Shown here piece by piece: positions 1-64,000 of a stretch of 64,000 bases of DNA. Source of the stretch: Spirochaetia bacterium (GTDB lineage Bacteria > Spirochaetota > Spirochaetia > UBA9216). The stretch lies in assembly GCA_963675665.1 (NCBI GenBank), contig OY776510.1, positions 2,080,001 to 2,144,000 of the forward strand, read 5' to 3'. Position numbers and translations under genes: made by a program. Position 1 is the first letter of the stretch. Each line of letters begins with the position of its first letter. The notes under the pieces are model-generated. The model was not told where the DNA came from and did not search any database. It was given only the letters and a program-made list of their open reading frames with translations.

Positions 1-41
1 CTTCTGGGAGCCGAGGCAGTCGCCATCCGGTTCGGTATGTC

Positions 42-67
42 CAAGTATAAAAAAATTTTTATACTTG
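42..67. terminator. AT-rich perfect inverted repeat; possible terminator or operator downstream of the M24 peptidase
   Basis: CAAGTATAAAAA-AA-TTTTTATACTTG, 12-bp arms. Confidence 0.4.
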
Positions 68-117
68 TGTATAAAATCCGTCAATTCTTCGGGTACAGGT
101 ATAAGCATGGTTTTTCC

Positions 118-1302
118 TTATTTGATTGTTAATATTTCGTTTTGTCTTCCGGGGCCGGAGATCTTCAGGCGTTCGTTTTTAATATAAGCATTTATCTCGG
201 TGCGCATTCCAAAGGCTGCAGAATAAAGTCCCGGTTCTATTGAGAAACACGAACCTTCAAGAAGAGGTCTGTGGTCCGGAAATTCAACGGAGTCAAGGCC
301 TGCTCCGCTGCCGTGCACGTTTGTGTCTATTCCATGCCCGGTACGGTGTTTTATCAGTTTGCCGTATCCTCTGTCAATCATGACCTTCCTGGTTTCCCTG
401 TCTGCGTCAGCGCCTGTTACTGTCTTTTCCGCAGCAAGTTGTGAGTCTATGTAGTCGGCGCATCTGTCCCGGGCGTCTTTTACAGTCCTGAATACTTCCT
501 GAACGTCTTTCGGGACAGTTCTTCCTGAAAACCCGAGCCAGGAAATGTCGGCGAAAATGCTGCCGGGCTTATCAAATTTTGCCCACAGGTCAAGCTGGAT
601 CACAGAGTCGGGGGTGATCGGGTTATCGTGTTCTTCGGTAGCGTAATGAGGGTTTCCTGAATTAATGCCGCATGCCACAATTGGCATGTGTTCGGAAATC
701 ATTCCGCGTGTTTTAAATTCTTCAAGAATCCACTGCTGAACATCTCTTTCTTTTAGAACCCGATGTTCCGTTTTTTTGTCAAATTCACTGAAATGCTCTG
801 AGATCCTGTTCCAGACGATCCCGACTATCTCATAGAGTTGGGTTGATGCGGTTTCATGCGATTTTATTCCGGACTTATCTATAAGACCGCAAAGCCGCTG
901 AATTAATCCTGAAGAGCTGTGCAGATGAAAGCCTGTGTTCTGAAGCATCAATCCGGTTCCGTAATCCAGTGTCGAGATGGCAGTTAGCTCAGTTGAAAAC
1001 TGGGCGCCCCATTCAGGCCCGGTATTTTTTATCTGTTCAGATAGTAATTTGATCAGTTCACTGCGGCTGGTGTAAATTTCAAGTTTACCGGGAAGAGAAT
1101 CGAGCTGTACGGGTTCTACGGCATTACAGATTTTGACGGCTTGACCTTTTGCAGGAACCAGATAATACCATGGTCTCGAATTTATTCTTACAGGGGAAAG
1201 CCCCAGAATACGGTCGGAGAGAGGATCCCGGTGAAGAAAATTAAAAAAAAGCCACCCGTCGAGCTGTTCGCCCGCGATGGCTTTCTGAATGTCGGTAAGC
1301 AT
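118..1302 (-). CDS. M24 family metallopeptidase (Xaa-Pro aminopeptidase-like)
   Basis: Pita-bread metal ligands: NPHY, LDLW...ADIS, HRTGHGI, SIEPGLY, GMRTE. Confidence 0.9.
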   Translation of the reverse strand: MLTDIQKAIAGEQLDGWLFFNFLHRDPLSDRILGLSPVRINSRPWYYLVPAKGQAVKICNAVEPVQLDSLPGKLEIYTSRSELIKLLSEQIKNTGPEWGAQFSTELTAISTLDYGTGLMLQNTGFHLHSSSGLIQRLCGLIDKSGIKSHETASTQLYEIVGIVWNRISEHFSEFDKKTEHRVLKERDVQQWILEEFKTRGMISEHMPIVACGINSGNPHYATEEHDNPITPDSVIQLDLWAKFDKPGSIFADISWLGFSGRTVPKDVQEVFRTVKDARDRCADYIDSQLAAEKTVTGADADRETRKVMIDRGYGKLIKHRTGHGIDTNVHGSGAGLDSVEFPDHRPLLEGSCFSIEPGLYSAAFGMRTEINAYIKNERLKISGPGRQNEILTIK

Positions 1303-1319
1303 TATTGAAAGATTATCCG

Positions 1320-1721
1320 TTAAAGATTCAGCTCTATGGATTCTACTCCTTCAAATTTGTCTGAAATATCAATTGTAGAATCAATATCGCCCCAGCTTAA
1401 ATCGTATCTGTCCTTATGCAGGTAAAGGCGAATGTGATCAAATGCACCGTCTTTCCAGAAAATTGAAAAATACGGATATGCCTGCGAATCGCCGTAAATC
1501 AATTCTGCTTTTGATGAAGCTCCGCCGAACCATTCCATAGGAACATAGAATGTAGAATACTGCATTTTGCTGTTGCGGTACAGAATCTTGTATCCGTCTT
1601 CATGAGAATAAACCTTTGCAATAGACACGGTCCTGACGTAATATGGTGAATCTGATGCTTCAGCGAAAAGAGCACCCGCTGCAAACAGCAGAATCATGAA
1701 CACGAGTATGGTCTTTTTCAA
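1320..1721 (-). CDS. Secreted hypothetical protein
   Basis: TTG start with GGAGG RBS; signal peptide MKKTILVFMILLFAAGALFA. Confidence 0.8.
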   Translation of the reverse strand: MKKTILVFMILLFAAGALFAEASDSPYYVRTVSIAKVYSHEDGYKILYRNSKMQYSTFYVPMEWFGGASSKAELIYGDSQAYPYFSIFWKDGAFDHIRLYLHKDRYDLSWGDIDSTIDISDKFEGVESIELNL

Positions 1722-1915
1722 AGCGGTACCTCCTGAGTTACTTCAATTATATAGTCTTTAAACACTCTAAATCAAGTAGAAAAATAAATTCAGCACATGT
1801 TCATCTTTAAACATGTGAAAGTTCCCTGGTTCGGGTATGACGGTCTTTCGCCTTATATGCTTGAAATCCTTTGGCTTAACCCCTAAAATAAGCTATCTAA
1901 TCAGGGAGAAGCTGA

Positions 1916-2326
1916 ATGCGTGCTGCTGTTGTATATTTTTCTCAAAATAATAACAAAAATCTTGAAAATTTATCGAGGGCATTGGCGAAGGGCATCGGAA
2001 AACAGGGGTTTTTTGTTGATGTCTTTAATGCAAATGATCTTACAAGACGGCTTGTCGGTTATAAGCTGGTTGCCGTCGGTACTGAAGCTTCCGGCGGATT
2101 CGGCAGCAGAATACCCGAAGGGCTGGATAAATTCCTGGCAAGGATCGGTCCTTTTATTAATGTTCGATCGATGGCTTTTATCACAAATAAAGGTATACGG
2201 CATAACAAAAGCCTTCAGAAACTTATGAAAATCATGGAAGCAGAGGGTTTGTTTATTATATCTTCAGAAGTACTGGAAAATGAGAGCGCGGCAGAGGCGG
2301 TCGGAGAAAAACTAATAATAAAATAG
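1916..2326 (+). CDS. Flavodoxin-fold protein with degenerate FMN-binding loop
   Basis: AVVYFS...ALAKGI...VDVFN...LVAVGT pattern; SxTGNT loop not conserved; GGGAG RBS. Confidence 0.7.
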   Translation: MRAAVVYFSQNNNKNLENLSRALAKGIGKQGFFVDVFNANDLTRRLVGYKLVAVGTEASGGFGSRIPEGLDKFLARIGPFINVRSMAFITNKGIRHNKSLQKLMKIMEAEGLFIISSEVLENESAAEAVGEKLIIK

Positions 2327-2378
2327 GTTTAGGGTGTATTACATGCTGCTTTTAACGTCTTGGCCGCTGTCTCTCCTG

Positions 2379-2690
2379 TTATAATATATTCTGTTCCTCG
2401 ATACTTTTATAAATCTCTTTTTCAAAGGATTTCAATAAGCCTTCAATAACCCTTTTCCTTTTTTTCATGACTTCCTTGCTGTTCTGGTCGATAAAAAACT
2501 CAAAAATTTCGATTTCCAGTGATTCCGACAGTTTTTTAAGCATTTTTGAACTCGGAAACCGATTTTTTTGTTCGAGCTGACTTATATAATTCTTTGAGCT
2601 TCCGCATTTTTCTGAAAGCTTTTCCTGAGTGAGTCCTTTGCGTTCACGAAAAATCTTAATGTTTGCTGCAACAATATCTTCTATTTCCAT
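2379..2690 (-). CDS. XRE-family helix-turn-helix regulator
   Basis: NIKIFRERKGLTQEKLSEKCGSSKNYISQLEQKNRFPS HTH_3 signature; start placed at MEIED. Confidence 0.85.
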   Translation of the reverse strand: MEIEDIVAANIKIFRERKGLTQEKLSEKCGSSKNYISQLEQKNRFPSSKMLKKLSESLEIEIFEFFIDQNSKEVMKKRKRVIEGLLKSFEKEIYKSIEEQNIL

Positions 2691-2777
2691 AAAACTTATA
2701 TATATAATCTTCGTACAGAAGAATCGAGTTGACAACAGTCAGATAGTAATATTATAATTTATTTTATACTACTAATA

Positions 2778-4238
2778 GTGATACCTAATGTTTTTATAGA
2801 GAAATATATGCAGCAAATCATTCTTGAAAGATTGTTATATTCCACGTCTGACCCTGCCGCAGTAATAAATAATGAATATATGTTTATATTTGTCAATTCA
2901 GGCTATTGCGATTTTTTAAACAGAAAGAAACAGGAACTTATCGGAAGTACAGTCGAATCAATAATTACGCCTCAATATTTTAATGATTTCATAAAACCTC
3001 TTTTAAATAGATGTTCAGCGGGTTATGAAACCTGCCATGAAGCTGTACTGAATGATGACAGAGGATGTGAACATTGTTATAGAATTGACTTTTTTCCATA
3101 TTATGAAACTGAAGAAATGTTAAATGGCTATATTTCAATAGCTCATAAATTAAAAAACCTTGAAATCTATAATGAAAATGCAGGATTGCATATTAAAATG
3201 CTTGATAAAAGCGTAAATGCAATAATGCTTATTGATGATGACGGCATGATCATTTATGCGAATGAAAAAGGCTGGAACCTTATTAACAATAAAAGAGCTG
3301 CTGTTATTTCACATTCAATAAAAGACCTTGTGTTTCTTTTTCCTGAAGATATTCAGGAAAAAATTTTAAGCCGGGATTTTGATATTGAAGAAGCGTATGA
3401 CATCCATTTTCAAAAAAACAGTCAATTTTCAATATTTCTGGAAATAAAAATATCCTCTTTTTACTGGAATGGGAAAGTTTATTTTTACTTCAATGCCAGA
3501 GATATTTCGTATCGCAGAAAGATCGAAGAAAAACTTATTAATGCAAGAGCCTCTGAAGCTGTTGCCCTGGATGTTAAAGAGAGATTTCTTGCAAATATCA
3601 GTGATGAGCTTCGTAATCCTTTAAACGGGATTCTTGGAATGTTTCAATTAATAGATATAAACAGTCTTTCTGATAGCACTAAAACAATTTTGACAAATGC
3701 AATGCACTGCGCTGAAAAACTCTCAGCTGTAATGACGGATCTTATCTTTCTCTCAGAGATAGAAAAAGGCGTTTATCCTGTTCTTTTTGAAATTGACGAA
3801 TGTGTCGGATATATCAAGCGGTTTTTTAAGAATAAAACGGGAAAAAAGAATTTATCGCTGGAAATTAATAAAGAATACGACAGAATGTTTTTTTATAATG
3901 ACAAGATTAAGATTCTTCAGATTATAATACATCTTCTTTCAAATGCAATAAAATTTACAAAAGAAGGGTCAATCATTATTGATTTTTCCTGTACTGAAAA
4001 ATTAGTAATAAAAATCAGGGATGAAGCGCCCGGCATTCCCCGGAATTTGAAAGATAAAATATTTTACCCGTTTTTTCAGATTGAAAATCCATATAATAAG
4101 AACCACTCAGGAATAGGGATAGGATTATCCATAGTAAAAGAAATTCTTACCCTTTTAAGAGGAGAAATCTCTCTAACCTCTGGAAATGATTACGGGAATG
4201 AGTTTATTGTCATTATCCCTTCAGCTGATATTAACTGA
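2778..4238 (+). CDS. PAS-PAS histidine kinase-like protein lacking the phospho-accepting His (probable pseudokinase)
   Basis: Two PAS-like segments; H-box FLANISDELRNPL (D for H); N-box LLSNAIKFT; G1 DEAPG; G2 GIGIGLSIV; start may be ATG at 2808. Confidence 0.85.
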   Translation: MIPNVFIEKYMQQIILERLLYSTSDPAAVINNEYMFIFVNSGYCDFLNRKKQELIGSTVESIITPQYFNDFIKPLLNRCSAGYETCHEAVLNDDRGCEHCYRIDFFPYYETEEMLNGYISIAHKLKNLEIYNENAGLHIKMLDKSVNAIMLIDDDGMIIYANEKGWNLINNKRAAVISHSIKDLVFLFPEDIQEKILSRDFDIEEAYDIHFQKNSQFSIFLEIKISSFYWNGKVYFYFNARDISYRRKIEEKLINARASEAVALDVKERFLANISDELRNPLNGILGMFQLIDINSLSDSTKTILTNAMHCAEKLSAVMTDLIFLSEIEKGVYPVLFEIDECVGYIKRFFKNKTGKKNLSLEINKEYDRMFFYNDKIKILQIIIHLLSNAIKFTKEGSIIIDFSCTEKLVIKIRDEAPGIPRNLKDKIFYPFFQIENPYNKNHSGIGIGLSIVKEILTLLRGEISLTSGNDYGNEFIVIIPSADIN

Positions 4239-4268
4239 TTCTCAAGCGACGAAGCTCAGTTGTTAAAC

Positions 4269-4371
4269 AGTATGGAGTAAGCTTCTTCGTGCCGTTTAAC
4301 GGCCACTTGCAGCCGCTTATAAGCTGGTAAATCTTTTTAATTCTTAAAAAAGTATGGAGTAAGCTTCTTCG
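4269..4371. repeat. 21-bp direct repeat duplicating the lon 3' end
   Basis: AGTATGGAGTAAGCTTCTTCG at 4269-4289 and 4351-4371. Confidence 0.9.
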
Positions 4372-6683
4372 GCCGTTTTGACAAAGTGGAACTCAAGCGC
4401 GCCCTTGACTTCTTCGGGAAGTTCATCATAATCCTTGCGGTTGCCTTCCGGAATTATTACATCAGTCATCTTTGTGCGGTAGGCTGCAAGGGTTTTTTCT
4501 TTTAGGCCGCCGATGGGCAGAATGCGCCCGGTAAGCGTAACCTCGCCGGTCATCGCGAAAGATTTTCGGACGGGAACGTTTTTGAATATTGAAAGCAGGG
4601 CCGAAACGATTGTAATACCGGCGGACGGGCCGTCTTTGGGTATTGCGCCTTCCGGAACGTGAATGTGGATGCTTTTTTCATCGTAGAAATTCTTTTCAAG
4701 ACCGAATTTTTCGTAATTGGAGCGGATAAACGACAGTGCTGTGCGGGCGGATTCTTTCATAACGTCGCCCAGCTGGCCCGTCAGGATGAGTTCTCCCTTG
4801 CCTTCGATTAAGGCTGCTTCGACCGGAAGCAGGGTTCCGCCGAGTTCGGTCCACGCCATGCCGTGTACAAGACCGGGCCTTTGCTCGGCATAGACAAGGT
4901 CGTCCTGAAACAGTTCCTTTCCAAGCAGTTTTTTAAGGCTTTTTGCAGTAATAAGACGCCGGTACTCCGCATTGAGCTTTTCATTCTTTGTCAGCGCTTC
5001 ACGGGCGGTTTTTCTGAGGATTGATGCGATCTGGCGTTCCAGATTACGTACGCCCGATTCCATCGTGTAATTATGAATTATCTTCAGTACTGCTGACTTC
5101 CGGATATCAATCTTTGTTTCGGTAAGACCGTTTTCTTCTTTCTGTTTGGGAATGATAAAGTCAGCCGCAATCCGGGTTTTTTCAAGATCGGTATAACCCG
5201 GAATTTCGATTATCTCCATACGGTCCCGCAGCGGGTAGGGGATATTATGTATTGAGTTGGCTGTAGTAATAAACATTATGCCCGAAAGATCATAAGGTAC
5301 CTCAAGGTAGTGATCAATAAAGGTGGAGTTCTGTTCGGGGTCAAGGACTTCAAGCAGGGCGGATGCAGGATCGCCCTTGAAGTCGGAACTCATTTTGTCG
5401 ATTTCATCCAGCAGAAATACGGGGTTTGATGAGCCGGCTTTCTTGATTGACTGGATTATCTTGCCGGGAAGTGCTCCGACATAGGTTTTTCTGTGGCCCC
5501 GGATTTCCGCCTCGTCGCGAACGCCTCCGAGTGAAATGCGAACAAATTTACGATCAAGTGCGCGTGCGACCGACTTGCCGAGCGAGGTTTTTCCGGTTCC
5601 CGGAGGACCGATGAAGCAAAGTATCGGGCCTTTCATCTTTTCTTTGAGTTGACGTACAGCTATATAATCGAGAATCCGGTCTTTGGGTTTCCTCATATTG
5701 TAATGGTCTTCATCGAGGATTTCAGCCGCCCGGTTAAGATCCTTGTTGTCTTCGGTTTTGATTGCCCACGGAAGATCAGCAAGCCATTCGAGGTATGTAC
5801 GCAAAACCCCGGATTCAGGGCTCATCGGCTGAAGCTTGGACAGCCTGGCGCCTTCCTTTTTGGCCTTTTCGATAATTTCAGCCGGGGCCTGTTTTGCCTC
5901 GATGGTTTTAACATATTCATCAATTTCCTGGGCGTCGTCTTTTTCCCTGCCAAGTTCCCTGTTGATTTCCTTAATCTGTTCGTTAAGAAAGTATTCCTTC
6001 TGGTTTCTTTCCATCTTTTTACGGACACGGCTGTTGATGCTGCTTTGCAGATTGAGCATTTCGATTTCAGCTTCTATCAGTATGGCCAGCGCATCGAGCC
6101 TTTCTCCGGTATCGAGTATCGACAGTACTTCGAGTTTCAATTCTTTTTTTATCTGAAGATTTGCAAGCACCACATCGGTCAGCTTGTCGGGATATTCAGC
6201 TTTTTCCGCCGCTTTAATTGCGTCCTTTGAAATGCTTTTTTTCAGTGAGCAGTATTTTGAAAAGGATTTAAGGACGGCAGCCATAATCGGAACAAGTTTT
6301 TCATCAGTCTCGGTGTTTATTTTTATAGGGGTTAACTGTGCATAGGTATAATTGCGTTCAAGTTTCAGTTTTCGGACAACTGCCCGTTGTTTGCCTTCGA
6401 TAAGAACCCTGGCAGTGCCGTCCGGCAGCTTGAGGACCTGGAGAATGTGAGCTATGGTTCCGGTATGGTGAATATCTTCCATTGCCGGTTCTTCGGTGTC
6501 GCCAAGCTGGCATGAGATAAACACCATACGATCAGCAGCCATTGCAGCGTCGATGGCATTTATTGTACTTTCCCTTCCGGTAAAAAAGGGAGTAACCATA
6601 AACGGCAGTACAACAAGGTCTTTTAATGCGACAAGCGGGATTTCACGCTTGTCGTTTTTTATTCCGGAAGGCAATAATTTCAT
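4344..6683 (-). CDS. lon: ATP-dependent protease La
   Basis: LON N-domain, [24 protein letters not shown] catalytic Ser, GGLKEK Lys. Confidence 0.98.
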
Positions 6684-7921
6684 GCGGATTTTTTGGAAAA
6701 GATAATTTCTGGTTTTTCCTTATTGTTTACAACATCGGATGTGACCCGAATTTGTTTTTCGCCTTCAATAGAAGGCAAATCAAACATAATTTCCATCATT
6801 ATCGATTCAACGATCGATCTGAGGCCGCGGGCTCCGGTTTTTCTCTTTACCGCCAGTTTTGCTATCGCCTCAATTGCGGATTCTTCAAAAAGAAGCTCAA
6901 CTTCGTCCAGTTCAAGCAGCGCCTGATATTGCCGGATTATGGAATTCTTGGGTTCTGTAATTATCTTTTTAAGGCTGTCGACTTCGAGATTTGAAAGAGT
7001 TACATTGATGGGAAGTCTTCCGATAAATTCGGGTATCAGGCCGAATTTAATCAAATCGTCCGGAAGTAAATTCTCGTAAAGGCTTACAAGGTCTTTTTCA
7101 TCGCTCGGTTTTACATCGGCACCGAATCCCATGGGATGCTGTGATATCCGGGTCTCGATAACCTTGTCGAGACCGACGAACGCTCCTCCGCAGATGAACA
7201 GGATGTTCTTCGTGTCGATTTTAAGCATCTCCTGGTTCGGGTGCTTTCGGCCGCCCTGGGGAGGGACGGAAGCCTCTGTGCCCTCGATTATTTTAAGAAG
7301 GGCCTGCTGAACGCCTTCGCCTGAAACGTCGCGTGTAATTGATACGTTTTCACCCTTGCGGGAGATCTTGTCAATCTCGTCGATGTAAATGATGCCTTTT
7401 TCTGCAGCCGCAATATTATTTCCGGCATTCTGAATAAGTTTTAGAAGTATATTCTCAACGTCTTCACCTACATATCCGGCCTCGGTAAGGGTGGTTGCGT
7501 CCGCAATTGCAAACGGAACCTTCAGTTTCTGGGCAAGAGTTCTTGCAAGAAGAGTTTTGCCTGTACCTGTCGGGCCGATGAGCAGAACATTAGATTTTTC
7601 AAGTTCGACATCCTTGTCGATTTTAGTGTTCTGAGTGATTCGCTTATAATGGTTGTATACAGCCACCGAAAGAACTTTTTTGGCTGATTCCTGTCCTATA
7701 ATATACTGATCAAGGTAGCTTTTGATTTCCTGCGGTTTCGGGACCTCTTCGAGGTATTCTCCGGTCAGGATATCTTCTTCTTCCTCAAGTATCTTTTTAC
7801 AGACGTAAACACAGTCGTCGCAGATGTAAACGCCGGGGCCTGCTATAAGTTTGCGTGCAGCGTCGGCGCTTTTACCGCAGAAAGAGCAGACTTTGTTGTT
7901 ATCCGTTTTATTTCGTGCCAT
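6680..7921 (-). CDS. clpX: ATP-dependent Clp protease ATP-binding subunit ClpX
   Basis: CSFCGK...ICDDC zinc finger, [23 protein letters not shown] loop. Confidence 0.98.
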
Positions 7922-8519
7922 TTTCCCCTCTTGAAAGCACCTTGTCGACAATGCCGTAGTTTACAGCATCTTCTGACGACATGAAAAAATCGCGTTCCAG
8001 GTCGGCCGCTATCTGGTCGGTGCTTTTGCCTGTATGATGGGCAAAATAATCGATGGTCATTTTTTTCAGTCTGACAATTTCTTTTGCCTGTATTCCGATA
8101 TCCGTAGCCTGTCCCTGAACACCGCCCCATGGCTGGTGAATCATGACACGGGAGGACGGCAGGGCCAGTCGCTTTCCTGCTGTGCCGCATGTGAGCAGAA
8201 GCGCTCCCATTGAAGCTGCCTGCCCAAGGCAGATGGTCTGGACATCGGATTTAATATGCTGAATTGTATCGTAAATCGCAAGTCCGGCTGTAACTGATCC
8301 GCCGGGTGAATTTATATATATATTAATGTCGCGTTCGGGATCCTGTGATTCCAGAAAAAGAAGCTGAGCTACAACCAGGTCGGCAGTTAAATCGTTGATT
8401 TCTCCGTCGACAAAGATTATTCTGTCTTTCAACAGGCGTGAATAAATGTCGTAAGACCTTTCTCCCACGCCGGTCTGTTCAATTACAACTGGTACAAGAC
8501 TGTTCATTTTTTCGTTCAT
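7908..8519 (-). CDS. clpP: Clp protease proteolytic subunit
   Basis: [31 protein letters not shown]; start at MNEK chosen for its GGAG RBS. Confidence 0.98.
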
Positions 8520-8548
8520 GCTGGTATACTCCACTAACATTTCCTAAT

Positions 8549-9910
8549 TTACTGCTTATTTTGCATCAAGTCCAGATAATCTTTTTTTGCTCCCTCTTTG
8601 ATATCGGCACTATCCAGCAGTAAATCAAAAAGTTTTCTGCTGCTGATATCATTTCTGAGATAGAACAGCATGCCGTTCTGTTCAAAATAATTTTTGGCGT
8701 CTTCATAGCTCATTCCGGCTGTATCCGCCTGTTTTTTGAGTTCTTCGTCTACTTCTTCATCGCTTACTTCTATTTTTTCATCCTTGATTAACTGTTCTGT
8801 TATAAGGAATGATTTAACGCTTTTTTCCGCAGAAGGTTCCCATTCCTTCAGCATTTCGTCCTTTGTTCTGCCCTGCGCTTCTATAATCTGAAGAACCTGC
8901 TCTTCCGGCATTCTGGACTGGGAGACAAAGCTGTTCCATGATTGTTCCATTTCTGCCTGAACCATTGACGCCGGTACCTGAAAATCAGAGTTTTCAATAA
9001 TCTGATCCATAAGTTTCTGCTTATTACTTTCATTTATAAAGGTTTCAGCGCTTTCGGTAAGCCTTTCTTTGATTGAATCCTTGAGATCCTTAAGGGTTTT
9101 ATACTCATCACTGATATCCTGTGCGAGTTCATCGTCAAGTTCGGGCAGTTCTTTTACTTTTATGCTGTTCAGTTTTACCTTCAGGCTAATTTTTCTGCCG
9201 GCAAGACTCTTGTCGCTGTCGTCTTCAGCATATTCTTTCCCGATTGTTTTCTCTTCACCGGCGGCCATGCCTGTAATGTCATCGTCAAGTTTGTATATAT
9301 TGTACCCGGTCCCTATTGTGAATACAAAATCTTCACGTTTGGAATCTTCTATTTCGTTCCCGTCCGCATCAAGTTCGCAGTAATTAATATTTACGATATC
9401 ATCTTTTTCAGCGTTGCCTTTTGTTTTTTCCACTACAGTTGCATTCTGTTCCCTGAGAAGATCCAGTTCCCGGTCTACGTCCTTCTTGCCGATTTTACAT
9501 ACCGGAGCTTCAATCTTAAGACCCTTGTATTCACCGAGTTTTACATCGGGCATTGTGTCGTAGGTGACGGCAAAGGTAAAATCCTTGTCAAGCTCGATCA
9601 TAATTTCATTATCATCTTCCTGGAGCTCCGGTGTTGCATAGGGAAGCGGTTTTTTGTCCACATCTTCATATGCCTCTTTCAGGCCGTTCTCCATCAGATT
9701 CATGGTTGCTTCGCCCCTGATTGATTCTCCGAACTTCTGTTCGAGGATTTTTGCAGGAGCCTTTCCCTTTCTGAATCCCTTAATATGGGCTGATTTTGCG
9801 TATTTGTTAAGCAGGTCGTTGTATTCTTTGTTTACCGCATCTTTGCCTACAGTAACTGTCAGTTTCACAGATGAATTTTCCAGGTTTTCCATATTCTTGC
9901 TTACGATCAT
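8549..9910 (-). CDS. tig: Trigger factor
   Basis: GFRKGKAP ribosome-binding motif, ELPELDDELA; position upstream of clpPX. Confidence 0.97.
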   Translation of the reverse strand: MIVSKNMENLENSSVKLTVTVGKDAVNKEYNDLLNKYAKSAHIKGFRKGKAPAKILEQKFGESIRGEATMNLMENGLKEAYEDVDKKPLPYATPELQEDDNEIMIELDKDFTFAVTYDTMPDVKLGEYKGLKIEAPVCKIGKKDVDRELDLLREQNATVVEKTKGNAEKDDIVNINYCELDADGNEIEDSKREDFVFTIGTGYNIYKLDDDITGMAAGEEKTIGKEYAEDDSDKSLAGRKISLKVKLNSIKVKELPELDDELAQDISDEYKTLKDLKDSIKERLTESAETFINESNKQKLMDQIIENSDFQVPASMVQAEMEQSWNSFVSQSRMPEEQVLQIIEAQGRTKDEMLKEWEPSAEKSVKSFLITEQLIKDEKIEVSDEEVDEELKKQADTAGMSYEDAKNYFEQNGMLFYLRNDISSRKLFDLLLDSADIKEGAKKDYLDLMQNKQ

Positions 9911-9957
9911 AATATTCCTCGTTTATGTTTTCCGTTTGTTTCCAACGGTGGAATGCT

Positions 9958-9996
9958 AAAAAAAAGGCGATTAAGGAAGCACCCTAATCGCCTTTT
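9958..9996 (-). terminator. Intrinsic terminator after tRNA-Gly
   Basis: AAAAGGCGATTA/TAATCGCCTTTT stem with T-run on the minus strand. Confidence 0.75.
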
Positions 9997-10001
9997 AGTA
10001 G

Positions 10002-10073
10002 AGCGGGAGACGGGAATTGAACCCGCGACATCCACCTTGGCAAGGTGGAGCTCTACCGCTGAGCTACTCCCGC
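10002..10073 (-). tRNA. tRNA-Gly(GCC)
   Basis: GCGGGAGTAGCTCAGCGGTAGAGC...CT-GCC loop TTGCCAA...GGTTCAATTCC...CTCCCGCT cloverleaf. Confidence 0.97.
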
Positions 10074-10119
10074 TTGTTGTTTTCCGGCGCCCAAAAAGGC
10101 GCATATCCCACAAGAGATA

Positions 10120-10201
10120 TGCGAGAGAAGGGACTTGAACCCTTACGCCATAAGGCACCAGATCCTAAGTCTGGCGTGTCTGCCAATTTCACCACTCTCG
10201 C
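10120..10201 (-). tRNA. tRNA-Leu(TAG)
   Basis: Anticodon arm CCAGA-CTTAGGA-TCTGG, long variable arm, GGTTCAAGTCC. Confidence 0.97.
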
Positions 10202-10283
10202 AGTGTACCTGCGGAGAGTTTAACTTTCAGAAAGAAAATTAATCTCCCTGAAAGATAGCCACTTTCTTTCGAAGAGTGTCCGC

Positions 10284-10313
10284 ATTATATACGCTTTTTC
10301 GTTTCATGGTCAA
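10284..10313 (-). promoter_or_regulatory. sigma70 promoter for tRNA-Leu/Gly with GC-rich discriminator
   Basis: TTGACC-N18-TATAAT followed by GCGGAC on the minus strand. Confidence 0.65.
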
Positions 10314-10331
10314 TATATAACGAAAAAGTTT

Positions 10332-10404
10332 TGAGCCGTGTAGGGATCGAACCTACGACCCGCAGATTAAGAGTCTGCTGCTCTCCCAGCTGAGCTAACG
10401 GCCC
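10332..10404 (-). tRNA. tRNA-Lys(CTT)
   Basis: Anticodon arm GCAGA-CTCTTAA-TCTGC; GGTTCGATCCC T-arm. Confidence 0.97.
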
Positions 10405-10518
10405 ATAGTTATTCCAAAAAACAAAGGCTTCTGATAAAGCCTCTAAACAGCCCCCGAAAGGAGACTATCTAATGAAAGAACAAAGTTCTTTCAAATTAAA
10501 AATCTGCAAGATTTTTAA

Positions 10519-10592
<74 letters not shown>

Positions 10593-10622
10593 ACAGCTCC
10601 TGCCATACGTCAGGCGCCATAG

Positions 10623-10696
10623 GGTGGATAACGGGACTTGAACCCGCAACACCCAGAACCACAATCTGGTGCTCTACCGATTGAACTATATCCACC
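10623..10696 (-). tRNA. tRNA-His(GTG)
   Basis: Encoded G-1, anticodon arm CCAGA-TTGTGGT-TCTGG, C discriminator. Confidence 0.97.
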
Positions 10697-10771
10697 ATGA
10701 TGTGGATAGGAATATGCAATATTTTGGGTTTTTTGTCAAGCCGAAATAAATACGTAAGTTGTTATATTATT

Positions 10772-13024
10772 TCAAGTTCCCTTAATTGAAATCAGCAGGA
10801 AACTCAGCTTCCAGTTCACAATCCGCCCTGAAAGCCGTTCGCTGATCAGGGCCTTAAGAACGGTTGTTTCTTCATAAGTAAGTGTTTGGGCCAGATGCCG
10901 GCCGTATCCGGAACCTCCGTCAGCAAACCATCTTTCAATATCAGCAGTTTGAACTGGACGTTTTTCTTCAATAGTTAAAATCTCGTGTTCAACTGAGAAT
11001 CCTGCATTTTCCGCAGCATCAACAATATCAGCCGGGCCCCAGTTTACCAGCGGATGGTCAGAATTTGCGTAGATACCCGCTTCGGAGGCTTTGAGGGCCT
11101 TAAAAAGAGAAGGTTTCAAATCTTTCAGATCTTCCAGTTCGGCAAGATTTGAGAGCCTCTGTGCGTTTGAGGGAATAAACTGACTGAGTCGGAGGCTTCC
11201 GTTTTTGCCCAGCAAACTGTTTATAGAGACAAAAAAAGAGGTTTTATCTGTATTTATGAATTCCCGGCGCGTGAAAATATCACGTACCATGATTTTCTCA
11301 AATTTCAGGTCTTTCGGCAGCCCTGAAATCAGATTTTCAACAAAAACTTCCCAATCGGAGGTGCCGGCAGTTACAGAAGCAGCTATTTCAACAGGCCGGG
11401 TTTCCTCCGGCAGCGATTGTGCATAGTGCCGGCATATTTCAGCTTCTTTTTCGCCGGCCGGCAGGTAATATACGCCGCCCTCGGGTACAGATCTTAGGGC
11501 TTCCCATAACAGCACCGGGACTCCGGGTTCCAGAATAAGTATGCAGTCGTGACGATTGATTTTCTCATTATTACCGGGAAATTTTTCCCTTATTGCAGCA
11601 AGTGTTTTCCCTGCTTCGCGGTTCAGCCTGTACAACCAGCGTTCGCTGTTTTTATCAGGCGGCGAAAAACTTAAAATCTCTTCGGTTCGATCTTCAGTAA
11701 CCGCAGCCAGCTGAATCTCTCTCCGGCTCATTATCCGGTCGCGAATCCCCGCCTCAAATCCCTGATCCGACGGTTCGTAAAACACCCGGCCCTGCAGCCC
11801 GGAAGGCAGATATTGCTGTGCAACCCAGTGGTCTTTATAGGCGTGCGGGTAAAGGTACCCCTCGCCGTGTCCGAACCCTTCCTTGTCGCGGCCGGCATCT
11901 TTAAGATGATTGGGAACCTCACGAGCAAATTCCTGTTCCACTGCTCCGAGTGCATCGAAGAACGAAAGGGCCGTATTTGATTTTGGTGCGGTTGCAAGAT
12001 AGAGCGCCGCCTGCGTGAGGTGAAACCTGCCTTCAGGAAGCCCTACACGGTCGAAGGCTGCCGCCGCAGATTCTACTACGCCCAAAGCCCCGGGATCGGC
12101 CAGACCGATGTCTTCGCTTGCGCTTATAAGCATTCGGCGGAAAATATAGCGCGGTTCTTCGCCGGCGCGGATCATGGTGGCAAGCCAGTAAAGGACTGCA
12201 TCGGGATCGGAGCCCCTTATTGATTTAATGAACGCGCTGATTGTATCGTAATGGTAGTCGCCTTCCTTGTCGTAGAGCAGAGCCTTTTTCTGGATGCTTT
12301 CCTCGGCCGCGTCCAGCGTTACCCTGATAATGGAGCCGTGTGCCGGGGGAAAATTGTCGGCGCTTGTCTCAATTGCAAGTTCCAGCGCGTTCAGCAGGCT
12401 CCGCGCATCTCCGTTAGCAGTTTGTATAAGATGTTCAAGCGCGCTTTCTTCAAATTGAACCTTCCAGCGGCCGTACCCGCGGTCAGGGTCGTTTACCGCC
12501 TGCATCGCTATGTTGCGAAGATCCTCTGCAGTAAGAGGCTTAAGCTGAAAGATTCGGCTGCGGCTGACAAGCGCTTTGTTCACTTCAAAATAGGGATTTT
12601 CCGTAGTGGCGCCGATTAGAATTACAGTCCCGTTTTCAACCCACGGCAGCAACGCATCCTGCTGGGATTTATTCCACCGGTGCACCTCATCAACAAACAG
12701 GATTGTCCGCCGGCCGTAAAGATCGCGGTGACTCTGGGCCTCGGCAATAGCGTCGCGCAGGTTCTTTACTCCGTCCAGAACTGCGTTCATGGTAATAAAG
12801 CTGCTGCTTGTTGTGTTGGCTATAACGCGCGCAAGTGTTGTTTTTCCGGTGCCCGGCGGTCCATAGAATATTATTGAAGACATTCTGTCGGCCTGGATAA
12901 TTCTTCGCAGCAGTCTTCCGGGGCCTGCAATATGGTCCTGTCCGATAAACTCGTTTATATTTCGCGGCCGCATGCGAAAGGCAAGAGGGGCTTCGTTATT
13001 TTCGGTTTGCGAGAATAGCTCCAC
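10772..13024 (-). CDS. rarA: Replication-associated recombination protein A (RarA/MgsA) with long C-terminal extension
   Basis: [45 protein letters not shown]; about 300 extra C-terminal residues; GTG start inferred. Confidence 0.93.
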   Translation of the reverse strand: MELFSQTENNEAPLAFRMRPRNINEFIGQDHIAGPGRLLRRIIQADRMSSIIFYGPPGTGKTTLARVIANTTSSSFITMNAVLDGVKNLRDAIAEAQSHRDLYGRRTILFVDEVHRWNKSQQDALLPWVENGTVILIGATTENPYFEVNKALVSRSRIFQLKPLTAEDLRNIAMQAVNDPDRGYGRWKVQFEESALEHLIQTANGDARSLLNALELAIETSADNFPPAHGSIIRVTLDAAEESIQKKALLYDKEGDYHYDTISAFIKSIRGSDPDAVLYWLATMIRAGEEPRYIFRRMLISASEDIGLADPGALGVVESAAAAFDRVGLPEGRFHLTQAALYLATAPKSNTALSFFDALGAVEQEFAREVPNHLKDAGRDKEGFGHGEGYLYPHAYKDHWVAQQYLPSGLQGRVFYEPSDQGFEAGIRDRIMSRREIQLAAVTEDRTEEILSFSPPDKNSERWLYRLNREAGKTLAAIREKFPGNNEKINRHDCILILEPGVPVLLWEALRSVPEGGVYYLPAGEKEAEICRHYAQSLPEETRPVEIAASVTAGTSDWEVFVENLISGLPKDLKFEKIMVRDIFTRREFINTDKTSFFVSINSLLGKNGSLRLSQFIPSNAQRLSNLAELEDLKDLKPSLFKALKASEAGIYANSDHPLVNWGPADIVDAAENAGFSVEHEILTIEEKRPVQTADIERWFADGGSGYGRHLAQTLTYEETTVLKALISERLSGRIVNWKLSFLLISIKGT

Positions 13025-13115
13025 TGCAGAAGTATAGATTATGGCGGCAGGTGTATGCAAGCGGTGAGGATATTAAATAATAAATGGTGTCAATATGCCG
13101 TAAAATGAACAGTAT

Positions 13116-13189
13116 TGTCATAATATGGCAAAAAAAATTGACAATTGCAAGTTTTGCTGTATAATAAAAGCATATTCCACAATGTGGCA
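13116..13189 (+). promoter_or_regulatory. dctP promoter flanked by two related palindromes (putative IclR operators)
   Basis: TTGACA(13138)-N16-TATAAT(13160); TGTCATAATATGGCA 13116-13130 and TTCCACAATGTGGCA 13175-13189. Confidence 0.65.
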
Positions 13190-13205
13190 AAACAAGGAGA
13201 GAATA

Positions 13206-14231
13206 ATGAAAAGAAAAGGTATTCTTATTGCAGCAATTATCTTAATTGTCTGTATGAGCGGTTTTGCATCCGGACAACAGGATGCAACGGACGATTCCGG
13301 TTTAAAGGAACCGGTTAAAATGAAGATTGGGCATTCATTTACTGAAAATACATCCAGACATCAATCATTGCTGAAATTCAAGGAAATGGTTGAAGAAAGA
13401 ACTGACGGCGCGATCATTGTTGAGGTGTATCCTTCAAGCCAGTTGGGCACGGAGATGGAAATGCTTGAAGCAGTAAAAATGGGAAGCATAGAGGGTTTGC
13501 GGTGCGGCCCGTTTGAAGATGCGGCTCCGGAGCTTTTGATATATACAATGCCGTTTTTATTCAGCGATATGGATGCTGTGCACAGGGTTACACGCGGGGC
13601 AATAACCCGGGAGATTATCAAGAGCACGGAAAAAAATGGAATCAAGGTACTTGCAGTAGGCGATTCAGGAGAGTTCCGGCATTTCACAAATAATGTAAGA
13701 CCTATCACAAAGCCTGAAGATATAAAGGGTTTAAAGATGAGAACTCCTCCGATGGAAAGTATTGTTAAGATAATGGAAGCCCTTGGAGGCAACCCTGTTT
13801 CAATACCTTTCAGCGAAACCTACATGGCTCTTAAAACCGGTGTAGCCGACGGGGAGGAGAATCCTTTTACCAATATTGATAAAATGAAATTTTATGAAGT
13901 ACAGAAATATCTTTCTGTAGTTAACTACCAGTATCATGCTGAAATGCTCTATGTTCCGTTAGCGTGGTTTAATTCTCTTGATAAAGGTATTCAGGATATC
14001 CTGCTCGAGTGTGCCCATGAGCATATGAAAATAAATGATGACCTGTTAAAGGAAGAATCAAAACTGAGTGAGGAAGTTTGCCGAGCCAATATGGAAGTAA
14101 ATGAACTTACTCCGGCTCAGAGACAGGTTTTTATTGATAAGGTGCAGCCTGTATATCAGTACTACATTGAAAAGGGTGTTTTTTCTCAAGCTGATATTGA
14201 TGAAATTCGCAGGATTGCTGAAGGTAAATAA
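13206..14231 (+). CDS. dctP: TRAP transporter substrate-binding protein
   Basis: EVYPSSQLG, DIKGLKMR, ALKTGVADGEEN, FYEVQKY; AGGAG RBS. Confidence 0.95.
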   Translation: MKRKGILIAAIILIVCMSGFASGQQDATDDSGLKEPVKMKIGHSFTENTSRHQSLLKFKEMVEERTDGAIIVEVYPSSQLGTEMEMLEAVKMGSIEGLRCGPFEDAAPELLIYTMPFLFSDMDAVHRVTRGAITREIIKSTEKNGIKVLAVGDSGEFRHFTNNVRPITKPEDIKGLKMRTPPMESIVKIMEALGGNPVSIPFSETYMALKTGVADGEENPFTNIDKMKFYEVQKYLSVVNYQYHAEMLYVPLAWFNSLDKGIQDILLECAHEHMKINDDLLKEESKLSEEVCRANMEVNELTPAQRQVFIDKVQPVYQYYIEKGVFSQADIDEIRRIAEGK

Positions 14232-14238
14232 AAAACCG

Positions 14239-14274
14239 GCAGGAAAGCATTTACTTAACGTTATGCTTTCCTGC
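14239..14274 (+). terminator. Stem-loop after dctP (attenuator or mRNA stabiliser)
   Basis: GCAGGAAAGCAT/ATGCTTTCCTGC 12-bp stem. Confidence 0.6.
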
Positions 14275-14411
14275 TTCCCAAATACGTTAAAGAATGTATT
14301 AGAAAGCCGGAAAAACTTCTGATAAAGACTCAATCGTCAGTAATTAATTTTTCTTGTAATGAAATGGAAGATGCTATAATTAAGGTATATTTGCTTGTAT
14401 AGGAGGGAGAT

Positions 14412-14903
14412 TTGACTGGTTTAATTAACAGGGTCTGCAGCGGATACGAAGTTTTTTGTCGTATCCTGTTGCTTTTTATGACAGTGCTAATAATAGTTTT
14501 TGTTTTTATGCGGTATTTTTTCGGAATTACTTTTGTCTGGGCCGAAGAATTGATAACCATGTTATTTATTTCAACTACATATTTCGGGGCCGTTATCGGT
14601 ATGAAATATAACGAACATATCAGAATAGGCTTTTTTTATGATACCTGCACAGGCAAAAAAAGGAAAGTGATTGATATTGTCAATGATCTGATAATTCTTG
14701 GCCTTCAGATTAGTATTGTATTTATGAGTTATAACTGGATTACGAAGGTCGGAGACGTTCTGACAAACGGGCTTCGTGTACCGATAAAATTCTTTTACTT
14801 TATGATGCCGTTCAGTGCTTTTTTTATCGGGCTTTACTGTATCTTCAATATTGCGGGAATCATAATAAACTGGAATGAGAATTCTTCAAGTGAGGTTGCA
14901 TAG
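14412..14903 (+). CDS. dctQ: TRAP transporter small permease
   Basis: VFMRYFF...WAEEL...HIRI, four TM segments. Confidence 0.93.
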   Translation: MTGLINRVCSGYEVFCRILLLFMTVLIIVFVFMRYFFGITFVWAEELITMLFISTTYFGAVIGMKYNEHIRIGFFYDTCTGKKRKVIDIVNDLIILGLQISIVFMSYNWITKVGDVLTNGLRVPIKFFYFMMPFSAFFIGLYCIFNIAGIIINWNENSSSEVA

Positions 14904-16187
14904 ATGGGAATAATCATCTTACTTGCCAGTCTGGTAATCTTTATAATTCTTGGAGTACCGATATGTTTTTCTCTCGGAGCGTCCGGGCTGCTGTATTTTT
15001 TACTGGAAAAGCCGGAGCTTATTTCCATTTTGCCCCAGAGAATATGGGCCGGTACAAACAGTTTTGTTCTGATAGCATTGCCGCTTTTTATTATGGCCGG
15101 AAATCTGATGAATAAAGGCGGGATCACAAGAAGAATAATAGACTTCAGCCTGTTTCTGGTCAGACCGTTCAGGGGAGGTCTTGGTGAGGTAAATGTAGTT
15201 GCAAGCATGATCTTCGGCGGAATTTCCGGATCGTCTGTGGCAGATACTTCAGCAATTGGATCTGTACTTATTCCGGAGATGGAAGCAAAAGGATACAGCA
15301 AAGGATTTTCAGCTGGTGTTACGGTCGGTTCATCAACAATGGGGATGATAATCCCTCCGAGTATTCCAATGTTGATGTTCGCAATGATTTCTCAGCAATC
15401 GGTAGGAGCCTTGTTTCTTGCCGGAGCAGTTCCCGGAATAATGATTGGCCTGACGCAGATTCTTATGGTTTTCGGTATCTCAAAAAAGAATAATTATCAC
15501 CCGGAATATAAACCTGTTCCTTTTAAGGTTTTTTTAAAGCAAAGCTGGGGTGGAATACTTGCAGTGCTGATGCCGCTGTTTATAATACTGTCTATTTCGT
15601 TCGGAATAGCTACGGCCACTGAATCGGCAGGTATTGCAGTTCTGTATTCATTGATTTTAGGGTTTTTTGTGTATAAAGAACTGACGTTGAAAGATTTCTG
15701 GCATGCACTGATAAAAACGGTGCTGTTTTCCAGTTCAGTTCTTTTTATCGTAGGGTTTTCTACAATATATACGTGGATTCTTTCAATTGAACAGATACCA
15801 CAGACGATAGGAGCATTTCTTGTAAATCTTGAGGTTTCAAGGTTCTGGATTCTCCTTCTTGTAGACTTGCTTATACTTTTAATAGGTACATTTATTGATG
15901 TTGTACCAGCACTGTATCTGTTATCGCCGATTCTGCTTCCGATAATGGCGGGGTTCGGGGTTCATCCGCTTCAGTTGGGTGCAATATTAATAGTCGGTTT
16001 GGCTATTGGTCTGATTACACCGCCGGTAGGTATGTGCCTTAATGCAGCTACGAAGATTTGCGGAATGCCTATAACAAAAATAGCAAGAAATGCAGTGCCA
16101 TTTATTCTCTGTAATATTATTGTACTTTTGCTGGTTACGTTTATTCCCGAGGTTTCGATATGGTTGCCTCTGCAGGTATTTAATTAG
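14904..16187 (+). CDS. dctM: TRAP transporter large permease
   Basis: ALPLFIMAG, GISGSSVAD, IIPPSIP, GLITPPVG. Confidence 0.96.
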   Translation: MGIIILLASLVIFIILGVPICFSLGASGLLYFLLEKPELISILPQRIWAGTNSFVLIALPLFIMAGNLMNKGGITRRIIDFSLFLVRPFRGGLGEVNVVASMIFGGISGSSVADTSAIGSVLIPEMEAKGYSKGFSAGVTVGSSTMGMIIPPSIPMLMFAMISQQSVGALFLAGAVPGIMIGLTQILMVFGISKKNNYHPEYKPVPFKVFLKQSWGGILAVLMPLFIILSISFGIATATESAGIAVLYSLILGFFVYKELTLKDFWHALIKTVLFSSSVLFIVGFSTIYTWILSIEQIPQTIGAFLVNLEVSRFWILLLVDLLILLIGTFIDVVPALYLLSPILLPIMAGFGVHPLQLGAILIVGLAIGLITPPVGMCLNAATKICGMPITKIARNAVPFILCNIIVLLLVTFIPEVSIWLPLQVFN

Positions 16188-16292
16188 AAAGTTAATGAGT
16201 ATCTGTAATAGCCCTAAATCAGGATTATTACAGATTCACCAATGTTAAAAAGGATTGGAAATAACAGATTCTGAATGTTTTGGCTGGTTCTC

Positions 16293-16317
16293 TCTGATGC
16301 GGTGATACCGCATCAGA
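16293..16317. terminator. Hairpin between dctM and iclR
   Basis: TCTGATGCGGT-GAT-ACCGCATCAGA perfect 11-bp stem; a second stem ATCTGTAATA/TATTACAGAT at 16201-16235. Confidence 0.55.
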
Positions 16318-16375
16318 AAGGTTGATTTTTAAACGGCATTTAATTATCTTATTATTAAATTAAAAGGAAGGTCTA

Positions 16376-17158
16376 ATGAAGGTACAGTCGATTGATCGTG
16401 CTTTTGATATTATGGAGCATCTATCGCGGGAGCCTGAGGGGCTTAGTTTAACCGAAATTAGTCAGAAGCTTGAGCTTCCCACAAGCACGGTATACCGCCT
16501 TCTTTCAGTCTTACGGGACCGAAATTATATCGATAAAAATGATTCTACCAGTGTTTACAGGCTGGGTCTGGGTTTTCTTGAACTTACAAGCATGTATCTT
16601 GGAAGTCTGGAATTAAAGACAGAAGCCCAGCCATACCTGCGTAACCTGTCAAAGATGACGGGACAGGTTGTTTTCCTTGGTATTGAACAGGATAATGAAC
16701 TTGTTTTTATCGATCGGTACGAACAGTATAATGAAATGAGAAAATACTGTTTTATCGGACAGCGGCATCAGTTGTACTGTACGGCTCTTGGAAAATCACT
16801 TTTAATAGGTCATACAAATGAGAACATTCGAAAGATATATGAAAAAAAGGGTTTGAAGCCCTACACCGAAAATACAATAACCGATATAGATGAATTAATA
16901 AGGCAAATCGATCTGAACCGTGAGCGAAAGTATTCTATCGATAACCAGGAAAATGAAGTGGGTACTTACGGTATTGCCGCGCCGGTTTATGATTATCGGG
17001 GAATAATAATTGCCGCTGTAAGTTCTCCATGGAGTCTTGATTCACAGGTTTTACCCGATCGGGAACGCATTATAGAGCTTGTAAAACAGACTGCCGCCGA
17101 AATTTCAAAACGGTTGGGTTATATCAAAAGGGATACGCCTGTTATTCAGCAGAATTGA
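16376..17158 (+). CDS. IclR-family transcriptional regulator
   Basis: VQSIDRAFDIME, LPTSTVYRLL HTH, CTALGKSLL, GIAAPVYD. Confidence 0.95.
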   Translation: MKVQSIDRAFDIMEHLSREPEGLSLTEISQKLELPTSTVYRLLSVLRDRNYIDKNDSTSVYRLGLGFLELTSMYLGSLELKTEAQPYLRNLSKMTGQVVFLGIEQDNELVFIDRYEQYNEMRKYCFIGQRHQLYCTALGKSLLIGHTNENIRKIYEKKGLKPYTENTITDIDELIRQIDLNRERKYSIDNQENEVGTYGIAAPVYDYRGIIIAAVSSPWSLDSQVLPDRERIIELVKQTAAEISKRLGYIKRDTPVIQQN

Positions 17159-17996
17159 GCAGACTCAGGTTCCTGATATTGCGGAATTCCGCAGCGGCAA
17201 GGATTTCCTTCACCAGGGTTATCTCGGTATCCTTTGCTTCATGCAGGGGAGAGCCTTCCCTGAGACCTTTCAGTATATAATCGAGCTTTTCATAACTCAT
17301 TCCCAGCGCAAACTCGTCGGTTATGCCGGGGGCAATATCCGGGCTCGGTTTCTTGTCTATTATCTTTCTGGGGATGCCGAGTTCTTCGGCAAGTTTAAAA
17401 ACTTCAGTTTTGTAAAGATGCATGATCGGTTCAATATCGGTTGAATCATCACCCCATTTAATATAGAAGCCCGTAAGCATTTCTGTCAGGTTTGTAGTCC
17501 CGGCAACGGCGCAGCCGCGTTTTTCCGCTTCGAAATACAGGCTGATCATCCTGAAGCGGTGTTTTGTTCTGTAATAGGCAAGGTTTTTCCGATTGGCTGA
17601 ACCTCCGGAAGTTTTTAAATCGTTCAGGTACGGTGTTTCGGTGCTGTTCCAGACATTTGCGGCGTATTTTTCCTGAATCCTGCGCGGAAATAATCCAGCC
17701 GGGGGTTTCATGCGGTAGACCCCGAGTTTTCTGACAAGCGGAGTTATGGGTTTCAGTTTATAATCTATTTCCAGATAATCACAAACAAGCAAAGAATCGG
17801 CTATTGTACTTTTTGATGAATCACGTTCAGGAAGCAACAGCCCGAAGACCCTGTGTCTGCCGAGCGCATTTATTAAGAGTTTTCCTACTACGGCGGAATC
17901 AATACCACCGCTTATTCCTATTACGGCACCCTCAAAGCCGTACCGGTCAATGTTCTCCCGTATAAAATCAATAATTCGGTCGTTCTCAGAAGGCAT
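17142..17996 (-). CDS. nadE: NH3-dependent NAD+ synthetase
   Basis: GISGGIDS P-loop, GTTNLTE, KWGD, LYKTEV, KKPSPD; no glutaminase domain. Confidence 0.93.
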   Translation of the reverse strand: MPSENDRIIDFIRENIDRYGFEGAVIGISGGIDSAVVGKLLINALGRHRVFGLLLPERDSSKSTIADSLLVCDYLEIDYKLKPITPLVRKLGVYRMKPPAGLFPRRIQEKYAANVWNSTETPYLNDLKTSGGSANRKNLAYYRTKHRFRMISLYFEAEKRGCAVAGTTNLTEMLTGFYIKWGDDSTDIEPIMHLYKTEVFKLAEELGIPRKIIDKKPSPDIAPGITDEFALGMSYEKLDYILKGLREGSPLHEAKDTEITLVKEILAAAEFRNIRNLSLLNSAE

Positions 17997-18151
17997 AATC
18001 TACCTCCAGTTCCAAGATAACCCCGTTTGCATTCAGATGCAAGAAAAAGAAAGCAAAATAAACTGTTCTGTGAATAACAGGTAACTGTAGAAAAAAACGT
18101 TGATTATTGCAGATTAATATCGTATAAATGAGCTTACCTGAGGATTTTACT

Positions 18152-18571
18152 ATGAAAAAGATTATTTTATTAATGCTTATTACACTGTTGGCATTATCAT
18201 GTATGTTTTCTTCAATGCTGCCCGAACAGGTTGTTACCAATTTTATCGAGGGTCTGGAGAACCAGGATATTGATCTGCTTATGTCCGCTTATCATTCGGA
18301 CGCTGATTTCCGCTTTGTTGCCCCGGACGGTTCGGAAGACAGTTATACCGGAGCGGATGAAATCAGGGCTGCCCAGCTTGGAGGTTTTGAGGATCAAACG
18401 CTTACTCCCGAGATTAGAATCATGGATTGGGAAGAATCAACTGATAAAAGCAAAGTTACTTATTACCTGGTAGCGGATTTTACCGAGTTTGAACTTTTTA
18501 ATACCCTGGAATTGACATCAGAGTTTTATTCCTGGGGAATTCTTCACCAGAAAGTTGAAATCAACCAGTGA
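18152..18571 (+). CDS. NTF2/SnoaL-like lipoprotein
   Basis: Lipobox LALSC; VVTNFIEGLENQDIDLLMSAYHSDA...YTGADEIR SnoaL pattern. Confidence 0.75.
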   Translation: MKKIILLMLITLLALSCMFSSMLPEQVVTNFIEGLENQDIDLLMSAYHSDADFRFVAPDGSEDSYTGADEIRAAQLGGFEDQTLTPEIRIMDWEESTDKSKVTYYLVADFTEFELFNTLELTSEFYSWGILHQKVEINQ

Positions 18572-18616
18572 AAACCGGCCGCGGCCGTATAATTAAAATA
18601 TCTCCTTTAAAAAATA

Positions 18617-18646
18617 TTGACAATACCTGAGCAAAAAAGTTAACAT
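18617..18646 (+). promoter_or_regulatory. sigma70 promoter of tupABC
   Basis: TTGACA-N18-TAACAT directly upstream of the riboswitch. Confidence 0.55.
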
Positions 18647-18650
18647 CAAT

Positions 18651-18777
18651 CATAGCCGAACAGAAAAATCTAAACACAATGTGCATGATTTTCTGTCTAT
18701 GGGTATATCCGGAAACAGATATGCCTCCCGTGTTTGGAAAGGCAGAGAGTATAATCAAGATAAAACTTTCCTGCCTT
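18651..18777 (+). ncRNA. Moco/Wco (Tuco-type) riboswitch with expression platform
   Basis: Hallmark 3' segment GGGT...GAAA...GCCTCCCGTGTTTGGAAAGG as in the moaA Moco RNA motif; CCGAACA/TGTTTGG closing stem; located in the 5' UTR of tupA. Confidence 0.88.
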
Positions 18778-18801
18778 CAGATTAACCATTTGGAGGAAAA
18801 A

Positions 18802-19680
18802 ATGAAAAACACACTCAAAACAGTATCCGTTCTTCTGCTGTTGGCCGTAAGTTTTCTGGCTTTTGCCGGCGGTCAGCAGGAAGCAGCACCCGCAGCGCCG
18901 GGACAACAGGAGGCCGCCGCGGTTCAGGCGGCACCCGAAAACCCGAGGTTAAAACTGGCAACTACAACCAGCACCGAGAATACAGGGCTTCTCGACGTGC
19001 TTCTTCCGGCATTTGAGCAGAAGACCGGTTACAAGGTTGATGTAATCGCAGTGGGAACCGGTAAAGCAATTGCTCACGGAGAAGCAGGCGATGTTGATCT
19101 GATCATGGTTCATGCAAGAAGCCGTGAAGATGCTTTTGTTGAAAACGGATTCGGGGTAAATCGACGCGATCTCATGCATAACGATTTTGTTGTGCTGGGT
19201 CCTGATTCTGATCCTGCCGGGATTAAAGGAATGAATGATGCAGCAGCGGCATTCGCGAAGATTGCTGAAGTGAACGCTGATTTTGTATCCCGGGGCGACG
19301 ATTCCGGAACTCACGTCAAGGAGAAAGAGATTTGGCAGTCTTCCGGCGCTGTCAATGATGGCAAGTGGTATAAGGAAGCCGGCCAGGGTATGGGAACAGT
19401 TATTACAATGACCGACGACATGCAGGGGTATACGCTTACTGATCGCGGTACATATCTTGCAATGAAAGATAATATAACAATTGATATAGTTGTTGAGGGT
19501 GATCCTGTTCTGTTTAACCCATATGGAGTTATTGCTGTCAATCCTGAACTTCATAAACACGTCAATTTTGAAGGCGCAATGGCTTTAATCGATTTTGTCA
19601 CGGGAGCGGAAGGGCAGGATATAATCAGGAACTTTAAAAAGAACGGTGAGCAGCTGTTCTATCCCGATGTAATAAAATAA
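18802..19680 (+). CDS. tupA: Tungstate ABC transporter substrate-binding protein
   Basis: ATTTS tungstate motif, VGTGKA, SRGDDSGTH, TDRGTY, LFNPYG. Confidence 0.95.
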   Translation: MKNTLKTVSVLLLLAVSFLAFAGGQQEAAPAAPGQQEAAAVQAAPENPRLKLATTTSTENTGLLDVLLPAFEQKTGYKVDVIAVGTGKAIAHGEAGDVDLIMVHARSREDAFVENGFGVNRRDLMHNDFVVLGPDSDPAGIKGMNDAAAAFAKIAEVNADFVSRGDDSGTHVKEKEIWQSSGAVNDGKWYKEAGQGMGTVITMTDDMQGYTLTDRGTYLAMKDNITIDIVVEGDPVLFNPYGVIAVNPELHKHVNFEGAMALIDFVTGAEGQDIIRNFKKNGEQLFYPDVIK

Positions 19681-19696
19681 TTAACAGGTTTTCAAT

Positions 19697-20380
19697 ATGG
19701 ATGGAGCGTTTGTTCAGGCGTTAAAACTTCTTGTCTCTCTGGATCGGGAAACTTACTACATCGCCGGGACATCGCTCCGATTTGCTTTAGCTTCAACGTT
19801 GCTATCGGCATTAATCAGTTTGCCCGCAGGTGCTATTCTGGGGCTGTACCGGTTTCGGGGCAGAAGAATCGTTATAACTGTTCTTAATACACTTATGGCA
19901 ATGCCTACGGTTGTAATCGGCCTGATAATTTATTCCGTTATCTCCCGATCTGGACCGCTGGGGTACCTCGGGCTTCTTTTTAACCCTTCGGCGGTAATTA
20001 TAGGCCAGACAGTTCTTGCATTTCCGATAATTGCATCAATGGTGAATACCAGTGTCGGCCGGCTTGACATCAACCTCAGGGAAACACTGGTGACTCTCGG
20101 CGCTTCGCGTTTCAGGATATTCTTCACTATTATGTGGGAAGCCCGGTTTGCCGTAACTACCGCTCTGCTTGCGGGTTTCGGCAGGGTAATCGGTGAAGTG
20201 GGAGTTTCGATGATGCTCGGAGGCAATATACGGTGGTGGACCCGGACAATAACCACAACTATCAGTCTTGAGACAAGCAAGGGGCAGTTTGAACTGGCTC
20301 TTGCTCTCGGTGTGATTCTGATGGTAATTGCGTTTCTGGTAAATTTTATCACTCACTGGACGGTGAAGCATGAGAATTAG
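19697..20380 (+). CDS. tupB: Tungstate ABC transporter permease
   Basis: MPTVVIGL, SRSGPLG, FGRVIGEVG, GGNIRWWTRTITT. Confidence 0.95.
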   Translation: MDGAFVQALKLLVSLDRETYYIAGTSLRFALASTLLSALISLPAGAILGLYRFRGRRIVITVLNTLMAMPTVVIGLIIYSVISRSGPLGYLGLLFNPSAVIIGQTVLAFPIIASMVNTSVGRLDINLRETLVTLGASRFRIFFTIMWEARFAVTTALLAGFGRVIGEVGVSMMLGGNIRWWTRTITTTISLETSKGQFELALALGVILMVIAFLVNFITHWTVKHEN

Positions 20381-21332
20381 CAATCTGAAATTCAGTTACG
20401 AACCGTGGAACCCTGATAACGGGAATGTTCTGGATATCTCGCGTCTCGACATTCCGGAAAAAGGCTGTCATGCGATTCTGGGACCTAACGGATGCGGTAA
20501 AACAACCCTGTTGAAACTTGCAGCCGGCCTGCTTGTTCCCGAATCCGGAGTTGTTGAGACGAATGCAAATGCAGTAATGGTGCATCAGCATCCTTATCTG
20601 CTGTCGGGAAGCGTATTCAGTAATGTGGCTTACGGGCTTAAGATAAAAAAAATTCCGCGAGATGAAATTGAACGGAGGGTGACCGCTGAGCTTGACCGGT
20701 GGGGGTTACAGGCGTTAAAAGACCGGCATTCACAAAAACTTTCGGGCGGAGAGAAACAGCGTACGGCAATAGCAAGGGCAATGGTTTTGAAGCCGGACCT
20801 TTTGCTGCTGGACGAACCGACTGCAAGTGTGGATCCTGAGAACATCAGCCAGATGGAAAACCTTATCTCAGATATTATTCAAACAGGAACTACAGTTGTT
20901 TTCAGCACTCACCATGTTGATTTTGCATACAGAACGGCCGATTCCATAATAAAACTTGAGAACGGGAAGCCGGTAGAGCATGACGAGAATATGATATCCG
21001 GAAAGATCACCGGACATGACGAATATTTCAATTTTTATGAAGCAGCCGGAACAACATTGTATTGCCCGGGGCGGGACGGAGATTTCCGAAGAGCGGTTTT
21101 TTCTGTTAATGATGTGATTCTGTCCCGCGAAAATATCAAATCCAGCGCCCGGAACGTTATGGAATCTGTTGTTGCAGAAATAATTGAAGAAGGGAAGACC
21201 TGCATGGTAGAACTGAATGCCGGTTTCATTTTCAAGGCAAGAGTATCTGCTGCTTCTGTTAATGAACTTGGACTTGAGAAAGGGCAGAAAATCTTTGCCG
21301 TTTTAAAATCATCGGCTATCAGGTTGTATTAA
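20370..21332 (+). CDS. tupC: Tungstate ABC transporter ATPase with C-terminal TOBE domain
   Basis: GPNGCGKT, LSGGEKQR, LLDEPT; SSARN...LGLEKGQKIFAVLK TOBE. Confidence 0.93.
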   Translation: MRISNLKFSYEPWNPDNGNVLDISRLDIPEKGCHAILGPNGCGKTTLLKLAAGLLVPESGVVETNANAVMVHQHPYLLSGSVFSNVAYGLKIKKIPRDEIERRVTAELDRWGLQALKDRHSQKLSGGEKQRTAIARAMVLKPDLLLLDEPTASVDPENISQMENLISDIIQTGTTVVFSTHHVDFAYRTADSIIKLENGKPVEHDENMISGKITGHDEYFNFYEAAGTTLYCPGRDGDFRRAVFSVNDVILSRENIKSSARNVMESVVAEIIEEGKTCMVELNAGFIFKARVSAASVNELGLEKGQKIFAVLKSSAIRLY

Positions 21333-21411
21333 CTTATTAAAACGGGGCGATATTTAAAATCCACTGTACTAAAAAGTAAATATTCTGTAAATTTACTGTG
21401 GCAGGAAGGGT

Positions 21412-22092
21412 ATGGCGGAAGAATATTACAGAAAACTTATTGACCTTGTGGGAAAAGAATTTAACGGTTGTGACCGAAGGCTGATCGGAAGCGAGGAGTT
21501 CTTCAGATCAGCAGTGCTGGTGCCGTTTATGGAAGCAGACGGGGTAGATTCAATATTGTTTGAGAAAAGGGCCGCAGGTATCAGGCAGGGTGGAGAAATT
21601 TGTTTTCCGGGAGGAATGGTTGATGATGAAGATAGTACCTCCATTGAAACAGTCATACGCGAGACTATTGAAGAGACCGGAGCAGATGCGGATGATGTTT
21701 CAGTTTTTGACTCAGCCGGATATCTGCTGACAAGAAACGGTTCATTGATTGATGTTTATCTTGGGTGGATGGATATTTCATCGATTGCCGATTTCAGGCC
21801 CAACCCTGATGAGGTGGAGAAGCTCTTTGCAGTTCCTGTGAAATTCTTTCTTGATACCGAACCGGAATTCTATAATTACAGACAGACATGTGAACCATGG
21901 TATAGTGATGAGAAAGGCCAACGTGTTGACCTTTTTCCTGCAAAGGAGCTTGGACTTCCTGAAACATACTGGAATCCCTGGTCAAATGACAGAAACAGGT
22001 TTGTGGTATACCGCTTTGAGGGCGAAGTTATCTGGGGAATTACCGCGCGAATTATGAACACTGTTTCCAAACTATTACGAAGGGTCGGGTAG
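21412..22092 (+). CDS. Nudix CoA pyrophosphatase (NudL-like)
   Basis: SAVLVP, GEICFPGG...RETIEETG Nudix box, NPDEV, IWGITA. Confidence 0.92.
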   Translation: MAEEYYRKLIDLVGKEFNGCDRRLIGSEEFFRSAVLVPFMEADGVDSILFEKRAAGIRQGGEICFPGGMVDDEDSTSIETVIRETIEETGADADDVSVFDSAGYLLTRNGSLIDVYLGWMDISSIADFRPNPDEVEKLFAVPVKFFLDTEPEFYNYRQTCEPWYSDEKGQRVDLFPAKELGLPETYWNPWSNDRNRFVVYRFEGEVIWGITARIMNTVSKLLRRVG

Positions 22093-22107
22093 TATAACCG
22101 GGTACTG

Positions 22108-23004
22108 TTACAGAATACGGTATGTTTTTCTGAAGCTGAATTTTAAACCCTCGTGAATCATGTAAAGCGACGTCAGAAAAATAATATAGGCCCCGAGCGG
22201 ACCAAAAAGAATCCATTGATCGTTGTATATATAAAACCTTGCCTGACCTACCAGACCAGCCCATTCATGAAGCCTTGAATTGTAAGTCGGAGGGTCAAAA
22301 GTCATCACTGTGGCGCCCAGGAAAACTCCGAAAATTCCCATCTGGCCTATTGTGTTAAGTACCGAAATCATCTCGCCTATAAAAAGAGTAAGCAGCCGTT
22401 CTTTCAGAAAAGGAAGAATATGATGGGTTACAAGATAGATGTTTCCGGCGCCTGAAGCCCTTGCTGCTGTGAAGAATTCCTTGCTGGCAAGTTCCCTGCC
22501 TACAGCTTCAATAGCTGCGGCGCTTGCCGGTGTTCCGAAAATCAGTACTATAACGGAGAAAATCGATATCAGTATAAGCTCGTTAAACGGAAAGTTTATT
22601 GAGATTCTGGCGAGAACAAAGTATATGAATACAATCTGGGGCAGGGCATTCAGAGGAGTTGCTTTTAACATATAGATATTTTTACGCTGGTTAAGCGCAG
22701 CTGAAATTCCGAAAAGACCTCCGATTAATACTTTCAGTGCTGCAAGAATGAATGTTATTCCGACAGTCCACCTGGCTCCGTAGAGTATAAGCGATAAAAT
22801 ATCTCTTCCGCCTTTGTCTGTTCCGAGAAAAAAGTCTTCCGACGGAGGCGAAGGAGGCGCTACAAGCTCCCGACCTTTATCAGTTAATTCATACCTGACC
22901 TGTTCGGAAAATGTTAAAGGGTATTTGGCCAGTGACGGGCCGAAAAAAGCTGCAATAAGTACAGGCAGCAGCAGCACTGCGCCGATAACTAATCTGAAAT
23001 TCAT
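22108..23004 (-). CDS. OppC/DppC-like ABC permease
   Basis: PPSEDFFLGTDKGGRDILS, EFFTAARASGA, HILP, EWAGLVG; ATG overlaps the upstream stop. Confidence 0.88.
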   Translation of the reverse strand: MNFRLVIGAVLLLPVLIAAFFGPSLAKYPLTFSEQVRYELTDKGRELVAPPSPPSEDFFLGTDKGGRDILSLILYGARWTVGITFILAALKVLIGGLFGISAALNQRKNIYMLKATPLNALPQIVFIYFVLARISINFPFNELILISIFSVIVLIFGTPASAAAIEAVGRELASKEFFTAARASGAGNIYLVTHHILPFLKERLLTLFIGEMISVLNTIGQMGIFGVFLGATVMTFDPPTYNSRLHEWAGLVGQARFYIYNDQWILFGPLGAYIIFLTSLYMIHEGLKFSFRKTYRIL

Positions 23005-23930
23005 GGTAAACCCCGTCTGAATATAATTCCGATCAATTGAAGTACGGCAAAGAGGCAGATATATACCGCCAGATAAAGAAGCAGCAGCATCAGGATGGTG
23101 TTGACAGTACATGAGTACTGGCTGATATTGTTGAAAAGAAATGATGTTATTCCCTTGTTGTTAAACATCAATTCCGTTATGAAAAGATTTGAGAACAATA
23201 TTGCAAGAATTTTATGTAAATCGCCTTTTATATAATGGATTGCAGCAGGTCCGACATGGAAAAAACGTATTTGCCGTGCAGAAAGCCCTTTGGACCGGGC
23301 AAAAGTAATATACTGCTGGTTATTGACGTCTTTCAGCCAGCTTCCTGTTGTTCTGAGAATGTAAAGGACGGGGTAGCAGCTTAATATCAACAGCGGTAAA
23401 AACACCGCACGGTCTGAGGCGGATGAAGTATATATTCTGACAAGATTTCCACCGGCAGCCTTGTTAATATAGAAAAACAGGAACTGTATTAAAAATATGA
23501 GAATAAAATCCGGCAGTACTGTCATGAAAGAAAGAAACTCGTAAAAAGCCGAATTCCGCTTTTTTTCGGCTGTCAGGAGACTTGCGGGAATCCCGATTAA
23601 CAGGCTGATAACCCCTGAAAGACAGAGGTATGATAATGATACTTTAAAATATCTGGGGGCCTGGTTCAGCCAGTTTCTCCTGGTTTTGCCTTCGCGGTAA
23701 TCGAATACTGTACCTTCCTTTATCTGCCTCATGTATAAAAGAGGTTTCTTCCAGATGTTGTCGGGATGAAAATGAATCTTATACAGTTTTTTTCCGATAA
23801 AATCCGGGTCTCCTGAATTTGAATAATACTGAATAACGGATGGCCGGCCGTATGAAAAAAGAGACGGCAGGGCAGCTATTAGCAGGACCAGGGCAAAGAT
23901 CAGCAGAATCATTGCGGCATAATGTTTCAT
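23001..23930 (-). CDS. OppB/DppB-like ABC permease
   Basis: LPDF, QYITFARSKGLS EAA loop, NLFITELMFNNKGI. Confidence 0.88.
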   Translation of the reverse strand: MKHYAAMILLIFALVLLIAALPSLFSYGRPSVIQYYSNSGDPDFIGKKLYKIHFHPDNIWKKPLLYMRQIKEGTVFDYREGKTRRNWLNQAPRYFKVSLSYLCLSGVISLLIGIPASLLTAEKKRNSAFYEFLSFMTVLPDFILIFLIQFLFFYINKAAGGNLVRIYTSSASDRAVFLPLLILSCYPVLYILRTTGSWLKDVNNQQYITFARSKGLSARQIRFFHVGPAAIHYIKGDLHKILAILFSNLFITELMFNNKGITSFLFNNISQYSCTVNTILMLLLLYLAVYICLFAVLQLIGIIFRRGLP

Positions 23931-24748
23931 TGCGGTTCCTCAGGAAATATATGGTCGGCAAGACCGTTCCAGATTACAGGATGAGGGAATGTTCGGTATT
24001 CTTCTCTTTCTATTTCGCTGTTATTAAAGAAAAGTGTTTCTTCCAGTTCGTTTACAATTCCCCGGGAGCGTGCAGTTGCCGTCAGTTCAACTGCCTCGTT
24101 TATAATTTGTACTATTTCCGTTTTATCTGAATCCTGCAGCATCTTCTTGTTTAAAAGGTCAAGAAAATACCACGAAAAAAGCGGGAGTCTTGTCTGTCCG
24201 TCGATTCCCCTGCTTCGAATATTGACTTCGTCAAAGCGGCATGAAGCGGCAAGCAGTGATTTCGGCAGTTTCCTGCGCAGGTAGCCGAGCCTGCCGTTTA
24301 CTACCCATACCGTTTCCGGTTTTCCGGTTTTAAGAGGGTTAAGAAATTCGTCCCCCCACGGAGCATCTGCCAAAAGAATTTTCCCTTTGCAATCCAGAGA
24401 ACGCCACAGGTCGGGCATCCAGAGATTCCATTCGCTTGACAGGAGAACTCTTGAACTTCCGGTTATCAGCATAAAGATACATACTTCATCCTCCTGAATC
24501 CTGTCGATTTCTTTTATAATAACATCCACAGTTTTATCAGAAATAAACTCGGAAAGAATGAGCATCTGCGAAAATGTTTTTCTCATTTCTGAAATTATGC
24601 TTTTAAAATACGGTGTTTGCAGGTAATTTTCAGGATCACAGATTATTATTACAGTTTTATTGAAATCAACTGACACAGTTTCCACCCGCCCGCTGCAGCC
24701 GGGAAGAAAAAACAGGAGAACCGGAAGTATAAAAAGCAGACGTCTCAT
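23927..24748 (-). CDS. Lipoprotein, probable inactive caspase/C14-like fold
   Basis: Lipobox LPGC; ordered motifs IFMLITGSS / ILLADAPWG / LLAASCRFDE / LFSWYFLDLL / PHP match caspase-fold segments with the His and Cys replaced (fold call is inference). Confidence 0.6.
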   Translation of the reverse strand: MRRLLFILPVLLFFLPGCSGRVETVSVDFNKTVIIICDPENYLQTPYFKSIISEMRKTFSQMLILSEFISDKTVDVIIKEIDRIQEDEVCIFMLITGSSRVLLSSEWNLWMPDLWRSLDCKGKILLADAPWGDEFLNPLKTGKPETVWVVNGRLGYLRRKLPKSLLAASCRFDEVNIRSRGIDGQTRLPLFSWYFLDLLNKKMLQDSDKTEIVQIINEAVELTATARSRGIVNELEETLFFNNSEIEREEYRTFPHPVIWNGLADHIFPEEPQ

Positions 24749-24901
24749 TAGTTATTGTCCCGCTTGAAAAGACAGCGGCCTGTTAATGGCCGCTGAAAAA
24801 GGAGTTAAGTAAGTTATGAAAATACCGACGGCCGTAATAAGCCGACGACCTTCGATATTACGATTAATAATATGCTCCAAAAACTCAGGGGTCAAGTCTT
24901 T

Positions 24902-26041
24902 TTATTGATTAATATGAACAATCTCGGCAGGAGGAAAGCCGTTGAACCATGTTGAAGAAGCCCTGCTGTATGCTCCGATATTCTCACTGTAGACAAGATC
25001 TCCAATCTCAAGATCGGGCAGTTCTTCAGCAAGTGAAATAGTGTCGAGAGCGTCGCAGGTGGGACCGAAGACCGAACAAATCTGCTTTGGGCCGGTTTTT
25101 AATGCCTGAAGATGGTATTTACAGTGGTCGAAAATTATGCCTGAGAAAGTGTGATAGACACCGTCATTTATATAATAACATCGTTTTCCGCTTCGATCAG
25201 CTTTGCCTATTACTGAAGCCACCGAGGTACAGGCTGTTGCAACGAGAAATCGGCCCGGTTCGGCAAAGATTTCTATATTGCTGTCGAATAAACGGTCAAG
25301 TTCGGAATTAAGTCTGCGCGCGAGATTTTTAAAAGGCTGGACATTGACGTCATACGGCGCAGGAAAACCGCCGCCGATATCGACGATCTTCAGTTTTTCA
25401 TAACCGCTCAGCTTTGCCTCATTTATAATGCCCGAAACTACACTCAGAGCCTGTATATAATTTTCAAAATTTGTAGTCTGGCTGCCTACGTGAAAACTAA
25501 GGCCTTCAACTACCAGTCCCTGACTGTGGGCTTCTCCAATCAGCTCTACTGCATCGCCGGGATCAGCCCCGAATTTTGAGGAAAGCTCAACCATTGCTCC
25601 GGTATTGGGGACTTTTATTCTCAGAACAAGTCCGGCATTGGGTGCATATTGTTTAACCTTGTGGATTTCATCGATATTATCAAAAGTCACCAGCGGTTTA
25701 TATTTATCAAGTTCGATTAGCGTTTTTATATCTTTTATCGGATTAGCGTATATGATCTTTTCCCATATGAACTTTTGTCGTGCATTTTCAGGCATTTCCC
25801 TTATGTTTTCATGAACAAGCAGAAACTCGTTCATTGATGCAACGTCAAAACTTGAACCCATATTGTAAAGGGTTTTTACTATTTCAGGATCAGAATTGGC
25901 CTTGACTGCGTAAAAGATCTGGACTCTGGGAAGCAGGCTTTTAAAATCAATGTAATTTTTTCTGATAATATCATGATCTATTATAAAGAGCGGAGTTCCA
26001 TTTAAAGTCGCAAGATTCTCAAGGGTGCTGAGCTTGGCCAT
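24902..26041 (-). CDS. Type III PLP-dependent ornithine/lysine decarboxylase
   Basis: FYAVKAN PLP lysine, SKFG, HVGSQ, DIGGG, EPGR, GPTCD, GAY. Confidence 0.93.
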   Translation of the reverse strand: MAKLSTLENLATLNGTPLFIIDHDIIRKNYIDFKSLLPRVQIFYAVKANSDPEIVKTLYNMGSSFDVASMNEFLLVHENIREMPENARQKFIWEKIIYANPIKDIKTLIELDKYKPLVTFDNIDEIHKVKQYAPNAGLVLRIKVPNTGAMVELSSKFGADPGDAVELIGEAHSQGLVVEGLSFHVGSQTTNFENYIQALSVVSGIINEAKLSGYEKLKIVDIGGGFPAPYDVNVQPFKNLARRLNSELDRLFDSNIEIFAEPGRFLVATACTSVASVIGKADRSGKRCYYINDGVYHTFSGIIFDHCKYHLQALKTGPKQICSVFGPTCDALDTISLAEELPDLEIGDLVYSENIGAYSRASSTWFNGFPPAEIVHINQ

Positions 26042-26641
26042 TTATTCCTCTATGTCGAGAAAATTCCTAAGCTGCTCTTTTGCCTGATTCAGGGCTTCAA
26101 GGTAGTTTTTGGACAGGTTTCCGATGTTCTGTGAGTAAGCCTTCTGAAAATCCGGATCATCCATAGGATCCAGTTTTATTCGCGAACCGGTCTGGGCAAA
26201 TATGGCTTCCTCTTTTTGTTTTAATACGGGTTGGTACTGGGCTGCCAGCTGTTTTTCCATCTGTTCGCGGTTCTGGAGATACTGATCAAAGAATTGAACC
26301 AATTGTTCAAACATCTGTTTGATGCTGCCCTTTGAATCGGAAATTGCCGCAAGCCCGTCGGCTGCTTTCATAAACTCCGGTTTATAGTCTGTGTCGATGG
26401 GAAGTTTCAGTATCGACATAAACGATCCTGCCGCTCCTTTTTTAAAGGCTTCTTTCCCGTCGCCTTTCTGCTGTTTAAGGGTTTTGGAAAATTCTGCAAT
26501 TTCGGTTTTTCCTTCAAGAAAAGCTAATGCGGCTTTTCTGCCTTTCACCTTAAATTCTTTTTCCTGAAGCTTGCTTTTATCTACTTCCATTCCGGCCGTT
26601 CTTTCAAGAGCCAGTTCAAGTGCTGATTTTATTTCTGCCAT
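26042..26641 (-). CDS. Conserved hypothetical helical protein (DUF6657-like)
   Basis: MAEIKSALELALERT N-terminus, ...DPDFQK; family name recalled from memory, not searched. Confidence 0.7.
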   Translation of the reverse strand: MAEIKSALELALERTAGMEVDKSKLQEKEFKVKGRKAALAFLEGKTEIAEFSKTLKQQKGDGKEAFKKGAAGSFMSILKLPIDTDYKPEFMKAADGLAAISDSKGSIKQMFEQLVQFFDQYLQNREQMEKQLAAQYQPVLKQKEEAIFAQTGSRIKLDPMDDPDFQKAYSQNIGNLSKNYLEALNQAKEQLRNFLDIEE

Positions 26642-26749
26642 GGTTTGAATATAATCCCCTTTGCTGTATGAATCAAGCCACAAATTGTTTTAATCCTCAG
26701 CCGTTACAACAAATCTGCACCGAAAAACGGCTTAGCTTCGCTGCAGATG

Positions 26750-27433
26750 TTATTGTTCCGATTTGAAACGGGCTTCCAGGGCTGATGCGTTATTGACGGT
26801 TTTTCTCAGCCATTCCAGCTTTATCAGTTGCTGCTCTTCTTTCGGGAGATTCCATCTGATATCACTGTTTCGCAGTTTCCAGCTCAGATGGTGAAGGGTA
26901 AGCGCGCATGCAACTGAGATGTTGAAGCTTTCAACAAATCCGTGCATTGGAATTTTCAGAAATTCGTCTGCGGATTCTTCAACCTCGCTGCTTATTCCCT
27001 CCAGCTCGGTTCCGAATACCACGGCGGCCTTTCCGCGTTCCAGATCAAAATCTTCAAGGTTCGTATCATTCGTATGGGGTGTGGTTGCTACTATCCGGTA
27101 TCCGTTTTTTTTCAATTCATTTAATGTTTCTGCAGTGCAGTTTTCCCTGGTTTCAGGCTGGTACCGGTTAATGGAAAGCCATTGTGATGTTCCCATATCA
27201 ACTTCTTTATTAGGATTGAAGCTGTTACGGTTTTCGATTACATGTACATCCTGAATTCCAAAACCGTCGCATGAGCGGAGAACGGCGCTTGCGTTATGGG
27301 ATTGGAAAATATCCTCAAGCACTACAGTAATATAACGGGTGCGCTGCCGGAGAATATTGTTCATTTTGCCGAGCCTGGTTTCGGTTACAAATGAAGAAAG
27401 AAATTCAGTAAGTTTCAGTTCGTAATCGGTCAC
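26750..27433 (-). CDS. trmH: tRNA (guanosine-2'-O)-methyltransferase, SpoU/TrmH family
   Basis: HNASAVLRSCD, VVFGTELEGIS, IPMHGFVESFNISVA SPOUT motifs. Confidence 0.9.
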   Translation of the reverse strand: MTDYELKLTEFLSSFVTETRLGKMNNILRQRTRYITVVLEDIFQSHNASAVLRSCDGFGIQDVHVIENRNSFNPNKEVDMGTSQWLSINRYQPETRENCTAETLNELKKNGYRIVATTPHTNDTNLEDFDLERGKAAVVFGTELEGISSEVEESADEFLKIPMHGFVESFNISVACALTLHHLSWKLRNSDIRWNLPKEEQQLIKLEWLRKTVNNASALEARFKSEQ

Positions 27434-28737
27434 TAACTTTTATCCTCATCGGATAATAACGGAGGCATCCATGAACCAAGCTCCGCAAGATTTTCAGTGA
27501 GATTCTTGATCTCATCCCTCAGTACAAATATACAGTCGTTTTTCTTTGCCGAACCGGTAACTATATCTTCGGCAAGAGCCCGGCATGTCGGTGCGCCGCA
27601 GGACCCGCAGTCAAGCCCGGGTAAGGAATTATATATTTCTTCGATCTGCGCCATCTTTTCAAGTGCTTTCCTGAAATTTTCATCGAGTTTTAACCCCTCA
27701 CGCGGCTGAATTTCTGTATTCATCTTCAGCATTGCTTTTGAATTCGGTGCGAGTTTTCCGCCCCTGTTTTCGTCCCCAATTTTGCCTGCTTTTCTGATTA
27801 TTCTCGCTTTGCTGATATAAGGATTTTCTACTGTCAGCGCGCCTCCTACACATCCGCCGGGACATGCCATGGCTTCAATGAAATCAACATGCTTGATTTT
27901 CCCGTTTTCAAGCTCTTCAAGAAATTTGATCACATTATCAATGCCGTCGACGGCGACTGTTTCAGACCAGTCTGTAGAGTGGCTTTCACCTTCGCTTTTT
28001 GCCCAGTTTACACCCCGCGATGAAGCCCTTCCGAGCTTTTCCACTTCGGTCAGGTTGGAAGCAGTGTTCAGAAGGGTAACGAAGATATCGTTTATAGCAA
28101 TTACTCCGTCTACCGATGATTTTTGTGAGCCCAGAGGATTTCGGACGGCAGTAATTTTTGCCGGGCAGGGGCTGATGAAAAAGACGCCGATGTTTTTTTT
28201 ATCGGGATAGATATCATTCTTGACTATTCTTGCTGCAATTTCCATCGGGGATTCAATTCTGATAATCTGATCGATAAGCCCCGGGAAACGGGTCTGGATA
28301 AGCCTTACTATTGCAGGACATGAAGATGAAATCCATGGAATATTTTCGTCTTTTTCCTTTAATGCCTTTTTCAATTCTTCTGTTACAATATCGGCCGCTT
28401 CAGCCGCTTCAAATATATCGTCAAAGCCTATTTTTTTAAGCGAGGTAAGAATCATATCGATTGAATAGTGATCTTTAAACTGTCCGTAAAGTGTCGGGGC
28501 CGGAATAGCTACGGTAAAATCAAAACGATCGAGCATTTCCAGTTTGTCGGATTGCGCCCGTTTGGCATGATGCGGACATACTCTTATGCATTCTCCGCAG
28601 TCGATGCAGCGTTCTTCTATTATTGAGGCTTTTCCCTGGCGGACTCTGATAGCCTCTGTAGGGCAATGCGAAATACAGGTAGTGCATCCTTTGCATTTTT
28701 CCCGGTCAAGGACTACCGAATGAATACGATTTTTCAC
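27433..28737 (-). CDS. Putative sensory [FeFe]-hydrogenase-like protein (group C/D type)
   Basis: N-terminal 2x[4Fe-4S]; P1 SSSCPA, P2 SPCPAK, P3 EAMACPGGCVGG; C-terminal LPGLDCGSCGAPTC FeS domain. Confidence 0.88.
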   Translation of the reverse strand: MKNRIHSVVLDREKCKGCTTCISHCPTEAIRVRQGKASIIEERCIDCGECIRVCPHHAKRAQSDKLEMLDRFDFTVAIPAPTLYGQFKDHYSIDMILTSLKKIGFDDIFEAAEAADIVTEELKKALKEKDENIPWISSSCPAIVRLIQTRFPGLIDQIIRIESPMEIAARIVKNDIYPDKKNIGVFFISPCPAKITAVRNPLGSQKSSVDGVIAINDIFVTLLNTASNLTEVEKLGRASSRGVNWAKSEGESHSTDWSETVAVDGIDNVIKFLEELENGKIKHVDFIEAMACPGGCVGGALTVENPYISKARIIRKAGKIGDENRGGKLAPNSKAMLKMNTEIQPREGLKLDENFRKALEKMAQIEEIYNSLPGLDCGSCGAPTCRALAEDIVTGSAKKNDCIFVLRDEIKNLTENLAELGSWMPPLLSDEDKS

Positions 28738-29153
28738 AGATCTATCCTTATTGTTACAACGGTCCCTTTTCCCTTTTCGGATTCTATTTTAAGGCTGTTT
28801 GAGTTTTTCCTGATGTTCGGAAGGCCAAGGCCTGCGCCGAATCCCATTTCCCTGATCTCTGCAGATGCGGTTGAATATCCTTCCTGCATTGCCAGTTCAA
28901 TATCTTCAATACCCGGGCCTTCATCCTTAAAGATGATCAGAATATGGTCGTCTTCTATTACTACACTGCCTGTGCCGCCGCCGCCGTGGATGATTGTATT
29001 TATTTCAGCCTCATACATTGCAATTGCTGTTCTCTTGATAATATCCGACGGAATCCCGAGTTGTTTCAATGTTTTCTTGAAACTGCTGGACGCCTGGCCG
29101 TAGGACATGGGATCGTTGGGATCTATAACGAATTCTTTTCTGAATAACTCCAT
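28734..29153 (-). CDS. RsbT/RsbW-like anti-sigma Ser/Thr kinase
   Basis: YEAEINTIIH, DEGPGI, GYST, GFGAGLGLPNI HATPase boxes. Confidence 0.92.
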   Translation of the reverse strand: MELFRKEFVIDPNDPMSYGQASSSFKKTLKQLGIPSDIIKRTAIAMYEAEINTIIHGGGGTGSVVIEDDHILIIFKDEGPGIEDIELAMQEGYSTASAEIREMGFGAGLGLPNIRKNSNSLKIESEKGKGTVVTIRIDL

Positions 29154-29182
29154 TCTGAGTCAATATAGCACTGAACGGGTGT

Positions 29183-29581
29183 TCAGTCTACGTACTTCAT
29201 AATTACTTCAATAAGAGACCTCTCGTTAAGCGGCTTTACAACTACGTCGTCCATTCCGGCATCAAGAAACTTCTTTCTGTCGGAAGGAAAGGCATGTGCG
29301 GTTAATGCAATTACAGGCAGATGTTCAGTCTCGGGTTCCTGCTGTCGAATTTTTATAGTTGCATCAATACCGTTGAGATTGGGCATGCTTATATCCATCA
29401 GTACTACATCGTATTTATTCTTTTTTATATAGTCCAGGGCCTCAAGTCCGTCTGCAGCTTCATGGATGTCCCAGCCTTTTCGTTCAAGAATTGTGGTTAT
29501 GTACATTCGATTAATAGCTTCATCTTCTGTGACCAGAACTTTCAGTTTTTTATTTCTGAGGTCAGACATTACGCTCTCCAA
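29183..29581 (-). CDS. Single-domain response regulator
   Basis: VTEDE, LMDISMP, ALTA, KP; start may be ATG at 29569. Confidence 0.92.
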   Translation of the reverse strand: MESVMSDLRNKKLKVLVTEDEAINRMYITTILERKGWDIHEAADGLEALDYIKKNKYDVVLMDISMPNLNGIDATIKIRQQEPETEHLPVIALTAHAFPSDRKKFLDAGMDDVVVKPLNERSLIEVIMKYVD

Positions 29582-29694
29582 TAGCAGAATATTACATTAT
29601 AATTTTAGGCAAATTAACATGCTTTTAGCAAGTCTATAACGCAGTTTTTTTAAATTCTCCAAATTAATTCTTTTCCCGCTGTTGAGAGTTGTTA

Positions 29695-31716
29695 TTACTG
29701 TCTGTTTTTGTCCTGATTCTTTTGTTTGATCAAATCTGCGAGAGTAAAAGTATCGGAACTGTTTTCGGAATATTGTTTTATCAGCTTTCTTGCTACTGCT
29801 TTTTCCTTTTGCGAGGGTTTGCGGTATCCGTACGGATTTCTGTCTTCAGGTTCTTCTTCGTACCCGCATGACAAGGAGCGGCAAACGTAGATTTCCCGAC
29901 CCTTTTTATCTTTGACCGGCATCATCATTCTTCCGCATAACGGGCAGGGTTTGTTGCTGAAGTCAGCAGGCTTATAACTCTTTCCGCCGGTTTTAACAGA
30001 CGCTACAAGTTCTTCCGTGTTCTTTTTGATGTCGGCTGTAAACGAGCCCGCTTTTTCCCTGCCTTCGGCAATACCTGCCAGTCGGAGTTCCCATTCTGCT
30101 GTTAACTCCGGAGATTTAAGCTGTTCAGGTGCCAGGGTCAGGACTTCATCGCCGGCCCGGGTAATTCTCAGAACGCCGTTGCTGCGTTCGATGTATCGGT
30201 TTGAAATTAGTTTTTCTATAATATCAGCCCGGGTTGCCGGGGTTCCTAGGTTGTGTTTCTCCATCGATGCAAGGAGCGTCGCTTCAGTCAGGTGAGGCGG
30301 AGGGGTTGTCTGTTTCTGCTGAAGCTGTGTTTTTTCAATCCTGAGTTTTTGGCCCGTTTCGAGATCTCCTGTTCGTCCGGATCCTGTTTCTTCAGAATCG
30401 GACACATCCACTGCGCGGAATTCTATCGCACGCCAGCCTTCGCTGATTACATTTGAAGAGCTTATAAAAAATGATTCTCCGGCTGCACGAATCTCGGCGC
30501 TTTTTTTAACATATTTATGCGAAGGCGACAGAACCGCCAGAAAACGTTTCACAATCATGTTCCACAGGGCTTTTTCTTCTGCCGAAAGCCTGTCGGTTTT
30601 TACATTTTCTTCCGTCGGGATTATGGCATGGTGATCACTTACCCTGCTGTCGTCAAACAGGCGTTTTCCGGGTTTTGGGTTTGAATTCAGAATTTCATTC
30701 GCGCGTTTCTTCCAGTCCGTTCCGTTCAGGGCTTTGAGCCTTTCGGGAATGGTCGGTTCAATGTCGGCAGTAAGATAGCGTGAGTCGGTCCGGGGGTATG
30801 TGACGATTTTATGGCGTTCATAGAGTCCCTGAAGGATCTTCAGTGTCTGTTTCGCCGAATATCCGAGCGTACGGTTGGCTTCCTGCTGCAGCGCCGTCAG
30901 GTCATAAGCCAGCGGCGGGGGGACGCTGTGGTCCTTCTCTGTTACGCTGATTATTTCTGCTTCGGCATTTTTCAGTTTTGAACCGAGTTCCGCCGCGGCT
31001 GTTTCACTGAAGATCCTGCTGCCGGATTTTCCGCGCCATGATGCTGAAAACCCTCCGAAATTAGCCTCAAGCGTCCAGTAGGGTTTTGGTTTGAAATCAC
31101 GAATCTGCTGTTCACGGGCCTGCACCATGGCAAGCGACGGTGTCTGGACGCGGCCTGCAGACAGCCGGGTGTCGTATGTGCATGACAGGGCGCGCGTTAC
31201 ATTAAGCCCTATAAGCCAGTCCGCTTCTGCGCGGCATTCGGCCGCATGCATCAATTTATCGTAATCACGGCCGGGTTTCAGGTTTTTCATGCCTTCGAGT
31301 ATGGCTTTATCCGTTTGTGAGCTTATCCACAGGCGCTGAAACGGGCCTTTATACCCGGCCAGCCGCATTATCCACCGTGCAACAAGTTCTCCTTCGCGCC
31401 CGGCGTCGGTTGCGATTATCAGGTTTCCGACATCGTTTCGATGCATCAGTTTTTTAATCGTACTGAACTGTTGTGATGTTCGTCCTATAACCTTATGCTT
31501 CATCCGTTCAGGGATTATAGGCAGATGATCTGTTTTCCATTCCCTGAATGCAGGATCATGGGCGCCCGGATCAGCCAGCTCAACAAGATGTCCCATTGCC
31601 CAGGTTACAATATAATTATCGCCTTCGATATGGCTTTTGGTCTTTTTTCCGCATTTGAGAACGCGGGCAAGCTCGCGCCCTACGCTCGGCTTCTCGGCGA
31701 GGATTAATGTTTTCAT
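29695..31716 (-). CDS. topB: DNA topoisomerase III
   Basis: LILAEKPS, ATDAGREGE, SAGRVQTP, TYPRTDS, LGTPATRA; C-terminal CPLC...CRSLSC zinc ribbon. Confidence 0.95.
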   Translation of the reverse strand: MKTLILAEKPSVGRELARVLKCGKKTKSHIEGDNYIVTWAMGHLVELADPGAHDPAFREWKTDHLPIIPERMKHKVIGRTSQQFSTIKKLMHRNDVGNLIIATDAGREGELVARWIMRLAGYKGPFQRLWISSQTDKAILEGMKNLKPGRDYDKLMHAAECRAEADWLIGLNVTRALSCTYDTRLSAGRVQTPSLAMVQAREQQIRDFKPKPYWTLEANFGGFSASWRGKSGSRIFSETAAAELGSKLKNAEAEIISVTEKDHSVPPPLAYDLTALQQEANRTLGYSAKQTLKILQGLYERHKIVTYPRTDSRYLTADIEPTIPERLKALNGTDWKKRANEILNSNPKPGKRLFDDSRVSDHHAIIPTEENVKTDRLSAEEKALWNMIVKRFLAVLSPSHKYVKKSAEIRAAGESFFISSSNVISEGWRAIEFRAVDVSDSEETGSGRTGDLETGQKLRIEKTQLQQKQTTPPPHLTEATLLASMEKHNLGTPATRADIIEKLISNRYIERSNGVLRITRAGDEVLTLAPEQLKSPELTAEWELRLAGIAEGREKAGSFTADIKKNTEELVASVKTGGKSYKPADFSNKPCPLCGRMMMPVKDKKGREIYVCRSLSCGYEEEPEDRNPYGYRKPSQKEKAVARKLIKQYSENSSDTFTLADLIKQKNQDKNRQ

Positions 31717-31791
31717 GGAGCTGATTTTAATATTAATCATTAAAAGTTGAAAGTCGGTTTATATATTCGGGGTCATCAGTATTTAATACCT

Positions 31792-32343
31792 TTATTCAAA
31801 CCTTTCAATTACAGCCTTTTCATGTAATTCGGAAAGTAAACGGGCAAGTGCTTTTTGTTTTTCTTCTTCTGAAATACTGCCAAGTTCATATCCCGCACTT
31901 TTCAGCTCACTGGTTGCGAGAAGATCTATCCTGAGAGATGTCCGGATTTCTTCCCTCAGCCTGTTTTCGGATATACCTGTCTGTTTAAGAAAATTATAAT
32001 ATTGCTGTTTTTCCGGAAACTGATTTTTCAGCATCAGCAGATTATTCTCAATTTCTTCAGCGTCTATTATTATATTTCGTTCTGCACATGCCTGAATAAG
32101 GAGGTGTTTATTGATGAGCGTTTCGATTACCATGTTTCGAAGTTCTTCAACTCGGGCATAATTAAGCGGAACTTTCTGCTGCTCGCCGACAATCATTGCC
32201 TGATACTCTATCTGCCCAAGTTCGAAATTGATTTCATCTTCGGTTATTTCATAACCGTTCACATTTACAACCGCGACGGAATTTTCAGAAAATGCGGGTA
32301 TAACAAAAAATACTGATAACATTATTACCGAAAGAATCTTCAT
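31792..32343 (-). CDS. SurA N-terminal-domain secreted chaperone-like protein (no PPIase domain)
   Basis: Signal peptide; VAVVNVNGYEIT, IETLINKHLLIQ, ELHEKAVIE. Confidence 0.75.
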   Translation of the reverse strand: MKILSVIMLSVFFVIPAFSENSVAVVNVNGYEITEDEINFELGQIEYQAMIVGEQQKVPLNYARVEELRNMVIETLINKHLLIQACAERNIIIDAEEIENNLLMLKNQFPEKQQYYNFLKQTGISENRLREEIRTSLRIDLLATSELKSAGYELGSISEEEKQKALARLLSELHEKAVIERFE

Positions 32344-32422
32344 TAAAAACTCCTGTTTTGAGAATACAGTATATAATCCATCCGCTTAACAAGTCAAATT
32401 ATTAAACATAAATAATATTATT

Positions 32423-32574
32423 TGTCTCATATAACAGACGGTTATTCTGATAAAAACGACAAGAACCTGCCGGCCGGTATTCGTTTCTGTAAACCGGTAA
32501 TCCGTTAAGTTTAAGCAGCATAAGGAATAATAATTTTAGGTGGTATCTGCTGAGAAGTTGGCATATGCATTGCA
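32423..32574 (+). promoter_or_regulatory. sigma54 promoter with candidate upstream activator sites
   Basis: TGGCAT-ATGCA-TTGCA at 32559-32574 (GG/GC correctly spaced); TGTC-N10-GACG at 32423 and a related site ending GACA at 32461. Confidence 0.8.
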
Positions 32575-32611
32575 ATGTATCACATAAAACAAATTTTTCT
32601 AAGGAGAACTT

Positions 32612-33250
32612 ATGAGTGTTCATGAAGTAAAACTTGAACGTCTTCGTGATATCGGAATGAAGGAGTTTTCAGCCTTCGGCCGTATTATCGGAAGAGATGA
32701 AGACACTGAGGAAGGTAAATATAATTTACATCCGATTGATGCAAAAGCAGCTGTTGATAATGACATGATCAAAGCCTACTGGGACCTGCTCCCGTTTGAA
32801 TTGTCTGATCAGGAACGTTTCTCAATGGGAATGCTTTTTCTCAAATCCAAGGACCCGGGAGAACCTATCGACTGGACCGAGTGCCATAAAGATACCTATG
32901 AATTCTTTTTCCCGCTCGGCGGCAAACAGCTGATATTTATTCTCTGTCCGCCCATGGCTGTGCCGGATCCCGCTCAAACCAGAGCTTTTCTTGTAGGGCC
33001 GGATGAGGGTGTGCTTCTGGACAAAGGCACCTGGCACTATCCGCCGTTCGCGATTAACGGTATTACACCCTGCCTGATGCCCCGATACGGAAAACTTGCC
33101 CCGAGGACCGGAAAGGTTACCCATGCGTATGGAAAAGACTGGCCGACGGAAGGTCCCGGATGGATAGAAGGAACACTTCATGCTCTGAACACCGAATTTT
33201 ACGGAGGAGAGCATACAAACGATGAATACGATATAAAAATTGTATTGTAA
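32612..33250 (+). CDS. Ureidoglycolate lyase (AllA)-like cupin
   Basis: FSAFGRII, ECHKDTYEFFFPL, RAFLV...GVLLDKGTWHYPP resemble AllA motifs; substrate uncertain. Confidence 0.75.
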   Translation: MSVHEVKLERLRDIGMKEFSAFGRIIGRDEDTEEGKYNLHPIDAKAAVDNDMIKAYWDLLPFELSDQERFSMGMLFLKSKDPGEPIDWTECHKDTYEFFFPLGGKQLIFILCPPMAVPDPAQTRAFLVGPDEGVLLDKGTWHYPPFAINGITPCLMPRYGKLAPRTGKVTHAYGKDWPTEGPGWIEGTLHALNTEFYGGEHTNDEYDIKIVL

Positions 33251-33282
33251 TAACATCAGTGCATAAAGAAGGAGGACTAATT

Positions 33283-34596
33283 ATGTACGGAAAATCTTTC
33301 AGAAAAGCAGCATTACTGCTTATTTGTGTTTTTCTTTTGGCGGGGACTTACTGCTTCGCAAACGGAGAACAGGAACAGGGCGCTGCGGCGGAAGGCCCGC
33401 AGAAAATGCTTACCACTTACGCCACAATGGCTAACGATTTTTTTCTGACTTTTGATCAGGGAGCCAGAGAAGCCGTAGAAGCTTTGGGTAACGAATACGT
33501 TGCCGCAACCGACGATCGAAAACCGGAAAAGTTCATCTCCAGTATGTCGTCTTATGCTGCTTCCAATGTAAAGATGATGTCGGGATATTCACCGACTATC
33601 GGCTCGGTTATCGAAGCTACAAAACTGGTTAACCGCGAAAAGGTATATTACTCAAACGTTCTTGAAATTGCCGACTGGTGGACGCCTCTTGACGCAGGCC
33701 CATACTGGGGAATGTTTCATTTTCCTGATGCCCGTGCGATAGGAATGCAGGGAGGCGACGTAATGGCTGAAGCTCTGGGCGAAAAAGGCAAGACCCTTCT
33801 TCTTCTGGGTTTTCCCGGATCAAAGGCCGGCAACGACCGCGGACTCGGCTACGAGATTGCTCTTGAAAAGTATCCCCAGATGGAAATCCTTGCTGAAGAA
33901 TACGGCGATTTCACAAGGGACAAAGGCTACAGCGTAACTGCCGACTGGATTATTAAATACGGCGACGAAATTGACGGTATTTACTGTACCAACACAAGTA
34001 TGGCTGTAGGTGCGGCTGTTGCCTGCAAGGAAGCCGGCCTGACCGACGTCAAGATTATCGGAACCGACGCCAATAAAGAAAATATGAAATATCTGCAGGA
34101 CGGAAGCATCTATGGTATCTGCGGAATATTCGGCCCCTGGCTTGCCGGACATGCAGCTGTTGTTGCTTATGACATGTATCACGGCTGGGAACCAACAGTT
34201 CCTGAAACAATGATGTCTACCGGATTTATTATGCTCACACAGGATAATGCCGACTGGTACATCGATACTTTCTGCGGCGATAAACTTCCGTATGACTGGA
34301 AGAAGATGTCCCGCACACTTAATCCCGACACCTGGGACCCGCAGAACCTGATGGTTCCGATCGATCCGAATACATTTTCCAACTGGGAATTTGTTGAGAA
34401 ACCCAAGGGATATGAAGTACCCAAGGAATATGCCGAAGCATTGGCTGCAGGCGAATACAAAGAGATTCGTCAACTGTATCTTGATCATTTCAAGGACCAT
34501 ACAACCGTGCCTCCTTCATCTTCTGCACCCTATGACAAGGTTTTTGCTTCAAATAATATAGGCAGCGAAACAGTCGTTGACTATGTATTAAAATAA
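33283..34596 (+). CDS. Sugar-type ABC transporter substrate-binding protein
   Basis: Signal FANGEQE; RbsB-like ANDFF, GNDRGLGY, GIYCTN, IIGTDA; long C-terminal tail with WDPQN. Confidence 0.88.
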   Translation: MYGKSFRKAALLLICVFLLAGTYCFANGEQEQGAAAEGPQKMLTTYATMANDFFLTFDQGAREAVEALGNEYVAATDDRKPEKFISSMSSYAASNVKMMSGYSPTIGSVIEATKLVNREKVYYSNVLEIADWWTPLDAGPYWGMFHFPDARAIGMQGGDVMAEALGEKGKTLLLLGFPGSKAGNDRGLGYEIALEKYPQMEILAEEYGDFTRDKGYSVTADWIIKYGDEIDGIYCTNTSMAVGAAVACKEAGLTDVKIIGTDANKENMKYLQDGSIYGICGIFGPWLAGHAAVVAYDMYHGWEPTVPETMMSTGFIMLTQDNADWYIDTFCGDKLPYDWKKMSRTLNPDTWDPQNLMVPIDPNTFSNWEFVEKPKGYEVPKEYAEALAAGEYKEIRQLYLDHFKDHTTVPPSSSAPYDKVFASNNIGSETVVDYVLK

Positions 34597-34610
34597 TCAA
34601 CTGATTGACG

Positions 34611-34634
34611 CACGGGCGGCATGAGTCGCCCGTG
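34611..34634 (+). terminator. Stem-loop after the binding-protein gene (mRNA stabiliser)
   Basis: CACGGGCGGC-ATGA-GTCGCCCGTG. Confidence 0.6.
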
Positions 34635-34654
34635 TACTTAAAAAGGATAACAAT

Positions 34655-35626
34655 GTGACTGCCGATGTGAGGAAAACAACTAAAATCGATATAAAAAAAG
34701 TCGTCAATCTGGTGCCGGTTATTGTAATAGTCGCCCTGATGATAATTTTTTCTTTTCTTTCACCAGCATTTATCAGATTAAGAAATATTATAGAGATACT
34801 TCAGCTGTCGTCAATTTATCTGCTGATTGCCGCAGGGGTTACCTTTCCGATTTTAATGGGAAGTATTGACCTGTCGATTACCGGAATAATTGTAGGTTCA
34901 GGAGTGCTTGCCGCGACATTTGCTCCTGTGGGAGGTTTGTTTACAGTATTTTTAATTCTGTTTATTGGCTTATGCCTCGGGTTGTTTAACGGGTTTTTGG
35001 TAGCCAGGGTGAAACTTCCTTCGTTTATCGTCACGCTTGCCACAAATTTCATATATTGCGGAATAGCGGTTGCGCTGACGGAAGGATATAACATAAATAT
35101 CAGGAGTAATTTCTTCAGTAATATTTCAAACGGAAGAATTATTCCGGGAATTCCGAACAGCATTATTCTGGCCGGAATAATATACATCGTCTTTGTATAT
35201 CTGAGCGAGAAGACCAAGACGGGAAGATATATCATGGCCATCGGAGGCAAAGAGGATGTTGCCGCTCGAATGGGTATAAACGTTGCCAAGTACAAAATAA
35301 TTGCTTTCGCTTTATCGGGTCTTCTGATTGGTTGCGGGACCCTGTTTTTGTCCTCCCGTCTCGGCATGGCTTCGGCCCAGCTGGGTTCGGGGTATCTGTT
35401 CAGCACCCTGATTGCCGTTGTGGTAGGAGGCACCGCCCTCTCCGGCGGGGTAGGCGGGGTCAGGCGGACAATTCTCGGGGTGCTGATAATTACCATCCTT
35501 GAAAACGGAATGACTCTCGGCGGCATTGACGTGAGAATACAGTATATGGTCAAGGCTGTAATACTTATCGGTTCTGTTTATCTGATATCCATTCCGAACA
35601 GATCACGTCAGGATTTAATGAAATAA
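34655..35626 (+). CDS. Sugar ABC transporter permease (RbsC-like)
   Basis: GSIDLS, PSFIVTLA, AIGG, AVVVGGTALSGG. Confidence 0.93.
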   Translation: MTADVRKTTKIDIKKVVNLVPVIVIVALMIIFSFLSPAFIRLRNIIEILQLSSIYLLIAAGVTFPILMGSIDLSITGIIVGSGVLAATFAPVGGLFTVFLILFIGLCLGLFNGFLVARVKLPSFIVTLATNFIYCGIAVALTEGYNINIRSNFFSNISNGRIIPGIPNSIILAGIIYIVFVYLSEKTKTGRYIMAIGGKEDVAARMGINVAKYKIIAFALSGLLIGCGTLFLSSRLGMASAQLGSGYLFSTLIAVVVGGTALSGGVGGVRRTILGVLIITILENGMTLGGIDVRIQYMVKAVILIGSVYLISIPNRSRQDLMK

Positions 35627-35638
35627 AGGGTTTACTAA

Positions 35639-36589
35639 ATGAAAGAATCAGTAAATAAAATGACGGCCTTGATGAAGTATCTTCCTTTGCTTCTGCTGGT
35701 TGTCGTGAGCTTGTTTTTCGGCATACTTTTTCCCAGGTTTTTTTCAATTCAGAACGTATTGAATCTTATACGGCAAATGTCGTTTCTGATGATAGTATCA
35801 CTGGGCATGACATTTATAATCCTGATGGGCAGTATTGATGCGTCGGTTGGAGCGAATGCAACTTTCTGCGGGGTTATCGGAGCGCTGCTTGCGCCGTATC
35901 TCGGCGGAGGGGCGGTAATTGCAGGACTTATGGCGGGAGCCGGTGTAGGCGCTCTCAACGGCCTGATTGTCACCAGGGTAAAAGTTCCGTCCTTTCTTGT
36001 AACGCTCGCATTGATGGGGGCCCTCGACGGCGCGGCGCTGCTGCTGATGCACAGTTCTCCCGTTAATATATCAAACCAGGTTTTTCTTGACTTTTCCAAC
36101 GGGTCCCTTCTGTTTTCGTTTCCGAACGTGGATCTGATTCCGCTTGTAGCGATTGTCGTCTGCTATTATGTAATCGGTAAAACAGCATTTGGACGTTCGC
36201 TTTATGCAATAGGCGGAAACGAAAAGGCAACGTTTTATTCCGGAATAAGGGTCAGACAGATACAGATTATCGCGTTTATGATCTCGGGGATTATGTCAGG
36301 TTTTGCCGGTTGTCTTCAGGCTTCCATGTTTGAAGCAGCCTGCCCTTATATGGGCGAATCGCTTCTGATGAATTCAATCGCTGCGGTTGTTATAGGCGGA
36401 ACACAGCTGAGCGGCGGAGTAGGCGGCCCGTTACGGACGGTTTTCGGCGTTGTACTGATTGCGATAATCAGCAGCGGAATGAATTTTATGGGGCTGGAAC
36501 CGGCAACACGCCACATAGTTACCGGAGCGATTATGATCCTTGCAGTTTCAGTAAATATCGATCGTTCGAAGATGGCTTATGTCAAATAG
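35639..36589 (+). CDS. Sugar ABC transporter permease (RbsC-like)
   Basis: GSIDAS, PSFLVTLA, FGRSLYAIGGN, AAVVIGGT. Confidence 0.93.
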   Translation: MKESVNKMTALMKYLPLLLLVVVSLFFGILFPRFFSIQNVLNLIRQMSFLMIVSLGMTFIILMGSIDASVGANATFCGVIGALLAPYLGGGAVIAGLMAGAGVGALNGLIVTRVKVPSFLVTLALMGALDGAALLLMHSSPVNISNQVFLDFSNGSLLFSFPNVDLIPLVAIVVCYYVIGKTAFGRSLYAIGGNEKATFYSGIRVRQIQIIAFMISGIMSGFAGCLQASMFEAACPYMGESLLMNSIAAVVIGGTQLSGGVGGPLRTVFGVVLIAIISSGMNFMGLEPATRHIVTGAIMILAVSVNIDRSKMAYVK

Positions 36590-36611
36590 TATTACAGGTT
36601 GAGGTGGATAT

Positions 36612-38147
36612 ATGTACGGAGAAACGGAAATACTGTTCAAAGCTGAAGGAATTACTAAGCAGTTTCCCGGTGTAAGAGCTTTAAATAATGTAAATGTTGA
36701 AATACGAAAGAATGAAATCCTGGGATTGTCCGGAGAGAACGGCGCCGGCAAATCGACATTAATGAAAATAATTGCAGGTGTTTATTTGAAAGATAACGGC
36801 CGGATGCTGCTGAAGGGCCGGGATTATAACCCGATGAATTACCGTGAGGGCACTTCCCTGGGAATCTCAATGGTTTTTCAGGAACAGAACCTCGTGCCGA
36901 ACCTCTATGGTTATGAAAATATTTTCCTGTCGCACGAAAAGTTTTTTATAAGAAAAAACGGAATACTTGATTCAAAAGCCATGATAGAAAAAACCCGGGA
37001 CTATTTTAAGCAGTTTGAAATAGACGCCGATCCCGCAAAAAAGGTTTCCAGTTATTCTTTTCACCAGAGGCAGCTTGTCGAGATAGTTCGTGCGTTTATG
37101 ATATCCGAATTGTACGGAATCTCTCATCCGCTTATTCTTCTGGACGAGCCTACAGCGGCTTTATCGGAGAAAGAGAGGGAGCTTCTGTTTTCAAAGATAA
37201 AAAAATATTCCGACAGCGCAACATTCTGTCTTATTTCTCACAGATTGTCTGAAATGATGAGCTACTGCAGCCGAATTCTTGTTCTTAAGGACGGCGAACT
37301 TGTCGGAGAGGTGGACCCGGAGAAATCGGAAGAGCATGATCTGCATACAATGATGGTAGGACGGGAAGTCAGCAGGGACATCTACGGGATTTCAAGACAG
37401 TTCGACGAATATACTGATGAAACAGTTATGGAACTGAAAGGGCTGAACCTGCCCGGGAAGTATGAAAATATAGATATAAAACTGAACAAAGGGATGATTC
37501 TCGGGGTCGGCGGGCTTGTCGGCTGCGGCAAACGCGAACTGGGCAAGGCGATATATGGTATTGATGAATACCAGTCGGGCGAAGTGCTGATAAAAAACGA
37601 TCCTGTAAAAAAAGGAGCAATCTCGGCAATGGTAAGCCGCCGTGTCGGATATATCCCTGCCGAACGCAAGGGTTACGGGATAATCGAGTATCTGCCGGTA
37701 AGCTGGAATATAAGTCTGCCGAGCATCTTTTCTCTCGTGAACAAGGCGTTAATGAAAATTAACAGAAAAAAGGAAAATGCGCTTATAGAAAAATATATTA
37801 AGAGATTCCGGATAAAGGCTTCTCCGGAGGATATGTGCTTCTCTCTCAGCGGAGGCAACCAGCAAAAGGTTGTGCTGGCTAAATGGATTGCAAAAAATCT
37901 TGATATCATAATCCTTGATAATCCGACGCGGGGCGTGGATGTAGGCGCAAAGGAGGAAATCTATTCGCTGTTGAGAGAGATAGTTAAAGAAGGCGTTTCG
38001 GTCCTGATGATTACGGACGATCTGCTTGAGCTGATTGGTTTAAGCAACCGGATAATAATAATGAAAGAGGGCCGGATCACGGACGTCAGGGAAGCCGGCC
38101 GGCAAAGCAAGCCGACTGAAAAAGAACTGGTCAGATATATGGTCTGA
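36612..38147 (+). CDS. Sugar ABC transporter ATPase (RbsA-like, two domains)
   Basis: GENGAGKST, LLDEPT, LSGGNQQK, PTRGVDVGAK. Confidence 0.95.
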   Translation: MYGETEILFKAEGITKQFPGVRALNNVNVEIRKNEILGLSGENGAGKSTLMKIIAGVYLKDNGRMLLKGRDYNPMNYREGTSLGISMVFQEQNLVPNLYGYENIFLSHEKFFIRKNGILDSKAMIEKTRDYFKQFEIDADPAKKVSSYSFHQRQLVEIVRAFMISELYGISHPLILLDEPTAALSEKERELLFSKIKKYSDSATFCLISHRLSEMMSYCSRILVLKDGELVGEVDPEKSEEHDLHTMMVGREVSRDIYGISRQFDEYTDETVMELKGLNLPGKYENIDIKLNKGMILGVGGLVGCGKRELGKAIYGIDEYQSGEVLIKNDPVKKGAISAMVSRRVGYIPAERKGYGIIEYLPVSWNISLPSIFSLVNKALMKINRKKENALIEKYIKRFRIKASPEDMCFSLSGGNQQKVVLAKWIAKNLDIIILDNPTRGVDVGAKEEIYSLLREIVKEGVSVLMITDDLLELIGLSNRIIIMKEGRITDVREAGRQSKPTEKELVRYMV

Positions 38148-38171
38148 TATTTATAAAGACAAGAGGTGTTC

Positions 38172-39167
38172 ATGAAAAAGATAATAAATACGGTTGAATC
38201 TGTTGTATTTGATATGTGTAAAGGCTTTGCCCTTGCTCATAAGGATTATGTTGAACTTGATGAAAAATACAGAATCATTCATCGAAAGAACATAGATACT
38301 GGAAAGGTGAATCTTATCAGCGGCGGAGGGAGCGGCCATGAACCGAGTCATGCGGGTTTTGTCGGAAAGGGAATGCTTGACGGTGCGGTTTGCGGAGATG
38401 TTTTTGCGTCTCCGTCGGTAATGCAGATTTACAATGCAATAACGAAACTGGAGTCGGACAAAGGGGTTTTGCTGATTATCAAGAATTACTCCGGCGATGT
38501 AATGAATTTTAACGGAGCTGCTGAAATGGCGGAAGAGGATGATGGTATTACCGTGGAAAAAGTTTACGTCAACGATGATGTGGCTGTAACCGACAGCCTG
38601 TACACGGTCGGCAGGCGCGGAGTTGCAGGCACTGTTTTTGTACATAAGATAGCTGGCGCTTCGGCTGAATCGGGAGCGGAATTGCCGGAAGTTAAACGGG
38701 TTGCCGAAAAGGTGATTTCAAATGTCAGAACAATGGGTTTTGCTTTGACTTCCTGTACCGTGCCGGCCAAAGGCGAACCAACCTTTGATATTGAAGACGG
38801 CGATATAGAGTTCGGGGTAGGCATACACGGCGAACCTGGAGTCTCAAGAGAAAAAACCGTTAACGCAAAGGACCTGGCGGAAAGGGTCGTCGGCAGGATA
38901 CTGGAGGATATGCCGATAGAGAAGGGCAGCGATACAGCTGTACTGCTTAACGGCCTCGGCGGTACTCCGGTCCAGGAGCTGTATATCCTTTATAACGAGG
39001 TCTGCAGAATATTGGAAGAAAAAGAGATTAATGTTTATTTCAACATGGTAGGCAATTATATGACCTCGCTGGATATGGCCGGGGCTTCCGTCAGTATTTT
39101 AAGATTGGATAATGAGTTAAAGGCCCTTCTTGAAGCGGAAGCGGATACCCCCGCCCTGAAAATATAG
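38172..39167 (+). CDS. dhaK: Dihydroxyacetone kinase subunit K
   Basis: MKKIIN, SGGGSGHEP, KNYSGD, GRRGVAG, GIHGEPG. Confidence 0.96.
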   Translation: MKKIINTVESVVFDMCKGFALAHKDYVELDEKYRIIHRKNIDTGKVNLISGGGSGHEPSHAGFVGKGMLDGAVCGDVFASPSVMQIYNAITKLESDKGVLLIIKNYSGDVMNFNGAAEMAEEDDGITVEKVYVNDDVAVTDSLYTVGRRGVAGTVFVHKIAGASAESGAELPEVKRVAEKVISNVRTMGFALTSCTVPAKGEPTFDIEDGDIEFGVGIHGEPGVSREKTVNAKDLAERVVGRILEDMPIEKGSDTAVLLNGLGGTPVQELYILYNEVCRILEEKEINVYFNMVGNYMTSLDMAGASVSILRLDNELKALLEAEADTPALKI

Positions 39168-39188
39168 GGAAATTGCAGGAGAAATATA

Positions 39189-39824
39189 ATGAATAAACTG
39201 AACATAATAGACATCAAAAAAATAATTAAAATTACGGCGGAAACAGTGCTGGAAAATGAAAAGCATTTCTGTGATCTCGATGCGGTAACAGGCGACGGCG
39301 ATTTCGGGGCAACTCTGGCAAAAGGTTTTAGGGCTATTCTGAATGATCTTGACAGTTTAGCGAAAGATGATATCGGCGAGCTGATAAAATCCATGGGATT
39401 GACAATGATGGATGTCTGCGGAGGCGCTACAGGTTCGCTTTGGGGATCAGGTTTCCGTGCAATGGGAAAGAGCGCAAAAGGCAAAACAGAAGTGGATCTC
39501 TCTGATATAAGCGAAATGACCGAAAGTTTTATAAAAGGAATGCAGAAGGTCGGAGGAGCGGAATTAGGAGATAAAACCCTGCTGGACGCCTTGATTCCTG
39601 CGGCAGAATCGATGGAAAAGGATGCCGCTTCCGGTACGGCAATTCCTTCCGCAATGAAGAATGCCGGTGAAGCAGCGGCGTCGGGAGCTGAAGAAACAAA
39701 AAAAATGAAAGCAAGAAAAGGACGTGCCACATATCTTGGAGAGCGCAGCCTGGGGCATCCTGATGCCGGCGCTGAAGCGATAAACGTTCTTTTTAAGTCG
39801 GTTAATGATAATTTCTTTTGTTAG
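39189..39824 (+). CDS. dhaL: Dihydroxyacetone kinase subunit L
   Basis: LDAVTGDGDFG, GDKTLLD, KGRATYLGERSLGHPDAGA. Confidence 0.96.
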   Translation: MNKLNIIDIKKIIKITAETVLENEKHFCDLDAVTGDGDFGATLAKGFRAILNDLDSLAKDDIGELIKSMGLTMMDVCGGATGSLWGSGFRAMGKSAKGKTEVDLSDISEMTESFIKGMQKVGGAELGDKTLLDALIPAAESMEKDAASGTAIPSAMKNAGEAAASGAEETKKMKARKGRATYLGERSLGHPDAGAEAINVLFKSVNDNFFC

Positions 39825-39859
39825 TTGCGAATAGCATATAGCGCTGTTACAATATTCGA

Positions 39860-41902
39860 ATGAGAGAAAACACTATCAGTGATGATTACTCGGTCAGTGA
39901 TTTACTTGATATTGCATTGCTTCAGAGAATTCAGGATGATTTCGCCGATACGGCGGAAGTCGGAAGCATTATATACGCATTAGACGGTTCGCCTATTACG
40001 AAGGCTTCAAACTTCTCTGAATACTGCAATTTAATCAGAAGCACCCCCAAAGGCAAAAGAAACTGCATAAAATCTGATGAAGTTCTTGCGCAACGTTCAT
40101 TCAATGAAATAGGCACTGCCATGCCGTGTCTCAGCGGAAGATGTATGGACGGTATAGCGCCTATTGTACTCAAGGGCAAACGGATTGCAAACTGGGGAAT
40201 GGGGCAGGTCCTGTATGAAGAACTTGATGAGGACTGGGTAAGGTGGTATGCGCGGGATATCGGAGTGGAAGAGGATGAGCTTGTTGCGGCTTATCATAAA
40301 CTCACGGTTACGACGATAGAGCAATTTCGCAATAAAATAAAATATCTTATTTCTCTGAGTCAGGAAATATCCGAGATAGCGCTTGTAAACTATCAGCTCA
40401 CAAAGGAAATTGAGAGCAGAATAAAATCCGAAGAAAGATACAGAGCAATTGTCAAGAATGCGATTGTCGGAATTTGCGAGATTACCAATGAAGGCAAAAT
40501 AGATTATATAAATAACCATCTTGAAACCCTGTCGGGATTCAGTGAAAATGAGCTGATTGGCCAGAAACTTAAAAATATTCTGAAATCAGAACGTAATTTT
40601 GAATCATATTTCCAGGGTATAGCGGATTATGCCAATAAACAGTTTCAGCATATCGGTTATGATTTCAGCGGCGAGTTAAAGCAGAAGAATGATATCATGA
40701 GACCCTGCCGCATCTGCATGACGCCCCAGATCAACCTTTCCAATCAGGTAGTCAAATCTACCGCAGTAATCATAGATACAAAAACTGAAGTTCAGGCTCT
40801 GAATAATTTAAAAAAAAGAAACCAGGAACTCAAAGAAAGCAAGAAGCAGTCTGATCTTTTTTTTGATAACAATATTAATGGATTATGTGTTATTGACAAC
40901 AATTACAGATGCATCAAGGTTAATTCGGCCTACATGAAGTTTATTGAAAAAAACGGGAAAGCGGAAGAGTTCAGGAAAAACAGGATTTGGGAACCCTTCG
41001 GTAAAGAGACTATAGACAAGATTTTTTCAGGAGAGATGGAAGAGGTAGAAATTAAGAAAGAATACGGAATGCAACTTTATTCATTCAAGGTGGGGCCTCT
41101 GTTTGATTACGGAAGCAGTATATTCAATATTCTTATAACTCTTACTGATATCACGGATTACCAGATGATGATGGAAAATGCAATGTTTGCAGAAAAAATG
41201 TCTGGTGTAGGCATGGTAGCATCCGGAATAGCACATGATATGAAAAGCGTTTTCTCGATAATCGGGAATTCCAATATCGCCATTAAGAGTATTGTTGCAG
41301 AAGTTGATGATATCGAAAAGAAAGAAAAAATACTGAGGATGCTCCAGACCCAGGAGCATGGATTGATGAACGGCAGAAAGCTTCTTACACAGATTCTTTC
41401 ATATTCAGGAAACGCCGGCGAGGCAATTGAGAGTTTCAATTTAAAAGAGTCGGTAGAAAAAATTATCCGAATTTTCAACAGCGAGATAATGGAGAAGAAT
41501 GCTTCTGCCGTTGTCGATATTCGGGACAATATCACAATTGATGGGAACAGTTCAAAATTTTCACAAATCTTCATGAATCTGACCGCAAACGCAATTGCTG
41601 CTATAGAAGAGAACGGAAAAATAAAAATCAGTGAATCATCGGATAAAGGGAGACTTTCTCTGGTTATTGAAGACAACGGTCACGGGATCCCGTTTGAACA
41701 GCAGGCCCTTGTCTTCAAGGCCTATTATACAACAAAGGATTCAGGTACGGGTTTGGGCTTGTTTTCAGTAAAGAACATTATCGAAGAAATGGGCGGCAGT
41801 ATACAGTTTGAATCAGGTGAAGAGCTTGGAACAAAGTTTATTATAAATATTAAAGACGGAGACAAGGTTAAAATCAGGGTAAAGAAGAATGAACAGAATT
41901 AA
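39860..41902 (+). CDS. PocR-PAS sensor histidine kinase
   Basis: PocR: LQRIQDDF...SNFSEYCNLIR...CIKSD...CLSG...API...GQV; PAS; GIAHDM H-box; DNGHGI, GTGLGL. Confidence 0.92.
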   Translation: MRENTISDDYSVSDLLDIALLQRIQDDFADTAEVGSIIYALDGSPITKASNFSEYCNLIRSTPKGKRNCIKSDEVLAQRSFNEIGTAMPCLSGRCMDGIAPIVLKGKRIANWGMGQVLYEELDEDWVRWYARDIGVEEDELVAAYHKLTVTTIEQFRNKIKYLISLSQEISEIALVNYQLTKEIESRIKSEERYRAIVKNAIVGICEITNEGKIDYINNHLETLSGFSENELIGQKLKNILKSERNFESYFQGIADYANKQFQHIGYDFSGELKQKNDIMRPCRICMTPQINLSNQVVKSTAVIIDTKTEVQALNNLKKRNQELKESKKQSDLFFDNNINGLCVIDNNYRCIKVNSAYMKFIEKNGKAEEFRKNRIWEPFGKETIDKIFSGEMEEVEIKKEYGMQLYSFKVGPLFDYGSSIFNILITLTDITDYQMMMENAMFAEKMSGVGMVASGIAHDMKSVFSIIGNSNIAIKSIVAEVDDIEKKEKILRMLQTQEHGLMNGRKLLTQILSYSGNAGEAIESFNLKESVEKIIRIFNSEIMEKNASAVVDIRDNITIDGNSSKFSQIFMNLTANAIAAIEENGKIKISESSDKGRLSLVIEDNGHGIPFEQQALVFKAYYTTKDSGTGLGLFSVKNIIEEMGGSIQFESGEELGTKFIINIKDGDKVKIRVKKNEQN

Positions 41903-43262
41903 TCTGATGGTTGTCGATAATGAAAAATTACTTCTTCAAAGCCTGGTGGATTTACTCGAATCCCAGAATTATAGTGTGGAAGCTTTTTTATCTGCTGAAT
42001 CCGCATTAAAGGTTTTGTCCGCAGGTAATAAGCATTTTGATATTATCTTAACGGACATCAATATGCCGGAAATGGACGGGTACCGGTTTATTGAAAAAGC
42101 CGGAGAAATTATAAACGATACCGTCAAAATTATAGTACTAACCGGTTACGGCTCAATTGAGAGTGCGGTCAAAGCTGTTAAGCTGGGCGCGGATTCATAC
42201 TGCCAGAAAGACCAGGACCCTGAATTGCTTCTTTTTGAAATTCAGAAACTTGTAAAACAGATAAGAATGTGTCAGGATTTGGATTTACTGCAGAGAGCGG
42301 CTGAGGAAAATCAACTTTACCTGTTTGATTCTTCAGATAAAAAAACACGAGAAGTCTTTAGTACCGCAAAGCAGGTGGCTCCGAAGGATGTTAATATTCT
42401 TGTTACAGGAGAGAGCGGTACAGGAAAGGAGATTCTGTCCAGATTTATTTATAACAACAGCGGGGTGCCCGGCCGGTTTGTGTCCGTAAACTGCAGTGCA
42501 ATTCCGGATTCTCTTTTTGAAAGCACGATGTTCGGCCATGTTAAAGGGGCATTTACAGGCGCTCATAAAGACTCAACGGGTTTTTTTGAGCAGGCGGAAA
42601 ACGGAGTTCTCCTGTTGGATGAAATAGGGGAACTTTCTCCAATGAACCAGGCAAAACTGCTGAAAGTAATTGAAGAGAGATATTATTTTCCTGTCGGATC
42701 TTCAGAACGCCGGGATACAACCTGCAGGATTATTGCGGCTACAAATCAGGATCTGGCAAAGAAAATCGAAAATGGAAGTTTTCGAACGGATTTTTATTAT
42801 AGGCTGAACACTGTAACCTTGAACCTTCCGCCTTTGAGGAAACGCCGGGATGATATTCTAAAGCTTGCAAATATATTCATTAAGCAGTTTTCACGTAAAT
42901 ACCAGAATGATCTCGAAGGTATAAATCCTCAGGGAGAGAGGGCTCTGACTGCATATGACTGGCCCGGGAACATCAGGCAGCTGCGGCAAACAATGGAAAG
43001 ATGCGTTTTGTTTTCATCCGGGAAAACTATCGATTCGAATCTTATAATACAGAATATTACTGAGAGTTCAGGTTCCTGTGAAGATGGAGTAAAAGTTGAC
43101 CGGGGGAATGGTTATAAGGAAGCCAGGTTCGTATTTGATAAAGGGTATTTCTCAGCGTTACTTGAAACAGTCGAAAATAATATCAATGAAGCTGCGGTAT
43201 TGTCCGGGTTAAACAGGACTTATATTTATAAAAAACTGAAAGAACTGGGATTGTATAATTAG
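41889..43262 (+). CDS. NtrC-family sigma54-dependent response regulator
   Basis: Receiver LTDINMP; GESGTGKE, GAFTGA, LDEIGE, WPGNIRQL; Fis-type HTH. Confidence 0.95.
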   Translation: MNRINLMVVDNEKLLLQSLVDLLESQNYSVEAFLSAESALKVLSAGNKHFDIILTDINMPEMDGYRFIEKAGEIINDTVKIIVLTGYGSIESAVKAVKLGADSYCQKDQDPELLLFEIQKLVKQIRMCQDLDLLQRAAEENQLYLFDSSDKKTREVFSTAKQVAPKDVNILVTGESGTGKEILSRFIYNNSGVPGRFVSVNCSAIPDSLFESTMFGHVKGAFTGAHKDSTGFFEQAENGVLLLDEIGELSPMNQAKLLKVIEERYYFPVGSSERRDTTCRIIAATNQDLAKKIENGSFRTDFYYRLNTVTLNLPPLRKRRDDILKLANIFIKQFSRKYQNDLEGINPQGERALTAYDWPGNIRQLRQTMERCVLFSSGKTIDSNLIIQNITESSGSCEDGVKVDRGNGYKEARFVFDKGYFSALLETVENNINEAAVLSGLNRTYIYKKLKELGLYN

Positions 43263-43282
43263 CGGATATAATTCTATTGTAA

Positions 43283-43308
43283 AAAAAGGCTGCCGGAGCA
43301 GCCTTTTT
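43283..43308. terminator. Bidirectional intrinsic terminator
   Basis: AAAAAGGCTGC-CGGA-GCAGCCTTTTT between convergent genes. Confidence 0.85.
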
Positions 43309-43310
43309 AG

Positions 43311-43436
43311 TTATTCGTCATTACTGTTGAGATTTTTAAGTTGTGCCTTTGCACCTTTAACATACCAAAAGATCAAGGCAATGGGGCCTGCAATTGAAAT
43401 TGCGCCCATAATATAACATGTTACGTCCCAACCCAT
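43311..43436 (-). CDS. 41-aa single-TM protein coupled to the symporter
   Basis: AAGGAGG RBS, TAATG stop/start overlap; MGWDVTCYIMGAISIAGPIALIFWYVKGAKAQLKNLNSNDE. Confidence 0.75.
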   Translation of the reverse strand: MGWDVTCYIMGAISIAGPIALIFWYVKGAKAQLKNLNSNDE

Positions 43437-44944
43437 TATACGGCCTCCTTGACAGTTTCTTTGCCTGCAGCATTTGCTATAAGGTAAACTACAATTACCA
43501 ACGGTACTATAATCAGGATACCCTGCTCCTGCCATATTTCGATATTTCCAATTTTAACCAGATAAACTTCCCAGTCGTCGCTCCATGTTCCGAAAAAATT
43601 GGCCCAGATGTACCATACTACAGAGCAAATCAGTCCAACTGCAGTGGATAATGTTCCGGCAATCTTTTTGGGCGGTTTTTTACTGAATGCGCCGAAGTAG
43701 ACCGGAACAAGGGCTACCGACAGTATAATGGTTGCCTGGAAGACCCAGACTTCCATAATGGCATCAAAGGTGAATGTCAGTGCAAGGGCAAGGGCTGCAG
43801 ATATCAGCATACCTATCTTGGTCATTCGTTCAACCTGTTCAGAGGTTGCGTCCGGCTTGATTATATTCTTGTAAATATCATATCCGACAACACCACCGCC
43901 TACCAGAAAATAGGAGTCGGCTGTAGACATCGCGCAGGCCAATGTTCCAGCCAGGAAGACGCCCATAAGTCCAATAGGCAGGTATTGTCCGCAGATTGCG
44001 AACAGTGCCTGATTGGCTTCTACTTCGGGGATTATTCCCAAGCCTATTGCCGCAGCTCCGAGGATCCCAAGGAAAGTTACGCACCAGTCAAACGACAGCC
44101 ACATCGGAACACCGGCTCCGAAAGCCTTTTTGATTTCATTAGGCCCTGCCGATGCGAATACCCTCTGGAAAAAAGCGGGTTCTGCCAGTACTGCCAATGA
44201 TGTTATCGCATATGAAACCAGGGTCCACGGGCTCAGGTAACCGGCCCCGGCGCTGAAGAAATAACTTGCGTCTTCGGCGCTTCCCGTCCACTCGATCAAT
44301 CCTTCAAATACACCGTCGTATCCGCCGATTGCGTTCCAGCCGATGATCAATGCTATTCCTACAGTTATCATCATGGAGATGAACTGTATGAAGTCGGTCA
44401 TTGTAACGGCCCACAAACCGCCTGTCCAGGTGTAGATTAGAACAAGAACCGCGCCTATCAGGGTCCCCGTCCAGATCGGCATACCGGTAATCAGGTTGAG
44501 GATAAACCCTATTCCCATCATCTCCATGGTATTTGTAGAATAAAGAAAGGCTGCGATGGATGTGAAAACGCCTGCAGGTTTTCCGTATTTCTTAAAAGCA
44601 ATTTCCTGCATTGTTGTTCCGTCGGGAAATACTTCTTTGAACTTCGGTGCAAGAAAAGCCATAATTATGTATAAGGCTGTATACGGCAGCGAATACGCAA
44701 AGAATGCCGAGATCCCCTCGTAGAATCCGACTTCGGATGTTCCGAACAGTGTATCAAGACCGTAAAAGGTTGATACAAGTGTTCCGACCAGAAGCGGCGC
44801 GGTAAGCGAACGGCCCGCCATGAAGTAGTCATCAAAACCTTTTTGTCTTTTCGAGAAATAAAACCCGACAAAGAGCATGAAGGCTATGTACACCAAGACA
44901 ATTATCCAGTCGATAAAATGCAAATTTACTACAATTCCATCCAT
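43436..44944 (-). CDS. Sodium:solute symporter family protein
   Basis: DYFMAGRSL, YTWTGGLWAVTMTDFIQ, FFQRVF, ACAMSTADS. Confidence 0.94.
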   Translation of the reverse strand: MDGIVVNLHFIDWIIVLVYIAFMLFVGFYFSKRQKGFDDYFMAGRSLTAPLLVGTLVSTFYGLDTLFGTSEVGFYEGISAFFAYSLPYTALYIIMAFLAPKFKEVFPDGTTMQEIAFKKYGKPAGVFTSIAAFLYSTNTMEMMGIGFILNLITGMPIWTGTLIGAVLVLIYTWTGGLWAVTMTDFIQFISMMITVGIALIIGWNAIGGYDGVFEGLIEWTGSAEDASYFFSAGAGYLSPWTLVSYAITSLAVLAEPAFFQRVFASAGPNEIKKAFGAGVPMWLSFDWCVTFLGILGAAAIGLGIIPEVEANQALFAICGQYLPIGLMGVFLAGTLACAMSTADSYFLVGGGVVGYDIYKNIIKPDATSEQVERMTKIGMLISAALALALTFTFDAIMEVWVFQATIILSVALVPVYFGAFSKKPPKKIAGTLSTAVGLICSVVWYIWANFFGTWSDDWEVYLVKIGNIEIWQEQGILIIVPLVIVVYLIANAAGKETVKEAV

Positions 44945-45142
44945 ACTTTTTCGATTCCTCCTCCTAACATTTTCTTAATTTTACCATTGATTGAATCTAA
45001 AAACAATTTTTATTTTTCTTCTGATTGAACCGGTGAACAATTTATTTATTTTCCTTTTAATTTTGGTTAATGTTTATTAGAATAACTGAAACAAAATAAA
45101 ATCTTTTCAAAGTAATAAGCTGACTATCAATAGAGGTGAAAA

Positions 45143-46999
45143 ATGACAATTAAAAATAAACTGGTTACGCTGGTCTTCGGAGAAATGCTGATGTTTCTGT
45201 TTGTTATAGGGCTTATTGTTCTGCTGTTCATGCCTGTTATTTCAATCAACAGCGAATCTAACCAGTTGTCAAAACTTGCCGAACATATTTTATTAATGGA
45301 AGTAAGGATAAACTCCCTGATGCATGAGCCTTTCGGACTGGAATATGCCAAGGCGCTCGAACAAAAAGACAAGTTAAACGAACAATTCCGACAGGTTGAA
45401 AAAGAGAAAAATCTCAGTGCAATAAATGATAAGGTAGCGCAGTCTATCAAAGCAATTATGCTTCTCGAAGGGCTTTTTGAAGAGCGTTGGATTTCTGTGG
45501 TAGAGTTGACACCCCGTCTCCTTCAGGATTCAGAGGAAATAATGTTCACTACTGCCACCCCCCTTATAAATTTTTATAAAATGAGCGAATCACCAAGGTT
45601 TAAGAATAAAATAGATGTGCTTGCGAGGGTGGAAGAATACGAACAACAGATAGATGTTACCGACGGTGCTTTAAGTTCCGCGTATGATGTTATATCAACA
45701 CAATATGATATTATTCAGGCTGAGATCGCCAAGCGTATCAGGCAGTTAATTGTCAGAGCTTTGATTATTTTCGGAATTGTACTTATCGGTGTGATCTTTG
45801 TTGCTTTACGTTTGGCATCCTCATTAGCCGGAAATATTAAATCACTTTTAAACGGAGTTGAACTTTTACGCAACGGAAATCTTGCAACTGTATTTAACAC
45901 GGCTTCAAAAGACGAGATAGGAACGCTTGGGAAGAATCTGAATTTATTTACGGAAGAATTATCATCATCCATTCTCAAGATCAAGGAATCAAGTGCGAAT
46001 AACCTTGTTATGAAGGCTGAACTGTCGGTTGCCGCAGAGAATTCGGAACATTCTTCCGACGGAATTGCTGAAGTAGCAGACTCAATCAGGGAAGGAATGG
46101 TTGACCTTGACGGCAGAGTCGCCGAATCGGGCGAGGCTGTTAATATTGTAAAATCACGGACCGCGGAGTTGGGCGGTATGCTTGAAGAGCAGATGGCAAT
46201 GATTGAAGAGTCCACTTCGTCGGTTACTGAAATGATAGCATCAATTGGAAACGTCAATGAAATAACAGGTAAAAAAAAGGCGGCAACGGATGAACTTGTA
46301 AAGGCGGCAAATGAAGGCGGCGAACGTCTTACGCAGACTATCAGAATCATTCAGGAGATAACCGGTAATATTGATGAAATCCGCGGAACAGCTTCGGTTA
46401 TTCAGGCTGTTGCAGCCCAGACAAGTCTGCTTGCAATGAACGCTGCAATTGAAGCTGCACATGCAGGAGAATACGGTGCGGGGTTTTCGGTTGTCGCTGA
46501 AGAAATTCGTAAACTCGCCGATGCCTCGTCAGATAGTTCGAAACAGATAAGCGGAGTTATAAAAGATGTAATCGGCAGTATTGAAAAGGCGGCATCGTCC
46601 GGGGAAGAGACAAAACATGCCTTTGCGGATATAAATCGGGAGGTTATTGACGTTGCCGGAGCACTTGACGAAATAAGCTCCAGCATGGTTGAACTGGCGG
46701 CCGGGGGCCGACAAATTCTTGATGCCATGTCCAGGCTTCAGGGATATGCTTCCGGAGTTAACGACAGCAGCGGAACAATGGATGCAGCTGCGGACCGGCT
46801 TGAATCAGCATTCAGAACCGTAGAGCGCGTAACCAGCAGCGTGCTGTCTGAAATAGCCGGCATAGGAAACCGTATAGATGAAATAAGCAGTGCCGTGGCG
46901 GTTGTTGCGGGGATAAGCAGCCGTCTGAGCACCGAGTCTGAACGGCTTGAAGCGGAAGCTGTCAGGTTCACCGTAGGCGAGAGTGGTCAGGTCGATTAG
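45143..46999 (+). CDS. Methyl-accepting chemotaxis protein
   Basis: Two TM segments, HAMP (SKDEIGTLG), QTSLLAMNAAIEAAHAGEYGAGFSVVAEEIRKLA. Confidence 0.95.
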   Translation: MTIKNKLVTLVFGEMLMFLFVIGLIVLLFMPVISINSESNQLSKLAEHILLMEVRINSLMHEPFGLEYAKALEQKDKLNEQFRQVEKEKNLSAINDKVAQSIKAIMLLEGLFEERWISVVELTPRLLQDSEEIMFTTATPLINFYKMSESPRFKNKIDVLARVEEYEQQIDVTDGALSSAYDVISTQYDIIQAEIAKRIRQLIVRALIIFGIVLIGVIFVALRLASSLAGNIKSLLNGVELLRNGNLATVFNTASKDEIGTLGKNLNLFTEELSSSILKIKESSANNLVMKAELSVAAENSEHSSDGIAEVADSIREGMVDLDGRVAESGEAVNIVKSRTAELGGMLEEQMAMIEESTSSVTEMIASIGNVNEITGKKKAATDELVKAANEGGERLTQTIRIIQEITGNIDEIRGTASVIQAVAAQTSLLAMNAAIEAAHAGEYGAGFSVVAEEIRKLADASSDSSKQISGVIKDVIGSIEKAASSGEETKHAFADINREVIDVAGALDEISSSMVELAAGGRQILDAMSRLQGYASGVNDSSGTMDAAADRLESAFRTVERVTSSVLSEIAGIGNRIDEISSAVAVVAGISSRLSTESERLEAEAVRFTVGESGQVD

Positions 47000-47002
47000 G
47001 AA

Positions 47003-47422
47003 TCAGCTCTTTTCGTAATCTTTTATCATCTGCTTCATCTCGTCACTGATAACCATGGTTTCCTGCTTTTCGTAATCAAATCCGACAAATATGGTAGTGC
47101 AGGTGGATTTAATCTCACCTGTATTGATATCGGTAATTCTTTGGTGCATGGTCAGAGACTTGTTTCCGGTTTTACTTACCCGGGTTTCGAGCTGTATTTT
47201 GTCATGGAGAAAAATCGGTATCAGAAAATCGGTTTTTACCGAAGCAACAACCACAGACTGCCCCCCCGGCTGGTAGTTTTTTCCGCTTATAACGGAGAAA
47301 TAACCTGCCCGTCCGATATCGTAGTATTGCTGATAGATTGAATTATTAACATGCTGTTGCCCGTCTATATCATTGAAGCGAATCTGGATAGGTTCTATAT
47401 ACCTGAATTTTTCTTCTTTCAT
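47003..47422 (-). CDS. Acyl-CoA thioesterase (4HBT/YbgC hotdog family)
   Basis: IRFNDIDGQQHVNNSIY, DFLIPI, GNKSL. Confidence 0.9.
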   Translation of the reverse strand: MKEEKFRYIEPIQIRFNDIDGQQHVNNSIYQQYYDIGRAGYFSVISGKNYQPGGQSVVVASVKTDFLIPIFLHDKIQLETRVSKTGNKSLTMHQRITDINTGEIKSTCTTIFVGFDYEKQETMVISDEMKQMIKDYEKS

Positions 47423-47456
47423 AGGGTGATTATGCTTATACATAGAGAAATGTCAA

Positions 47457-47527
47457 TGAAGTTTGCCGAAGGTAAACTTCAAAATGAAGGAGGAAAAGAG
47501 TCATCTTTTCCTCCTTCATTACTTGAC
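47457..47527. repeat. Single diverged copy of the double-hairpin element
   Basis: TGAAGTTTGCC-GAA-GGTAAACTTCA, then AATGAAGGAGGAAAAGA-GTCA-TCTTTTCCTCCTTCATT, then ACTTGAC; same layout as 57472-57548. Confidence 0.85.
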
Positions 47528-47579
47528 TTAGCAATATAAAAGAAATATTATTGATAGTGAAAAGAAAGTAAAAGGAAAG
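47523..47579 (+). promoter_or_regulatory. sigma70 promoter of sorE with four 11-bp-phased GAAAG-type boxes
   Basis: TTGACT-N17-TATTAT; boxes at 47542 GAAAT, 47553 GATAG, 47564 GAAAG, 47575 GAAAG. Confidence 0.8.
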
Positions 47580-47630
47580 TGTTTGAAAAGACAAGCACAA
47601 GCAGATATGGATCTTAACCAAGGAGCAAAA

Positions 47631-48893
47631 ATGAAAACCAAGGCAGTAAGGATATACGGAAAGAAAGATCTTAGACTCGAGGAATTTGAACTTCCTGAAA
47701 TGAAGGATGATGAAATAATAGCGAAGGTAATATCAGACAGCATATGTATGTCGTCATATAAAGCTGCAACCCAGGGCACCGAACACAAACGAATTCCGGA
47801 TGATATTGCTGTTAACCCTACAATAATAGGCCATGAATTCTGCGGCGAGATTGTTGAGGTGGGATCAAAATGGGCTGATCAGTTTAAACCCGGACAGAGA
47901 TTTTCTATCCAGCCTGCACTGAATTACAAGGGTTCGCTTGACGCACCCGGGTATTCATTCCGGTGGATAGGCGGAGACGCCACCAAAATACTGATACCGA
48001 ATGAGGTGATGGAAATGGGTTGTCTTCTGCCGTATGAAGGTGAGGCTTTCTTTATGGGTTCACTTTCGGAACCTGTTTCATGCATTGTCGGTACATATCA
48101 TGCAATGTACCATATCCCGCAGGGAACCTATGTTCATGATATGGGAATCCGTAAAGGTGGAAATATGGCAATTCTTGCCGGTGTCGGTCCGATGGGGCTG
48201 GGCGCTATCGATTACGCCATTCATAATCCTGTAAAACCCGGCCTGCTTGTTGTAACCGATATAGACGATGCAAGGCTTGAGCGTGCCGCTTCAATATACA
48301 CTGTTGGAGAAGCAGCTGAAAACGGCGTAAAACTTGTTTACCTTAATACAAAAAGCTGTAATGATCCTGTTGAACTTCTGATGGAGCAGACGAAAGGAAA
48401 CGGCTATGACGATGTAATGGTGATGGCACCCGTTCGCCCGGTAATCGAGCAGGGCGATTCGATCCTTGCAAAAGACGGATGCCTTAATTTTTTTGCAGGT
48501 CCGTCGGATACAAATTTTAAGGCTGAGATGAATTTTTATAATGTTCATTACGAATTTCACCATATTGTAGGAACCAGCGGCGGAAATACGGAAGATATGA
48601 AGGAATCTCTTGTCATGATGGGCGACGGAAGGCTTAATCCTTCAGCAATGATAACCCATGTCGGCGGTCTTGATTCGGTTGTAGAGACAACCCTGAACCT
48701 TCCGAGCATACCCGGAGGCAAAAAGCTTATGTACACTCACAAAAAGCTGCCGTTGACTGCAATAGCGGATTTTGCTGAAATCGGCAAAACAGATTCTTTT
48801 TTCGCGGAACTTGCAAAGCTAGTTGAAAAGTACAACGGATTATGGAATGTAGAAGCCGAGAAATACCTGCTGGAGAATGCTGAAGATATCTAA
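47631..48893 (+). CDS. sorE: L-sorbose-1-phosphate reductase-like zinc-binding dehydrogenase
   Basis: SDSICMSSYKA, IIGHEFCG, IQPAL, GVGPMGLG, NFYNVHY, GTSGG, PGGKKL, WNVEAE. Confidence 0.85.
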   Translation: MKTKAVRIYGKKDLRLEEFELPEMKDDEIIAKVISDSICMSSYKAATQGTEHKRIPDDIAVNPTIIGHEFCGEIVEVGSKWADQFKPGQRFSIQPALNYKGSLDAPGYSFRWIGGDATKILIPNEVMEMGCLLPYEGEAFFMGSLSEPVSCIVGTYHAMYHIPQGTYVHDMGIRKGGNMAILAGVGPMGLGAIDYAIHNPVKPGLLVVTDIDDARLERAASIYTVGEAAENGVKLVYLNTKSCNDPVELLMEQTKGNGYDDVMVMAPVRPVIEQGDSILAKDGCLNFFAGPSDTNFKAEMNFYNVHYEFHHIVGTSGGNTEDMKESLVMMGDGRLNPSAMITHVGGLDSVVETTLNLPSIPGGKKLMYTHKKLPLTAIADFAEIGKTDSFFAELAKLVEKYNGLWNVEAEKYLLENAEDI

Positions 48894-48915
48894 TTTGCGT
48901 ATTCCTCAGAATTAT

Positions 48916-48961
48916 ATAGCCCCCTGTACGAACTTTTTTCTGCAGGGGGCTATTTTTTTTT
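48916..48961 (+). terminator. Intrinsic terminator after sorE
   Basis: ATAGCCCCCTGTA/TGCAGGGGGCTAT stem plus T-run. Confidence 0.85.
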
Positions 48962-49074
48962 GTTATCGTAATTCCTGTTTATCTGTACAGGCAAGTTTTC
49001 AAATTAATCCGGGCCCGATCCGGTATTCAGTGTTATACTGTTTATGCAAACATAACACATCAAGGAGGGTTGTT

Positions 49075-49608
49075 TTGGAACTTACACCCAAAGATATTCC
49101 AATTGAATTCCTGCAGGGACTGCCGGACGGTATCAAGCTGGTCAGCCGGAAGGGACACCCGTATCTGGTGCTTGAGAAGGCCCTGGATAAAAACGGAAAC
49201 AGTATTATAGACGAAACTGTTCACATCCACGGGGAACCTTCAGTCAAGCTGAAAGCCAAAGTCGGCAAAGCTGAAGGCTCGCTTTTTGTAGACGCATACT
49301 GGGGAAGCCACGCCAAGCTGTACAGCTTCATACCTGATTTTTCAAACGGAGGTTCGGTTGAAGCCTACAGTCCTGTCGACGGATCAAGTTTAATGGTGCC
49401 GTGGGAGTGCCCTATTGAAGGGTGCAACGAAAAGCATGGGATCCTGCTTACGCTGCCGGGGGGGCAGAACTCGATAATCGTATGCGGGAAACTGGGCTGT
49501 CCGGGCCATCATATCAATGTCACAAGACTGGCGGAAGGTGTCAGCGAAACTATAAGCAATATCAACTATTTCGGACACGGAGACGACGATCCGTTCTCCG
49601 ATTTTTAA
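49075..49608 (+). CDS. Hypothetical Cys/His-motif protein leading the oxidoreductase operon
   Basis: AGGAGG RBS and TTG start (true start inside ORF 48877); CPIEGC...CGKLGCPGH. Confidence 0.75.
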   Translation: MELTPKDIPIEFLQGLPDGIKLVSRKGHPYLVLEKALDKNGNSIIDETVHIHGEPSVKLKAKVGKAEGSLFVDAYWGSHAKLYSFIPDFSNGGSVEAYSPVDGSSLMVPWECPIEGCNEKHGILLTLPGGQNSIIVCGKLGCPGHHINVTRLAEGVSETISNINYFGHGDDDPFSDF

Positions 49609-49619
49609 GGAGGTTTTAA

Positions 49620-49838
49620 TTGACTGTTAATCAAGTAGTTGTAAACGCAGAGCTCTGTAAATCCTGCAGGGTATGCGTTGAAACCTGTCCTAATCATTGT
49701 CTGGAAATCGGGAGTGAAATCAATACTCTGGGTTACCAGGCAGTTCGATTCGATTCTGATAAATGCACAGCCTGCGGGCTTTGTTTTTACGTCTGTCCCG
49801 AACCGGGAGTTCTGACTGTAATAAAGGGGGCGGATTAA
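49620..49838 (+). CDS. 2x[4Fe-4S] ferredoxin (oxidoreductase delta subunit)
   Basis: CKSCRVCVETCP and CTACGLCFYVCP; AGGAGG RBS. Confidence 0.93.
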   Translation: MTVNQVVVNAELCKSCRVCVETCPNHCLEIGSEINTLGYQAVRFDSDKCTACGLCFYVCPEPGVLTVIKGAD

Positions 49839-50887
49839 TGGGTAAAACTCTTATCAAAGGCAACAGCGCCATAGTCCGCGGAGCATTGCTCGGCGGAGCA
49901 ACACATTTCTTCGGGTACCCAATCACCCCGGCGTCTGAGATAGCCCACGGGGCGGCGGATCTTTTTACGCGCGCCGGGCGGACATTTCTGCAGGCTGAAA
50001 GCGAAACAAGCTCAATCAACATGATTTACGGGGCTTCGGCCGCAGGATCAAGAGTTATGACCGCTTCTTCCGGTCCCGGCCTGTCATTGATGCTGGAAGG
50101 CCTAAGTTATATTGCCGGTTGTGAACTGCCTGCAGTTATTGTTGACGTGCAGCGCGCGGGCCCGGGGCTCGGTAATATCTGGCCGGAACAGTCGGATTAC
50201 AACACCTGCTGCAAAGGCGGCGGTCACGGGGCATTCAAGAATATTGTTTTTGCGCCTTCTTCCGGTCAGGAGATGACTGATTTCGCCTATAAGGCCTTTG
50301 ATCTTGCCGACAAATGGAGAATGACTGTAATTATTCTTTCCGACGCCTATATCGGTCAGATGATGGAGCCCGTAGGTTTTCCGACAACAGCAAAACACGG
50401 CGCCCGCAAGGACTGGGCGGTTTACGGCGATGCCGAAAGCAGGAATAACCTTGTATCATCCATCATAATGAACCAAAAAGGTCTTGCAGAGTTGAATGAA
50501 CGGCTCCAGGAAAAATATGCACGGGCAAAAAAAGAGCTGGTCGAATGGGAGGAAGAATATACCGATGATGCGGAGTTTATTCTGGTTGCTTTCGGTATTA
50601 CGGCCCGGATAGCTTCCACCGCCGTGAGAAAGCTGCGGGCCGAAGGCGTAAAAGCCGGTCTTTTCAGACCGAAGACGCTTTGGCCGTTTCCGTCCGAACG
50701 ACTTTCCGGGCTTTCAGCCAGGGTAAAAGCGATGGCTGTTGCCGAATTGAACGACGGAATGATGGCTGAGGATGTTGAACTGGCAGTAGCCGGTAAATGT
50801 CCCGTCTATCGTTATAACTGGTTCGGAGGAACTGTTCCCGGAGCCGCGGAAATAGCAGAAAGAGTAAAGGAGTCGCTGAATGGTTAA
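49838..50887 (+). CDS. vorB: 2-oxoacid:ferredoxin oxidoreductase alpha subunit (VorB-like)
   Basis: GYPITPASE, QAESE, TASSGPG, RAGPGLGNI, GQMMEPV; TAATG overlap. Confidence 0.88.
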   Translation: MGKTLIKGNSAIVRGALLGGATHFFGYPITPASEIAHGAADLFTRAGRTFLQAESETSSINMIYGASAAGSRVMTASSGPGLSLMLEGLSYIAGCELPAVIVDVQRAGPGLGNIWPEQSDYNTCCKGGGHGAFKNIVFAPSSGQEMTDFAYKAFDLADKWRMTVIILSDAYIGQMMEPVGFPTTAKHGARKDWAVYGDAESRNNLVSSIIMNQKGLAELNERLQEKYARAKKELVEWEEEYTDDAEFILVAFGITARIASTAVRKLRAEGVKAGLFRPKTLWPFPSERLSGLSARVKAMAVAELNDGMMAEDVELAVAGKCPVYRYNWFGGTVPGAAEIAERVKESLNG

Positions 50888-52292
50888 GCACGCAAAACCC
50901 AAAGGCTTTTATGATCAGTTTCTGCGCAAGGCTCCCGACGGCGGACCGGCAGCGGAAACAACCCATTACTGTCCCGGATGCGGACATGGAACCGTTCATA
51001 AACTGATAGCTGAAGCAATTGACGATATGAATATCGGAGACAGGACAATTTTTCTTTCACCGGTAGGTTGTTCCGTTTTCGCATACTACTATATGGATAC
51101 GGGAAATATTCAATGTGCGCACGGCCGCGCGCCCGCTGTTGGAACAGGCGTGATCCGAAGCCGGGATGATGCCATTGTTATTTCATACCAGGGCGACGGA
51201 GACCTTGCAGGAATAGGCACTGCGGAAATAGTTCATGCGGCAAACCGCGGAGAGAACATGGCCGTCTTTTTTGTGAACAATGCCATTTACGGAATGACCG
51301 GCGGGCAGCTTGCGCCGACAACGCTGCTGGGGCAGACTACCGCTACAACTCCGCTTGGCCGGCTTAAAGACAGGGAAGGCGGCCCCATTCATATGGCTGA
51401 AGTTATCAATGCCCTTGACGGACCTGTTTTTGTTCAAAGGACTACCCTGAGCGATGCCGCAGGCGTTATGAAAACGCGCAAGGCAATAAGGAAAGCCCTG
51501 ACGAATCAGATTGAGCGCAGGGGTTTCAGCTTTGTGGAAATACTTTCGCCATGCCCGGTCGGCTGGAAAATGCCTCCGGTACAGGCCCGCGCATGGATGA
51601 AAGAAAATATGGAAAAAAACTTCGAGGTTAAGCTTTTTCGCGATCGCGAAGATACGAAACGCGGAACAGGCCGGCTTAGACTGCTGGATGATCCTGAGCT
51701 TCTTGAATTGCTTGGTACCGGTGATACGGAAGAGCCCGTTAAGGGATTACCGCTTGAATCGGAAAAGAGAGTAAAGATATCCGGATTCGGAGGGCAGGGA
51801 GTCATGTCGGCAGGAACTCTTCTTGCGAATGCGGCCATTGCCGAGGGGCTTGAGGCTACCTGGCTTCCGTCCTACGGTCCGGAAATGCGCGGCGGCACGG
51901 CAAATGCCTCTGTGGTTATTTCCGATTCCCCTGTGGGTTCTCCCGTTGTGGATGAGCCTACAGCGCTTCTTGCCATGAACGGACCTTCGCTTGATTCATT
52001 CGAAGATGCAGTAAAACCCGGCGGTTTGATAATTGTAAACAGCTCGATTGTAAAGCGCAGGGTAAAACGTGAAGACGTAGATGTAATCTACGCACCGGTA
52101 AGCGCAATAGCATCCGAAGCCGGATTCATAAAAGGCGCAAACATTGTAATGCTTGCGCTTTACATGCTCAAAACCGGCGCGCCCGGAGTTGATGCGCTGA
52201 AGGCTGTAATTCCCAGGATGATTAAGAAAAAAGAGTTTGTTGAAGTGAATTTGAATCTGGTTAAAAAAGCCGAAGAGTTTCAGGCGGAATAA
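50880..52292 (+). CDS. 2-oxoacid:ferredoxin oxidoreductase fused beta-gamma subunit
   Basis: HYCPGCGHG, YQGDGD...NNAIYGMTGGQ TPP motif; gamma GFGGQG, PSYGPEMRGG. Confidence 0.92.
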   Translation: MVKHAKPKGFYDQFLRKAPDGGPAAETTHYCPGCGHGTVHKLIAEAIDDMNIGDRTIFLSPVGCSVFAYYYMDTGNIQCAHGRAPAVGTGVIRSRDDAIVISYQGDGDLAGIGTAEIVHAANRGENMAVFFVNNAIYGMTGGQLAPTTLLGQTTATTPLGRLKDREGGPIHMAEVINALDGPVFVQRTTLSDAAGVMKTRKAIRKALTNQIERRGFSFVEILSPCPVGWKMPPVQARAWMKENMEKNFEVKLFRDREDTKRGTGRLRLLDDPELLELLGTGDTEEPVKGLPLESEKRVKISGFGGQGVMSAGTLLANAAIAEGLEATWLPSYGPEMRGGTANASVVISDSPVGSPVVDEPTALLAMNGPSLDSFEDAVKPGGLIIVNSSIVKRRVKREDVDVIYAPVSAIASEAGFIKGANIVMLALYMLKTGAPGVDALKAVIPRMIKKKEFVEVNLNLVKKAEEFQAE

Positions 52293-52316
52293 TTCCGTAA
52301 TGGTTCTATAAACCGG

Positions 52317-52341
52317 GGCGGCAGCCGTAACGGCTGTCGCC
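52317..52341. terminator. Hairpin between convergent genes
   Basis: GGCGGCAGCCG-TAA-CGGCTGTCGCC. Confidence 0.7.
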
Positions 52342-52342
52342 T

Positions 52343-52915
52343 TTAATCTCTGGGCTTCTGGGGGACCCTGAAAAGCGCATTTGTATCAAATCCCTGCTTT
52401 TCGGCTATCGTTTTCATTTTCGTGAAAAGCTCCTCATCAATTTCCGGTGTTCTTGCAAGCAGCCAGAGGAATTTTCTTGAGTTGTTTCCGACCACTGCCC
52501 AATCGTAGTTTTCCGTATCCAGTCCGATTATCAAGTAGTCGGATGTAAACAGGTTAAAGAATTTTACCTTCAGGGCGGCTGGAACTGCCGGATCGGGAAT
52601 CCATGCAACAGCCTTTACCTGTGTATAACGACCGTTAAGGTCTTTTTTGAATCCGCTGTTTATAACCTGAATTCTGCCGTCGTTTCTCAGCGAGTATTCA
52701 GCTGTAGCTCCGAAGATGTCGTCTTCAAAACTGTGCTGAAACCGCGCAATTTCATACCATCGGCCAAGATACCTCTCTGCATCTACTGTTTCCATAAGTT
52801 TTACCGGAGCCATACCTTCAGGAGGGATCGAGGCACATGAAGAAAAAATACCCAGAAGCAGTGCCGCAGTGATAACCATGGGGATTGGTCGTTCATAAAT
52901 TGAACATTTATTCAT
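52343..52915 (-). CDS. blc: Bacterial lipocalin lipoprotein
   Basis: Lipobox FSSC; RYLGRWYEIAR, YDWAVVG, LWLLARTP. Confidence 0.92.
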   Translation of the reverse strand: MNKCSIYERPIPMVITAALLLGIFSSCASIPPEGMAPVKLMETVDAERYLGRWYEIARFQHSFEDDIFGATAEYSLRNDGRIQVINSGFKKDLNGRYTQVKAVAWIPDPAVPAALKVKFFNLFTSDYLIIGLDTENYDWAVVGNNSRKFLWLLARTPEIDEELFTKMKTIAEKQGFDTNALFRVPQKPRD

Positions 52916-52983
52916 TTTTGCTCTCCTTAAAAAATAAATTAATTACAGAATGTACATATGGTTTGGGCCGATTATTGTTCCAT

Positions 52984-54522
52984 TTAAAGCAATTTCTTAT
53001 ATGCTTCTATTGAATCAAGAAAGGCATCTACCACTGCCGGATCAAAATGCTCCCCGCGTTCTTTTTTTACTTCCCGGATTACCTCATCTATCGGCCAGGC
53101 CTTTTTATAACAGCGTTGATTGGCCAGGGCATCGACTACGTCGACGAAAGCGGTTATTCTTCCGAATATGTGGATTTCTTCGCCGCGCAGCCCCTGCGGA
53201 TATCCGGTGCCGTTCCATTTTTCATGATGTTGATGGGCAACTATTGCCGCCGCTGCCATTGTTCCGAGTGATGATTTTCTGAAAATGTTGTATCCGATTT
53301 CGGCATGTTTTTTTACTATCTGATATTCTTCAGGAGTCAGCCGCGACGGTTTATTTAGAACTGAGTCGGGAATTCCCACCTTTCCGATATCATGCATCGG
53401 CGCTGTAAGACGCAGTGTCTCAATGTCAGCCTTGCTTAACCCCAGTTTTTCTCCAAGCAAACAGGCAGTTTCGGTTACCCGCCGGATATGTTCAACAGTT
53501 TCTTTCGAGCGTCCTTCAACAACTTCGGAAAACGTGAAGATTATTTCCTTTTGTGTAGCGCTAAGTTCATTATTCATTGATATATTCTCAAATGCCGCGG
53601 CTACATTTGTGCTGAAGATCGAAATCAAATTCCGATCTGTCTCCGTTATCTTTCTCTTCCACTGCAACAGAAGCAGGTTTTTCTCGCCCTTGTGGGATTC
53701 ATAGTAGCCGATGTAAGAAGTCGGGGTGAAAATACTTTTATGTTGCTCAACCGCCTTCATGAGTTGTAAATAAATTTTCTCTGGAATGACATCAGCAATA
53801 CTACAGTTTTCTTTACCAGAGTATATTCCAGTTGCTGCCTGGATAGTATAATCATTTTTTCGATATTCCTGTATCGCGGACAGGCTTGAATAGATAATAT
53901 AGAGGGAATCTTCGTCAAGCCCGAGAATTGAGGTCATCTGCTGAAGAATTCCCGACGCAAATTGATTGAATGAATGGAGTTCAAACAGTCTGCTTGAAGC
54001 ATTGATGACTGTTTCGAGTCCTTTTTTATTTCTGGTTATAGTGTCTATATGTTTATAATCTCTCAAAGATGTTGTAATCACCGTAAACAGTTTCTGAGAT
54101 GTCAGTTCGCTCTTGGCCTTATAGTCATTTATCTCATAGTTGACGATAATTTCCTTTTCCGGGGCCTGTCCAGGCTGACCTGTGCGAAGGATAATTCTTA
54201 CAGCTGAATTTCTAAGGTTCTCCCTGATATCTCTGGCGCATTTAAGCCCTGCATCATCTGTTTCCATAACAACATCAAGAAGAACAAGGGCAATGTCATT
54301 TTCGCGGGAAAGAATATCTATGGCTTCCCTTCCCGAATATGCACTTAGAATCTGAATTGAACGATTTTCGAAGACATAATCTTTCAGAACCAGCCTTGTA
54401 AGAGCATGAATTACCTCTTCATCGTCAGCAACCAGGATTTTCCATGGAGAGGCTTCATATTCCGGCTGCTTTTTGATAATATCTTTTTGGAAAACAATTT
54501 TTTCGTTATTGTTTTTATTCAA
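52984..54522 (-). CDS. Response regulator / DUF3369 / HD-GYP phosphodiesterase
   Basis: ADDE, LLDVVME, RTGQPGQAPE; HDIGKVGIPD, HHEKWNGTGYP. Confidence 0.93.
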   Translation of the reverse strand: MNKNNNEKIVFQKDIIKKQPEYEASPWKILVADDEEVIHALTRLVLKDYVFENRSIQILSAYSGREAIDILSRENDIALVLLDVVMETDDAGLKCARDIRENLRNSAVRIILRTGQPGQAPEKEIIVNYEINDYKAKSELTSQKLFTVITTSLRDYKHIDTITRNKKGLETVINASSRLFELHSFNQFASGILQQMTSILGLDEDSLYIIYSSLSAIQEYRKNDYTIQAATGIYSGKENCSIADVIPEKIYLQLMKAVEQHKSIFTPTSYIGYYESHKGEKNLLLLQWKRKITETDRNLISIFSTNVAAAFENISMNNELSATQKEIIFTFSEVVEGRSKETVEHIRRVTETACLLGEKLGLSKADIETLRLTAPMHDIGKVGIPDSVLNKPSRLTPEEYQIVKKHAEIGYNIFRKSSLGTMAAAAIVAHQHHEKWNGTGYPQGLRGEEIHIFGRITAFVDVVDALANQRCYKKAWPIDEVIREVKKERGEHFDPAVVDAFLDSIEAYKKLL

Positions 54523-57066
54523 TTAAATCCCCTCCACCCGAGAAAGGTCGCTGTTGAATATTATTTCGAATTCAGTGCCGTCCTTTTCTTTGCTTCTGCA
54601 GACAATTTTTCCTCCGAGTGTCTGCGTTACAAGATTGTAAACGATATGCATGCCCAGGCCGCTGCTGCCTTCTCCGCGCCTGGTTGTAAAAAACGGATTG
54701 AATATTTTTTTCAGATTTTCACGGGGTATGCCGATTCCGTTGTCTCTGTATAGCAGTTTGATTTTATCTGCCTCTTCGGTTATCTCTATCTTTATTTCTC
54801 CGGAAGAAGTATTCTCAAATCCGTGTTTAATTGAATTGATTATCAGGTTTGTCAGAATCTGGGATAGTGTTCCGGGATATCCGTTTATCACAATATCGGG
54901 ATTGCAGTTGACATATATTGAGTGTTGCGTCTTTTTCAGCTTGGGTCGCAGGCTTGTCAGAATGTCGTCGATATACTCTTTGATATTGAACCTGCGTAAA
55001 GATTCATCCGACTGATCAACAGCAATAAGTTTAAAACTCTGAATAAGTTCAGCCGAGCGATTCATATTAGCCAGCAACATTCTGGAACTGCCTAATGCTG
55101 TATCGATGTAATCGTCAAAATCTCCCCGTGTCAGTTCATCGGAGTTATATTTTTCATTGAAAACATTCGTTTGTTCTTCCAGATGAGATGCTGCAGTTAC
55201 TGCGACGCCTATTGGCGTGTTTATTTCATGGGCAATCCCCGCAACAAGATTTCCCAAAGCCGACATCTTTTCAGACTCTATAAGGAAATCTTTTGTTTGA
55301 TTAAGTTCTTCTATTGTTCTGTTAAGTATCTCGGTCCGTTCGGAAACTAGATTTTCAAGGTTTTCCTTATGTTCTGTTAATTCAATGTTGGTTTTAGAGA
55401 GCTGTTCTGTAAGAATCTTCAGTTCTTCCTCGTCTTCTTTCATCTTTGTAATATCCTGGCCAAATACAATTATATTCCGGCTGTTTTCACTTAACAGGGT
55501 ATACCATGCAATAATCTTTTGTTCTCCTGCTTTGGTGATCACAGGCAGCTCATAATCTACAAGTTCTTTTTTTAACGTTTTTTCAAATAGAGATTCCCGG
55601 ATCTCTTCTTTTATATTACTAAAGAAGAGAATACTGCAATTTTTCCCTATAATTTCATCCTTGCTGTAGCCGGTTATTTTTTCGCCGGCGGGATTAATGA
55701 AAATAATTTCCCCGTCGTTATCGATTCCGCAGATGATGTATGGAGATTTATTGATGATATCCATCGAATAATCGTGTTGACGCTTCAGCTCCTTTCTTGA
55801 TCTGTTTATTGATTCAAGCATCCTGTTCATTGTTGTGCTCAGCATGAATATTTCATTTGTGCCTGTTTGAGGAATCGGATCAACCGGAATTCCGTTTTCG
55901 TCGGTGTCGTTAATTGAGGAAATAAGCTGATTAAGCGGTTTTGTAATGCTTCTGGACACATACAACGAGACTATCAGGGCTATAAAAAGAAGCGATGCTG
56001 AAAATAGAATCAGTCTCCTGGTAAGCCCGGATATTTTATTTTCAAAATCATCTATATAAAAGGTGGTTGCAATATACCATTGCAGCGGTTCGTAATATGT
56101 AACATATGTCCTCTTGCGATAGATATACTTGTTCTCCCGTCCCGGTTTATCCCATCTGTATTCCATATAAAGTTCAGGCTTATTTACCTGCTGTTTCAGT
56201 TCGCCGAGCAGTTTTTTGCCTGTGTCGGGATTGAACAAAGTATTTCCGTCTATATTCTGTTTATTCGGATGAACAAGGAGTTTGTTGTCTTCGTTAAAAA
56301 TGAACGAATATCCGCTTTCTCCTATGCCTGTTTTGGCTATTGTATTGTTCAGTTCTGCAATAACGGCATCAATTCGATCATTAACATCCTTTTCCAGATC
56401 GTCTATGTAAACCCCGGTGCCTATAATCCAGTTCCAGGGTTCAAATAATCTGACGAACGACATTTTTGGTTGACGTTCGGTAAGTCCTGTTTCCGTGGGT
56501 TTGGGCCAAAGATAATCAATATAACCCTCACCCTCACTGAGACATATATCAACCGCAGCTTTAAAGAGGTTCTCATTTTTGCCCTGTGCGCAGTTGAATT
56601 CGGGAGCGTCGAGAATTTTACCGTCCAGTTCAGGCAGGGTCGGGTGCATGATCATAACCGGAAAGGGCTTTTCAGTATTATTTATCCAGAAGTACCCGAC
56701 TTTCTCATTTGTGCGTATCTTCTGAATTATTCTGACGACTTCTGCTTTTGCAGCCTCTTCGGCTATATCTCCTTCCTGAAATCTGAAATATGCATCATTT
56801 ATCAGGGTAAATACTACATCCATGCTGCTTTTGAGTTCCTGTTTTCTTCGATTGAGAACAGCTGATTCATGGTATCTAATACTGTCATATTGAGATTCAA
56901 CATACTTTTTTGCCATATCCCTGTGATCCAGTGCATACGTTTCAAAAACTTCAGCAATTTCCTGTGTTGCTTTATAATTGAAAAGCAGGGTTAGGCTAAT
57001 CAGGGATATAATTAGGATTCCAAGTATTGAAACAATAATTCTTGTTTTTAAAGATTTTAAAAACAT
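54523..57066 (-). CDS. Cache-HAMP-PAS sensor histidine kinase
   Basis: GYFWIN...MHP, YLWPKP, IGTGVYID Cache; PAS NPAGEKITGY; GIAHEINTPIG; DNGIGI, GLGMHIV. Confidence 0.94.
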   Translation of the reverse strand: MFLKSLKTRIIVSILGILIISLISLTLLFNYKATQEIAEVFETYALDHRDMAKKYVESQYDSIRYHESAVLNRRKQELKSSMDVVFTLINDAYFRFQEGDIAEEAAKAEVVRIIQKIRTNEKVGYFWINNTEKPFPVMIMHPTLPELDGKILDAPEFNCAQGKNENLFKAAVDICLSEGEGYIDYLWPKPTETGLTERQPKMSFVRLFEPWNWIIGTGVYIDDLEKDVNDRIDAVIAELNNTIAKTGIGESGYSFIFNEDNKLLVHPNKQNIDGNTLFNPDTGKKLLGELKQQVNKPELYMEYRWDKPGRENKYIYRKRTYVTYYEPLQWYIATTFYIDDFENKISGLTRRLILFSASLLFIALIVSLYVSRSITKPLNQLISSINDTDENGIPVDPIPQTGTNEIFMLSTTMNRMLESINRSRKELKRQHDYSMDIINKSPYIICGIDNDGEIIFINPAGEKITGYSKDEIIGKNCSILFFSNIKEEIRESLFEKTLKKELVDYELPVITKAGEQKIIAWYTLLSENSRNIIVFGQDITKMKEDEEELKILTEQLSKTNIELTEHKENLENLVSERTEILNRTIEELNQTKDFLIESEKMSALGNLVAGIAHEINTPIGVAVTAASHLEEQTNVFNEKYNSDELTRGDFDDYIDTALGSSRMLLANMNRSAELIQSFKLIAVDQSDESLRRFNIKEYIDDILTSLRPKLKKTQHSIYVNCNPDIVINGYPGTLSQILTNLIINSIKHGFENTSSGEIKIEITEEADKIKLLYRDNGIGIPRENLKKIFNPFFTTRRGEGSSGLGMHIVYNLVTQTLGGKIVCRSKEKDGTEFEIIFNSDLSRVEGI

Positions 57067-57249
57067 ATTAATCCATGCTCACCATAATTTGTTCTAAACA
57101 GCAAAGTTTACTTAAATGATAATGGAAATAAAAGTGAAAGCAATAGTGAAAAAGAATTTTTCGGTAAAACATTCGATAGAACCCAAAAGCTTCCGGTTTG
57201 TAAAATGCAAAATGAATGAGTAGAAGGAAATATCGTTTTATACAAAAAG

Positions 57250-57541
57250 GCTAAGTGGAGTTTGTCGAAGACAAACTCCAAAATGAATGGATAAAGAACG
57301 AATTTATCTTTGAATGAAACAGCTTAATGGAGTTTGTCGAATGCAAACTCCAAAATGAATTGATAAAGAATGAATTTATCTTTGAATGAAACAGCTTAAT
57401 GGAGTTTGTCGAAGACAAACTCCAAAATGAATTGATAAAGAATGAATTTATCTTTGAATGAAAAAGCTAAGTGGAGTTTGTCGAAGGCAAACTCCAAAAT
57501 GAATTGATAAAAAAAGATTTATCTTTTTTTATCAATTCATT
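57250..57541. repeat. Tandem array of four 72-bp double-hairpin units (plus a degenerate unit near 57195-57240)
   Basis: TGGAGTTTGTC-GAA-(G/T)(A/G)CAAACTCCA-AAATGAAT starting at 57256, 57328, 57400 and 57472; last unit ends in a perfect 21-bp-arm palindrome at 57498-57541. Confidence 0.95.
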
Positions 57542-57543
57542 AC

Positions 57544-57600
57544 TTGACATGCAAACCCAACGGAAATACAATAGAAAGAGAAAAGAAAGCAAATAGAAAG
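57544..57600 (+). promoter_or_regulatory. sigma70 promoter of the deoR operon with four 11-bp-phased GAAAG boxes
   Basis: TTGACA-N17-TACAAT; boxes at 57563 GAAAT and 57574, 57585, 57596 GAAAG. Confidence 0.85.
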
Positions 57601-57613
57601 CAGATGGAGTATT

Positions 57614-58366
57614 ATGCACAATCTTACGGAAAGAGAAAAGAAGATACTTGAGATCCTCGCAGAGGAAGGAAAGATCGGCGTTACCGAGATAAGCGAGCGG
57701 CTGAATGTCTCAAAGGTAACTATCAGAAGCGATTTTGCAAGCCTCGTTGAAAAAGGTGTGATCTACAAAACCCATGGGGGAGCGGTTCCCGCAATGCATC
57801 CGGCTATTCTTGAGCGTCAGCGTGATATGAGCGATGTAAAAAGAGCAATTGCCAGAGAGGCGGCATCAATGGTTGAAGACGGCGATACTATCATGATTGT
57901 AGCCGGAACCACTACTGCTCTGATTGGAAACTATCTTCTTGGAAAGCGGGACATCCGAATTGTAACCAATTCAACCCTTTTGCTTCCATATGCAAGAATG
58001 AACCCGAGTCTGCATTTGACGATTGTAGGCGGAGAGTTCAGACCTCAGGCTGAAGCAATGGTCGGCCCCGAGACCATACGCCAGCTCGAAGAGTTTCATG
58101 TTAAGAAGGCTTTTATCGGTACGGAAGGTTTTTCCTGTGAAGCAGGACTTACCACACAGCTGATAGAAAGCTCCGAAACAATCAGAAAGATGGTTGAGTG
58201 TACCGAACAGGCTATAATGGTAGCTGATTCGGGCAAATATAATAAAATCGGTTTTGTGAAAATTCTTCCGCTTGAAAGTATGAATCTAATAATAACTGAT
58301 AAAGGTCTCGATCCGGCGGTCCAGAAAGAATTTAAAGAGAAAGGACTAAATCTGAGATTAGTCTGA
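57614..58366 (+). CDS. DeoR/GlpR-family transcriptional regulator
   Basis: VSKVTIRSDF...KTHGGA HTH; KRAIA, AGTTT, IVTNS, ADSGK sugar-phosphate sensor domain. Confidence 0.95.
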   Translation: MHNLTEREKKILEILAEEGKIGVTEISERLNVSKVTIRSDFASLVEKGVIYKTHGGAVPAMHPAILERQRDMSDVKRAIAREAASMVEDGDTIMIVAGTTTALIGNYLLGKRDIRIVTNSTLLLPYARMNPSLHLTIVGGEFRPQAEAMVGPETIRQLEEFHVKKAFIGTEGFSCEAGLTTQLIESSETIRKMVECTEQAIMVADSGKYNKIGFVKILPLESMNLIITDKGLDPAVQKEFKEKGLNLRLV

Positions 58367-58378
58367 TAAGGAGGGAAT

Positions 58379-59767
58379 ATGGCAACGGCGTTACTGATGC
58401 CCAAACAGGGTAATTCGGTTGAATCATGTATCATTCTAGAATGGGTCAAAAAAGAGGGTGATACAGTCAAGACCGGCGAGACGGTTCTTGAAGCCGAAAC
58501 AGACAAGGCTACAATAGAAGTTGAAGCTGTCTGCGACGGTACTATTCTTAAAACATATTACGATGTTGATTCGGATGTTCCGGTTCAGAAAATAATAGCA
58601 GTTATCGGTGAACCAGGAGAAGATATCAGCAGTTTTGATGTTGAGGCGGCAGCTGATGCACCGGCAGGCGCAACTGCACCCGCAGCAACTCCGGCTGAAA
58701 CAGCACAGGAACAGATTGAACCGGCGGCAGTTCAGACGGCAGCGGCCCCTAAACAGGCTGTATCTGCAGGAAGCGAAGGCGCAGCCTCTCCGAGGGCAAG
58801 AAATCTCGCCGCAGGAAAGGGTGTGGATGTGACGGCACTTGCCGGTACTGGCCCGAAAGGACGGGTTATTGAGCGTGATGTTCTGATTGCTGCAGGAGAG
58901 ACCCAGCCTCTGACGCCCGCAGCAGCTGCTGCACTGATTGAACAGGGGCTGCAGGCCCCGGTTACAGGCAGCGGTATCGGCGGCCGCGTCAGGCTTCAGG
59001 ACCTTCAGGCGGGAACTGTATCCGCTGCTTCACCAGCCGCAGCAGCCCTTGCTGCCGGAAGCAGTTTTCCGGGCGGTTTCAGGGATGAAAAGGTCAAGGG
59101 TGTACGCAAAATTACAGCAGCCCGTATGATGGAATCATTAAGTGTTACTGCACAGCTTACTCACAGCTTCAGTGCCCTTGCCGAACCTCTGCTGGCCTAC
59201 CGTAAAAAGCTTAAATCGTCGCCTGAAGAACTCGGTCTTAATAAGGTAAGCATAAACGATATTCTGATGTATGTTGTCTCAAGAGTGCTTAAAAGCTTTC
59301 CCGGGTTCAATGCGCACTGGTACGGTGATTCAATGCGCTTTTTTGACAGTGTTCACCTCGGGTTTGCATGTGATACTCCCAAGGGGCTTTTGGTTCCGGT
59401 AATTAAATTCGCCGACAGACTCAGTCTTAAGCAGCTGTCTGATGAATCAGCAAGACTTATTACCGCATGTCGTGAGGGCAAGGCTCAGCCGGAAGAGCTG
59501 ACGGGAGCTACCTTTACAATGAGCAATGTCGGATCTTTCGGTATCGACAGCTTTACTCCTATAATAAATCCGCCGGAGGTTGCAATTCTCGGTGTCTGCT
59601 CTACGCAGCTTAAACCGGTCAGGACCGAAAACGGAGTTGATTATAAGGATTACATTGGATTTTCGCTTACATATGATCACCAGGCAAATGACGGCGCCCC
59701 GGCGTCAAAATTCTGCGCAGCTGTAATCAGGGCTGTTGAGAACCTTGATTTATACCTGGCAATGTAA
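58379..59767 (+). CDS. Dihydrolipoamide acyltransferase (E2)
   Basis: Lipoyl ETDKAT; two PSBD-like repeats; TFTMSNVG, FTPIINPPEVAILG, YDHQANDGA. Confidence 0.94.
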   Translation: MATALLMPKQGNSVESCIILEWVKKEGDTVKTGETVLEAETDKATIEVEAVCDGTILKTYYDVDSDVPVQKIIAVIGEPGEDISSFDVEAAADAPAGATAPAATPAETAQEQIEPAAVQTAAAPKQAVSAGSEGAASPRARNLAAGKGVDVTALAGTGPKGRVIERDVLIAAGETQPLTPAAAAALIEQGLQAPVTGSGIGGRVRLQDLQAGTVSAASPAAAALAAGSSFPGGFRDEKVKGVRKITAARMMESLSVTAQLTHSFSALAEPLLAYRKKLKSSPEELGLNKVSINDILMYVVSRVLKSFPGFNAHWYGDSMRFFDSVHLGFACDTPKGLLVPVIKFADRLSLKQLSDESARLITACREGKAQPEELTGATFTMSNVGSFGIDSFTPIINPPEVAILGVCSTQLKPVRTENGVDYKDYIGFSLTYDHQANDGAPASKFCAAVIRAVENLDLYLAM

Positions 59768-59781
59768 CGGGAGGGCGACTG

Positions 59782-61128
59782 ATGTATGATCTTATAGTTA
59801 TTGGAGCCGGTCCGGCAGGTTATATTGCCGCCGAGAGAGCCGGTCATATGGGTAAAAAAGTCCTCATTGTTGAAAAGGAATATCTGGGCGGAGTATGCAC
59901 CAATTACGGTTGCATACCGACAAAAAGCCTTCTGAATTCGGCAAAGCATTTTGTTTACGGACAGGAAGCCGGGCAGTTCGGCGTTCACTTCGACAATCCC
60001 CGTTTTGACTTTCCCGAGGCAATGGCCTGGAAGAACGAAACGGTTGAAACTCTCAGAAAGGGAATTGCCTTTCTGATGAAACAGGGCAAGGTTGATGTTG
60101 TAATGGGCGAGGCGCAGTTTGAGTCTGCAGGCCCCGGTAATAAAAAGATAAATGTTAACGGCACAGCCTATGAAGGCAGCAATCTTCTGATTGCTACCGG
60201 TTCCACGGCCTTTGTCCCGCCGATACCGGGCGCTGACGGTCCCAATGTAGTAACAAACCGCGAGATCCTGAATCTTGAAAAGCTTCCGAAAAAGCTTGCA
60301 GTAATAGGCGGCGGAGTAATCGGCGTTGAATTTGCTTCATTTTTCAGCAGTGTAGGCGTTGAAGTTCATGTAGTGGAGATGATGGATGAGATATGCCCGA
60401 TGATGGACGGCGAAGCGGCTGAACTTCTTCGAAAGAAAATGAGCAAGGTTGATTTTCGGCTGGGCGCCAGGGTTACTGAAGTCACTGCCGACGGTGTTAA
60501 GTTTGAGAAAGACGGTTCTGAATCATTTATCAAATCTGATCTTGTTCTTGTGTCGGTAGGCAGAAAGCCAATTACAACCGGACTTGAAAACCTGGGCCTT
60601 GATATCGGCCGGGGCGGAATTGTAGTGGATGAAAGAATGCGAACTAATTTTCCAGGAGTATATGCTGCAGGTGATGTTACAGGCAAATCGCTTCTGGCCC
60701 ATTCAGCTTCCCGAATGGCCGAAGTAGCCGTAATGGATATGTTCGGCAATAACAAGGAAGGAAACCGTATGCGGTACAACGCAGTGCCCTGGGCAGTTTA
60801 TACCAACCCGGAGGTTGCCGGCTGCGGGATGACCGACACTGAAGCCAAAGAAGCAGGCTTCAATGTTAAATCGGCTTCAATGCAGATGCGCGCAAACGGA
60901 AGGTTTCTGGCTGAACACGGAAAGGACGCAGGTTTCTGCAAGGTTGTTTCAGATGCTGATACGGGGCTTGTCCTCGGAGTTCATATGATAGGGGCTGTAT
61001 GTTCCGAAATGATTGGAACAGCTGCGACCTTTATTGAGGCTGAGCTCAGGGTTCAGGACATAAGGGAGATAATTTTCCCGCATCCGTCTGTCTCCGAGAT
61101 CATTAAAGATGTTTGCTGGATAATATAA
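59782..61128 (+). CDS. lpdA: Dihydrolipoyl dehydrogenase (E3)
   Basis: GAGPAG, GGVCTNYGCIPTK, GGGVIG, PHPSVSE. Confidence 0.96.
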   Translation: MYDLIVIGAGPAGYIAAERAGHMGKKVLIVEKEYLGGVCTNYGCIPTKSLLNSAKHFVYGQEAGQFGVHFDNPRFDFPEAMAWKNETVETLRKGIAFLMKQGKVDVVMGEAQFESAGPGNKKINVNGTAYEGSNLLIATGSTAFVPPIPGADGPNVVTNREILNLEKLPKKLAVIGGGVIGVEFASFFSSVGVEVHVVEMMDEICPMMDGEAAELLRKKMSKVDFRLGARVTEVTADGVKFEKDGSESFIKSDLVLVSVGRKPITTGLENLGLDIGRGGIVVDERMRTNFPGVYAAGDVTGKSLLAHSASRMAEVAVMDMFGNNKEGNRMRYNAVPWAVYTNPEVAGCGMTDTEAKEAGFNVKSASMQMRANGRFLAEHGKDAGFCKVVSDADTGLVLGVHMIGAVCSEMIGTAATFIEAELRVQDIREIIFPHPSVSEIIKDVCWII

Positions 61129-61305
61129 ATTGTACTTCCGTGTACAATTTATATTTTCTGTTTGAGAGATTTTCTCTCTCAAACAGCTCCAGCTTATCGC
61201 CCTTCCGGGGCGAGAGATATTGGAAGTTGAACAAGCAAAGCGTGTCAAACTTTACCATAATAATCCGCCTTCCGGGGCGAAGATGTAATTTATAGGAGAT
61301 AAATT

Positions 61306-63765
61306 ATGCCTAAATCATTACCAATTGATCCTGTTGAAATCAGGAAGCCGGGAACAATAAAAATTAACGATATTCCCGTAAATAAATATAAACCCGATTT
61401 TAAGAAAGAAGAAAAGCTCTACGGAAAGGAAGGCCTTCTCGGTGTTTATTACGATATGCTGATTATCCGTGAGTTCGAGACCATGCTCGACCAGATCAAA
61501 AAGGAAGGTTCGTATCAGGGAATGGAGTATAACCATAAGGGTCCTGCTCACCTTTCCGCCGGCCAGGAGTCGGCTTCTGTAGGCCAGAGTCTTGTCCTCG
61601 ATACGGACGACTTTATTTTCGGTTCACACCGAAGCCACGGAGAAATCCTTGCCAAGTGTTTTTCCGCCATCAAAAAGCTCGATGAAAAAACACTCACCGG
61701 CGTGATGGAAAGCTTTTTCGGCGGGGAGACCCTGTCCGTTGTTGAAAAACACAACAAGGGAGAGAATGTAAAAGATCTTGCGGAGAACTTCGTTCTTTAC
61801 GGCGCCCTTGCAGAAATTTTTGCGCGCGCACAGGGCTTTAACAGGGGGCTCGGCGGATCTATGCATACATTTTTTGCGCCGTTCGGTTCAATGCCGAATA
61901 ACGCTATTGTAGGCGGAAGCGGAGATATTTCGGTAGGTTCCGCTTTATACAAGCGTGTAAACCGGAAACCCGGAATCGTTATTGCCAATATAGGCGACGC
62001 CTCGCTTGCATGCGGACCTGTCTGGGAAGGAATTGTGTTCGCTGCAATGGACCAGTACAGGACCCTCTGGGACAAGGAAATAGGCGGAGCGCCCCCGGTT
62101 ATGATAAATGCATTCAACAACTTTTACGGTATGGGCGGCCAGCCGATGGGTGAGACCATGGGTTATCGTGAAGCGGCACGTCTCGGCGCGGGTGTTAATC
62201 CGGAAGGCATGCATTCCGAGCGGGTGGACGGTTTTAATCCGCTGGCGGTTGCCGACGCAGTTTCCAGGAAGAAGAAGCTGCTTCTTGAAGGCAAGGGCCC
62301 TGTATTCATGGATACGATAACATACCGCCTTTCGGGTCACTCTCCTTCGGACACTTCAACATACCGGACCAAGGAAGAGTTTGCAGCTTTCAAGGAAAAT
62401 GATGCGCTTGACGGTTACGAGAAATATCTTAAAGAGAACGGCGTGCTTGACGACAGTACCGCCGAAGCAATGAAGGCCAGGGTTGCCAAAAAGATAGGCG
62501 ATACAATGCGCATAGCAATTGATGATTCGATATCACCGCATGTTGACGGCAGGTTTATAGAATCGGTTATGTTCTCGAATGAGCAGGCTGAAAAGCTTGA
62601 CGATCGTGAACCGGAAGTCCTGATGCCTCTTGAAGAAAACCCCAGGGTTAAGGCTAATGCACGCAAGGCGCGGTATGCATTCGATGAAAGCGGCAAACAG
62701 CTTCCGGCGTCAAAACAGTTTGTTTACAGAGACGCTCTGTTTGAAGCGGCCATTCACGGTTTCTACACGGACCCGACCCTGATTGCCTACGGCGAAGATA
62801 ACCGCGACTGGGGCGGGGCGTTCGCCGTGTACCGCGGCCTGACCGAAGCCCTTCCTTACCACCGTCTGTTTAACTCGCCGATTTCGGAGGCTTCCATAGT
62901 CGGTACGGGCGTCGGATATGCAATGAGCGGCGGTCGTGCAATGGTTGAACTGATGTACTGCGACTTCCTCGGCCGCGCCGGAGACGAGATATTCAACCAG
63001 ATGCCGAAATGGCAGGCAATGTCGGGCGGCGAGCTGAAGATGCCGCTGGTGCTGAGGGTGTCCGTCGGAAACAAGTACGGGGCACAGCACTCCCAGGACT
63101 GGTCGGCCCTTGTCGCTCATATTCCCGGACTAAAGGTAATGTTCCCGGCAACACCGTATGATGCAAAGGGCATGCTCAACCTTGCTCTGAAAAGTACCGA
63201 TCCGGTAGTGTTCTTTGAAAGCCAGAAACTGTACGGTATCGGTGAAGAATTCGAGAAGAACGGGGTTCCCGAGGGGTATTATGAAATACCTGAAGGCGAG
63301 CCTGCTGTTAAAAGAGAAGGCAAGGACATTACTATTATCACAATAGGCGCTACCTTGTATGAAGCAGTTAAGGCTGCGGACATTCTTGAGGAAAAATACG
63401 GTATGAGCGCCGAAGTTATTGATTTGAGATTTATCAACCCGCTTAACTATGATCCGATTATTGAATCCGTCAAAAAAACCGGCAAGGTACTTCTTTCCTC
63501 CGACGCGAGTGAGCGGGGTTCATACCTGCATAATGTTGCTTCAAACATCAGCCGCCTTGCGTTTGATTACCTTGACGCGCCGCCGGTTGTTGTTGGCTCC
63601 AAAAACTGGATAACTCCGCCGGCGGAAATGGAAGAGCTGTTTTTCCCGAGAGCTTCATGGCTGATTGATGCAATCAGTGAAAACATAATACCGCTTGAAG
63701 GACATGCCGGCACTTCAATTCAGACGGACGGAGAGGTTATCCGTCAGAATCGAGAGGGAGTATGA
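61306..63765 (+). CDS. TPP-dependent dehydrogenase E1 with fused alpha/beta subunits (acetoin/pyruvate dehydrogenase superfamily)
   Basis: [21 protein letters not shown]...NN TPP motif, YRLSGHS; beta NSPISE, GAQHSQ, DYLDAP. Confidence 0.92.
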
Positions 63766-63810
63766 GAAGCCGGAAAATCGATAACAAACTTATAGATAAA
63801 CTTAATGCAG

Positions 63811-63842
63811 GCAGCAGGGACGAACGCGTCTCTGCTGCTTTT
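63811..63842 (+). terminator. Intrinsic terminator of the deoR-E2-E3-E1 operon
   Basis: GCAGCAGGGACG-AACG-CGTCTCTGCTGC-TTTT. Confidence 0.85.
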
Positions 63843-63934
63843 AATGTTGGAGAGCAGATAGAAAAACTTGGTCTCTATTCGGACAAGACCGACGAAGTTA
63901 ACAACCATATCCATACGACATTTTCATTCAGTCC

Positions 63935-64000
63935 CTATTCCCCGTCTATGGCTGCATTTATGGCAAGGTCTGCCGGTTTGAAGGCCGCCGGAAGCGTCGA
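63935..64000 (-). CDS. Possible 3' end of a gene extending beyond the window
   Basis: Open frame ...STLPAAFKPADLAINAAIDGE* running off the right edge. Confidence 0.35.
   Translation of the reverse strand, partial: STLPAAFKPADLAINAAIDGE

Follow-up and report, generated by a model that had tools for sequence, protein, structure and literature searches.

A minus-strand cassette of three genes from a spirochaete, located within the 64,000-nucleotide window (the whole stretch of DNA that was analysed), joins a lipoprotein that has a predicted caspase-hemoglobinase fold and lacks the catalytic dyad (P0001, 273 aa, 23927..24748) to an OppB/DppB-like permease subunit (P0002, 309 aa, 23001..23930) and an OppC/DppC-like permease subunit carrying the motif EWAGLVG (P0003, 298 aa, 22108..23004), the latter two being assigned by profile matches. 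The three reading frames that an earlier note had described from the letters of the sequence are present on this strand, as are the two ATGA overlaps (23927-23930 and 23001-23004) by which they are joined. The cassette is real and apparently undescribed; a search of a literature collection that covers few subscription journals and no supplements returned no description of a lipoprotein-OppB-OppC system and no paper on the stand-alone OppB/OppC family of Spirochaetia and Bacillota to which the permeases belong. The explanation that we tentatively place ahead of the others, at somewhat less than even odds, is that of a conserved three-gene cassette whose dead caspase lipoprotein acts as the periplasmic partner of the permease, likely catching or presenting a peptide-type ligand, with OppD/F-type ATPases supplied from elsewhere.

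The earlier note had proposed a caspase-hemoglobinase fold for the lipoprotein and had named the predicted structure as its test, and on that structure the lipoprotein is a member of clan CD with such a fold (C14/C13). The model has a mean pLDDT of 87.5, matches legumain (4aw9; Z 14.9, rmsd 3.0, 189 residues aligned) and caspase (4pry; Z 14.8, rmsd 3.2, 196 residues aligned) and finds almost exclusively clan CD proteins among the best 40 matches listed, while the best Foldseek match has an E value of 2e-6. At the level of sequence profiles, P0001 matches archaeal caspase-family proteins end to end with a probability of 99.5% and an E value of 2e-22, and the match to full caspase domains covers residues 20-273; the motifs quoted in the note are present and lie on the strands proposed for them. 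Searches of solved structures by sequence with P0001 and with alignments A1 and A2 gave nothing significant, and neither Pfam nor NCBIfam recognises the lipoprotein: PF00656 was not matched at E<=1 by the 15 members of A1 nor at E<=0.01 by P0039 and P0040, its cut-off being passed by 5 of 9 distant relatives scanned. The observation that the protein is too small to be an OppA holds, as its 273 residues compare with about 500-600, the fold is a different one and PF00496 is not matched.

Loss of the protease dyad extends through the family, as His occupies the catalytic-His column in 0/17 members as compared to 7/8 archaeal-type relatives, and Cys occupies the catalytic-Cys column in 0/17 as compared to 8/8. 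The His column is variable in the family and the Cys column is mostly Pro (P, S or G). The replacement of the dyad by Ser and Pro, as originally read, is correct for Pro130 at the Cys column and has to be amended at the other position, since an ungapped alignment places Gly97 (24458..24460, minus strand) in the catalytic-His column and Ser98 opposite the Gly of the HG motif. By the dyad criterion the lipoprotein is not an active C14 peptidase, a reading taken from the alignment. The stretch Asp128-Ala129-Pro130 (24359..24367, minus strand) combines the replaced catalytic Cys with an S1-type Asp that is kept in 17/17 members. The acidic S1 pocket of TbMCA2, as set out in the available part of its description, comprises Asp95 of alpha-1 and Asp211, two residues before the Cys (PMC4357240). 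Compared with dyad-bearing relatives, the lipoprotein has an L1 loop shortened by 12 residues, and the alpha-1 Asp/Asn column varies within its family, so that, judging from the alignment, about half of such a metacaspase-type pocket appears to be gone and only about half retained. A family-specific insertion of 18 residues follows the Cys loop (residues 144-161; 24266..24319, minus strand), identified from the alignment and the model, in which W148, G152, L157 and K160 are conserved and where model confidence is low. The hydrophobic leader ends at Cys18 (LPGC; 24695..24697, minus strand), the predicted lipid-anchor cysteine; a lipobox pattern was found in 15/17 members, the other two, including P0001, having a Cys after the leader, and PF08139 was matched in 2/15. 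By its leader and Cys, P0001 would be a bacterial lipoprotein that is presumably lipid-anchored and periplasmic.

The lipoprotein family is small, with about 20 sequences, and in the sampled genomes was confined to a single family of spirochaetes. None of 7995 candidates proved to be a longer, fused form, a result of little weight. A scan of genome contigs returned 0 loci with the single sequence and 3 with an alignment as query, and the intact C14 lipoprotein encoded at 3.205 Mb of the same genome gave no tblastn match to P0001. Linkage to the permeases in other genomes had also been named beforehand as a test, and the order lipoprotein-OppB-OppC recurs at 4/4 other loci whose DNA spans the lipoprotein gene (L005, L006, L007 and L020), at which the sequences flanking the cassette are unrelated to one another. 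Stop and start codons overlap in all three other loci inspected by sequence, and the overlapping frames persist down to 38% protein identity. As an indirect proxy for linkage, 12 of 17 lipoprotein homologues have an OppC homologue on a longest contig of equal size; three of the remaining five are on contigs below 2 kb, and P0009, a protein of the linked family on a 117-kb contig, has no OppC record of equal contig size. The 17 family sequences share 26 invariant columns, and dN/dS values of 0.11, 0.12 and 0.08 were obtained for the lipoprotein, OppB and OppC, respectively, from one genome pair, as dS is saturated in most pairs; these values show the cassette to be under purifying selection.

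A natural exception is provided by sequencing runs X3, X4 and X5, which represent one sample and lack a 199-bp stretch between 10-nt direct repeats (24361..24559), so that codons 64-130 of the lipoprotein are removed. This strain is otherwise about 98% identical and both of its permease frames are open. The near-identical proteins that accompany the broken allele include an OppC altered at the invariant P51 and the near-invariant Y28, which may be taken as a weak hint of joint decay, and the allele offers a ready-made comparison.

Both permease subunits match PF00528, with Opp2B (E 4e-13) and Opp4C (E 4e-19) as the best NCBIfam models, at 49-69 bits, far under the curated Opp/Dpp/Nik cut-offs of 300-590. 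They carry EAA-type coupling loops, identified by alignment, at OppB residues 205-225 (23256..23318, minus strand), where G215 is invariant, and at OppC residues 176-198 (22411..22479, minus strand), where A180, A181, G185, H195 and P198 are invariant in 21/21 sequences. In a quick tree the family stands on a long branch apart from canonical OppC, and the lipoprotein-linked OppC proteins form one clade (SH-aLRT 99). OppB of this clade has an insertion of 20 residues in the loop after TM1, predicted to be periplasmic (residues 31-50; 23781..23840, minus strand), which was seen in the alignment in 5/5 lipoprotein-linked and 0/23 unlinked sequences; as linkage and insertion each arose once, they count as one evolutionary event. 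The stand-alone family was found in 25 of 401 Spirochaetia genomes and also occurs in Bacillota. None of 20 other spirochaete genome loci (0/20) and none of 20 more distant metagenome loci carries the lipoprotein. The pair can evidently work without it, and the lipoprotein is thus a clade-specific add-on rather than the reason for the absence of OppA and an ATPase. Other sub-clades adjoin different peptidase-type genes: in a second clade OppC is directly followed by a lipoprotein of M1 aminopeptidase type whose HExxH-x18-E motif is intact (3/3 close homologues in the 401 genomes, and L025), and C69 dipeptidase-family genes flank three further loci, one of these neighbours keeping the first Cys and those at L068 and L069 having lost it.

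The statement that neither an ABC ATPase nor a family-5 binding protein lies nearby stands for the binding protein, which along with OppD/F genes is absent from the 64-kb window, and fails for the ATPase, as a motif scan located one, the only one in the window, at 20370-21332 on the plus strand, with 776 bp between it and the OppC stop codon. This gene occupies the third position in a TupABC operon of the tungstate type, which is complete and lies on the strand opposite to the cassette, and we reject it as the permease motor since it belongs to an operon of its own on the other strand; L005, L006, L007 and L020 also have no such gene in their flanks, and L019 has one. Genome-wide, three family-5 binding proteins and four OppD/F were matched, all outside the window, and the genome contains two complete opp operons and an orphan family-5 binding protein. 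OppA and OppD/F were likewise absent from the co-directional gene run at 20/20 other genome loci, some of them cut by contig ends, while at 3/20 (L082-L084) a dppBCDF operon adjoins the pair in tail-to-tail orientation. The presence of OppD/F in 24/24 carrier genomes was set aside as uninformative on ATPase borrowing, because 384 of the 401 sampled genomes have OppD/F. Kinases, sigma factors and regulators are not among the conserved neighbours, and a PilZ-domain gene follows only in L020 and L016. Upstream of the cassette (24773..24895, minus strand) the sequence contains a promoter-like site (24895-24867) and two hairpins, the one at 24795-24773 being terminator-like and lying 25 nt before the lipoprotein start codon. 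A conserved leader RNA was rejected, as the region is not conserved in four relatives and Rfam gave nothing beyond two snoRNA matches at chance level, and an ornithine/lysine decarboxylase-family gene upstream was discounted as a conserved neighbour on comparison with other loci.

In the arrangement that we favour, the lipoprotein without its dyad would serve as a dedicated periplasmic partner of the stand-alone OppB/OppC, capturing or presenting what may be a peptide-type ligand and perhaps contacting the 20-residue OppB insertion, and the permease, probably an importer, would draw on OppD/F-type ATPases encoded elsewhere. Such a cassette would have originated with the recruitment of a clan CD protease, itself exported, to a place beside an already stand-alone permease pair, with subsequent loss of the dyad, shortening of L1 and gain of the 18-residue insertion, matched by the new OppB loop. 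Complex prediction for OppB, OppC and the mature lipoprotein, for which the mark is 0.32, twice gave a score of 0.00, the controls not having been folded, and is weighed here neither for nor against contact. While the partner role is likely, that of a peptide receptor is a hypothesis. A bolder version, which we regard as possible and rather doubtful, holds that the role of substrate-binding protein in the importer falls to the dead caspase itself, which replaces OppA and docks on the OppB loop with borrowed ATPases, and that the OppBC family is a modular peptide gate with unrelated peptidase folds recruited as interchangeable front ends (caspase, M1 or C69; live or dead). A little less credible again is that the permease is an alternative membrane core for the ordinary Opp/Dpp systems of the cell, with OppA and OppD/F acting in trans and the dead caspase being a co-regulated helper (a chaperone, scaffold, regulator or upstream peptide trap) that does not dock substrate. 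The scarcity of the lipoprotein across the permease family, the dppBCDF operons next to L082-L084, the orphan binding protein that could act in trans and the near-identical strain that keeps its permeases after losing the lipoprotein core are all consistent with a helper; the clade-specific OppB insertion and the frame overlaps kept to 38% identity, however, fit a direct partner better.

The remaining explanations appear improbable to us, in descending order. If the trio were a non-transporting sensor, with an external cue being bound by the lipoprotein and passed on through the permease-like pair to a partner in the cytoplasm, the absence of a co-transcribed ATPase or binding protein at any of 20 genome loci, the low permease scores and the long branch would be accounted for, and clan CD folds do act in trans-envelope signalling elsewhere (DdvA, in the portion of PMC11506125 available). 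Such a relay is at odds with the invariant coupling-loop residues and the want of a conserved regulatory neighbour; since the ATPase-coupling loops are kept, we consider transport powered by borrowed OppD/F more likely than signalling alone. Slightly less probable is a still active hydrolase whose catalytic site has moved elsewhere, generating the peptides for import by the permease, a task that M1 and C69 neighbours in the sister clades may likewise perform. Cys170 in 15/17 and His at position 102 in 13/17 members would suit this, as would the intact M1 motif and the one C69 neighbour with its first Cys, but P0001 has Leu102, three others have Gln, two members are without Cys170, and the C69 neighbours at L068 and L069 are themselves without the first Cys; Cys170 looks structural because its column is also Cys in 5/8 relatives with a normal catalytic Cys. 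Least probable is a historical linkage, in which the protease gene is decaying and travels with the permease pair with no common function. Its single origin and the deletion of the gene core in one strain agree with that, and against it are the lipoprotein dN/dS of 0.11, the 26 invariant columns, a gene order that is constant while all flanking genes differ and the matching OppB insertion.

All known type I ABC importer binding proteins have the two-lobed periplasmic-binding fold. A caspase fold in this role would, if true, supply such an importer by a novel route, and would give a bacterial pseudo-caspase a rare defined job. That sub-clades of the stand-alone OppB/OppC adjoin exported peptidase-fold proteins provides a first testable lead on the function of this family.

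The nearest known counterparts are the family-5 importers OppABCDF, which resemble the cassette in the order of a heterodimeric OppB and OppC, in PF00528 and in the EAA-type coupling loops; they differ in that the cassette operon is without OppA and OppD/F and its permeases form a separate long-branch family. The usual place of oppA in opp operons, seen also in the two opp operons of this genome, is here held by the caspase-fold lipoprotein. The lipoprotein shares the W-N-x-W-x-P-x-x-W and PHP motifs with C14 caspase-family proteins of Bathyarchaeota and Theionarchaea (among them TET63387.1 and MBU7042622.1, in the clusters of P0052 and P0048), most of which also have an N-terminal export signal; unlike the lipoprotein, these keep His (7/8), Cys (8/8) and the full L1, and are without the 18-residue insertion. 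The pseudo-orthocaspases of cyanobacteria and alphaproteobacteria are, like the lipoprotein, prokaryotic caspase homologues with a substituted dyad, described as p20-only with long C-termini and dyads of YS, YA, FS, QC or HA in a paper whose main text, where available, mentions no lipoprotein, transporter or spirochaete (PMC6426788); by comparison, the dyad columns of P0001 hold G and P and its domain reaches the C-terminal strand. DdvA, a periplasmic TPR-CHAT anti-sigma factor of Myxococcus xanthus, likewise ties a clan CD fold to a membrane complex, whereas its His-Cys dyad is kept, it is one polypeptide with a membrane helix and it controls a sigma factor, according to the part of PMC11506125 available; its structural match to the lipoprotein model is weak (Z 6.5). 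The caspase-like domain at the N-terminus of Raptor is described, in the available portion of PMC6325617, as a dead caspase fold serving in substrate binding, and both Raptor (5wbi, Z 11.3) and c-FLIP(L) (3h13, Z 13.3), which match the lipoprotein model, exemplify the reuse of an inactive caspase fold for binding, albeit in eukaryotic, cytoplasmic proteins that, unlike the lipoprotein, have no link to a transporter.

The cassette, flanked by a PLP-dependent decarboxylase gene and, on the other side, by a convergent Nudix hydrolase gene, is encoded on the minus strand and specifies a 273-aa lipoprotein (P0001, 23927..24748), an OppB-like permease (P0002, 23001..23930) and an OppC-like permease (P0003, 22108..23004), the reading frames, lengths and both ATGA overlaps being present as described in the earlier note. 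Both permeases match PF00528 and also permease models of the Opp/Nik/Dpp type, those of the B-type for P0002 and those of the C-type for P0003; every one of these scores falls far short of the curated cut-off. The statement that no ABC ATPase is encoded nearby requires amendment, as a motif scan of the window found one such ATPase, although its gene is part of a tungstate-type operon encoded on the opposite strand. The source genome (G000; 5.15 Mb, a single contig) holds four OppD/F-type matches and three family-5 binding proteins, of which all four of the former and two of the latter form two complete operons at ~0.48 and ~2.47 Mb, and no opp permease adjoins the remaining binding protein, at 1.455 Mb; the gene of this orphan (G000:C1:1455259-1456869) is situated downstream of an amino-acid ABC operon, and its product is a candidate partner in trans. 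Upstream of the lipoprotein gene, positions 24773-24895 contain a promoter-like site and, after it, a pair of hairpins (fold z-score -3.2), of which the one nearer the gene is terminator-like and 25 nt ahead of the start codon; these may represent an attenuator or the terminator of the decarboxylase gene, the region showing no conservation in relatives and no family in Rfam.

P0001 was not recognised by Pfam, NCBIfam or PDB sequence searches, and the Atlas groups it with C14/C13 clusters (0.93-0.94). It has 14 homologues at 39-55% identity, the named records among close homologues being Spirochaetales/Spirochaetia MAGs, and searching 1.84 billion representatives with a profile yielded 18 proteins, among them 2 further full-length members, 4 fragments and 9 weak matches from another group, of which 5 pass the PF00656 cut-off; two clusters of these weak matches hold 'caspase family protein' records from Bathyarchaeota and Theionarchaea. 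Comparison of the 17-member family profile with that of eight relatives of the dyad-bearing type (eight of the nine weak matches, P0053 being omitted as partial) gave a probability of 99.5% (E 2e-22, 249 columns). The caspase fold proposed in the earlier note is upheld by structure comparison of two AlphaFold2 models, one built from 15 rows (pLDDT 67.0) and one from 25 rows (pLDDT 87.5, pTM 0.86), for both of which the top structural matches are clan CD proteins (Foldseek E 2.5e-5 and 2.1e-6, respectively); the first gave Z 13.8 to Dronc, and the second Z 14.9 to legumain, 14.8 and 14.5 to caspases, 13.8 to GPI transamidase and 13.3 to c-FLIP. The dyad-bearing relatives are present in the second alignment and absent from the first, with the same predicted fold obtained from both. 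Proteins P0044-P0053 constitute an exported caspase-family group, partly from Bathyarchaeota and Theionarchaea, with a W-N-x-W-F-P-x-x-W motif, in several cases a C-terminal membrane anchor, and weak or absent Pfam recognition. A separate lipoprotein-like protein over the PF00656 cut-off is encoded at G000:C1:3205117-3206061.

The loss of the catalytic His-Cys dyad was confirmed, but the residue in the His column of the window's protein is Gly97 and not Ser as claimed. Across the ungapped region of the family, the His column holds nine different residues and His in 0/17 members, and the Cys column is occupied by Pro (13/17), Ser (3/17) or Gly (1/17); the relatives retain His in 7/8 and Cys in 8/8. 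Asp128 is invariant in the family and matches the position of the S1 Asp which, in the available text of PMC4357240, lies two residues before the catalytic Cys of TbMCA2 and MALT1. Because loop L1 is 12 residues shorter than in the relatives, the alpha-1 Asp/Asn column is lost, and an extra 18 residues (144-161), among them conserved W, G, L and K, have been inserted after the Cys loop, the lipoprotein is, as judged from its alignment, a remodelled pseudo-protease and more than a plain dyad mutant, and ligand binding at the ancestral S1 site is therefore not to be assumed.

The claimed link between lipoprotein and permeases held in other genomes, as the order lipoprotein-OppB-OppC was found in 4/4 other loci with DNA covering the lipoprotein gene (L005, L006, L007 and L020; L002-L004 coincide with L005-L007 and were counted once). 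Flanking genes are unrelated among the four, and stop and start codons overlap at both junctions in L005-L007. By the indirect proxy of an equal-sized longest contig, 12/17 lipoprotein records pair with an OppC record; three of the five unpaired records are on contigs <2 kb and two are not. The dN/dS values for L006 versus L007, on which this estimate rests as dS is saturated for most other pairs, are 0.11 for the lipoprotein, 0.12 for OppB and 0.08 for OppC. The lipoprotein is present in 4/11 genomes of its own family and 0/400 others sampled from the phylum; one genome (G006) carries an OppC of the lipoprotein clade on a contig that stops within OppB. In one sub-clade, the genes after the cassette encode one protein with a PilZ domain and another with GAF/HD domains (L020:6855-11114, L016:1-1465).

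The permease pair belongs to a wider stand-alone family. The OppC profile matches 25/401 Spirochaetia genomes at E<=1e-40, as well as Bacillota proteins and 23 metagenome loci, and in a quick 53-sequence tree (computed without the near copy P0018) long branches lie between the family (47 rows) and canonical OppC. All 14 lipoprotein-linked rows fall within one clade of 19 (SH-aLRT 99), the neighbours of the other five being out of view or cut off (P0036). In the neighbourhood survey suggested in the earlier note, ~9 kb was inspected around 20 of the 26 places outside the clade (six of these 20 being truncated by contig ends), which revealed a pseudo-caspase in 0/20, and an ATPase or family-5 protein within the co-directional run in 0/20. 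In OppB of the lipoprotein clade, TM1 is followed by 20 inserted residues (5/5, versus 0/23 in other sequences, a single one of these carrying a different insertion, of 9 residues), a loop which hydropathy and the usual OppB topology would place in the periplasm. In one spirochaete family (L082, L083 and L084, three of the 20 places inspected; also L032 and L033) the pair is tail-to-tail with a dppBCDF operon and adjoined by a gene labelled by eye as pyruvate:ferredoxin oxidoreductase-like.

Other exported proteins accompany the pair elsewhere. In a second OppC clade (SH-aLRT 99) a lipoprotein of the M1 aminopeptidase type, its HExxH-x18-E motif intact, directly follows the pair (L073:3641-6814, L076:3635-6811, L025:4579-7982 and L062), and its close homologues in the 401 genomes occupy that position in 3/3 cases. 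C69 dipeptidase-family genes, encoding a leader and C-terminal membrane anchor, precede the pair on the same strand with the first Cys intact in L079:1766-3616, and divergently in L068:1702-3528 and L069:1706-3532, where the mature enzyme has Asn instead of its first Cys and the proteins may be dead as well. Such M1/C69-type neighbours occur in 5/20 genome loci, as two or three independent events, and in none of the other 15/20; on a Paenibacillus urinalis plasmid (L041:3175-9627) three family-1 solute-binding lipoprotein genes flank the pair. This neighbour pattern tentatively points to a function connected with peptides and to a habit of associating with exported proteins. Recurring neighbours without a Pfam family are a divergent 285-293-aa lipoprotein (L077:2687-3544, L078:2660-3541) and a TPR-like membrane protein (L066:2472-3533, L026:3636-4724); in a Bacillus-like locus (L029:5082-8912, also L028 and L030) the pair is followed by genes for a 220-aa membrane protein and an HlyD-family adaptor. 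In L034 and L040:3071-4786 a distant OppC-like permease and an ABC ATPase domain (LolD/MacB-like by eye) share a single 571-aa reading frame, preceded by an FtsX-family gene and followed by a second OppB/OppC-like pair; this could be a true fusion or a local rearrangement.

Fold prediction, dyad loss, linkage, selection and the OppB loop insertion form the computed basis of the mechanism that we tentatively favour, in which the lipoprotein would serve the permease as a dedicated periplasmic partner, touching the OppB insertion and capturing or presenting a peptide-type ligand for import presumably powered by OppD/F in trans. The bolder reading, that the caspase fold itself takes the part of binding protein for an ABC importer, is more doubtful. 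It is also conceivable, if rather unlikely, that the lipoprotein is a helper beside a permease using an ordinary OppA. Sequencing runs X1 and X2 are identical to the window, which may derive from them; contigs ~98% identical to it from X3, X4 and X5 (one sample) lack 199 bases between 10-nt direct repeats, removing lipoprotein codons 64-130, and have also gained one base at codon 151. Differences in the permease genes are limited to substitutions and one 3-base deletion. Silent/non-silent counts among the differences listed are 14/5 for OppB, 9/8 for OppC and 3/5 for the lipoprotein, and two OppC changes affect conserved columns, P51 (21/21) and Y28 (19/21); P0075 and P0018 are full-length proteins bearing the same changes. 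The lipoprotein is dispensable in one strain, and the deletion would fit both a permease able to work unaided and a cassette that is beginning to decay as a whole.

That the trio is a non-transporting sensor we regard as improbable; EAA-type coupling loops are conserved throughout the permease family, as expected if an ATPase still docks there. OppD/F are encoded elsewhere in 24/24 carrier genomes, which is compatible with borrowing but uninformative, because 384/401 background genomes also have them. A hydrolase with a moved active site is quite improbable: His at 102 (13/17) and Cys170 (15/17) might together have formed a relocated dyad, but position 102 is Leu in the protein encoded in the window. 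Passive linkage, to be weighed against the order conserved among unrelated flanks, is a slim prospect.

The earlier claim that such a system is undescribed is in keeping with our literature search, which found neither the cassette nor the stand-alone permease family described, the supplementary sequence lists of PMC6426788 and PMC3501461 being places that could include members. Pseudo-variants of prokaryotic caspase homologues are known from the accessible text of both papers, the latter giving 89% dyad conservation and frequent N-terminal helices for Spirochaetes, and in the portion consulted of PMC6325617 Raptor employs a dead caspase fold in substrate binding. DdvA, in the available text of PMC11506125, retains the dyad, unlike the lipoprotein family, which has the predicted clan CD fold but falls outside active C14. 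Although genes for a cognate OppA and ATPase are absent, the cassette has a core similar to that of an Opp-type importer.
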